Below are positions 1 to 29,149 of a stretch of DNA of 29,149 nt, one piece after another. Numbering within the stretch: position 1 is the stretch's first letter; the number at the start of each line of letters is the position of its first letter. The DNA is taken from IMG/VR virus record IMGVR_UViG_3300048574_000482, positions 1 to 29,149 of that record. One strand, given 5' to 3'. The DNA is from a virus. Lineage: Duplodnaviria; Caudoviricetes. The translations under genes were made by a program, and so were the position numbers. The notes beneath the pieces are model-generated. The model saw nothing but the letters and a program-made list of their open reading frames with translations, made no database searches and was not told the DNA's origin.

Positions 1-270
1 ATGAAGAAGCGTTTTGCAATCGCGGAGCCGAAAGAGTTTTTTAGGCAAAAATATAGCCTTCTCGCTTCGGCGGAAATCGCTCAACTCATGAAGACGAAGG
101 AAAACTCTTCATGGGAAGAATGGTACGAGGCGTTGCAGTCATACGCCGACGGACTTGGTGATGATTGGGAAAGAAGTCTTGTGTCTGACTGTGGGGAAGA
201 ATGCTGGCGCGAAGCATACGATTCCGGTGATGACGTTAAAACCGCCTTCGTTGAAGGATTCACGGAATAA
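1..270 (+). CDS. Hypothetical acidic protein, possibly an integron gene-cassette ORF
   Basis: 89-aa ORF (an internal ATG at 88 is a possible alternative start); its stop codon is followed after one base by an attC-like element. Confidence 0.65.
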   Translation: MKKRFAIAEPKEFFRQKYSLLASAEIAQLMKTKENSSWEEWYEALQSYADGLGDDWERSLVSDCGEECWREAYDSGDDVKTAFVEGFTE

Positions 271-271
271 C

Positions 272-330
272 GTCTAACAACTGCTTCAACTTGATTCGCC
301 TTTGGCTCACAAGTTAAGCAAATGTTGGTT
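272..330 (+). other. Integron attC-like recombination site (59-base element)
   Basis: R'' GTCTAAC 272-278, 5-bp spacer, L'' CTT(C)AACT 284-291 with one extra base, central loop, L' AGTTAAG 312-318, 5-bp spacer, R' GTTGGTT 324-330. Total length 59 bp, directly after a stop codon. Confidence 0.8.
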
Positions 331-384
331 GATCTTTTCGCCAGAATCAGTAAATAGATTCTTGACGCCAGACGGGAGGAAGAG

Positions 385-684
385 ATGGAAAACACCGAAG
401 CATCAATAATGATTTGCGGATTGCCATATAGAATTATTTATCGAGATAGAAATTCTCGTTCAGACATGTCAATGGGGCGATGCGATTCAAAGGAATTGAC
501 AATACACATCGACAAGGAAATGCCAGAGGAGCAGCGTAAGGCAACACTTTGCCACGAATGGATTCATGCTGTACTCGATGCAAATGGAGTAGAGCATCCT
601 GAATCAGTAGCGGCTGTGCTTGGAACGGAATTGTATAGATCAGGGTTTGAGCCCTGGAAGAAACCTGACAACGGTTTAAACTAG
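385..684 (+). CDS. Small zincin-like metallopeptidase (HExxH; ImmA/IrrE-like phage protein)
   Basis: Motif TLCHEWIHAVL preceded by GRCD...TIHID; SD GGAGG upstream. Confidence 0.75.
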   Translation: MENTEASIMICGLPYRIIYRDRNSRSDMSMGRCDSKELTIHIDKEMPEEQRKATLCHEWIHAVLDANGVEHPESVAAVLGTELYRSGFEPWKKPDNGLN

Positions 685-704
685 ACCGACCCCGAACGGG
701 AGGA

Positions 705-893
705 ATGATGAAACGAAAAGAAATTGTTGGCATGTGTATTGGCGCAGTAATTGGCCTTGCCGTAAGTATCTGGCTGTTTTTCCCCTATGATATTCTTTCG
801 GCAACGATCGATGCCGGATTAAACAGGCTTTTAGCGCTTGTACCACCCGTAGCTGGCGGTGGTTTCGGATACATAGCCGGAACAAGTACCTAG
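705..893 (+). CDS. Small membrane protein
   Basis: 62 aa, hydrophobic IVGMCIGAVIGLAVSIWLFF plus a second hydrophobic stretch; GGAGG directly upstream (the second ATG at 708 may be the start). Confidence 0.6.
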   Translation: MMKRKEIVGMCIGAVIGLAVSIWLFFPYDILSATIDAGLNRLLALVPPVAGGGFGYIAGTST

Positions 894-910
894 CCCCTTC
901 GGAGTTTATT

Positions 911-1084
911 GTGACAAGAGCGCATAGGGCAAAATTAAACAGAATTAATCAAAGAATACTAAGAGATGCAATCCGTTTTGTACCAATAAAAGAATGTGGT
1001 AACTGTATCCTCCGGGGCGTAGAACAACAAGTTCAACTCGACTCGGAGCAGAAACAAGCGAAAATAGTCCCGGAGGAAAAATGA
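911..1084 (+). CDS. Small hypothetical protein (57 aa, CxxC), absent from the ORF track
   Basis: GGAG at 901-904, GTG at 911, translates MTRAHRAKLNRINQRILRDAIRFVPIKECGNCILRG...EEK; its TGA overlaps the next ATG (ATGA 1081-1084). Confidence 0.55.
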   Translation: MTRAHRAKLNRINQRILRDAIRFVPIKECGNCILRGVEQQVQLDSEQKQAKIVPEEK

Positions 1085-1317
1085 CAGTAGCATCCATTGT
1101 GAAAAAATATCTTGAAGATAATGGGTACGATGGATTATGTGGTGACAGCTGCGGTTGTGGAAAAGAGGATCTCATGCCGTGCGATAACGACTGCTCATCC
1201 TGTGAGCCGGCATACGGTTTTGTCTGTCCCGGCGGCGATAAATGTCCTGATAGTGACTCTTGCGAATCCGGAGGAGATGCAGGATGCACGTGTTATGGTC
1301 CGCAAAAAAGAGCTTGA
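1081..1317 (+). CDS. Cysteine-rich small protein (probable metal binding)
   Basis: 11 Cys in 78 aa (GYDGLCGDSCGC...DLMPC...CSSCEPAY); SD GGAGG. Confidence 0.7.
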   Translation: MTVASIVKKYLEDNGYDGLCGDSCGCGKEDLMPCDNDCSSCEPAYGFVCPGGDKCPDSDSCESGGDAGCTCYGPQKRA

Positions 1318-1323
1318 AAATAT

Positions 1324-1446
1324 ATGAACGTACCAACTCGATTCAATCCGCCTGACCGGCCCCGGAATTGTGCCGACTGCGTGAACAACGGTAACTGCAA
1401 AAAAACCTGTATAACGCCGATCTACGGAAAAAAACAAAGGAAATAA
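1324..1446 (+). CDS. Tiny Cys4 protein (40 aa), absent from the ORF track
   Basis: MNVPTRFNPPDRPRNCADCVNNGNCKKTCITPIYGKKQRK fills the gap between neighbouring genes; CxxC-x5-CxxxC; weak SD. Confidence 0.45.
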   Translation: MNVPTRFNPPDRPRNCADCVNNGNCKKTCITPIYGKKQRK

Positions 1447-1471
1447 AATCATCCTTTTGGGAGGAAATAAA

Positions 1472-2833
1472 TTGGCTACGGCAACAACCATGACATGGAG
1501 AAAAGTACCTCGGGACCTTGCACGGAAACCCGAGGTTTTGTTTATCGTACGCCGGCTTCCGGAGCATCGCAAATGGCAGCCGGCCGCCGTATATCATTCT
1601 TTGTTCGCCGAAGCCGATGACTTTGGCAATGTCGACCTCGAGGACATGGAAGTGTTCGCCGATCTCTGTCTCATCACGGATATCGCGGATCTCCAGGACG
1701 TGATTGCCCGCATGCTCGAGCGTCGGATCATCACCGAGTTCGAGCCGCAGCTCTATCACCTCGTCGAGTGGGACCTTTTGTATACCTACGACGAGCGGCC
1801 CCGTATGGCACAGTCGATGACCGACCGGCGCAAGCGCATCCATAAAAAAATGACCGGCGGTAGCGCGGCTGGACTCGCCGCGGCCGCCGCCGGCGACCCG
1901 GATGTCTCCGACACCGACGTCGCCGATTTTTCGTCGTCTGAAAATGACACGAAAGCCGAAAATGTCGCTACATCTCCACATTTCGACAAAACCGGTCGAA
2001 ATGTCGACGCAAATAGAGAAGAGAAGAGAGACAAGAAAGAGAAGAGCAGAAAGAAAGAGAAGACACACACACAAGAAAGAGAGAGCCCGCCCACGCCCAC
2101 CGCCTGCGCCGGGCATAGCCCGGACTCCGGCGGTACGGGCGCGGGTCTGGGGCCTGAAGAGATAAGAGACGAAGAAATAGAACCCACAGAAGAGCCAGAG
2201 AGCACCGAGAACAAAAGAACGAGCACCGGCGAGGGAACCGAAGGGGCTCTCACAATCGAGCGAGCCGATACACATGAGGGATTCAGCACAGGCGATGCAA
2301 TCGATTCGGTAGTGAAACAAGGGGTATCAGAAAGAGCGCCACCTCCCGAGGAGTGTCTTGCCCCCCGGAAGGCACTTTCAGAGTATTTCTCACGCAATAA
2401 CCCCATGGGATACCCGAATCTCGATATCGAAGCGGGCGCAATCAAGCTGCTTTCCGCTCGTATGGCCTCTCTGGGAACTGAAAAATACAATGCCGAGATT
2501 GTAGCCTGCCAATTCGTCGGCGCATTTCGGAAGCTCATTGACTCATCGCCCTATTACAAGGACATGCCGTGCATCCCGAGCATGCTCCTAAAGCCCGGAA
2601 CCTACTCGAAAGTGTTCACGATGGTGCAGCGGGTGCTCTACCCGAAGGGCGACATGAACGTTTCGTGGGTCGAATCTTGGGAAAAAACGCTGTCTGACGT
2701 GCGAAAGTATCGGGATTCCCATGACTCCGAGGAAGAAATAGGGTTAACGTACGAAAAGTACGGCATCGATCCGAAAGATCCTGCACGATTCCAGAAGTTG
2801 CAGGCCGCGAAGAAGGGAGAAACAGGTAAATGA
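1472..2833 (+). CDS. Putative phage replication initiator / replisome-organiser-like protein
   Basis: N-terminal W-R-K...VYHSLFAEADDFGNV winged-helix-like region, then DRRKRIHKK, then a charged REEKRDKKEK linker typical of phage initiators. TTG at 1472 lies 7 nt after GGAGG and is preferred over 1457. Confidence 0.55.
   Translation: MATATTMTWRKVPRDLARKPEVLFIVRRLPEHRKWQPAAVYHSLFAEADDFGNVDLEDMEVFADLCLITDIADLQDVIARMLERRIITEFEPQLYHLVEWDLLYTYDERPRMAQSMTDRRKRIHKKMTGGSAAGLAAAAAGDPDVSDTDVADFSSSENDTKAENVATSPHFDKTGRNVDANREEKRDKKEKSRKKEKTHTQERESPPTPTACAGHSPDSGGTGAGLGPEEIRDEEIEPTEEPESTENKRTSTGEGTEGALTIERADTHEGFSTGDAIDSVVKQGVSERAPPPEECLAPRKALSEYFSRNNPMGYPNLDIEAGAIKLLSARMASLGTEKYNAEIVACQFVGAFRKLIDSSPYYKDMPCIPSMLLKPGTYSKVFTMVQRVLYPKGDMNVSWVESWEKTLSDVRKYRDSHDSEEEIGLTYEKYGIDPKDPARFQKLQAAKKGETGK
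1940..2085. repeat. Iteron-like repeats followed by a purine-rich tract (possible replication origin)
   Basis: GAAAATGACA 1940-1949, GAAAATGTCG 1958-1967, inverted pair ACATTTCGAC 1978-1987 / GTCGAAATGT 1995-2004, then an A/G-dominated tract at about 2011-2085. Confidence 0.4.
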
Positions 2834-3483
2834 GCGATCAGGCAGCATCCGAAACCGCAGTAGCGAGCCCCGAGACTTGGGAAGATCTCGTCAAAGGGCG
2901 TGTTCGCCTGTTCGTTTTGTGGTACTGCACGGACGATCTCTGTTTTTTGAACGGGACCGCGGCTTATAAGCAGGCATACCGGAAGAAAATCCCGGATACT
3001 GAAAAGTACGAGGATCCAACTGATGAAGTCGCCGCGGCGAGCGCAAGCAGACTGTTAAGAAATGTTAAGGTCAAACGCGCTATACAAATGCTCCTGAAAA
3101 CGACGAGCGACGAGGCGGACGAGCGCGGAGCGCAGCAGCTTTTGAAGGACTGGAGAACGCTCGCGTTTTACGATCCGGCGAAGATACTGACGAATGACGG
3201 AAAGTTGAAGGTTAAAAAGCTTGAGGACCTCGGACCGCTTTCGATCTGCATCAAGGCAATTGAGCGGACAGCGGATCGAAACGGAAACATTTACACCAAT
3301 ATCAAGCTATACGATCGTCGCCAGATAATGCAGGACTACGCGAAGTACCTCAACCTCATCCGGGCCGATCTCGGCGATGGCATGGCGATCCCCGTCGTGC
3401 TCCTGAACGGCAAGTCGGACCCCGCAGAATGGAATAAGCAACATGGAAACAGCGAATCAAATCCCGCGAACGGTCAGCAGTAA
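2830..3483 (+). CDS. terS: Terminase small subunit
   Basis: NGTAAYKQAY...AAASASRLLRNVKVK HTH signature, IKLYDR motif; overlaps the large terminase start. Confidence 0.85.
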   Translation: MSDQAASETAVASPETWEDLVKGRVRLFVLWYCTDDLCFLNGTAAYKQAYRKKIPDTEKYEDPTDEVAAASASRLLRNVKVKRAIQMLLKTTSDEADERGAQQLLKDWRTLAFYDPAKILTNDGKLKVKKLEDLGPLSICIKAIERTADRNGNIYTNIKLYDRRQIMQDYAKYLNLIRADLGDGMAIPVVLLNGKSDPAEWNKQHGNSESNPANGQQ

Positions 3484-4864
3484 CGTTATTTGGCAGCCGC
3501 AGCCCAAGCAGGCCGTGGCGCTCTCGTGCCCGGCGTTCGAGCTTTTGTACGGCGGCGCGGCCGGCGGCGGGAAGTCCGATTTTCTTCTGGCAGACTATCT
3601 TTCCGGCATCAATCAATGGGGCCGTGAGTGGAAAGGAATCCTCTTTCGAAAGACATACGCGGAGCTCGAGGAGATAATCTCGCGGGCCCGCGACATCTAC
3701 ATCCCGCTCGGCGCCCGCTTCAACGAGGCAAAGGCGACGTTTATTTTTCCGAACGGGGCGACGCTCAAGCTCCGTTATCTCGAGCGCATGGAAGACGTGA
3801 CCCATTACCAGGGGCACCAATACACCTGGGTCGGATTCGATGAGCTGGGAAACTACACGTCGGACTATTGCTGGCGCTTCATGGTATCCCGCTGCCGGTC
3901 CGCTGCCGGCGCGCCATGCTTTATCCGTGGCACCGCGAACCCGGGCGGCGTCGGTCACTCCTGGATCAAGGTCCGGTTTATCGACGGGTACGTGCCGAAC
4001 CGGATATACGTGGATCCCGAAACCGAGCTGACCCGTTGTTTCATCCCCTCGACCCTCGAGGATAATCAGGCGCTCATGGTGAACGATCCGCAGTACGCGC
4101 AGCGCATGAAGCTCCTGCCGCCGCAGCTCTACCGGGCGATGCGCTTCGGCAACTGGGACGTGTTCGCCGGTCAGGTGTTCGAGGAATTCGCGCGGGAGAA
4201 GAACGGCGCGGAATGGCATGTCATCAAACCGTTCGCGCTCAATCCTGGTCAGTGGTTCAAGTTCGCGGCACTGGACTGGGGCTATGCAAAACCGTTCTCA
4301 ATCGGTTGGTGGGCGGTCAACTCGGACGGCCGCATGATCCGGTACCGCGAGCTCTATGGATGCGATCCCAAGGAACAGAACGTCGGTGTCCGGCGCGGCG
4401 CGCTAGACGTTGCCCAAGAGGCGTGGGCAATCTCCGCACCCGAAGGCGTCTCGACTATCGTGGTCGACGGCGCGATCCGTAGCAAAGACGACGAGGGCCC
4501 GAGTATCTGGGAGCAGTTCGAATCCGTGGGATGGAATGTAATCGCGGGCAACAAGGACCGTGTGAACGGGATCATGCAGTTTCACCAGTCGCTCATGAAC
4601 ACCGGAGAGGACGGCAGGCCGATGCTACTGGTATTCAACACCTGCTATGCGTTCATCCGGACGATACCGACGCTCCTGCCGGATCCAAACCATCCTGAGG
4701 ATATCGACTCGAAGCTCGAGGATCATGTTTACGACGAGTCACGGTATGCCATCATGAGCGAGTTCGCGAAGAATCCCGTAAATGCGCTCCGAAAGCAGAA
4801 TGGTTCATATACGTTCGCGACACAGAAGAAGACTTGGGATCCGCTCCGGGGCATTCAGAAATAA
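3443..4864 (+). CDS. terL: Terminase large subunit
   Basis: Walker A YGGAAGGGKS, Walker B WVGFDE, coupling motif TANPGG, nuclease ALDWGYAKP and EDHVYDESRY. Confidence 0.95.
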   Translation: METANQIPRTVSSNVIWQPQPKQAVALSCPAFELLYGGAAGGGKSDFLLADYLSGINQWGREWKGILFRKTYAELEEIISRARDIYIPLGARFNEAKATFIFPNGATLKLRYLERMEDVTHYQGHQYTWVGFDELGNYTSDYCWRFMVSRCRSAAGAPCFIRGTANPGGVGHSWIKVRFIDGYVPNRIYVDPETELTRCFIPSTLEDNQALMVNDPQYAQRMKLLPPQLYRAMRFGNWDVFAGQVFEEFAREKNGAEWHVIKPFALNPGQWFKFAALDWGYAKPFSIGWWAVNSDGRMIRYRELYGCDPKEQNVGVRRGALDVAQEAWAISAPEGVSTIVVDGAIRSKDDEGPSIWEQFESVGWNVIAGNKDRVNGIMQFHQSLMNTGEDGRPMLLVFNTCYAFIRTIPTLLPDPNHPEDIDSKLEDHVYDESRYAIMSEFAKNPVNALRKQNGSYTFATQKKTWDPLRGIQK

Positions 4865-4872
4865 TTTTTTCA

Positions 4873-4901
4873 TTTCCCTGTCCATAAAAAATCATCATGA
4901 T
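4873..4901 (+). promoter_or_regulatory. Putative late promoter upstream of the portal gene
   Basis: TTTCCCTGTC, A-run and -10-like CATGAT in an AT-rich gap; the same motif recurs at 27726-27755. Confidence 0.45.
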
Positions 4902-4912
4902 ACCGTTTTCTC

Positions 4913-6586
4913 ATGACGGACAAAGAGCTCATCGAAGAAATAGGCGACGAGTTTCAGCACCTTAAAAACATCCGCGCAATATACGAGCCGGCCTGGAAGG
5001 AGGCCGAAAACTATTCTCGCGCCCATCTTTCCAACTGGGACGGATCCGACAGACGCGCTGAACGCCCTCATCGGTATTCGAGCGAAGCGGCGAACGATCT
5101 CGATATACTTGTCTCCGGGCTCATGGGCTATACCATCAGCCCAAACCTTGCCTGGATGAAATTATCGCTCGACAAGCTCGAGTGGCTCAAGATGTACGGC
5201 GTCAAGGACTGGCTCGAGAGCGTCGAGAAGAAACTCTATGCCACGTTTGTTGCGTCGAATCTCTATCCCGAGGCGCCCGCACTGTTCCGCGATGCCGGAT
5301 CATCCGGGCACGGAGTTATGCTCATCGACGAGGACGTATCAACCGGCAAGATCCGCTACACGACCCGGCAGACTCCCGAGATTTATCTCGACGTGAACGA
5401 GCACGACGAGGTCGACACGGTCTATCGCTATTTTTCCATGACCATCCGACAGATGGCCGCATTTTTCGGAAAAGAAAACCTTGACGAGAAAATTCAGCAC
5501 ATGGTCGACGACGGGAGCCAGAAACATACGCGGGTGAACGTGCTTCATGCGGTGTATCCGCGGCGAGAGCGAAATGAGGAAAGCCGCAACATCAAGGATG
5601 CGGCATGGGCATCCGTTTACGTGGACTGGGATAACCAGCACGTACTGGAGGAATCCGGATACTACGAATTCCCCTATGCCGTATTCACCTGGTCCCGGAT
5701 ACCGCGCGTAGGGTACGGCGATTCCCCTGCCCAGGACGCCATGCCGGACATTCTTCTCCTCGAGCGCGCGGAAGAATCGCGCATCATGATAGCCCAACAG
5801 TCGGCGCAGCCGGCATACAACGTACCGGAGATGATGCGCGGGTCCGAATCGGTTATTCCCGGAGGATATAACTATTTCAAGCAAGCCGATCAGCAGATAC
5901 AGCCGATCAACACCGGCGCGAACTATCCCATAACGATCCAAGTCGTCGACGGATTCCAGAAGCGCATTCGGAACTGGTTTCACGTCGATTTCTTCCTGAT
6001 GCTCATGCAGCAGGCCGCGGGCAACAAGACCGCGACTGAGGTCGTCGCGCTTCAGGGCGAGCAGGCGGCGATTCTGTCTCCCCTCATCGTCAACCAGAGC
6101 GCGGCGCTTTCGGCAATCATCAAGCGCACGTTTAACATCCTGTATCGTCAGGGAAAGATTCCGGAGCCGCCGGCGGCCCTCGCCGGATCCGGGGCCGAGC
6201 TCAAGATCGAGTTTGTCGGTCCGCTCGCGCAGGCGCAGAAGCGCTATCACCAGGCGGGCGGCATCGCGCAGAGTCTTTCCCTCGCGCAACCGGTTCTCGG
6301 CCTGTTTCCACAGTCTGGCGACCTCATCGACGGCGACGAACTCATCAAGAGTATCCTCGACAACAACGGATTCCCGCAGACGGCTCTCCGCGAAGACAAG
6401 GACGTCGAGGAAATCCGCGCGGCGCGCGCAGCGCAGGCGCAGGCACAGCAGGACCAGGCTGTCAAACTGCAACAACAGCAGATGCTTCTGCAGAACTACA
6501 ACAAGCTCAATCAGCCCACGCAGGGCGGGTCGCCGCTCGCTGAACTCGATTCGCAGCGGGCCGGATCCTTGGGAGGCCGCTCATGA
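4913..6586 (+). CDS. Portal (head-tail connector, T7 gp8/BPP-1 type)
   Basis: 557 aa after terL; motifs YGDSPAQDAMPDI, KTATEV, IEFVGPLAQAQK, Gln/Ala-rich C-terminal barrel. Confidence 0.92.
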   Translation: MTDKELIEEIGDEFQHLKNIRAIYEPAWKEAENYSRAHLSNWDGSDRRAERPHRYSSEAANDLDILVSGLMGYTISPNLAWMKLSLDKLEWLKMYGVKDWLESVEKKLYATFVASNLYPEAPALFRDAGSSGHGVMLIDEDVSTGKIRYTTRQTPEIYLDVNEHDEVDTVYRYFSMTIRQMAAFFGKENLDEKIQHMVDDGSQKHTRVNVLHAVYPRRERNEESRNIKDAAWASVYVDWDNQHVLEESGYYEFPYAVFTWSRIPRVGYGDSPAQDAMPDILLLERAEESRIMIAQQSAQPAYNVPEMMRGSESVIPGGYNYFKQADQQIQPINTGANYPITIQVVDGFQKRIRNWFHVDFFLMLMQQAAGNKTATEVVALQGEQAAILSPLIVNQSAALSAIIKRTFNILYRQGKIPEPPAALAGSGAELKIEFVGPLAQAQKRYHQAGGIAQSLSLAQPVLGLFPQSGDLIDGDELIKSILDNNGFPQTALREDKDVEEIRAARAAQAQAQQDQAVKLQQQQMLLQNYNKLNQPTQGGSPLAELDSQRAGSLGGRS

Positions 6587-6879
6587 TGGACGTTTTGAAG
6601 CCGATCAGATGTCTCCTCCCGGGCTACAAGAACGCGAGACCGGAAGATCAGATCAAGGCGCTTCGCGAGACGATTCGCCGGGTTACGGCAACGGCCGACG
6701 GGAAGGTGCTCATCAATGCCCTGCTCGTCGACCTCAAATATTTCGACAAGGCAGAAAGTGAGGACGAACGAGTCCTCTGCGAGTACGCCAAATTTTTCAT
6801 AAGGGAACGGCTGGGTATCGTGAACACGTTCGATCTTTCGAACGCGATCCTGAAAACCAGCGAATCCCTGAAGGACTGA
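6583..6879 (+). CDS. Bbp19-like small protein between portal and scaffold
   Basis: Position, size (98 aa), RRVTATADGKVLINALL motif; ATGA overlap with the portal gene. Confidence 0.6.
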   Translation: MMDVLKPIRCLLPGYKNARPEDQIKALRETIRRVTATADGKVLINALLVDLKYFDKAESEDERVLCEYAKFFIRERLGIVNTFDLSNAILKTSESLKD

Positions 6880-6881
6880 TC

Positions 6882-7748
6882 ATGGGCGAACAGACTGGCC
6901 AGGCGACTGATAACCAGAATGCGGCGACGGGATCCCAGGGGGCGACCGCGCAGTCAGCCGCTACCGGATCTTCACTCCTCGACACGTTGACTGCAAAGAC
7001 CGCAACCGGAAACGGACAGGCCGCCGGAGAACCCGCCAAGGCAGGGGAAGGATCGGTGCCGACAGCTACCGGGGGCGAAGTAACGCCGGAGACGCTCGCG
7101 GAATGGGGCGCACAGCTGCCGAAAGAGATCAAAGAGAATCCCGACGCGGTGAAAGTTCTCGCAAAGTTCGGAAAACTCGGCGATCTCGCGAACGGATATC
7201 TCGAGCTCCAGAAGAAGCTCGGGAACTCACTGTCGATTCCCGGCGAGAACGCATCGAGCGACGAGATCGCGGCGTATCACAAGCGGATTGGAGTCCCTGA
7301 GAGCGCGGAAAAGTACAGCTTCAAGCAGGACGGCGCAGCTGAAAAAGAGTTTGCGTCTCTCGCGCTGAAAAACGGGATGACCGACAAGCAGGCGATCGCC
7401 TGCGCGGGGTTTTTCTCGTCAACCCTCGAAGCCATCAAAGCCGCCCGTGAAAACGCGAACGTGCAACAGATCATGGCATCCGATCAGGCGCTCAAGGAAA
7501 AATACGGAAGCAAGTACCCCGAGGCCATAGCTCACATCGAACGGGCAGTCCGTTCGTTCGGCGGCGAGGCATTCGGCAAGGTACTTCAAACCTCGGGACT
7601 CGCCGGGCATCCGGCCATTATCGAACTTTTGATTATGGCCGGTACGCAGATGAGCGAGGCGAGCGCAACCAATCGTGGAGGCAGTGGCGTCAATAGCGCC
7701 ATCAGGTCCATCAACGACGGCGGCTCGTTCGGATTCAAGCTCACCTAG
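6882..7748 (+). CDS. Capsid scaffolding protein
   Basis: Disordered A/T/G-rich N-terminus, W...LP, YLELQKKLG, RIGVPESAEKY and GLAGHPAII; lies directly before the capsid gene. Confidence 0.8.
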   Translation: MGEQTGQATDNQNAATGSQGATAQSAATGSSLLDTLTAKTATGNGQAAGEPAKAGEGSVPTATGGEVTPETLAEWGAQLPKEIKENPDAVKVLAKFGKLGDLANGYLELQKKLGNSLSIPGENASSDEIAAYHKRIGVPESAEKYSFKQDGAAEKEFASLALKNGMTDKQAIACAGFFSSTLEAIKAARENANVQQIMASDQALKEKYGSKYPEAIAHIERAVRSFGGEAFGKVLQTSGLAGHPAIIELLIMAGTQMSEASATNRGGSGVNSAIRSINDGGSFGFKLT

Positions 7749-7761
7749 GAGGTAGCAGACA

Positions 7762-8742
7762 ATGGCAACTCTCAATCAGATAGACCAGCTGACCGCGCTC
7801 GAAGTGACTCGGCGCGCGAATGCCGGTGAGGCATTCAACATCATCGAGGCAATGGTGCAGACGAACCAGATGCTCATGGACATGCCCGCGATCCCGGCGA
7901 ACGACGGAACGGTTCACAACACCGTAATCCGCACGTCACAGCGCGCGGGATCCAAACGCCTCTATAACCAGGGCATCGTCGGCGGAGCGACCACCACGAA
8001 AACGATCCTCGACCGGATCGCGACGCTGCAGGATTATTCGATCGTCGACGCCGATCTCGTGAAGGACTCCGGAAATCCCGAGGCCCTGCTCATGAGCGAG
8101 GACATCGGATTCCTCAACGGCATGGGTGCCACGCAGGCGGACGATCTCATCCACGGCGACAACGCGCTTGACCCTGCTTCGATCAACGGATTCATGACCC
8201 GTCTTTCGTCCCTCGCGGACACCGATAACGTGTTCAATGCCGGCGGCACCGGATCGAGCTGCAGCTCGATTTATGTGTGCGCGCTCGGTCCCCGCTTCTG
8301 TCATCTCATCTTCCCCAAAGGCGCAGCAGGCGTAGGCGTCTCTCGCGAGGATCTTGGACGCCAAAACTGGAACATGGGTACCGATAGCAACGGCAAGCAG
8401 CTCACCATGCCCGCGTACGTCCGGTTCTACTCCGCTAAATATGGTCTCGCGATCCCGCACCCGAAGGCGGTCAAGCGCATCGCGAACATCTCGGCCGCAG
8501 TAACGGGCGACACGATCGTCGACAAGATCATCGAGGCGCTCTGGAGACTCCCTGAAGGAACAACGAACGTCGCTATCTATGGAAATGTCGACGCTATGGT
8601 GAAGATCGACAAGGCCGGTTACAACAAGGCCAACGCCGTGTACACCAAGGAAGATCCCTGGGGAAATGTCATTACCCATGTCCGGAATGGACGCTGCCGC
8701 ACCGTGAACGCGATCACGAGCAACGAGGCGGCCATCTCGTAA
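7762..8742 (+). CDS. Major capsid protein (BPP-1 Bbp17-like HK97-type fold)
   Basis: 326 aa, strong SD AGGAGG, motifs ANDGTVHNTVIRT, RLYNQG, VKRIANI, C-terminal AITSNEAAIS. Confidence 0.88.
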   Translation: MATLNQIDQLTALEVTRRANAGEAFNIIEAMVQTNQMLMDMPAIPANDGTVHNTVIRTSQRAGSKRLYNQGIVGGATTTKTILDRIATLQDYSIVDADLVKDSGNPEALLMSEDIGFLNGMGATQADDLIHGDNALDPASINGFMTRLSSLADTDNVFNAGGTGSSCSSIYVCALGPRFCHLIFPKGAAGVGVSREDLGRQNWNMGTDSNGKQLTMPAYVRFYSAKYGLAIPHPKAVKRIANISAAVTGDTIVDKIIEALWRLPEGTTNVAIYGNVDAMVKIDKAGYNKANAVYTKEDPWGNVITHVRNGRCRTVNAITSNEAAIS

Positions 8743-8771
8743 CGAAGCCCGCCGGGCGGGCTTCGCCCGGC
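8743..8771 (+). promoter_or_regulatory. GC-rich hairpin(s) after the major capsid gene
   Basis: CGAAGCCCGCC/GGCGGGCTTCG (8743-8765) and overlapping GCCGGGCG/CGCCCGGC (8751-8771); no U-tract follows. Confidence 0.55.
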
Positions 8772-8786
8772 AAAGGAAAAACAAGC

Positions 8787-9173
8787 ATGAATGTCGGACC
8801 CGACGCAAAACTGAAAGTATGGGACGCGAAAGCCATCACGGCTACCGCGTATTCCGATTCCATCGTGTTCGCCGACGACGCGAACAACGCCGCGAGGATG
8901 CAGTTCGATATCCGCGTAAACGAGGCGTTCGTGACGTCGAATGCCGGAACGGTCATCTTCAGCATCCAGGATTCCCCGGATGGAACGACCTGGACCGACC
9001 GTGTGGTCTCTCCCTCGTTCGCCCCGGCCGGACTTCCGAAGAGCTCCGGAGGAGAGGCGCCGATTCATCTCGCCATTCCCCGCGGTCTCAAGAAGAATCT
9101 CCGGATTGCCGCGACGGTGACGAACGCGTTCACTGCCGGCAAGGTCACCGCGATCCTCAGCACGGAGAATTGA
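8787..9173 (+). CDS. Capsid cement/decoration protein (Bbp16-like)
   Basis: 128-aa beta-rich protein after the capsid gene; AITATAYSDSIV, IQDSPDGTTWTD, FTAGKVTAIL. Confidence 0.75.
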   Translation: MNVGPDAKLKVWDAKAITATAYSDSIVFADDANNAARMQFDIRVNEAFVTSNAGTVIFSIQDSPDGTTWTDRVVSPSFAPAGLPKSSGGEAPIHLAIPRGLKKNLRIAATVTNAFTAGKVTAILSTEN

Positions 9174-9174
9174 T

Positions 9175-9360
9175 ATGGCAGGACCTGAAGCATCGAACAG
9201 CAAAAAGCGTGCGCTGACCGGCGTCAAGACGTGCGTGTGCACGGCAAAATGCGTGTACGACGGCATCCGGTATTTCGAGGGTGAGACGATCACCGTGCCG
9301 GACACCGAGAAGGCGCCTGATCATTTTGCCGACGTTCCCGACGGGGACGCTGGCGAATAA
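9175..9360 (+). CDS. Small putative virion protein
   Basis: 61 aa, begins just after the previous stop and ends before a terminator-like hairpin; CVYDGIRYFEGETITV. Confidence 0.6.
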   Translation: MAGPEASNSKKRALTGVKTCVCTAKCVYDGIRYFEGETITVPDTEKAPDHFADVPDGDAGE

Positions 9361-9369
9361 CCAACCTGC

Positions 9370-9398
9370 AGGACTCCGGGGATTGCCCGGAGTCCTTT
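9370..9398 (+). terminator. Probable weak intrinsic terminator ending the head transcript
   Basis: 11-bp stem AGGACTCCGGG/CCCGGAGTCCT, loop GATTG, short T-run. Confidence 0.6.
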
Positions 9399-9414
9399 CG
9401 CGACGAGGTACCGA

Positions 9415-10026
9415 ATGAACGTTGATCTTGCGATCGCAAATCGCGCGTTATCGAAAGCAGGCCAAGACGAAATCGAGGCCGGCGATACCACCAGCAAAGC
9501 AGCGCGGCTCATATCCAAGTTCTGGCTTTCGACGCTCCTCGTCGCCCTTGCGGACGTTCCCTGGACCAGCGCAAAACGGCGTGTTTCCCTCATGATCGAC
9601 GCCGGAGAGAACCTCACCGCGTTCGCGTACAAGTATTCCATGCCGATCGACTGCGCCCGAGCCCTCGAGCTTCAGGGAAACGAGTATTTCGTAATCGAAG
9701 GGGAGTTCCTTTTCACCAATCAGGAAGCGGCACAGCTCCTGTACATTACGAACGGCCGGCTCGCCCCGGCAAGCTATATAGTCGGGGACACGTGGCCCGA
9801 GTATGCCCAGCTGATATATGAACCTTTTTTCTGGCAATACTACGAGACCAAACTCGCCGCGCAGATCGCTTTCGAGCTTACGGGAAAATCCGATCTCTTC
9901 AGCACGCTGTATACGGAAGCACAGCAGATCGCGGTCGCCGGAGAGAAAGCATCGAAGTCATCCGGGGCCGCGAAGAAGAACGGGAATGAACTCTGGATGG
10001 ATTCTGTCTGGAGGAAGATGTGCTGA
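9415..10026 (+). CDS. Tail tubular protein A / head-tail adaptor (T7 gp11-like)
   Basis: IANRALSKAG, PWTSAKRRVSL, YKYSMPIDCAR, KLAAQIAFELTG; position and size fit. Confidence 0.8.
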   Translation: MNVDLAIANRALSKAGQDEIEAGDTTSKAARLISKFWLSTLLVALADVPWTSAKRRVSLMIDAGENLTAFAYKYSMPIDCARALELQGNEYFVIEGEFLFTNQEAAQLLYITNGRLAPASYIVGDTWPEYAQLIYEPFFWQYYETKLAAQIAFELTGKSDLFSTLYTEAQQIAVAGEKASKSSGAAKKNGNELWMDSVWRKMC

Positions 10027-12227
10027 TCACTTCATTTTCAGCCGGCGAGCTTTCTAAAAAACTGTTTGGGCGGGTCGATCTTCCGCTCTACGCATCGGGC
10101 GCCGCACGAATCGAGAATTTCGAAGTCGTACCGACGGGCGGGCTCGTACGCCGTCCGGGAACTCGCCGGCACGGCTCGCTTGCCGGGCCCTGCAGGCTCA
10201 TTCCTTTTATCGTCAACTCGACCAATTCCTTTTTATTGGAAATTGGATCGACGTATATATATATTTGGCAAAATGGAACGCTATTAAAATCTGATGGCGG
10301 CGTTCCGATACGATTCAGCTCGTCGGATACCATGCCTTTATATTCCTCTCTCGAGGAAATCAAGGAAATCCAGTATGCCCAAACTTTTAATGAAATCTAT
10401 CTCGTTCATCGTAATTACCCACCCTATAAAATTGCATGGGCAGGCGGAACGACATTTGAGCTCGTCAAGCTGACATTTACAGGGAATGTCGACGAGATTC
10501 CTTTTCAGACTACGCAAAATTATCCAGGCGTAATTACTTTTTTCAATGGCAGGCTCTGGCTTGGAAGTACGATCAGCGAGCCTCAAAAGATTTGGGCAAG
10601 CAAACCTTTTGATTATACAAATTTCGTGCAGTACGAAACGGTCATCACGAATAGTACGAGAATCCGCGATCCTGATTTACATATTTTTACGGCTTCAATT
10701 ACCGAGGGAGAATCACTCCTGACCGGAACAACCCAGGATTTATCCACATTAGACACTGTCAATGACGCAAAGATTGACCGTCATGTTTTCCTGGGAAAAG
10801 CAGTAAAAGGTGGGTATGAACTCACATATTATGGTGATGATCTTTCCTGGATATCAAATCAAATCAATTACTACATATCCGGAACCGGTATTACACCGGG
10901 AACGAAAGTAAAAAAAATTACCAAAACAACTATTTTGATGGATATGCAAGCTTCGGTATCATCGGATCCCGGGTCTTTCTCAATTCAGCTCGTAGAAACA
11001 GCCCACTCGCTTACCGATTATTATGTTACTGGCCCGGGCATAGATATTGGTACGAAAGTGCTCGCCGCGTCGATCAATACGTTGTCTATCAGTACAGCAG
11101 CGAAAAAAACAAGTGCTTTTGCTATTTTTTCCATTCAACTTTGGAGAGATGCTGACTCAGCGTCTTCCAGTGATTATGATACCATTTATTTTTCAAATGA
11201 CGTTACGGCTTCAGGTTCAGCCTTTCAATTTGAGATCGCGAGCGATAAGAACGACGGAATAAAATGGATGTGCTCTCAGAACGATCTTATCATCGGAACT
11301 GAATCGAGCGAATGGATCGTGCCTGCATCAGTAACCGCGATAAATATTCAAGCGGTTCTGAATACGCGAAACGGTTCTGCCGGAATCCAGGCCGTTATGA
11401 TAGGTCCATCAACTATGTTCTTTCAGCAGGGTGGCCGATCGCTGCGGGAATATTTTTATCAGGTGGATAATACCAGGTATTTATCACAGAACTTGACCGC
11501 ATGGAATCCAGAACTATTAGAGGAATCACCCGCTATTGATTTCGATTATACGAACTCTCCGAGCCCGCGGGCAATCATAACTCGTAAAGATGGAAAACTC
11601 GGCGCACTCATTTACGAAAAAGATCAGGCCGTAGCGGCATGGTACCGCATCGTTCTTGCCCGTGGATTAGCTCGCAGTACCGCAACGGTTCCAGCAGAAA
11701 GTGGCGTTGATATGATCTATTTTGCCATTCAGGACGGAGAATACTGGTATCTCGAGTCGCTTGCTGACGATGACCTTATATTCATAGATCATTACCAGTC
11801 CATTCCCATTACCGCCGGACAGTCTGTCGATTATAGTGGGCTCGGGTATGACGTAACGGCGGAAATCTTCAATGCGACGACGAAAAAGATCGTGCCAGTT
11901 ACCGCGATTCCCGTTGATTTCTACACATCAGGCGATGTGTGTTTCATCGGATACCGATACGACTCAACGGTCGAGTCGCTTCCTGTCGTCAAGGATGGAT
12001 CGAATAACCAAAAACGAATCATTTCGGTCACGCTACGTTTGCTCGAATCCGCGATCCCGTATGTATCGAGTGGCAAGGCAGAGGAGCTTCCGAACCATGT
12101 TGCTCCTTACTCCGGGATTGTAAAGGTCCCAGTGCCTTCAGATTGGAGTACCGATGTTTTTTTTAAAGTACGCACAAATGAACCGGCCCCCTGTACGGTT
12201 CTCGCTCTGAACATAGATATCCAGTGA
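10020..12227 (+). CDS. Tail tubular protein B / nozzle (T7 gp12 / P22 gp10-like)
   Basis: SFSAGELS..LFGRVD, GGLVRRPGT, FFNGRLW, LIIGTESSEW, RSLREYFY; carries an internal nested repeat. Confidence 0.85.
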   Translation: MLITSFSAGELSKKLFGRVDLPLYASGAARIENFEVVPTGGLVRRPGTRRHGSLAGPCRLIPFIVNSTNSFLLEIGSTYIYIWQNGTLLKSDGGVPIRFSSSDTMPLYSSLEEIKEIQYAQTFNEIYLVHRNYPPYKIAWAGGTTFELVKLTFTGNVDEIPFQTTQNYPGVITFFNGRLWLGSTISEPQKIWASKPFDYTNFVQYETVITNSTRIRDPDLHIFTASITEGESLLTGTTQDLSTLDTVNDAKIDRHVFLGKAVKGGYELTYYGDDLSWISNQINYYISGTGITPGTKVKKITKTTILMDMQASVSSDPGSFSIQLVETAHSLTDYYVTGPGIDIGTKVLAASINTLSISTAAKKTSAFAIFSIQLWRDADSASSSDYDTIYFSNDVTASGSAFQFEIASDKNDGIKWMCSQNDLIIGTESSEWIVPASVTAINIQAVLNTRNGSAGIQAVMIGPSTMFFQQGGRSLREYFYQVDNTRYLSQNLTAWNPELLEESPAIDFDYTNSPSPRAIITRKDGKLGALIYEKDQAVAAWYRIVLARGLARSTATVPAESGVDMIYFAIQDGEYWYLESLADDDLIFIDHYQSIPITAGQSVDYSGLGYDVTAEIFNATTKKIVPVTAIPVDFYTSGDVCFIGYRYDSTVESLPVVKDGSNNQKRIISVTLRLLESAIPYVSSGKAEELPNHVAPYSGIVKVPVPSDWSTDVFFKVRTNEPAPCTVLALNIDIQ

Positions 12228-12235
12228 GGTGAAAA

Positions 12236-13111
12236 GTGGGTTGGTTCAGTGATTTTGTTGATGACGTAGAAGATGGCTGGGATGAACTTACCGGAAAAAC
12301 CGCTGCTGAAGATGCTCAAGATGAGATCAAGGCTCAGTCAAAAGCTGAACAAATTCGTCGTGAAGCAGAGATTAAAGCAAAAAAAGAATCTGCTGAGCGC
12401 GATATTGCGTATGCACAAGCTCAGTTTGACATCGAAACTCAAGATGCCCTCAAAAAAGCAGATGAGATAAATCAACAGGGCGAAAAAGTAGACGCGAACG
12501 CGACAAATCAGGAATCTCTTGTCAACGAAGCGTATAGCCAGAATATGAAGAAGCTCGGCACTACTGCCGATCAGATGGCTCTCGCCGAACAACAAACAAA
12601 AATCAGCCAAGAACAACAGGGCTCTGCATTAATGGCGGCCTTGGGAGGGTCCGGAACCCGTTCCGGGTCAACTGCCGCAAAGGTTTTGGTTCAAAATGAG
12701 CAAGTTTTTAACCAAAGCCTCAATCAGACAAAACGATCTGTTCAGGCTGATGAAGCCTATTCCTTGTCCTCAATGTATCAGAATCTTTCAAATCAGAAAC
12801 AGACACTCGGAGAGGCTCGTCAATCGGCACAACAGGCCTATACTGACGCTACACAGCTCAAGAGTGATTATTCAGAAGGTGGCAGAGCAATTAATTTGTT
12901 CAGCCAGAACATATCAAATCGCCGACAAGATCTCGATTCGACGATCAACCTGATGAATCTCGCAGGAAATCTGCAGCAGGATGCTTATAGCCGCGCGTAC
13001 GATCGAGCGAAATTCACGTTTGTAGATGGTTTCACCAATATTCTCACCTTAGCTAATGGTGCAATGAATACAGGTGAAAATATTTATAAATTCAGCTCAA
13101 TGTTTGCCTGA
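12236..13111 (+). CDS. Internal virion (ejection) protein, small
   Basis: GTG start after GAGG; helical Gln/Ala-rich; ALGGSGTRSGST; follows the nozzle gene. Confidence 0.65.
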   Translation: MGWFSDFVDDVEDGWDELTGKTAAEDAQDEIKAQSKAEQIRREAEIKAKKESAERDIAYAQAQFDIETQDALKKADEINQQGEKVDANATNQESLVNEAYSQNMKKLGTTADQMALAEQQTKISQEQQGSALMAALGGSGTRSGSTAAKVLVQNEQVFNQSLNQTKRSVQADEAYSLSSMYQNLSNQKQTLGEARQSAQQAYTDATQLKSDYSEGGRAINLFSQNISNRRQDLDSTINLMNLAGNLQQDAYSRAYDRAKFTFVDGFTNILTLANGAMNTGENIYKFSSMFA

Positions 13112-13122
13112 TAGAGGTTAAT

Positions 13123-15201
13123 ATGGGACAACATACTCTCGCCGATGCCTTGATGGCGGTATTTCAGACAACCAATACGGGTATCGATATTGCCTACCAG
13201 GTAAACATGGAGAAGGCAAAGAGTGAATTACAAAAATGCGACCTCGAAATGAAAGAGGCATACAACGAATATTTGGTCAATATCAATGGCCGATCAGACT
13301 TTGAAAACTTTCAGAATGATTGGGACGAAAAAAAAACCGAAACCTATAATGACATTATGTCAAAACTTTCGAGCCCTTACGCAAAAAAAGTCGCAGCAAA
13401 TCAGTTTAACCAGATGGATCTCGAACAGAAATACGCAATCCAGAGCGTTGTGACGAAACGAAAGGCTGACGTCACGTTGACGGACAATGCTAATTACCGG
13501 AACGCGATCGTCGCGAGTACTGCGTACACCGGCGATGAAAAGCGTCAGATCATGCAGGATTCCCGCCGGTCGGAATATGAATCCGGGTTGACCACTTATC
13601 AGGATTACGATCTTGGTTTGAGAAAAGATGGAGCCTCGCTTGCGTATACCGAGCTGGCTAAAATTGGTCGCAATTTTATGCAGCAAGGAGATCTAGCCGG
13701 GGCTCTTGATTCTGTTGACAAGTCGGAATTCAAATACCTGTTGCCGGACGGGAAGGAAATGCCGATCGATGCGATCAAACAACAGGTGAAAATGGATCTG
13801 CAAAATGAATGGGATACTGTTACCGAGAAAAAACAAGCAGCAAAAGCAAGTGAACTATCAGAAGATCTTGCCCAGTGTTTGGCTACGGGTGACCTAAATT
13901 ATGCTCGCCAAGGTATGGCAAAGATTCTGAAATGGACTGGCGATAATCTTTCGGAAGTAAAGAGAACCGAGTTCTCCGAGAAGTTTTCGAGCCTGCTCGA
14001 TCCGAAAAGCGACAAGGGCGCTGCACATTCAAAGATCCTTCAGGACATGCTCCAGTTCAACATGCAGAAAACGTTGAATCTCGTGTTTCAAGGAGAGAAA
14101 AATAAGAACGATCCGAACGCAGGGTACATCAATGCTAAAACAGGATTTGAGGCACTTACCGCAATCGGCACCAAGCTCCTGGAAGATGCTGGCGGCGGCG
14201 ACCCTGCATCGCTTGAACTGTTTGAAAAACTCAAAGGTGATTTCTATAGTGAGTTTGAGAAAATGATTCCGTCGAATTCCCCGGCGATCGCAAGCAAGGT
14301 CTCGCAGATCAAGGATCAGGCGAAGACCCTTGCCGCAAAAGCGATGGGATTCTCGGACGAAAAGGAACTCGACAAGAAGGCAACGACGGAACAGCGTGAG
14401 GCGTATTCGAATGCTCTTTCGTATCTCGATGGACGTGTGTGGGATGCCATGATGTCCATGAACATGGCGACCGTCAAGCCTGAAGATTTCGACAAAGTGG
14501 TCAATAACATTCTCGTTGCGTCGTTCTCCAAGCAGCTGGAGATCATCAAGAAATATCCGGATCAGCCGACCAATTTCGTTCGGAAAGGACTTGAATCGAG
14601 CGACAATGTTGCGGCGAGGTACATCGGCGCCGTAAATGACAATCCCGATCTCGCGTATGTCGATACGAAGGGCCATGAACAATGGCTGCCGGGAGTCAAG
14701 GAAGGGACTGAAGAATTCCGGAAGTGGGGAATCGACAGCATATCGGCCGCAACCGGTATTCCGGCAAAGGAAATTTCGGGAGCACCGGAGCTCAAGGACG
14801 GCGGCCGCGACATCGACGCGTCCATGATCTTCACGGCCCGTGGAAAGCAGTACAAGTATTTCGTTGATGGCGGAAAGCCGGTCCTCCGATCCCGGAGCGA
14901 CGGCGGCGAGTTTATGCCAATCTCAGGTGGATCGCCTAGCACGCGCGGAGAAGCGGACAAGGCGCAGAAAGACCAGAAGAAAGCTACCTATCAGGAGAAC
15001 ACGTCTCGAGCGGCCGATATCATCGATGCGAACCTTCAGACGTTGCTCAATGCACCAATGCCCGGGAAGAGCGGAAAGACCTGGATGGAATCCTACGACA
15101 ACCCACGCGCCGCGCTCGAGTCGTGGTCCGTCACCGATCCGGCCGGATTCATCGAATGGCAGAAAACCGTCAAAACAAAAAGAAAGAGCGGAGGACGATA
15201 A
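13123..15201 (+). CDS. Internal virion (ejection) protein, medium
   Basis: 692-aa helical protein in the gp15-equivalent slot; TAATG overlap with the next gene. Confidence 0.6.
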   Translation: MGQHTLADALMAVFQTTNTGIDIAYQVNMEKAKSELQKCDLEMKEAYNEYLVNINGRSDFENFQNDWDEKKTETYNDIMSKLSSPYAKKVAANQFNQMDLEQKYAIQSVVTKRKADVTLTDNANYRNAIVASTAYTGDEKRQIMQDSRRSEYESGLTTYQDYDLGLRKDGASLAYTELAKIGRNFMQQGDLAGALDSVDKSEFKYLLPDGKEMPIDAIKQQVKMDLQNEWDTVTEKKQAAKASELSEDLAQCLATGDLNYARQGMAKILKWTGDNLSEVKRTEFSEKFSSLLDPKSDKGAAHSKILQDMLQFNMQKTLNLVFQGEKNKNDPNAGYINAKTGFEALTAIGTKLLEDAGGGDPASLELFEKLKGDFYSEFEKMIPSNSPAIASKVSQIKDQAKTLAAKAMGFSDEKELDKKATTEQREAYSNALSYLDGRVWDAMMSMNMATVKPEDFDKVVNNILVASFSKQLEIIKKYPDQPTNFVRKGLESSDNVAARYIGAVNDNPDLAYVDTKGHEQWLPGVKEGTEEFRKWGIDSISAATGIPAKEISGAPELKDGGRDIDASMIFTARGKQYKYFVDGGKPVLRSRSDGGEFMPISGGSPSTRGEADKAQKDQKKATYQENTSRAADIIDANLQTLLNAPMPGKSGKTWMESYDNPRAALESWSVTDPAGFIEWQKTVKTKRKSGGR

Positions 15202-18200
15202 TGGGCGACTTTAACGACAGATTCAGCATCACGCGCAATGATACCGGCGAAAAGGTACGAAAGCTCCCCGATTTCCCGACCGCTCCCAAGCCGGCGGCCG
15301 TCGCCACTGATCAGGTCGCGCCCGCAGCGCCAGCATCGGCTGATCCCCCTTCTAATACCCCGATCAAGAAGCAGATGGAGACGGAAACGGCCGCGAAGGC
15401 AGCTCCGCTCAAGAGCGTCGCGCTCGATCCGGACGTCGCCGCATCCCAGGAGCGCGACGCCGCGAAGGCGGCGAATGTCGACCGGTATCAGGTCGATGTG
15501 CCCGACCAGTACTACAAGGTGTTCGGCGATTTCATCGCAAATTCGGATGATCCCACAGCCACCGCCTACCGGCTCGGAACGGCGTGGCGCTACACCCAGA
15601 TGTACGATATGTCTTTCGAGGACGCGTACAAGAACATCGAAAATCTCAATCAGGCGCTCCTGGGTGATCGCCAGTACTCGACGGCGAAGGATAATTTCTC
15701 GGCCGTATCGGACGCCTGGAAACTCGGGCTCAATGTCGTTCGCCGCGGCGCACTCGGAACAAATCTCGCGATTGCCGAGGATAACGGAAACCCGTACGAA
15801 ATCGACCGGATCCGGAAAGAGGTTGCGGCAGTGGACGGAGAAAACACCGGGCTTGAGGACCGTCAGCCTCGCGCCTGGTACGTTGAGGCGCTAAAATTCG
15901 GCGCCCAGTCGGCGCCCTTCACCGGAGCGGCAATCGGAGCAGGCCTCGTGGGCGGTCTTTTCGGACCGGTCGCCGCCGGAGCGTCAGCATTCGCAGTATC
16001 CATGCAGAATGCCCAAGGGTCGGAATACCTTGATCTCCGGAGCGAGGGAGTCGAGCCGGACCTTGCCCGAAACCTGTCGATCGCCTCAGGAAGTCTGCAG
16101 GCAGTCGTCGAGGTCGCTCTCGGTAATACCGCAAGCGTTGTCGGAAAGGCGGCGGGCGTCGAGACGATCACGTCGAACCTCTTCAAGCGGCTGCACGTCA
16201 CCGGAGCATGGACGCGCGCCGCGCGGGTCATCGGAGAATATAGCGGCGAAGCGGTCGAAGAAGGAGTCGAAGAGGCGCTGCAGGATCTCATCAGTTCAGG
16301 ATCCCAGGCGCTCGCGGCCGAGCTGCAGGGCCACGGAGTTGAACAGAAAACGGCGAACGAAGTCGCGCAGTCTGCCTGGGAAAACTTCCGGGGCGGCTTT
16401 CTCGGGTCGCTGGTGCTCGGCGTTGCCGGCGCGGGAATCAACGCACATACGGAAGTACGCGACGCGATCGCGCTCAAGGACGCTTCGGTCTCGATGGACT
16501 CGAAAGAGGCGTTTATCAAGGAGACCGCCGCAAGCCCGGCATTCGAGGGGCTCACCGATGCGGATCGCGCCGAGGTGCAGTCGAAGATATGGGATGCCGC
16601 CGCGACGAAGCGTGACGCGCGAATCAATGCGAGCGCTGCCGATATCGCTTCCGGCGCCGACTTTGCCGGTGAAAGCGAAACTGAAACCGTATCGGAGACT
16701 CCCGCGCCGCGTGGAGCCGTGCAGCGGACATCCGAGGGAAAACTGCACCTGCAGGAAGGAAAGGACGTCATCCAGAACAATGACGGATCGTCGACCCGGA
16801 TCCTGAAAGTCGGAAATCCGAACGAGGAAACGAGTTACAACCGGTACGGCTACATCAAATTCCGCGAGTATGACGACAAAGTCGTCGTCGACGATTTCCG
16901 CATGTCTCCAGGCCGGGAAAACATCAAGCGCGAGTTTTTCGACGAGTTCACATCGCGCTTCTCCGGCAAGAATGTCGAATGGGAACCTCGCAGCGAAAGC
17001 GGAAAGGCATTCGTGAAACAAGTCGTCGCCGGGAACCCCGCCGGGAGTTCCGCCGGTCTCCAGTATTACCATGACGTCGACGCCGGCACCGTCCGGGGTC
17101 GGGTGAAGCTCGATAACCAGATTAAGCAGTTTCTCCCGCGTCTCGACGAAAACGAGCGGGCCGCCGCCGTTGCCCTCCTCGAGACTCGCGCATCCGTAAA
17201 GGGACAGGACCTCGAAACCTACCTCGGGGAAACCTTTCATCCGACCGTATTTTCGGACTCGAAAACGGTCATTCCTGAAGCGGCACAGAGTGCAGGAATC
17301 GATTCTCGGGGAGTGAAAGGCGGTGTTGCGTTCCCGAAGGACGACATCTCGGGATCCGCGAAAGCACTCGTGTACGTGACGCAGAACTCGGATTTTTCGA
17401 CCTATACGCACGAGATCGCGCACGTGTTCCGGCGGGAGATGAGCGGCGACGACCTCGCGGAAGCCGAGCGCGCGTTCGGTGTGACAGACGGCTCCTGGTC
17501 CCGGGACGCCGAGGAACGTTTCGCTGTCGGCTTCGAGGAGTATCTCCGCGAAGGTAAGGCGCCCACCACGGCGCTCGAAAGCTTGTTCCGAAAGATGGCC
17601 GAATTCCTCCACCGGATCTACAACGCACTCGCCGCGCGGGTCGAGGTGAGCCCTGACATCAGGCACGTATACGACAAGCTTATCGCCGGCGCGGGGCCGC
17701 TCGCGGAGATCGAGACGTCGGCGCGGTCCGGGAAGAGCGTGGGAAGAGAAGAGACCGGCGATACCGCCGGGAGAATGACTGGACAGAAGAAGACCGAAAA
17801 CCTCACCCAAACGGTAGAGACGGCTCAGGAAGGGCCAACCGCGCAAGGCGACATCGATGCGGATCAGTCGCTCGCTGATGCGTCAAAATCGATCCTCGAC
17901 GAAGCTGGATCGATTTATTCAACGATCCCCGATGACATGTTTTTTCAGGCGGCTGCTGTAAAGAAACTCCTCGAGCACATGAGCCGGGAGGAGCTCATCG
18001 AAATTTTGCATACGAGCGACTCTGCCGGCGGCGTCCCGAATTATCGAGCGTATAGGAGAGACATCGAACAGGATGGAGCGTGGCCGGTTCAAGTTTCGCT
18101 CGATGCCGACAGCCTCAAATGGGTCAACGACAACATGGGTCATGCCTCGGGAGATCTCATGCTGAAGGAAATCGGCGAGACGATGCGTGACTATGCGGAC

Positions 18201-21200
18201 GGTTCAGGTGTTCGTATTTACCACAAATCTGGAGACGAGTTTTTAGCGCAGGCAAAAACTGTCAACGAATACATGAAATTCAAAGTGGCACTTGATAATC
18301 GTTTGAAAGGAGTTATAATTACAGTACGCGATGCTCAAGTCGGTGCAACAATCGAGAAACCGGGGATTTTCCTCTCCGATGGAATCGACAACAAGGGGGA
18401 CATGAATGCCGCAGATAAAAACCTTGAACCTGAAAAATCTTACCGAGAGGATCATGGCGAAAGGGCTGGACGAGGTAAGATCCCGCCCGGAGTCCGAATC
18501 GTTTATGACGACGGACGGATTAGTGACGATAACTCGGTCCAAGAATACTTCGACTCCCGCGCAGAAGAGATAAAAAAAAGAACCGCTGAAAATAACGCTC
18601 CAACCAATCAATTTACCCCGTCAAGGACCCGCGAACTTCGGAAAATCATTGAAGACGGCGGGGAAATTCTTTTCCAGTACATAGGCAACACCGCCGACTT
18701 ATCGAACCAGGAAACGAAAAACTTATCGATCGCGAAACGAATGCTCGAGGACTCGAAGGATATGGAGACCATCAGGCTCGCTACGGGATGGTTTCAGGGA
18801 CTCAAGGATAAAAAATGGCGATATGAAATCAGCGATAAAAACTCAACGTTCCTTCAAAAGGATATATCCGAAAAATCTGTAGATCTTTCTTCTGTTCTGA
18901 TTTTTCCGGAGTTATATAAAAAATATCCCGAAGCGAAACAGATTAAAGTCACTTATTTACCGAAACAAATCGATGAAGGCAGGATTAGTGCTGCCTACGG
19001 GCGCGGCGACGACGGAAAAAAATATATTCTTGTCAGCCGTCATCAGCCGAACCAGTGGGAACTCCAAAAGGCAATAACTCATGAACTGCAACATTGGATC
19101 CAGGAAAAGGAGGGGTTCGCCGATGGCGCTAATCTTGATGAACTCGAGGGCGAAAAAATCGATTTCAAGGACTTGGAAAAGCAATGGAATATCGTAAGTA
19201 CTGCATGGAATATTAAAAGGGATCTGTCTCGCCCGGATAATACTGCAAATCTCGACGAAATCATTGGTATGTATGAGGATTTGCAGGGCCACCAGATCGA
19301 TTATCAAATTCCTCATTTGATAAATTCAAAGACTGTTGAGGAATTGGGCAAAGAAGCGAAATCTCTTCGTGAGCAGGTAGAAACGAGCAAATTCTATAAG
19401 TACACACCATATCAAATGTATATGAATTCCGCTGGAGAAATCGAAGCGCGCGACATTGAATCCCGCTATGGACTATCCGACGAGCAGCGGAAATATATCA
19501 AGCCAGTTCATACAACCGAGAAATATCAAGCAGATATGCTTTTCCAGACCGACGAGGAACTCATCAAAGACGCCTCGACATTCGAATCATGGCAGAACTT
19601 CATGGAATACTACGAGGATTCTCCGTTCCGGCCGGACGACGCGGCAGTACCGGAGAACGTTGATGCTCAGTGGTATCAGACCGTATGGGAAAAGGCTCAT
19701 GGAATAATACCTGAAGAATCACTGAACGCCGAAGAAATGGCGTCGCGCGCGGCCGCAGATTCCGTCGCCCCCGGAAGTCCCGACACCCAGGACGCGCTCT
19801 GGCTCGCCGAAATGCAGCACAAGCCCGCCGAGCTCGATTCCTTCCTTCGTCGCATCAACGACATTCTGACCACGAAAAACGATTTTGCGCCCGCAGACGC
19901 CACCGAGCAGCAGGATATGGAGAATACCGAGCGGCTCAAGAGACGGATCACCACGGAGCTCCGGCACGGCTCCTGGATCAGCAACGCGACCCGCGTCGCT
20001 GCCGGCCGCGAGCTGACCGAGAAGGCCCGCCGGACGCTCATCAGCCTCATGCGCGGTGCCGCGCGGGATTACCGCGCGCTTTACGCCGACCTCATGGAGG
20101 ATCCCACCTGGTCCGTCGCGCTCGCCGATACCGATGCCGGCAAGCTCGCCTCGATCGCCGACCCCAAGCTCGATTACTCGGAAATGTCACCCGAGCAGCG
20201 CCGGAAGATCGCGGACCGGATCGAGAACGCCGAGATCGCCCGGAAGCTTAAATCGGGAGAGCTGACCTTCGACGAAGCGCAGCGGCATATCGCGTACCTC
20301 AACAAGGAGCTGAAGGCAAGCGAGACGCGCGAACGCGAGGTACTGAAGCAGCTTGCCGACGAGAAAAACGAAACGAGCGAAGACTACCGGCGGATATCCG
20401 ACTGGGAAACGCGACAGCTTTTGAAGGCGAACGAAGAATTCCTCATGGCTAAGGCGCGTTACACCGCCCGGAACGACAAGACCGCGCGCATGATCGAGCG
20501 CGGTCAGGCGATCACGAAGAAATACGAGCTCGAGAGCCAGCAGATCAAGGCAACCTACGACACGGTATTCCGGAAATTCTCCGATCTCATGAAGGCAAAA
20601 GAGATCTCCGGGGCAGTCGGAACCGCGCTCGCCCGCCGGGAATCTCTTTTCGAGGCACGAGCGGAGAACGCCCGGCTCCGCGAGCAGATCTCGGCCGCGC
20701 GGGAAGCCCGAAAAATCAGGCTTGGGCTTGCGAAGCGCACTATGCGACGCATTTCATTCGACCGGATCGACTACGAGTCCGCACGGAAGATCATCGCGAT
20801 TCAGCGCGCTTTCTTTCCGGCCATGCAGAAGGGACTCAATAAGTGGATCGGAACCGAAGGGCCGTATCTCCGCGAGGTTTATTCGAAGTGGAAAACGAGC
20901 GACGAGTACCGTATCGAACTCGAAAAGGATCTGAGTCACCGGAAAGGCGGCCGGAAGCTACTCGCCTTGCTCGACAAGGATTTTGATACCTGGACGCGAT
21001 CGGAACGCGAAGACGCGCTCGCGGTGCTACCGAAAGAGGATTGGGTTGCAGAGCTCAATCTCGACAAGCTCGCCGAGGAGCGCGAACAGGCGCTGCAGAT
21101 GGACGAGTCCACCGACGAGTACAAGAAGCTGCTCTCCGAAGCGCTCCCCTCCCGGATCGCGTCGAGAATCGAGAAACGGCCCTTCGCGGAATGGACCATC

Positions 21201-23588
21201 GAGGAAATGGAGGAGCTCGCCGGCGTGGTCGACAAGCTCTACAGCGACGGCCGCCGGATGCTCGAGGCGAAGAAACTTGCCCGGCGCAACGACTCTGCTG
21301 ATATCCGCGATCGCATCAAGAAGGTGATCAAGGATGCCGGCATCAACGAGGACGACAGCCCGGAAGAAAAGGAGCGGAAGCGCGCGGCATTCGAAAAAGA
21401 GCTTGGAATGAATCGGCAGGTCAAGGGAACGCTTGCCGATTCCGTGCAGCGCCAGTCATTCCAGAATCGTGTGCTCCGGAACGGGTATGCCGATGCCAAC
21501 GTCCGGCGCGTCGCGCGAATCCTCGACAACGGAAAAGACGGAATCAATACCGATCTCCTGTATAACCAGGAGGATTCCTGTTTCAATGAAAAGCACCGCC
21601 GGATCCGGGAGCGAACACGGAAGATCAACGCGGCAATGACCGCGGCCGGAGTGACGATCGACGAACTCTATCAGCCGATCGAGATCAAGGATTTTTATGG
21701 CCCGGGGGAGAGCCGGTCATTCACGGTCGACGAGCTCATTTTCGCGCTGAAGGCAGACGAGGACGACCAGAGCCGCGCCGCCGTGAAGTATGGAAATATG
21801 ATTGACGACAGCGAGAAGGATTCTTTCCGTGGAGAGGTCGACGGCGGCATCATCGAGAACATTGCCGCGCCGCGTTACAACGCAGTACTCGCGGCCGCCC
21901 GCGCGCTCGACCCGAAGTTTCTCACGTTCGCGGAATCGATCTCGGCCGACTATGCCGATCAGTACGAGCGACTGAACCAGGCATCAATCGAGGAATTCAA
22001 TCAGCCGGTATGGCGCGTCCAGAAATACGTTCCTCTCATGCGTCTCGAGAGCTCCGGTGACACGAACGAAAATCGTGTCCGCGACGATTTGCTCAACCTT
22101 TCCGGCGGCCGCAACCAGTCCGGGGCCGACAAGGGAATGACGCAGAAGCGCATAGAAATCGATCCACTCTATCAGCGGCCGGTGCAGATGGGACTGTATT
22201 CCACGTGGAACGATTCCGTCACCCGAACCGAGCACTTTGTCGCGTACGCGCCGTATGTCCGCGAACTCAATCGCGTGTATAAGAGCGTTGACGCGAGCAA
22301 CATGCGCGGCTGGATCCGCGCCCGCTACGGCGACAAGATGATTTCGTATCTCGACGACTACATCAATGAATGCGCGAACCCCGAGGCGATCAGTAAACAA
22401 AGTCAGCTCGACCGGATTGTCCGGACGCTCCGGGGCCGGACAGCGCCGGCGTATCTCGCTTGGAAGCTCTCGGGCGTTCTCAAGCAGTTTGTCACGAGCC
22501 CCGCACCGTATCTGACTTTCGTCTCGCCCGCCGAGTACGCCGCCGCCGCCTTCGACGTTGCGCGTAACTTCTCTACGCTGAGCGACACGATCCGCGAGAA
22601 AAGCGTATTTATGGATTCGCGCGTTATGGATCCAATTATCGACCTCATAAAGGAGCAGCAGGCGAAAGCCTCGAGCCCGCTCGCAGCGAAGTGGATGCAG
22701 ATCAGCGATATGGGCATGAAAGGGCTCGAATTCGCTGACTGGTCGTGCGTCGCTCCCGGATGGCTCGCGGTGTACCGGAAGACGCTTGCCCAGGCACAGC
22801 GCGAGAATGAGACGATCGTGCAGACTGAAACCACTCGACTGGAAAAGGAGAACGAGACACGGTCAGTTGAAACGATGCGGACTGCAGATGAGATCAAGGC
22901 GATAGCTGAAGGAAAGGTCCGATCGCTCGATGAACTCGAAGCGAGCGCGGTCAAGGCCGCCGACGACGCGACGCGTATGTGCCAGCCTTCGAGTCGCTTG
23001 GCCGATCTCGCCCCGATGTTCAAAGCGAAAGGAGAAAACACCGAAGCGCTGAAGATCATCACGCAGTTTCAGACGTCGCTCAATGTGATCTGGCAAAATA
23101 TTCGCTACGATTTGCCGGCCGCCGTTCGGGAAAAACAGTACCGGCAAGCCGTTGGCATAGTCGGCGGGTACATCGCCGCTGGCGTCGCGGTAAACCTCAT
23201 GACGCAGGGTCTCGCCGGGGGCGGCGGAGATGATGACGATTCCCTTTCCCGCGCCCGATCCCTCCTTTACTATTCGACTACGCAGTTCACAGATTCTGTC
23301 CCGCTCGTCGGCGACATGGTGACGAATCTCGCGCAAAAGGCGATAACTGGTAAAAAAGAGCAGCTGTTCGGAGACGATATGTTCCCCGCCGTGTCAAAGG
23401 TGCTGCAGGCAGGACAGGCCGCAACGTCCGGTGATTGGGATAGAACACTGCAGCGCTTCGGTGAGGGCATCGGTTACGGAATTGGTGCTCCGGTATCTGG
23501 CATCAAGGAAGCCGGCCGCGTGATCGGATTTAACGGAGAGGACGGTTCGTTCGATATGAGTCCGGACGCATTGATCGGAAGGAGATAG
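15201..23588 (+). CDS. Large internal virion / polyvalent protein (2795 aa) with GNAT-like, zincin, GGDEF and LPD23-zincin modules
   Basis: Start re-assigned to ATG 15201 (GGAGG at 15190-15194, TAATG coupling). Gly/Ala hydrophobic helices near both ends; HEIAH 17409-17423; SGDEF 18228-18242; TGWFQGLKDKKWRYEISD; HELQH 19080-19094 with GEIEAR. Confidence 0.85.
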   Translation: MGDFNDRFSITRNDTGEKVRKLPDFPTAPKPAAVATDQVAPAAPASADPPSNTPIKKQMETETAAKAAPLKSVALDPDVAASQERDAAKAANVDRYQVDVPDQYYKVFGDFIANSDDPTATAYRLGTAWRYTQMYDMSFEDAYKNIENLNQALLGDRQYSTAKDNFSAVSDAWKLGLNVVRRGALGTNLAIAEDNGNPYEIDRIRKEVAAVDGENTGLEDRQPRAWYVEALKFGAQSAPFTGAAIGAGLVGGLFGPVAAGASAFAVSMQNAQGSEYLDLRSEGVEPDLARNLSIASGSLQAVVEVALGNTASVVGKAAGVETITSNLFKRLHVTGAWTRAARVIGEYSGEAVEEGVEEALQDLISSGSQALAAELQGHGVEQKTANEVAQSAWENFRGGFLGSLVLGVAGAGINAHTEVRDAIALKDASVSMDSKEAFIKETAASPAFEGLTDADRAEVQSKIWDAAATKRDARINASAADIASGADFAGESETETVSETPAPRGAVQRTSEGKLHLQEGKDVIQNNDGSSTRILKVGNPNEETSYNRYGYIKFREYDDKVVVDDFRMSPGRENIKREFFDEFTSRFSGKNVEWEPRSESGKAFVKQVVAGNPAGSSAGLQYYHDVDAGTVRGRVKLDNQIKQFLPRLDENERAAAVALLETRASVKGQDLETYLGETFHPTVFSDSKTVIPEAAQSAGIDSRGVKGGVAFPKDDISGSAKALVYVTQNSDFSTYTHEIAHVFRREMSGDDLAEAERAFGVTDGSWSRDAEERFAVGFEEYLREGKAPTTALESLFRKMAEFLHRIYNALAARVEVSPDIRHVYDKLIAGAGPLAEIETSARSGKSVGREETGDTAGRMTGQKKTENLTQTVETAQEGPTAQGDIDADQSLADASKSILDEAGSIYSTIPDDMFFQAAAVKKLLEHMSREELIEILHTSDSAGGVPNYRAYRRDIEQDGAWPVQVSLDADSLKWVNDNMGHASGDLMLKEIGETMRDYADGSGVRIYHKSGDEFLAQAKTVNEYMKFKVALDNRLKGVIITVRDAQVGATIEKPGIFLSDGIDNKGDMNAADKNLEPEKSYREDHGERAGRGKIPPGVRIVYDDGRISDDNSVQEYFDSRAEEIKKRTAENNAPTNQFTPSRTRELRKIIEDGGEILFQYIGNTADLSNQETKNLSIAKRMLEDSKDMETIRLATGWFQGLKDKKWRYEISDKNSTFLQKDISEKSVDLSSVLIFPELYKKYPEAKQIKVTYLPKQIDEGRISAAYGRGDDGKKYILVSRHQPNQWELQKAITHELQHWIQEKEGFADGANLDELEGEKIDFKDLEKQWNIVSTAWNIKRDLSRPDNTANLDEIIGMYEDLQGHQIDYQIPHLINSKTVEELGKEAKSLREQVETSKFYKYTPYQMYMNSAGEIEARDIESRYGLSDEQRKYIKPVHTTEKYQADMLFQTDEELIKDASTFESWQNFMEYYEDSPFRPDDAAVPENVDAQWYQTVWEKAHGIIPEESLNAEEMASRAAADSVAPGSPDTQDALWLAEMQHKPAELDSFLRRINDILTTKNDFAPADATEQQDMENTERLKRRITTELRHGSWISNATRVAAGRELTEKARRTLISLMRGAARDYRALYADLMEDPTWSVALADTDAGKLASIADPKLDYSEMSPEQRRKIADRIENAEIARKLKSGELTFDEAQRHIAYLNKELKASETREREVLKQLADEKNETSEDYRRISDWETRQLLKANEEFLMAKARYTARNDKTARMIERGQAITKKYELESQQIKATYDTVFRKFSDLMKAKEISGAVGTALARRESLFEARAENARLREQISAAREARKIRLGLAKRTMRRISFDRIDYESARKIIAIQRAFFPAMQKGLNKWIGTEGPYLREVYSKWKTSDEYRIELEKDLSHRKGGRKLLALLDKDFDTWTRSEREDALAVLPKEDWVAELNLDKLAEEREQALQMDESTDEYKKLLSEALPSRIASRIEKRPFAEWTIEEMEELAGVVDKLYSDGRRMLEAKKLARRNDSADIRDRIKKVIKDAGINEDDSPEEKERKRAAFEKELGMNRQVKGTLADSVQRQSFQNRVLRNGYADANVRRVARILDNGKDGINTDLLYNQEDSCFNEKHRRIRERTRKINAAMTAAGVTIDELYQPIEIKDFYGPGESRSFTVDELIFALKADEDDQSRAAVKYGNMIDDSEKDSFRGEVDGGIIENIAAPRYNAVLAAARALDPKFLTFAESISADYADQYERLNQASIEEFNQPVWRVQKYVPLMRLESSGDTNENRVRDDLLNLSGGRNQSGADKGMTQKRIEIDPLYQRPVQMGLYSTWNDSVTRTEHFVAYAPYVRELNRVYKSVDASNMRGWIRARYGDKMISYLDDYINECANPEAISKQSQLDRIVRTLRGRTAPAYLAWKLSGVLKQFVTSPAPYLTFVSPAEYAAAAFDVARNFSTLSDTIREKSVFMDSRVMDPIIDLIKEQQAKASSPLAAKWMQISDMGMKGLEFADWSCVAPGWLAVYRKTLAQAQRENETIVQTETTRLEKENETRSVETMRTADEIKAIAEGKVRSLDELEASAVKAADDATRMCQPSSRLADLAPMFKAKGENTEALKIITQFQTSLNVIWQNIRYDLPAAVREKQYRQAVGIVGGYIAAGVAVNLMTQGLAGGGGDDDDSLSRARSLLYYSTTQFTDSVPLVGDMVTNLAQKAITGKKEQLFGDDMFPAVSKVLQAGQAATSGDWDRTLQRFGEGIGYGIGAPVSGIKEAGRVIGFNGEDGSFDMSPDALIGRR

Positions 23589-23590
23589 GT

Positions 23591-25663
23591 TTGCAACTCG
23601 ACGCGGTAGACATGTCCAATAGCCAACTCACTGTAGGCTCTCTGAAAATTTTGGGGGATCTATCAGGAACGAGTGCAACGGCCATCGCTACTGCCATCGC
23701 TACTGCACAGGCAAAAGCTCAGACAATCGCAGCTGGCCTCGCTTCGACAATTAAGGATTTATCGTCTGATGGTATTATCTCCCCGGTTGAAAAAAAGACG
23801 GTCAAAACAGAGTTTTCAACTATAACTAGCGAAGTTTCAGTAATTATTCAGGCAGCCACTGACGCTGAAGTGGCAGTGGCTGATATTTCTTTGTACCAGT
23901 CTTCATATCAAAAGCTCTATACGTATCTGTATTCGAGTCTGAAATTATTTGATGACATGGGAATCTCTACTGAAATAGATTCCGTGGAGTTCTCCAATAA
24001 TTTCAACGAGTATTATCTTGCTCGCGTAGAAATCCAAAACAAAACAGTTGTATCGCGATATATAAAACTCACCGAAGAAATATCTACGCGTCCCAATTAT
24101 ACCGAAATCGCTCAGGGGTTTACTCAGGCAGGACTCGTTGTCATTCCGACACAGCTCAACGTCACGGCTGTCGGTGGCTTCCGCTTCATCACGATTACCT
24201 GGGCAAAGCAATCGAACCTTTCAAACCTGAAGGAATATCAGATCCAGTGCTCCGAAGATGCAATCACGTGGTATGCACCGAGCCTCGATGGATCAGGAAC
24301 GAACGGACACGGAACCACCGCTGACGCATTCTTCTCGACGACCTCTCCTATGCTGGTTCATCCGAATATTCCGCCTGCAGGTACGACCGAAGCCCCAATT
24401 GGACGACTCATGTATTATCGCGTCAGGCAGCGAACGGCTCTTGAAGCGTATTCCGAATGGTCTTCGGTGATCGCAGCGACGACGAAAGTTGCCAATACAG
24501 GCGACTATGCCGCGAATTCGATATCTGCGAATGCCCTCAAGGTAACTGAGCTTTATTCACTCCTTGCGACAATCGGAGATACACTGATTGTTGATCCAAA
24601 CGCAGGTCTGGCCGCTCAGAACGTCGAGTATTCTGAAGGCGACACCCGGTCGATGCTCACCGCGAATGAGCTTCTTTTCCAGTACGTAAAGAATGGCGGT
24701 TGGTCTACGATTGTGCGTCTTGCCCTCGAAGGGCTTCGGACCAATCAGGTGTATTCACAGGATAAGCTTGTTCTTACCAATAACGGTATGTCCGGCCGCC
24801 GACTGCACGGTTTTGACTTTGGAATCGCATACCTTTCCGCAAGTTCTCGAGTTTGCCACTTCGACTCTGATCTTTACGATCAAACCGGGGAATCCTATTT
24901 CACCATTTCCGGAACAGGAGCGCTTGTAGGAAAAGACGACGGTATTCCTCCTGCTATTGTTGCAGTCGCCCCGTATGCGACCGAGGCGAAAAGCCTCTAC
25001 GGTAAGTTCCGACTGCAAAAAACGCTTGGTGTTGTAAATACGTTTACGCTCGATTTCTGGATTCTCTACTATTACAACGAGAACCAAGAGATTTTCCGAG
25101 TCGGATCAGCGAGCGAGTATGTGTCAATCGATGTGCTCAATTCTGAGCCGTATTACAACGAGGACTCGTTCCAGTATAACGACACCATATCAGGTGCGGC
25201 TTGGTACAACGAAATTCAGGGTGCCGTTGCGCGTGTCGTCTACTACCTAAATGGAGTTTTTGACATTCGGTACATCCAAGATGCGTCAGGAAATCCCGCG
25301 CTCACACCCGGAAGCTGGTATCACATTGGCGTAATCGACTCTGGTTCGAGTTTGCTGGTGATCGTGAATACAACAAAGTTCAGCTTTACTTCACCGTCAG
25401 CGCGAACTGAGTCCGTTGCAATCGACATAAACTCGACGCTGGGGCAATTCCTCGTCGATGAAGTTCTGGTCGATGCGACGGCGGCGGAAACGGATACGGC
25501 ATTTATCGCAAACACATCGGCGAAGAAACCGTGGGCAAAACTTTCTGATGGTACTGATTGGTTCGTTGTCGATTTGAAAGATCCGGCGAATTTCAAAACG
25601 AATATGTTTGAAAGCCAAGTTTTTAAGGACGCGGTGCTCGCAATTGCGGCACCAAAGGTATAA
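23591..25663 (+). CDS. Tail-associated adhesin / host-specificity protein (FN3-like plus ConA/LamG-like domain)
   Basis: TTG after AAGGAG; DGIISPVEK motif; ITITW...EYQIQ...YYRVR...SEWS (FN3-like); FTLDFW...WYHIGV...VDEV (LamG-like). Confidence 0.65.
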   Translation: MQLDAVDMSNSQLTVGSLKILGDLSGTSATAIATAIATAQAKAQTIAAGLASTIKDLSSDGIISPVEKKTVKTEFSTITSEVSVIIQAATDAEVAVADISLYQSSYQKLYTYLYSSLKLFDDMGISTEIDSVEFSNNFNEYYLARVEIQNKTVVSRYIKLTEEISTRPNYTEIAQGFTQAGLVVIPTQLNVTAVGGFRFITITWAKQSNLSNLKEYQIQCSEDAITWYAPSLDGSGTNGHGTTADAFFSTTSPMLVHPNIPPAGTTEAPIGRLMYYRVRQRTALEAYSEWSSVIAATTKVANTGDYAANSISANALKVTELYSLLATIGDTLIVDPNAGLAAQNVEYSEGDTRSMLTANELLFQYVKNGGWSTIVRLALEGLRTNQVYSQDKLVLTNNGMSGRRLHGFDFGIAYLSASSRVCHFDSDLYDQTGESYFTISGTGALVGKDDGIPPAIVAVAPYATEAKSLYGKFRLQKTLGVVNTFTLDFWILYYYNENQEIFRVGSASEYVSIDVLNSEPYYNEDSFQYNDTISGAAWYNEIQGAVARVVYYLNGVFDIRYIQDASGNPALTPGSWYHIGVIDSGSSLLVIVNTTKFSFTSPSARTESVAIDINSTLGQFLVDEVLVDATAAETDTAFIANTSAKKPWAKLSDGTDWFVVDLKDPANFKTNMFESQVFKDAVLAIAAPKV

Positions 25664-25677
25664 GGGGAGGATAGAGA

Positions 25678-26796
25678 ATGGTACTTGATCTTACGCTTAA
25701 TGCGATACAGATTCCAGGACTGACGACTTTCACGAAGATATTTGGAACAAAGAAGGCTGACGGGAAAGGTCTTACAACTGCTGAGGTAAATGCGAATATG
25801 CTCGCGCCGTGGAATAGGCAGCGGCCATACACGGTTGCAGAAATTTCCTCGACTGGCGTTGTTGAGGCAGACGCCTGTATCTCGATAGCTACCGGATGCT
25901 CCGCGATTACACTCGGGGACGGATCATTTACAGGAGTCCGCGTCCTCCTCATCAATACCACGCCATCGGCCGTGCAGCTCATTACCGGGCAGGAGTCTGG
26001 TTACATCCTTCCTTACCAGACGCTTGAGGTTATGTGGTTTGGCGACTGCTGGTACGTCTGCGACGGCCACATGGTTGGCGAAATCCTCAACGTGACGTTC
26101 CCTTTGACCAAGATCCCGTTCGGCTATATGTCGCTCCACAGTGGTCTTCGGCCGTCGAGAACTGCATACAAACGGCTTGCAAACACGATTCTCTACCCGC
26201 TGGCTAATGTCCCGTTTACTTGTACAACGGCTGCTCCGGCAGTTTTCACTGTCGCTGCTGGGCATGGATTCTCGGGAGGCGAACGACTTCGGCTCTTCAC
26301 GTCCGGCGCGCTTGCCGGAGCAACGCTCTCACAGGATTATTTCGTCGAGTACATTTCGACGACGACGTTCTATCTCAACACTCTTGAAGGAGGCACAGCG
26401 AGACTCGCGATCACCGCGCAGAGCGGGACGCATTACTATCAGTGCAGCGCGTATGGAGTAGGCGACGGATCGACGACAATGGATCTTCCGGACCCCCGGC
26501 AGTCGGCTTTCGTCGGAGCGGGAACTGGTACGACACATAATATCGCTTCTGTCGACTCGTATTTGAGAGGACAGTTCAAGGATGACCGTTTCCAAGGATG
26601 GAAATTGCAAATAACCAAATCTGATCCCGGTTGGGGTGGTAGCCTATGGGGAAATGGTGATGCATCAACTCGTGTAGCTAATGTAATTTATACACAAGCT
26701 ATTGTTGCAGACACAGCAAACGGTTTCGGAACTCCGCGGGTTGGAACAACCACTCGCACAAAACAACTCGGAACCAATTATCTAATCAAGTATTAG
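25678..26796 (+). CDS. Tail fibre with collar domain and variable C-terminal tip
   Basis: VGEI...IPFGY...SRTAYKRL and YGVGDGSTTMDLPDPR collar motifs; ends TNYLIKY; SD GGAGG. Confidence 0.85.
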   Translation: MVLDLTLNAIQIPGLTTFTKIFGTKKADGKGLTTAEVNANMLAPWNRQRPYTVAEISSTGVVEADACISIATGCSAITLGDGSFTGVRVLLINTTPSAVQLITGQESGYILPYQTLEVMWFGDCWYVCDGHMVGEILNVTFPLTKIPFGYMSLHSGLRPSRTAYKRLANTILYPLANVPFTCTTAAPAVFTVAAGHGFSGGERLRLFTSGALAGATLSQDYFVEYISTTTFYLNTLEGGTARLAITAQSGTHYYQCSAYGVGDGSTTMDLPDPRQSAFVGAGTGTTHNIASVDSYLRGQFKDDRFQGWKLQITKSDPGWGGSLWGNGDASTRVANVIYTQAIVADTANGFGTPRVGTTTRTKQLGTNYLIKY

Positions 26797-27068
26797 TATT
26801 TGATAATGTAATTTGTACCGAGTTGTTTTGACCGATTTACAAGGCCGGTCCGATTCGTTCTTGATGTATCAATTCCAATGACTGCTGATGATTGAGATCC
26901 ACCAGATCCAATATTGCCATTGTCTGATGCTGCGCCATATTTGTAAAACACACCAGACTGAACAGATGTAGCATGCCATCCTGTTATAGCTTGGAAATAA
27001 CCAGCAATTTTTTGCGACTGGTCATCCTTGAACTGACCACGAACGTATGAATCGACAGAAGCGATATT
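26539..27068. mobile_element. Putative invertible segment (530 bp) with two alternative tail-fibre tips
   Basis: Flanked by an imperfect 49-bp inverted repeat (26539-26587 / 27020-27068, 41/49 identical, with perfect 17-bp and 16-bp blocks). Confidence 0.85.
26793..27068 (-). other. Silent alternative tail-fibre C-terminal cassette (91 aa, no start codon of its own at the junction)
   Basis: NIASVDSYVRGQFKDD...RSKQLGTNYIIKY is paralogous to the expressed tip NIASVDSYLRGQFKDD...RTKQLGTNYLIKY. Confidence 0.88.
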
Positions 27069-27101
27069 TAGTGTAGTGAATGATTTTATGGGAGGTTGAA
27101 A

Positions 27102-27719
27102 TTGAGAATATGGTTTTTTGATTCGAATACCGGAGAACTGATTCCGACATCGGACGCCGACAAAGGGTCGGAAGCGCTGGAATCTCCTCGGGAGCCGGGG
27201 AAATTCCTTAAGATCAAGTATAGCACGACGACCCGCGCGCCGGAATACGGCGAGAACGAGATTCCTGTTTTCGATGGAACGACGTGGATCGTCAAGAAGG
27301 ATTTCCGTGATCTTCAAGCCTGGTACAAGAATTCCGGTGAGAAGGTATCGACATCCGAAATCGGGATCGAGCCTGAAGGTGATTATGTTGAAATCGAGCC
27401 CGAAGGAGTGGCGAATCCGAAGTGGGACGACGCAACCGCAGCTTGGCGTGAGAAAACTGAACTCGAACTCTACGACGAATCCTACGAGAAGAATCCGGAA
27501 TCGACCGTCTTGCAATATGCCTCGATGCGGCGCGCCGAACGCGATCGCCAGATCAGGGAAGAGCAGGACATGATCGACCGGCACGAGAACGAGGTCGCCG
27601 ATGGAGACGATCCGACAGAGACGAACGCGACGATATCGAAACGTCGGAAGCGGATCAAAGCTCTCCGTGACGTACCGGATCAAGCGTCGTTCCCGCGGAC
27701 TGTTATCTGGCCAGATTAA
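27102..27719 (+). CDS. Tail fibre assembly protein / chaperone
   Basis: N-terminal ESPREPG..STTTRAP..W..KKDFR (Tfa-like) and C-terminal KALRDVPDQASFPRTVIWP chaperone motif. TTG at 27102 is 6 nt after GGAGG; the track start 27096 abuts the SD. Confidence 0.8.
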   Translation: MRIWFFDSNTGELIPTSDADKGSEALESPREPGKFLKIKYSTTTRAPEYGENEIPVFDGTTWIVKKDFRDLQAWYKNSGEKVSTSEIGIEPEGDYVEIEPEGVANPKWDDATAAWREKTELELYDESYEKNPESTVLQYASMRRAERDRQIREEQDMIDRHENEVADGDDPTETNATISKRRKRIKALRDVPDQASFPRTVIWPD

Positions 27720-27725
27720 ATATAT

Positions 27726-27755
27726 TTTCCCTGTCTCGTAAAATCCACCTATGGT
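27726..27755 (+). promoter_or_regulatory. Putative late promoter upstream of the lysis-like genes
   Basis: TTTCCCTGTC, AAAA and -10-like TATGGT; matches the motif at 4873-4901. Confidence 0.45.
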
Positions 27756-27788
27756 GTAATGAAATATCAGGACACTATAGGGGATAAA

Positions 27789-28526
27789 ATGAATTTCATA
27801 ACGCAGATACCGGTAATGGGATGGGTCACTATCATGGTGCTGATCGTGGCTTTATTTCTTTTAATCTGGTTCAAGGGATTAAAATTCAGGAAGGGTGACA
27901 CTCAAGTCTCGGTCGGCGAAGAAATCGAGAACAAGATTTTGGAATTAAAAAAAACAGTGGATGAACGCGAAAATATTCGCACGGGCGACGAAGAAATTCG
28001 CAAAGATCTTTTTCGGGAATCGAACGCTATTGACGACCGGCTGAAGGCCGACATGCGCCGAATTGTCCGGTCGCTCAATGATTCGATTTTTCCGGTTTTT
28101 GGTCCATTCGTTAAATGCGAATTCCCGTCGGTCAGGGTGGTCGACATCATCAAGTCGGAACTGATGCAGCGAATCGATGAAAATCACATGCGCGAAAGGC
28201 TCAGGTCGATCGAGATCAAAGGCTACATCGAAGAAATTTCCGAGGACATCAGGAAGGAATACAACGTCTTTCTTAGAACCGTCAGCGCAACGAGATGCGG
28301 GGAAGACTATCCCTCCTGGGAATCCGTTGCTGATGGCGTCTCGATTATACTCATTAACTGGGCCGAAAGAACAAAAAACGCAATCTGCGCGCGGACACGC
28401 GAAAAAATCGCGAGTTATTCGTCGGCGAGAAACCGCTTTACCATCGAGGAATACCGAAAAAAGTCCGTGGACGACCCGATCGAAAAAAATCGCGGATATC
28501 TTGCCTCGCTCGAGGCGAAGCTATGA
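27789..28526 (+). CDS. Single-TM membrane protein in holin position
   Basis: TM segment WVTIMVLIVALFLLIWF followed by KGLKFRK and a long helical soluble domain; ATG 27789 has AGGGGA upstream (27759 is the alternative). Confidence 0.65.
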   Translation: MNFITQIPVMGWVTIMVLIVALFLLIWFKGLKFRKGDTQVSVGEEIENKILELKKTVDERENIRTGDEEIRKDLFRESNAIDDRLKADMRRIVRSLNDSIFPVFGPFVKCEFPSVRVVDIIKSELMQRIDENHMRERLRSIEIKGYIEEISEDIRKEYNVFLRTVSATRCGEDYPSWESVADGVSIILINWAERTKNAICARTREKIASYSSARNRFTIEEYRKKSVDDPIEKNRGYLASLEAKL

Positions 28527-29149
28527 GCGGTGCCATCCACGCCGATGACGCGAGGATCCGGTACGATCAGACAACAAAAATCATCGAGCGATTCCTTGCC
28601 GACCTGAAAACTGCCGGATCGTCAAAGTTCTGGCTGGAATCCTGCAACGTGTGCGCATGCGCGTGCGGCGTCGAGGCGGTTGGCGGTACCTGGAAATCGA
28701 CTCCGCCGATCATCGACGGCCGCGAAATTCTTTCTCAGGCTGACATCCTTTTTGACTTCTGCTATTCGACGTATGGCCGATCGGTGCTCCCAAAAGTATC
28801 CGACGGCGTGAACGAGAACGAGATCGCGGAAAACCTCGCCGAGGCGATCAATCGGTGCTCGACGGCTCGAGCGAAAGTACTGACCTTCTCTTCCGGCTCG
28901 GAAGTTGTGCAAGGAATGAAGGATGCGCTGCAGCGCGGATCCGCTATCGCGATTTCGTACCGGACCGACTACGAGGGCTCCGGTCATTTTCATTGCGTCG
29001 TCAAATACGATGAGCGCGCGAAGCAATTTATGGCCTATGACTCTTGGGCTGACAACAAGCACTGCCTGACGCGCGGTGTGAAGGAGCTGTACGCCGAGTC
29101 GTTCTACGTAGTTCGCGCTCGGCAGCGGTTCATTGAAATATCGCTTTGA
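28523..29149 (+). CDS. Papain-like cysteine peptidase (C39-like), candidate endolysin
   Basis: Catalytic-triad pattern ESC (Cys 28643), GHFHCVV (His 28985), YDSW (Asp 29039); ATGA overlap with the membrane protein gene. Confidence 0.65.
   Translation: MSGAIHADDARIRYDQTTKIIERFLADLKTAGSSKFWLESCNVCACACGVEAVGGTWKSTPPIIDGREILSQADILFDFCYSTYGRSVLPKVSDGVNENEIAENLAEAINRCSTARAKVLTFSSGSEVVQGMKDALQRGSAIAISYRTDYEGSGHFHCVVKYDERAKQFMAYDSWADNKHCLTRGVKELYAESFYVVRARQRFIEISL

Follow-up and report, generated by a model that had tools for sequence, protein, structure and literature searches.

The first gene of a phage genome fragment is followed, one base past its stop codon, by what looks like the recombination site of an integron cassette. 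Does the site belong to the phage, and which enzyme could act on it? In integrons, attC sites are recombined as the bottom strand, and the newest cassette adjoins attI. Sites of this type are reportedly known from a handful of phage genomes, where they have been explained as captured fragments. Clusters of attC occur, for example, in phage TJE1 (Qi et al. 2023, PMC9892861).

We analysed the entire virus record of 29,149 bp (hereafter the window), which is classed as a provirus, 54% complete and trimmed at its first gene, ORF1. The window opens at a start codon and closes at a stop codon; no contig was found running past 29,149. Its genes include those for TerS (2830–3483), TerL (3443–4864) and portal (4913–6586), all on the plus strand and assigned by family search, together with capsid and tail genes and, at the window end, a C39-like gene. 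A replication-initiator-like gene (1457–2833, plus strand) was named from its position. On the minus strand, 26796–27096 repeats the C-terminal end of the tail-fibre gene (25678–26796). This second copy faces the gene and resembles an invertible tail-fibre segment.

A predicted attC site behind the first gene

The predicted site spans 59 bp of the plus strand (272–330). Briefly, it consists of R'' (GTCTAAC, 272–278), a 5 bp spacer, L'' (CTTCAACT, 284–291) with C287 unpaired, a 20 bp centre, L' (AGTTAAG, 312–318), a further 5 bp and R' (324–330), which starts with GTT (324–326). The layout required of an attC is present throughout: R'', 5 bp and L'' on the left, L', 5 bp and R' on the right, AAC facing GTT, and an L'' that is one base longer than its partner. 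A294 is unpaired too and falls at an extra-base position of the family alignment. Crossover is predicted between G324 and T325. In a scan of the whole window, this geometry was unique to 272–330. It arose in 1 of 100 dinucleotide shuffles of the window, and in 10 of 100 if RYYYAAC was not demanded. The bottom strand folds at -9.9 kcal/mol, which none of 200 shuffles equalled; the probability that the R box is paired in register in the array form is only ~0.45.

We derived a covariance model, R1, from 76 of 83 distinct family sites, leaving out the window, its twin contig (see below) and sites with damaged ends. The preliminary description of this DNA had proposed a canonical 59 bp attC one base past the ORF1 stop and a covariance-model search as a check. 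Its coordinates and letters were right, and R1, a model built on our own family, scored 272–330 at 66.8 bits, the sole match in the window. Two TJE1 sites known to be IntI1 substrates from an E. coli assay (Qi et al. 2023, PMC9892861) were likewise picked up by R1, scoring 37.4 and 49.1 bits. Across the family, 51 cells changed on both sides of a pair compared with 15.5 after shuffling, a value reached by 0 of 500 shuffles; the covarying pairs number just three, since the search pattern fixed the other, outer-arm pairs and made them uninformative. Scans of the window for Rfam families and for tRNAs gave no match.

The best plasmid match (83%) is the attC behind aac(6')-Iae in a class 1 integron (pMAK3, NC_009982). 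A natural IntI1 substrate is thus among the members of the attC family. In phages, the closest match (86.5%) is an attC of TJE1. The outer arms recur in 66 IMG/VR loci, some sharing a contig, and are identical across the family over 14–16 bp. A genome collection, searched with a slightly stricter pattern, contained them in 16 loci; 7 are labelled as spirochaetes and the others are assorted, mostly MAG contigs. The aac(6')-Iae site itself (L068, 3502–3563) thus sits in a spirochaete-linked family, a hint at the origin of that cassette.

Could the structure be a chance hairpin, or a terminator behind ORF1? The 10 shuffles mentioned above show that loose attC geometry can appear somewhere in 29 kb. 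However, chance does not account for the R1 score, for the resemblance to the class 1 cassette attC or for the predicted cassette boundary, GTTAGAC, which is present upstream. Nothing terminator-like was found in the region scanned. We rejected this explanation on the first three grounds and put its probability close to nil. Judged by its sequence, 272–330 is a real integron attC.

The site closes a gene cassette in an array

ORF1 (1–270, plus strand) encodes 89 aa and matches phrog_519, a family of unknown function (E = 1.5e-8). A twin contig in IMG/VR (L029/L069/L086) shares 13,480 bp with the window at 100% identity and extends 1,641 bp further upstream; single-protein searches with TerS and ORF1 returned this twin alone. 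The twin reads AATG^TTAGGT, a 366-aa gene, a 111 bp attC, G^TTATGC, a 64-aa gene, a 60 bp attC, G^TTAGAC and ORF1. The predicted cassette start is therefore where it was expected, 57 bp before ORF1 (L086, 1584/1585), and the further attC sites anticipated upstream number two. Also borne out was the proposal that 272–330 belongs to the last cassette of an upstream array: it is the last intact site, and two cassettes precede it.

The ORF1 cassette measures 381 bp, from that boundary to G324. Its ends, GTTAGAC and GTCTAAC, are complementary at 4 of 4 variable bases. For the circle that the cassette would form, the junction is predicted to fold at -13.9 kcal/mol and to have its R box paired, compared with the -9.9 kcal/mol of the array form. 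A gene cassette is defined by a single ORF bounded by G^TT crossovers and by an R' that complements R''. In the twin, three attC sites lie within 0.9 kb. No intI was found in the window or in the twin, which reaches 1,641 bp upstream, and a motif scan of both found no attI-like site. The twin thus fits the CALIN pattern of at least two attC within 3 kb without intI; a complete integron would have intI beside the array.

The cassettes are of two kinds. That of the 366-aa gene is host-type: it is 1,261 bp long with a GC content of 0.31, and its attC is 89% identical over 108 bp to a site in the chromosomal array of a Treponemataceae genome. Homologs of the 366-aa protein (77–78%) occur in Gracilinema and Termitinemataceae. 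This long, 111 bp attC was found in the twin alone. The two short cassettes, with the 64-aa gene and ORF1, have a GC content of 0.46 and leaders common to phage loci. The twin begins four bases before a crossover, and those bases, AATG, fit an attC in 106 of 115 cases and a phage array head in 1 of 22. Given this better fit to attC, the 366-aa cassette is probably preceded by further cassettes.

In P0002, 85% identical to ORF1, the sequence continues through an attC other than that at 272–330 and into the leader found here. Behind the ORF1 homologs of L093 and L094 (73–78%) there is no attC; half-sites considered there scored -26.8 and -3.3 and were dismissed as unsupported. No relative compared has an empty site at G324. 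Contigs of four public sequencing runs cover parts of the 366-aa gene as well as some phage sequence from the gene region, and no listed contig piece from these runs bridges G324 with 31 letters per side. Promoter-like sites in the first 3.2 kb of the twin are at chance level (11, with 9.3 expected). A search with an ORF1 alignment returned 47 loci, 46 of them borderline (E ~7e-4), which served solely as unrelated controls.

The array once continued downstream

The R' sequence, GTTGGTT, had been read as the mark of insertion at a foreign GTT site, on the grounds that it departs from GTTRRRY and does not pair with R'' beyond GTT. The departure is genuine and affects one position only. Within an array, R' of an attC is supplied by the next cassette, so a mismatch between R' and R'' is ordinary there. 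Moreover, the bases after G^TT do not support a foreign site. They form a cassette leader (325–384, plus strand) belonging to a next, decayed unit, and 337–387 resembles the leader behind an attC in L066, with 80% identity over 51 bp.

The leader precedes ORF2 (385–684, plus strand), which encodes a metallopeptidase-like protein of 99 aa with an HEXXH motif. It matches phrog_1233 (E = 5e-12) and, weakly and below cut-off, Peptidase_M78; a 40% homolog in G001, a relative of the window, has no attC. ORF2 ends in a left-half attC remnant (663–686, plus strand, 15.8 bits) that is fused to another leader (680–710), which shares 92% identity with leaders in L023 and L014 over a 26 bp stretch. No attC fold and no right arm were found at this remnant. 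Two small genes without a PHROG or Pfam family follow: ORF3 (705–893, plus strand), between remnants, and ORF4 (911–1084, plus strand), in the decayed part of the array. The end of ORF4 reads through a second left-half remnant (1019–1042, plus strand, 26.6 bits), which is 87% identical over 30 bp to intact sites in L014 and L025 and has no right arm. For comparison, the best background score of the left-half matrix in the window was 6.1 bits. This remnant is the last trace of the array in the window. Directly after it, 1081–1317 encodes a cysteine-rich protein of 78 aa with no family match.

A cassette leader after G^TT, and an attC left half at the end of ORF2, indicate that the array once continued. 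ORF2 is likely a former cassette gene. Most simply, GTTGGTT would be the worn start of its cassette and not a foreign site.

Arrays of the same attC family in other phages

Arrays with the same attC family sit deep in other phage records, most of which are fragments. In G001 the array lies between TerL and portal, a junction that is bare in the window. In G003 it lies among replication genes, and in G005, G021 and G515 it precedes the terminase. Core phage genes were seen on both sides of these five arrays; in the window, phage genes flank the array on its downstream side.

The units between attC sites in phage loci have a median length of 333 bp, with attC of 49–64 bp. Fully complementary ends (4 of 4 variable bases) occur in 36 of 58 units, which are not mutually independent and a few of which may span a missed site; shuffled pairing gave 4.6 such units, and at most 13 in 10,000 trials. 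Eighteen of 55 encoded proteins match PHROGs, including RtcB (2), DNA methyltransferases (2) and a recombination directionality factor. One contig (L045) contains two attC back to back in opposite orientations (2990–3046, minus strand; 4147–4206, plus strand). L024/L207, L015/L031 and L093 each have two separate arrays with their own head motifs.

Remnants such as those at the ends of ORF2 and ORF4 also recur. Counted without merging related arrays, a left-half-only site closes 14 of the 34 arrays that have at least two sites, and is internal in 1 of 83 cases. Among the half-sites listed, 10 of 17 have a ribosome-binding-like motif within 40 bases. Unrelated phage loci (886 kb, both strands) and the surroundings of host prophages (531 kb) yielded no scoring half-site.

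An attI-like motif at array heads

We placed array heads from the leader and the R'/R'' match alone, and then inspected the DNA upstream. The motif GTTAKRC-N6-GYMTAAY-N4-G^TT, counted at a leave-one-out score of 8 or more, occurs at 22 of 31 phage heads compared with 17 of 24,034 other GTT. Scanning with the motif alone returned 11 loci, of which 5 were new. Four of these have an attC or half-site 287–878 bp downstream and none upstream. The fifth is in G515, a phage that is 89% complete. Here, the motif is followed by a 2.25 kb S8-peptidase cassette (GC 0.33, 113 bp attC) and then by the phage part of the array, with a cassette whose attC is equal to attC2 of TJE1, a half-site and TerS. A host-type cassette thus lies inside a phage array. 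The 729-aa S8 peptidase gene (L208, 2525–4855), at the first array position, is possibly defence-related. A partial second copy of the motif is found just before the G515 head (L208, ~2474–2497). We also considered that arrays might start with the right half of an attC, and rejected this. On a matrix for that half the heads have low scores, and what they carry is the attI-like motif.

The same motif was sought in hosts. Of 32 host intI loci, 24 have as their best GTT, by our reading of the scan output, the apparent attI, which lies just past a co-oriented intI and ahead of a leader. In 17 of these 24, the site beats all 20 shuffles. We infer that the head motif is a spirochaete-type attI. In G051, a second, palindromic copy lies directly past the intI stop (L143, 1454–1477), ~340 bp before the apparent attI and with no GTT behind it.

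The integrase and the host

The enzyme had been suggested to be a host or a phage IntI. The host part of the suggestion is favoured, as 36 of 121 genomes from the family of the likely host have IntI, and it passed the cut-off in 4 of 5 spirochaete-labelled genomes that carry the attC family. A phage IntI is not: family TIGR02249 was detected in 0 of 49 phage records (including 10 with a completeness of at least 90%) and in 0 of 4 more. This search covers IntI only and does not list, for example, the ordinary phage integrase of G021.

Relatives of TerL (55–63%) are present in prophages of 10 of 401 genomes of the spirochaete order to which G051 belongs; one more is 42% identical. Together with the homologs of the 366-aa protein, they point to a free-living spirochaete as the probable host. 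No attC, half-site or head motif was found in 78 loci with TerL relatives (the best 80 of 329, minus the twin and G001), and R1 had no match in 17 stretches around TerL from 11 host genomes. Hence, the trait is patchy. It seems to follow the host lineage across unrelated virion types and not the phage family of the window.

How the cassettes may move

Our preferred interpretation, which we consider probable, is as follows. The attC at 272–330 closes a 381 bp cassette, the last intact one of an array of at least three; the array likely belongs to the phage and is likely served in trans by a host IntI. Its starting point is what the window and twin contain: a cassette with complementary ends, two cassettes upstream and remnants downstream. 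A head motif laid out like the site behind spirochaete intI is seen in other phages, not in that of the window. Acting on prophage or infecting DNA, host IntI would insert circular cassettes at G^TT, the newest first. Most cassettes would come from a pool of small phage genes with 49–64 bp attC, and occasionally a long, host-type cassette would enter. Old cassettes at the far end would lose the right arm of their attC and could no longer be excised. Such loss would turn them into ordinary phage genes, as may have happened to ORF2–ORF4.

Sites behind homologous gene ends bear on this scheme. We compared 10 such pairs, and the next cassette differs in all 10, which fits exchange at G^TT. However, the attC core also differs in 7 of the 10, with one borderline at 0.77. 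This counts against our interpretation, because a crossover of IntI at G^TT does not produce core differences; another process is needed, such as recombination across the conserved arms. Different cores between identical arms are seen in L030/L034, L037/L061, L019/L038 and L011/L057.

Taken further, cassettes of integron origin might now be swapped by homologous recombination or gene conversion across attC arms, with IntI acting seldom or never. The 14–16 bp of arm identity and a RecT-like gene in G515 are in line with this idea, as are the core differences; half-sites and ORF1 homologs without attC show that decay occurs. Conversely, complementary cassette ends (36 of 58), compensatory pairs (51 compared with 15.5) and an attI-like head are features that serve IntI. 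We consider it unlikely that homologous recombination has taken over in this way. The two processes may act together.

Ownership of the array

Alternatively, the prophage might lie in or against a chromosomal integron array of its host, with the two short cassettes being phage-type but the 366-aa cassette and everything beyond it being host chromosome. One route would be for IntI to join a phage site to a host attC, integrating the entire phage. The provirus label and the cut at ORF1 agree with such an arrangement, and so do the host-type cassette in the upstream array and the AATG before it, which fits another attC. Furthermore, no integrase or repressor was seen in the window, and the window ends at a C39-like gene; in the unrelated phage G515, a C39 gene is followed by the head motif. 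Set against this, no prophage inside a host array was present among the records examined. G515 demonstrates that a host-type cassette can be carried within a phage array, and the twin is classed as a linear virus record that includes the 366-aa gene. G021 is also at odds with the idea. It is a prophage that matches a scaffold of an IntI-bearing Spirochaetales genome without a difference over 8,057 bp, and it has its own integrase and a mid-genome array. An apparent case of G021 abutting intI in G050 was wrong, as the two are on separate contigs. We regard a host-owned array as a real but lesser possibility.

A specific version is that an integrase-less provirus was docked into the host chromosomal integron by host IntI, through its own attI or attC, as a giant cassette. 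The order would then be host attC, G^TT, phage cassettes, virion genes, lysis gene, phage attI and host cassettes. We think this rather unlikely. If true, spirochaete phages and their hosts would share one cassette economy, exchanging genes and whole phage genomes.

Implications

One layout recurs in many unrelated phages of one host group: a likely docking site, short cassettes that carry phage genes, a terminal half-site and no integrase. This suggests that phages keep a working cassette platform that uses a host enzyme. The borrowed enzyme likely lets them gain and swap small accessory genes. The layout makes several predictions testable, namely the action of IntI in trans on phage DNA, cassette exchange between host and phage, and fixation of genes through loss of half an attC. 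In addition, it provides a sequence marker to predict spirochaete hosts for unassigned phages.

Comparison with known systems

The closest known systems are the CALINs of phages, 17 of which were described by Qi et al. (2023, PMC9892861). As in TJE1, cassettes bounded by attC lie in phage DNA without intI; the attC family is the same and methyltransferase cargo recurs. The main text of that paper describes no distinct phage cassette pool, terminal half-sites or link to spirochaetes. Its sole attI-headed CALIN is in a cryptic Shewanella prophage that itself has intI. Qi et al. read the palindrome preceding the TJE1 array as a terminator. In our analysis it matches the attI-like head, with a spacer of 3 bases instead of 4, and spans the junction of the record (HQ225832, 49197–49219 plus 1–10; loci L212 and L067). 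The recorded host of TJE1 is an actinobacterium, although its attC family is spirochaete-linked.

Sedentary chromosomal integrons of the Treponema type (Wu et al. 2013, PMC3607928) share the attC arms, and their attI layout behind a co-oriented intI matches the phage head. The units differ. Nineteen host units next to intI in G051 measure 350–1,896 bp, with a GC content mostly of ~0.32 and attC of 109–127 bp; the phage units, with the shorter median and attC lengths given above, have a GC content of ~0.45 and no attached intI.

According to a study of SALINs and attG insertion (10.1101/2022.09.11.507474), cassettes can be delivered by IntI to places outside an integron and can become fixed when their attC is lost. 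Taken alone, the window looks like a SALIN; the twin contig reveals an array instead, and the sequence after G^TT opens a cassette leader and is not a genomic GWT site. The class 1 cassette of aac(6')-Iae (NC_009982) has a similar attC (83% identity). It differs in being plasmid-borne, with intI1 and attI1 present and a resistance gene as cargo.

Our literature search, which left most subscription journals outside, found no paper on attI-headed, integrase-less arrays in spirochaete phages. Arrays of attC in phages were already known; the present variant stands apart through its attI-like head, a cassette pool separate from that of the host and the half-site at the array end.

Follow-up and report, generated by a model that had tools for sequence, protein, structure and literature searches.

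A modified GGDEF domain carried as a swappable cassette in the polyvalent protein of a BPP-1-like phage

The polyvalent protein and its cassettes

We analyzed a window of 29,149 nucleotides from a virus of the Caudoviricetes (IMG/VR record IMGVR_UViG_3300048574_000482), in which a run of virion genes leads into one giant gene composed of a backbone and exchangeable cargo.

7762..15201, + strand: genes ordered as in BPP-1, namely capsid, Bbp16-like, two for the tail at the adaptor and nozzle places, and two more in ejection slots, coding for 291 and 692 aa
15123..23588, + strand: gene for a giant polyvalent protein in the IVP-D (internal virion protein D) slot, 2,821 aa from GTG 15123 (2,810 aa from ATG 15156 in the database version)
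17409..17423, + strand: HEIAH, the HExxH motif in the zincin-like part of the backbone, a region that matches Bbp10 of BPP-1
17937..17948, + strand: MFFQ linker, left border of the GGDEF cassette
17949..18677, + strand: GGDEF cassette, 243 aa
18666..18677, + strand: ILFQ linker, right border of the GGDEF cassette
18678..19547, + strand: next cargo cassette, ending in MLFQ, with LPD23 at 18702-18851 and a second HExxH motif at 19080-19094

The gene at 15123-23588 is the largest of its block and lies after the nozzle and before the fibres, as in BPP-1 and Carin1. Gene order in the window parallels that of BPP-1 gene for gene, and Bbp10, the BPP-1 protein of the same size class at this place, is tabulated as an IVP-D homolog (PMC4819975, Table 2); the ejection-protein slot named in the original prediction is thereby upheld. 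In contrast, sequence likeness between the two proteins is limited to the peptidase region (33% over about 150 aa, E 2e-10), so the assignment depends mainly on gene order, and BPP-1 is absent from the GGDEF-module matches among the best 40 of 53 records listed. On this gene order, the polyvalent protein appears to occupy a slot normally used for host-ejected proteins; the corresponding protein of T7 and PhiM1 is packaged as a tetramer (PMC11440229). The His, Glu and His of HEIAH are invariant across 14 orthologues, and the C-terminal backbone matched one record in a sequence search and only unnamed viral clusters in the ESM Atlas, with LPD39 and LPD38 as weak leads. We class the protein as polyvalent because a GGDEF domain, an LPD23 domain (E 1e-15) and two HExxH motifs lie in one chain encoded among virion genes, and because the cargo differs between orthologues.

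Within this protein the GGDEF domain is a swappable cassette. Orthologues exchange cassettes, with ART, a PBECR nuclease, RadC and LPD cargo all seen; the slot of the 18678-19547 cassette carries other cargo in close relatives; and GC3 is 0.51 in the GGDEF cassette versus 0.71-0.73 in the backbone. An independent contig of 1,992 nt spans 16417-18407 with zero differences, so assembly did not create a chimera where the backbone meets the GGDEF domain. In contigs from 4 of 20 runs we saw no exchange of cassettes at the linkers, and these contigs are so short that they are uninformative on absence.

A modified GGDEF domain of a phage clade

The segment 17949-18677 is a genuine but modified GGDEF domain. 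Its module scored 32.5 bits against Pfam GGDEF (PF00990) and the whole protein 27.8, relative to a curated cut-off of 23.8 bits. Although the [SGA]G[DE]EF pentamer alone arose in 188 of 10,000 shuffles of the protein, the long DxDxxKxxNDxxGHxxGD pattern arose in none of 10,000, and together with the Pfam score this excludes a chance match. The AlphaFold model of the domain has a pLDDT of 95.4, and its best structural matches are diguanylate cyclases (Foldseek E 1e-8). By VIA structure comparison we obtained Z 15.9 with an rmsd of 6.2 over 158 residues including the N-terminal helix, or Z 14.9 and 2.6 over 138 residues for the core only, and the top 32 rows (Z 15.9-11.7) were all GGDEF-containing proteins. 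An identity as mCpol or Panoptes OptS was rejected, with SiaD closer than OptS (VIA Z 15.9 vs 9.3) and the Pfam match above cut-off being GGDEF. A homodimer prediction with GTP and Mg, with the controls not folded, scored 0.00 and gave no verdict on dimerisation. The call of a GGDEF domain in the original prediction is borne out by profile and fold, and the motifs it quoted all lie in frame in ORF 15123-23588, among them DSAGGVPNYRAY from 18018 and SLDADSLKWVNDNMGHASGDLMLKEIG from 18096.

17952..18008, + strand: two short N-terminal helices, kept in the clade, a candidate dimerising stalk
18018..18047, + strand: altered wide turn DSAG, replacing canonical DxLT, then N-Y-R
18102..18155, + strand: DADSLKWVND..GH..GD, with metal Asp 18102, Lys 18117, guanine-binding Asn 18126 and Asp 18153
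18201..18242, + strand: GSGV at the I-site place (18201-18212), His (18222) and SGDEF (18228-18242)
18435..18491, + strand: invariant Lys and clade-specific tail K..RE..G.R..RG..PPG

The domain shares with canonical cyclases (PleD, DgcR, SiaD, WspR) the fold and the canonical set of residues, namely D18102, K18117, N18126, D18153, the DE of the motif and the C-terminal K18435; the metal Asp, guanine-binding Asn and Asp, and DE had appeared intact from the outset. Unlike those enzymes, it has no sensor domain and no RxxD inhibitory site (GSGV stands in its place), both as foreseen, its DSAG turn replaces DxLT, Leu-Lys-Trp replaces Phe-Lys-x, Tyr and His replace two conserved Arg residues, and it carries an extra tail. 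An exact GG(D/E)EF motif preceded by Arg is absent, the window reading HKSGDEF. Several canonical positions are altered: the wide turn, the cross-dimer Arg (DgcR R147), where Tyr 18042-18044 now stands, the pre-motif Arg, the equivalent of DgcR Y286, and the Arg four residues after the C-terminal Lys. Enzymes with an A/SGDEF motif have been described as a class whose activity is verified, and accounts of SGDEF domains describe them as able to be active (PMC8079147, PMC13725321); one such variant, MbaA, is described as active, yet its purified cytoplasmic domain is reported to lack cyclase activity in vitro (PMC8079147).

The domain overruns the range first proposed, 18000-18480, at both ends, since the conserved unit starts at about 17960 and its tail runs to about 18491. 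The AADKNL helix (from 18408) is accordingly not the domain terminus. Because structural matches stop near residue 172, most of the strongly conserved tail is without a structural counterpart. Two further features had gone unmentioned in the original prediction, the Tyr at 18042-18044 and a +1-frame ORF at 18406-18573.

Phage GGDEF domains form one clade separate from host domains (tree support 0.999), and recent capture from a host was rejected on this ground. The module matched 397 clusters at 50% identity (E 1e-10), and eight catalytic or substrate positions, all intact in the window, are likewise preserved in 142 of the 160 clade members aligned, whose median identity is about 44%. The His and Ser flagged earlier as oddities are the clade norm, occurring as a pair in 126/160 members and switching together. 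RxxD was found in 2/160 phage domains versus 27/30 host domains and the cross-dimer Arg in 105/160 versus 27/30, while the central motif residue is Asp in 159/160 phage domains. For one pair, with dS near 2 and hence a rough estimate, dN/dS was 0.12 in the core versus 0.26 and 0.15 in the backbone; a metagenome scan for further pairs (17 loci, full-length matches at 32-39%) yielded no close relative. Most of these domains are parts of very large proteins: those of 131 of the 159 top relatives have at least 1,000 aa, and so do the open frames at 46 of 53 viral loci.

The clade also takes in the stand-alone GGDEF genes of cultured YuA-like Pseudomonas phages and of Vojvodinavirus Bordetella phages (MP1412_43, AFN39614.1; described in PMC8471281 and PMC10333796). 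These have DSLKW.ND, SGDEF and the tail, with no sensor and no I-site; unlike the window domain, they are encoded by a 156-aa gene adjoining an antirestriction gene, not as part of a virion-slot protein, retain both Arg residues, that of the cross-dimer site and that preceding the motif, and have no nested start at the positions used in the family.

The Tyr at 18042-18044 occupies the place of GacA Tyr304, a state confined to the window and its four closest relatives (5/160). The domain shares with the Hypr enzyme GacA this non-Arg residue at the cross-dimer base-reading site and the central motif Asp, which Hypr enzymes are reported to need (PMC6456294). We nevertheless rejected Hypr membership: the defining Ser/Thr at the Watson-Crick site is absent and the guanine-specifying Asp (18153) is retained. 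According to the same source, GacA Y304R shifts the product towards c-di-GMP, and S348D, which sets Asp beside the native Tyr304, is an active diguanylate cyclase; it also names a single change of this kind as an intermediate between c-di-GMP and cGAMP synthases (PMC6456294), and the Tyr-plus-Asp state is a natural example of it.

A nested reading frame and the likely host

A second small gene is likely to be hidden in the +1 frame at the end of the domain, judging from its recurrence across loci.

18406..18573, + strand: nested +1-frame ORF, 55 aa, with an SD-like AAGGGGG upstream; candidate partner or inhibitor

Such an ORF was found at 41 of 54 loci against 11.7 expected, and that of a spirochaete prophage (L062) has the same start, stop and length as the window's. 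The window taken alone gives no significant result, with P 0.33 under loose matching and 0.033 for exact start and stop. An LP.G motif occurs in 16 of 44 family peptides, the window's not being one of them. Folding the nested peptide from its sequence alone gave a helix and a hairpin at weak scores (pLDDT 73.6, pTM 0.42), and the peptide from one locus (L003) had no usable match in the ESM Atlas. We regard the 55-aa protein as a candidate inhibitor of the cyclase.

The closest relative of the genome is an integrated prophage surrounded by spirochaete flagellar genes. The genome that carries it has 44 GGDEF matches, one of them the prophage's own, besides 14 for EAL and 4 for PilZ. The host of the phage is thus likely a spirochaete, a reading drawn from one MAG relative at 66% identity.

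Proposed delivery of a cyclase and competing readings

We propose, at a probability of about 0.5, that the cassette is a sensor-free and feedback-free c-di-GMP synthase delivered at infection within an ejected polyvalent protein. The protein would very probably be packaged in few copies and ejected, the cassette reaching the cytoplasm, perhaps freed by the flanking HExxH peptidases. There, the short N-terminal helices, together with the oligomeric parent protein, would probably bring copies into pairs that join two NTPs. If the enzyme is active, it probably makes mainly c-di-GMP, since it retains the Asn and Asp that specify guanine. The weakest step is the last, in which a micromolar pulse might override the host c-di-GMP network before phage transcription, most plausibly shutting down motility or surface structures used by rival phages. 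More speculatively, and with the odds somewhat against it, the nested protein could be made with the late genes, stay behind at ejection and hold the enzyme off in the producing cell.

The scale of such a pulse can be estimated. At an assumed cyclase rate of about 1 per second, two dimers would make about 600 molecules in 5 minutes, or ~1 uM in 1 fL, whereas the GTP pool is millimolar. The idea that the enzyme serves to drain GTP is therefore implausible, given the few copies expected per virion.

Effects of c-di-GMP on phage biology are on record. In P. aeruginosa, plzR is reported to be induced by c-di-GMP, and its product to block pili and the adsorption of YuA (PMC11461919). Lysogens of LK3, a phage annotated with a GGDEF gene that matched the window's clade in our module search, are described as forming more biofilm, an effect of the whole lysogen in which the gene's share was not separated (PMC8471281).

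Relaxed base choice offers another reading: with Tyr at the cross-dimer site and His in place of Arg, an active cyclase would also make 3',3'-cGAMP or c-di-AMP. Such products could act as decoys or jam nucleotide-based immunity, for instance by holding a Panoptes-type effector in its repressed state or by occupying CBASS effectors. The Tyr at the GacA Tyr304 position and the near-universal central Asp are consistent with this reading, as are the conflict enzymes among the other cargo, the antirestriction gene beside the YuA-type solo gene, and the origin of Panoptes decoy nucleotides in a related palm enzyme (PMC12657218). We consider it unlikely, however: Asp 18153 stands where Hypr enzymes have Ser/Thr, a substitution that turns GacA into a diguanylate cyclase, and SMODS and mCpol had no match in the genome of the relative's host (an incomplete MAG, hence weak evidence). 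A broader version seems quite unlikely: the widespread phage clade would encode a two-frame effector-immunity pair, an ejected cyclase free of sensor and feedback plus an overprinted 55-aa inhibitor that stays in the producing cell, and in the spirochaete-phage branch a Hypr-like Tyr would have loosened base choice, letting the incoming phage make its own decoy dinucleotide against nucleotide-sensing immunity.

The cassette might instead be a non-cyclase that binds GTP or c-di-GMP, or that poisons host cyclases by forming mixed dimers, lowering c-di-GMP. Degenerate GGDEF domains with binding-only roles have been described (PMC8079147, PMC13725321), and the altered wide turn, the loss of the Y286-type dimer contact and the new Arg-rich tail would fit such a role. 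This is quite improbable: 142/160 divergent members retain the metal ligands, the catalytic Lys and the two residues that bind guanine, and a stoichiometric sponge, with few copies in each virion, would take away next to nothing.

Action in the producing cell, during late expression or assembly, appears very unlikely; the cassette would then be cut off before packaging or merely ride on a structural gene. P1 DdrB is reported to be processed before packaging (PMC5512222), two HExxH motifs flank the cassette, and cultured phages carry the domain as a solo gene, so that its job does not depend on delivery in the virion. Against this stands the repeated fusion into large proteins, for which delivery is the best explanation. 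That the cassette is a neutral or decaying insert of host origin is hardly credible: its Pfam score is low (32.5 bits vs 119-172 for the 30 best host domains) and its GC3 lies below the backbone's, but the separate phage clade, strong conservation, coupled His/Ser switching and low dN/dS already contradict it.

The concept of delivery is already in print. Iyer, Burroughs, Anand, de Souza and Aravind predicted in 2017 that polyvalent proteins of phages and prophages include GGDEF domains, giving Acetonema longum WP_004096050.1 as an example, and proposed injection and interference with host nucleotide signalling; the fusion and its hypothesis, implied to be new in the original prediction, stand in section 22 of that paper (PMC5512222). 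Its proteins likewise join GGDEF to a zincin-like peptidase, LPD and, as in orthologues of ours, ART in a giant late-region protein. It calls the fusion not very widespread, in contrast to the 397 clusters matched here, and seems to describe it above the level of single residues; relative to its account, the coupled His/Ser pair and tail of the clade, the Tyr variant and the nested gene appear to be additions. In the open literature we found no assay of any member of the clade and no tested phage-encoded GGDEF enzyme; it does hold YIP, a phage protein that switches on a host cyclase (PMC8085984), and phage proteins that soak up or cut immune nucleotides. With a bounded cassette, a high-confidence fold and a solo version in cultured YuA-like phages, the 2017 prediction is now easy to test. 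Should the nested protein inhibit the cyclase, it would offer a small blocker of natural origin for a GGDEF enzyme; and if the preferred reading of a virion-delivered synthase holds, it would let a phage write a bacterial second messenger before expressing any gene.

A GGDEF cassette in a modular giant protein

The cyclase-like motifs of the original prediction all lie in frame within a single ORF (15123-23588, + strand), and the profile search agreed with the assignment, Pfam GGDEF scoring 32.5 bits for the 243-aa stretch 17949-18677 (cut-off 23.8, E 9e-8). This stretch also matched solved diguanylate cyclase sequences (16 hits, E <=0.01), and its N-terminal motif pattern was reproduced by 0 of 10,000 shuffles. 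An AlphaFold model, based on an alignment of 58 rows, gave the domain a pLDDT of 95.4, with WspR, SiaD, DgcB and PleD as top Foldseek matches; VIA-align, run against 48,161 chains, gave SiaD a Z of 15.9, GTP cyclohydrolase III 11.5 and the mCpol OptS 9.3. Because 16417-18407 is matched without any difference by an independent wastewater contig of 1,992 nt, the GGDEF-backbone fusion in this giant phage protein is real.

The giant protein is modular, with cassettes inserted between a conserved N-terminal and C-terminal backbone and bordered by FFQ, ILFQ and MLFQ linkers:

17937-17948: linker, left border of the GGDEF cassette
18666-18677: ILFQ linker, right border of the GGDEF cassette
19536-19547: MLFQ linker, end of the LPD23/peptidase cassette

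Cassette GC3 (0.51, 0.47) is well under that of the backbone (0.71-0.73). Short (M/I)(L/F)FQ linkers flank cargo cassettes in most orthologues and may serve either as recombination joints or as sites of peptidase cleavage. In the four closest orthologues (P0003-P0006) the GGDEF cassette is retained, with 62-77% identity over 243 aa, while the slot after it varies, holding LPD23 and HExxH in the window, an ART-like cargo in three of the four and an unannotated one in the other. No match to the cassette was present in nine more distant orthologues (P0162-P0170); a Pfam scan of eight of these found ART, PBECR5, LPD3, LPD23 or RadC cargo in seven and no such hit in one. The giant protein fits the polyvalent-protein type described in PMC5512222, section 22 of which includes GGDEF among such cargo and proposes that it might disturb nucleotide responses of the host or be directed at rival elements; the fusion and the hypothesis, whose novelty had been implied, are thus both already in that paper.

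Conserved residues and predicted product of the phage clade

Searching 1.84 billion cluster representatives yielded 397 relatives at E <=1e-10 and 2,653 at <=0.001. The best 150 relatives listed, further search hits and the query were aligned in 160 rows, including one fragment; 131 of these 159 relatives reach at least 1,000 aa (median 2,238 aa). The nearest relative with genome context, L062 (66% identity), sits on a 1.06-Mb Spirochaetes MAG contig, flanked by host genes, flagellar ones among them, with an integrase upstream of it. Since this relative is a prophage, the window phage is likely temperate and spirochaete-infecting, as judged from one relative. The prophage (G001:C23, ~890900-930000, approximate ends, containing L191, L062 and L192) spans ~40 kb, carries an integrase and a DNA adenine methylase, and is integrated close to genes for flagellin, PilZ and HD-domain proteins. 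Its host genome has 44 GGDEF matches (one being the prophage's own), 14 EAL and 4 PilZ. Between the window and L062, dN/dS was 0.12 for the core and 0.26 and 0.15 for the backbone, rough values from one pair with dS ~2.

All eight catalytic or substrate positions are intact in 142 of the 160 rows: the metal Asp in 159, Lys in 154, Asn in 159, the guanine Asp in 147, G, D and E of the motif in 159 each, and the C-terminal Lys in all 160. Compared with the 30 best of the 44 host-genome domains, the phage rows are marked by Leu for Phe (159/160; host Phe 27/30), His before the motif (137/160; host Arg 30/30), Ser for the first Gly (127/160; host Gly 25/30) and an Arg-rich tail (145/160 vs 0/30); a further mark is Trp (147/160). 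The lack of an RxxD I-site extends across the clade, RxxD occurring in 2/160 phage domains vs 27/30 host domains. Earlier read as oddities, His and Ser are instead the majority state and switch together (126 His/Ser, 19 Arg/Gly, 5 His/Gly and 1 Arg/Ser among 160 rows). In a FastTree tree built without these two columns, Arg appears in 13 separate groups, an approximate number of events, with Gly in all or most members of 11. From these patterns, the two residues look like a compensating structural pair rather than decay.

All phage rows formed a single clade (support 0.999) in a tree that combined 53 sampled phage rows, MP1412, 30 host domains and 53 cellular domains; three genome loci with the clade marks also fall inside this clade. 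The solo GGDEF gene of cultured phages also belongs there, so the cassette core is a self-contained unit. The module matches 53 phage records, mostly Pseudomonas and Bordetella phages among the matches listed. In the YuA-like phage MP1412, the solo protein MP1412_43 (L172, 4977-5447; 156 aa) lacks the beta-hairpin insert and is encoded directly before an antirestriction (KlcA) gene; the YuA-type gene is mentioned in PMC10333796 and PMC8471281. Three related proteins (P0025, P0026 and P0027; 478-544 aa) each align to the query over two separate stretches; they do not look like pieces of giant proteins and are possible tandem-domain forms.

The window's wide turn reads DSAG, vs DxLT, and Tyr follows the wide-turn Asn only in the window and P0003-P0006 (5/160, the best 150 relatives listed plus further hits). 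This position corresponds to R147 of DgcR, one after N146 (PMC8041772), and to Tyr304 of GacA. The cross-dimer Arg favours guanine and occurs in 94% of predicted cyclases, and GacA Y304R moves products towards c-di-GMP (PMC6456294). Relaxed base choice is a real alternative for the predicted cyclase, which like GacA has Tyr where the guanine-favouring Arg would sit, but the window keeps the guanine-specifying Asp at the Watson-Crick position, S348 in GacA. Because S348D converts GacA into a diguanylate cyclase (PMC6456294), c-di-GMP stays the likeliest predicted product. Elsewhere in the clade, the column of the guanine-binding Asp (18153) holds Asn in 9/160 and Thr in 2/160, and for altered products these members are stronger candidates than the window protein.

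A nested reading frame over the domain end

18406-18573, + strand: nested +1-frame ORF, 55 aa, over the GGDEF domain end

The L062 copy (10452-10619) agrees with it in start, stop, length and upstream AAGGGGG, and the ORF holds its position across the clade. The tail anchor was found in 57/64 loci, and in 44 of those 57 a +1-frame ATG ORF spans it, with starts clustering at -86 (21 loci) and -65 (14 loci). Leaving out seven loci without the anchor, two solo genes and one duplicate, +1 ORFs of at least 45 codons occurred in 41 of 54 loci against 11.7 expected under synonymous recoding; the +2 frame had such ORFs in 0/54 loci, and other anchors in 177/1,987. The tail probability was 0 in 20,000, which overstates independence since the loci are related. 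By itself the window ORF falls short of significance (0.33 under loose criteria, 0.033 for exact start and stop). Against a profile of the other 42 nested peptides, its peptide scored 16.9 bits, above 500/500 shuffles, a score to which main-frame homology contributes. The two solo genes examined retain the tail despite having no start at the nested positions; its conservation therefore serves the cyclase frame. On balance, we consider the window's nested gene probably real.

Other +1-frame ORFs were seen on the + strand. One at 19456-19707 (83 aa, starting with TTG) extends over the MLFQ linker and the end of the LPD23/peptidase cassette; it may be a second nested gene or have arisen by chance. 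Long ones at 15238-15894 and 16009-16806 (218 and 265 aa), within the GC-rich N-terminal backbone, are probably a codon-bias effect.

Proposed delivery and action at infection

The window order runs from capsid (Pfam GP7) through a Bbp16-like gene, a small gene, two tail genes (203 and 735 aa) and genes of 291 and 692 aa to the giant gene and fibre-like genes, matching bbp17, 16, 15, 14, 13, 12, 11, 10, 9 and mtd of BPP-1 in order and size. Bbp13 is the nozzle and Bbp10 an internal virion protein D homolog (PMC4819975, Table 2), and the abstract of that paper describes such proteins as carrying cytoplasm-bound domains. Bbp10 and the giant protein show direct similarity in the peptidase region only (33%, E 2e-10), so we infer ejection into the host mainly from gene position. 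A small ORF at 385-684 (+) has weak IrrE/SprT-like metallopeptidase matches.

Most likely, the giant protein is packaged in few copies per virion and then ejected; the slot protein is a tetramer in T7 and PhiM1 (PMC11440229). Once in the cytoplasm, copies of the cassette would pair and make c-di-GMP without feedback. Several canonical diguanylate cyclase contacts are altered in the window domain, which counts against activity; the SGDEF cytoplasmic domain of MbaA, active in cells, had no activity in vitro once purified (PMC8079147). The favoured target would be host c-di-GMP-controlled motility and surface structures, with exclusion of rival phages. In P. aeruginosa, plzR is induced by c-di-GMP, and its product eliminates pili and prevents YuA from adsorbing (PMC11461919). 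Biofilm formation is higher in lysogens of LK3, a phage that carries a GGDEF gene, an observation on lysogens and not on the gene itself (PMC8471281). The main rival is that the cassette jams nucleotide immunity. GTP drain, also proposed originally, fails on quantity: two dimers working at ~1 per second would produce ~1 uM c-di-GMP within five minutes, sufficient for signalling and far below what draining a millimolar GTP pool would need.

No assay of any phage-encoded GGDEF was found in the open literature searched. Within that scope the fusion had been predicted previously, while no description of the clade was found in print, nor any mention of the His/Ser coupling, the Tyr variant or the nested gene. 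We speculate that the nested protein inhibits the cyclase, a role that, if true, would explain the cell's tolerance of an unregulated cyclase made during late expression. The solo GGDEF of YuA-like phages offers a ready laboratory model.

Follow-up and report, generated by a model that had tools for sequence, protein, structure and literature searches.

Gin, Cin and Min are serine invertases that lie beside kilobase segments, chaperone genes included, and act at near-palindromic 26-bp sites with a 2-bp core. These tail-fibre inversion systems of Mu, P1 and p15B are named in a report on prophages of Bifidobacterium (Mavrich et al. 2018, PMC6109161), which also describes two further arrangements. 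In the prophages Bb423phi2 and 689b-1 a segment of about 500 bp is inverted, no recombinase flanks it, and an invertase acting in trans is proposed. In the Rin shufflon the constant N-terminus of a tail protein is combined with several variable C-terminal cassettes, at a short asymmetric site of 11 bp and beside a flanking tyrosine invertase. Three other reports describe related systems. The sfx sites of plasmid R64 are asymmetric and conserved in the core and one arm only, the longest conserved run being 13 nt (PMC11852207). RecV of C. difficile and Mpi of B. fragilis are master host invertases that act on distant loci (PMC5903667). A survey of programmed inversions reports tail-fibre genes as enriched and some regions as being without a nearby recombinase (PMC9881135).

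The locus compared here with these systems lies in a phage DNA of 29,149 nucleotides, analysed over its whole length and called the window. Its cassette works like Gin/Cin/Min and Rin and is a member of neither, because a flanking invertase is absent and there is a single spare. The likeness to Gin, Cin and Min is a presumed host-range switch through inversion of the distal coding part of a tail fibre. The window differs from them in its segment of 530 bp, in a chaperone gene that stays outside, in the lack of an adjacent serine invertase and in a palindrome of at best 4-6 of 12 pairs.

With the Bifidobacterium prophages the window shares a size of about 500 bp, a dissimilar spare that replaces the 3' part of a structural gene, the lack of a flanking recombinase and the proposal of an invertase in trans. 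The site is 8 bp there and 14-17 bp in the window, and both orientations were seen there, in two prophages, whereas in the window phage the evidence is indirect only. The gene has an undetermined function there and is a collar-family fibre in the window, the hosts are Actinobacteria against a spirochaete, and the window site is common to two unrelated backbones. The constant N-terminus, the variable C-terminal end of a tail protein and the short asymmetric site recall Rin. Of the traits of Rin and Rci, the asymmetric site with a variable outer arm is present in the window; a flanking tyrosine invertase, and at least three sites with several spares, were not found. R64 also exchanges the C-terminus of a tip adhesin, but this is a plasmid pilus adhesin with seven sites and an adjacent rci, and the likeness is one of site shape, not of sequence. 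The targets of RecV and Mpi are host loci, with several sites on the chromosome, whereas no exact chromosomal copy of the window site was found in 5 and in 401 genomes.

In the reading preferred here, at a probability of roughly 0.6, the locus comprises a fibre gene and a backward spare tip between 17-bp inverted sites, the segment would be flipped by a recombinase encoded elsewhere, and an alternate host receptor would then be bound.

The phage and its host

The window is an entire IMG/VR record (G000), a provirus with a CheckV completeness of 54%. Its virion module is of the podophage type, with Pfam and PHROG profile matches to Bbp16, the GP7 capsid and a head-tail connector; from the names of these matches we take the phage to be BPP-1-like. 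The same virus is found in a second record (L217), with 100% identity over 18739 bp, which stops before the cassette. A protein of 2821 aa, encoded at 15123-23588 within the virion module, has an LPD23 domain and, at residues 991-1106, a stretch like GGDEF that scores above the Pfam cut-off; its relative in the prophage G005 is without residues of about 1190-1470.

Among 401 genomes from the family that includes G001, a genome titled Treponemataceae, 11 have capsid matches at 35-62% identity; in addition, a gene that flanks the prophage L003, described below, is 88-90% identical to Treponemataceae assemblies. Together these matches make an environmental treponeme the likely host.

The tail module at 23591-27719 (a 690-aa protein from residue about 130-160, the fibre and the chaperone) is 45-72% identical to genes of the siphophages L002 and L003. 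In the podophage relatives G005, G114 and G143 the match is confined to the first 150 residues, so the module was swapped between phage types.

Organization of the fibre cassette

The features of the locus, with strand and basis, are the following.

25678-26796, plus strand: tail-fibre gene of 372 aa, constant body (25678-26538) and expressed tip; open reading frame, PHROG 9370 tail fibre (E 2e-8)
26539-26796, plus strand: expressed tip A, 85 aa; comparison of the tips among the open reading frames
26539-26555, plus strand: left 17-bp site, codons N-I-A-S-V-D, likely crossover site; perfect inverted repeat, 14-bp core common to both L003 arms
26572-26587, plus strand: 16-bp block, codons Q-F-K-D-D, coding sequence in both arms; perfect repeat, not kept between the L003 arms
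26754-26835, no strand: convergent homologous C-termini of tips A and B, with 39-nt arms 79% complementary and stop codons that overlap at 26793-26796; inverted-repeat search
26793-27068, minus strand: silent tip B, 91 aa, open frame, own ATG absent; list of open reading frames
27020-27035, minus strand: right copy of the 16-bp block; perfect inverted repeat
27052-27068, minus strand: right 17-bp site; perfect inverted repeat, fibre homology ending just outside
27096-27719, plus strand: chaperone (tail-fibre assembly) gene, beyond the invertible segment; open reading frame from TTG 27096, scanned from 27111

The invertible segment comprises the 530 bp at 26539-27068, and the constant fibre body is 287 aa long. 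The 372-aa fibre itself has no Pfam match in the profile search, and its homologues (P0012-P0016, L207 and L210) bear the collar domain PF07484. A PDB profile search gives a single weak match, to the T5 L-shaped fibre chain (E 0.004), and the tip of an AlphaFold model has a mean pLDDT of 43, too low for a fold search. The chaperone gene matches PF16778 (E 7e-5, under the cut-off) and PHROG 105 tail fibre assembly (E 4e-8), and occupies the place where related cassettes hold a recombinase. The cassette interior (26588-27019) has a GC content of 40-44%, against 53-55% in the flanks.

An earlier note on this DNA had described the two tips as alike at their ends and unrelated in their middles, between a perfect 17-bp inverted repeat and a second block of 16 bp. 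This description is borne out: at the N-terminus 15 of 16 residues are identical and at the C-terminus 11 of 13, the middles are 25% identical, and both repeats lie at the positions listed above. Inversion in silico at either the 17-bp or the 16-bp block fuses the silent tip in frame, as had been claimed, and yields an open fibre of 378 aa. The differences between the blocks are also, as reported, mostly synonymous: the 17-mer and the 16-bp block are separated by 6 codons, of which 5 show a synonymous difference between the arms and 1 a non-synonymous one.

Both blocks fall within one 58-nt inverted repeat of 81% identity, the longest among 353 pairs in the window. The check for further copies of the 17-mer that had been proposed found only the same two in the window, even with 3 mismatches allowed (0.11 expected), and by chance 0.0016 perfect inverted repeats of 17 bp are expected within 1 kb. 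A chance origin of the repeat is therefore excluded.

A second phage with the same layout

A close fibre is found at three metagenome loci, of which L003 and L004 share the window layout and L002 has a single tip. In L003 the expressed tip is followed by a convergent silent tip of 82 aa and then by the chaperone gene. The silent tips are thus open in both phages, at 91 aa in the window and 82 aa in L003, and their middles are 36% alike. L004 does not differ from L003 within the cassette, which has the same orientation in both, and the two may be one strain.

L003 is an unrelated siphophage prophage with a tape measure gene, a lambda-type capsid and a DNA methylase gene after the chaperone, and it is flanked by Treponemataceae-like genes. 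Its positions 12263-13200 hold a DNA adenine methylase gene, a hairpin and an abrupt junction with the 3' terminal part of a gene of glycoside hydrolase family 1. The end of L003 is fused there to the last 100 residues of the glycosidase gene, which suggests a transposable prophage with its end at this junction.

Evidence for inversion

Logan wastewater contigs of five runs (5 of the 20 listed) were placed on the window at 80% likeness, and 22 of the 43 pieces are listed; their loose ends were read by hand. In run X1 an arm like the expressed copy (3 differences in 46 nt) adjoins the chaperone gene. In runs X5 and X4 an arm like the silent copy continues the fibre body (4 differences in 58 nt and 5 in 50 nt, respectively). 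Run X4 also has, beside the chaperone gene, an arm of the expressed L003 type, whose match to the window ends at the 17-mer. These junction contigs are single contigs, at a depth of about 4-16, and come from relatives, different phages with other tips. Both arm types at both positions constitute indirect evidence of past flipping. The junctions fit the prediction of a past inversion at the 17-mer, and module exchange between phages could look alike. With L003 as a second instance, they support the central claim of the earlier note, that of an invertible two-state tip cassette without an adjacent recombinase.

One 373-nt contig of run X1, at a depth of 24, matches 26527-26582 and then 27021 onward, with both arms seemingly only about 270 nt apart; the tips would then be shorter or truncated. 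A third sequence context, considered as an additional cassette, was dropped, as it fits the non-coding flank of another phage. The best sequencing run holds a share of 0.14 of the sampled words of the window (14%), and with such small run shares the habitat is not firmly indicated.

Fibres with bodies 91-92% identical bear unrelated tips (P0017, P0007 and P0008). Among 80 candidate proteins none of full length ends in the tip B of the window, the two matches being distant (40-43% identical), and by this search the flipped form of the window phage was not found. Flipping of the window phage is nevertheless likely, judged from the arms in its relatives.

Search for the recombinase

The earlier note had placed no recombinase beside the cassette and had advised a search of the remaining genome. 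Neither a tyrosine (PF00589) nor a serine (PF00239) recombinase was found in the record, which is 54% complete and covers 26.5 kb upstream and 2.1 kb downstream of the cassette; both profiles were detected in control genomes and in the L016 record. None was recognised in the additional 1641 bp of the second record, or in the 21 kb of L003, which extend about 10 kb to either side of the cassette and in which 10 phage reading frames upstream and 2 downstream were scanned. In the close prophage G005, whose terminase is 68% identical, 10.5 kb separate the small terminase from a tyrosine integrase upstream of it, beyond the span that matches the window. As this place falls outside the window, the window phage likely carries at least an integrase of the G005 type.

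Among the relatives, no locus was found that combines the same site with an adjacent recombinase. The 16-letter site pattern is found in 0 of the 401 host-family genomes. Copies with one mismatch number 29, in 18 of the 27 host-genus genomes, and the reversed control gives 6; these copies were discounted, as about 24 are expected under a uniform base composition and the mismatches are scattered. In viral contigs all 5 of the 5 exact matches to the 17-mer are single and unrelated, and the chaperone as query gives no match; the fibre alignment gives no match in genome contigs. In the host genus a fibre match occurs in 1 of 27 genomes, distant and without a cassette. The L207 recombinase was found in none of these 27 genomes. 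Serine recombinases occur in 6 of them and yield no host-wide candidate. The best reading is that of a flipping enzyme unlinked to the cassette, encoded by the phage, a helper or the host.

Related cassettes in other genomes

The wider tip family has matches in 10 of the 401 host-family genomes; 8 were examined and 3 have an inverted spare. Two of these, L207 (8311-10499, with a fibre homologous to the N-terminus of the window fibre) and L208 (10485-13965), adjoin tyrosine recombinases, and the third, L210 (14898-16213), stops at a contig end. The sites of all three differ from that of the window; a likeness seen by eye for L208 and L210 (7 of 11 bases) was rejected as too weak. In the L208 cassette BspA-type leucine-rich repeats belong to the expressed gene, and the spare consists of an entire collar-type domain; the L208 recombinase shares 40% identity with integrases from two related prophages.

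Among 25 viral loci, silent-tip arrays are found in L015, L016 and L018. L016 (10118-11969) comprises a siphophage fibre, four antisense spare tips and an adjacent serine recombinase (PF00239), with a separate integrase; its sites are near-palindromic around a GT core, with 4-9 of 12 pairs. An altered cassette order between L015 and L016 was ruled out, since blastn shows L015 to be without one cassette. In L023 (7292-10303) the collar-tip motif occurs in three direct copies, each in its own gene of a single phage; two of the copies share 88% identity over 241 nt. Each cassette group has its own, different site.

The cassette might also be a frozen orphan, that is, a fibre-chaperone module acquired without its linked recombinase, which flips only in rare co-infection. 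The lack of a recombinase in the window and in the 21 kb of L003, whereas cassette-bearing relatives have an adjacent one, is in keeping with this, as is the failure to find the flipped form among the 80 candidate proteins. The cassettes of L003 and L004, identical and in the same orientation, point the same way, but count for less if both are one strain. This explanation is nonetheless unlikely, as the silent tips are intact and different and the sites perfect in two unrelated backbones, and a relative with this site and an adjacent recombinase was not found. A switch still served by an unlinked enzyme stays the preferred reading.

The crossover site

The 17-mer and the 16-bp block fare differently in L003. 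A 14-bp core, ATCGCTTCTGTCGA, is common to all four arms of the window and L003, whereas L001, a relative without a cassette, has synonymous differences within it. In both phages the two arms agree at 5 of 5 codons inside the site. Past the site, identity drops to 5 of 10 codons in the window and to 3 of 9 same-residue codons in L003, and the 16-bp block is peculiar to the window. The homology of fibre and spare starts at the 17-mer in both cassettes, with 8 of 30 (window) and 9 of 30 (L003) bases identical upstream.

As a control, 46% of the same-residue codons are identical between the window and L003 fibre genes, with 9 runs of 3 or more, so that an identity of four codons across the phages is weak evidence alone. 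The argument stands on the 17-mer, which in both phages is perfect and forms the outer edge of homology. Since L003 keeps the 14-bp core and not the 16-bp block, the 17-mer is the likely crossover site and the 16-bp block an unlikely one.

The earlier note had also compared the 17-mer to a tyrosine-recombinase site on account of a TCG-N7-CGA dyad. The dyad itself is weak: it has 4-6 of 12 arm pairs across the four arms and ties with registers of a 2-bp and a 6-bp core. The leaning to a tyrosine enzyme survives on other grounds, as the site looks more like the asymmetric Rci/Rin type, with a conserved core and inner arm and a variable outer arm. The tyrosine class is preferred because of this shape and of the relatives L207 and L208, whose own sites differ.

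Exchange driven by homology, through RecA or a phage annealing protein over imperfect arms of 49-58 bp, would make the 17-mer merely their best-kept part. The arms are indeed alike over 58 nt in the window (81%) and over 77 nt in L003 (73%), N-I-A-S-V-D is a protein motif of 7 of 12 fibres, the dyad is weak, and tips vary freely among close bodies. This reading is improbable, as the perfect identity lies at the same place in both phages, where homology begins, and the remainder has drifted synonymously; relatives with the same layout have site-specific recombinases. Furthermore, 17 perfect bases are short for RecA. Site-specific recombination at the 17-mer is the reading retained.

That the layout is an assembly artefact, or that the antisense frame is independently expressed, is very hard to credit: although no placed contig spans the complete cassette among the pieces listed of the five runs and the antisense frame is open over 296 codons from a TTG at 27683, L003 and L004 show the same layout with different tips and the fibre protein occurs on 4 contigs, and the long frame lacks an internal ATG, overlaps the chaperone gene, has no promoter-like minus-strand site upstream of the silent tip (26300-27900 scanned) and in L003 has an equivalent closed 20 codons before the G-Q-F-K-D-D motif.

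Proposed mechanism and implications

In the preferred reading, a recombinase, more likely of the tyrosine type, would exchange strands within the 17-mer, whose core is ATCGCTTCTGTCGA. The 530-bp segment would then turn and place tip B, of 91 aa, on the constant 287-aa body. The enzyme may come from the half of the phage outside the record, from a co-resident prophage or from the host. By analogy with known fibre switches, the unrelated tip middles may bind different surface receptors, and the one constant chaperone outside the segment would serve both fibre forms.

A prophage inversion of about 500 bp without a recombinase, together with the idea of an invertase in trans, has been in print since 2018 (PMC6109161). 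New here are the host group, that of spirochaetes, and the presence of one site in two phage backbones without an adjacent enzyme; a literature search that left subscription journals mostly uncovered found no account of such switches in spirochaete phages.

The finding extends fibre-tip phase variation to spirochaete phages. It also presents a single collar-type tip family with several sites, beside a tyrosine recombinase, beside a serine recombinase, or without either. A frozen cassette would be only an ordinary relic left by module exchange. One short site in two backbones is a defined substrate for finding the enzyme. A wider proposal, put forward tentatively and doubtful at present, is that the fibre and chaperone form a portable module of unrelated phages of treponemes, one a BPP-1-like podophage and the other a siphophage that is likely transposable, and that a host or helper recombinase would flip the tip at the common 14-bp site. 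If this is true, the host cell would set the host range of the phages it releases.
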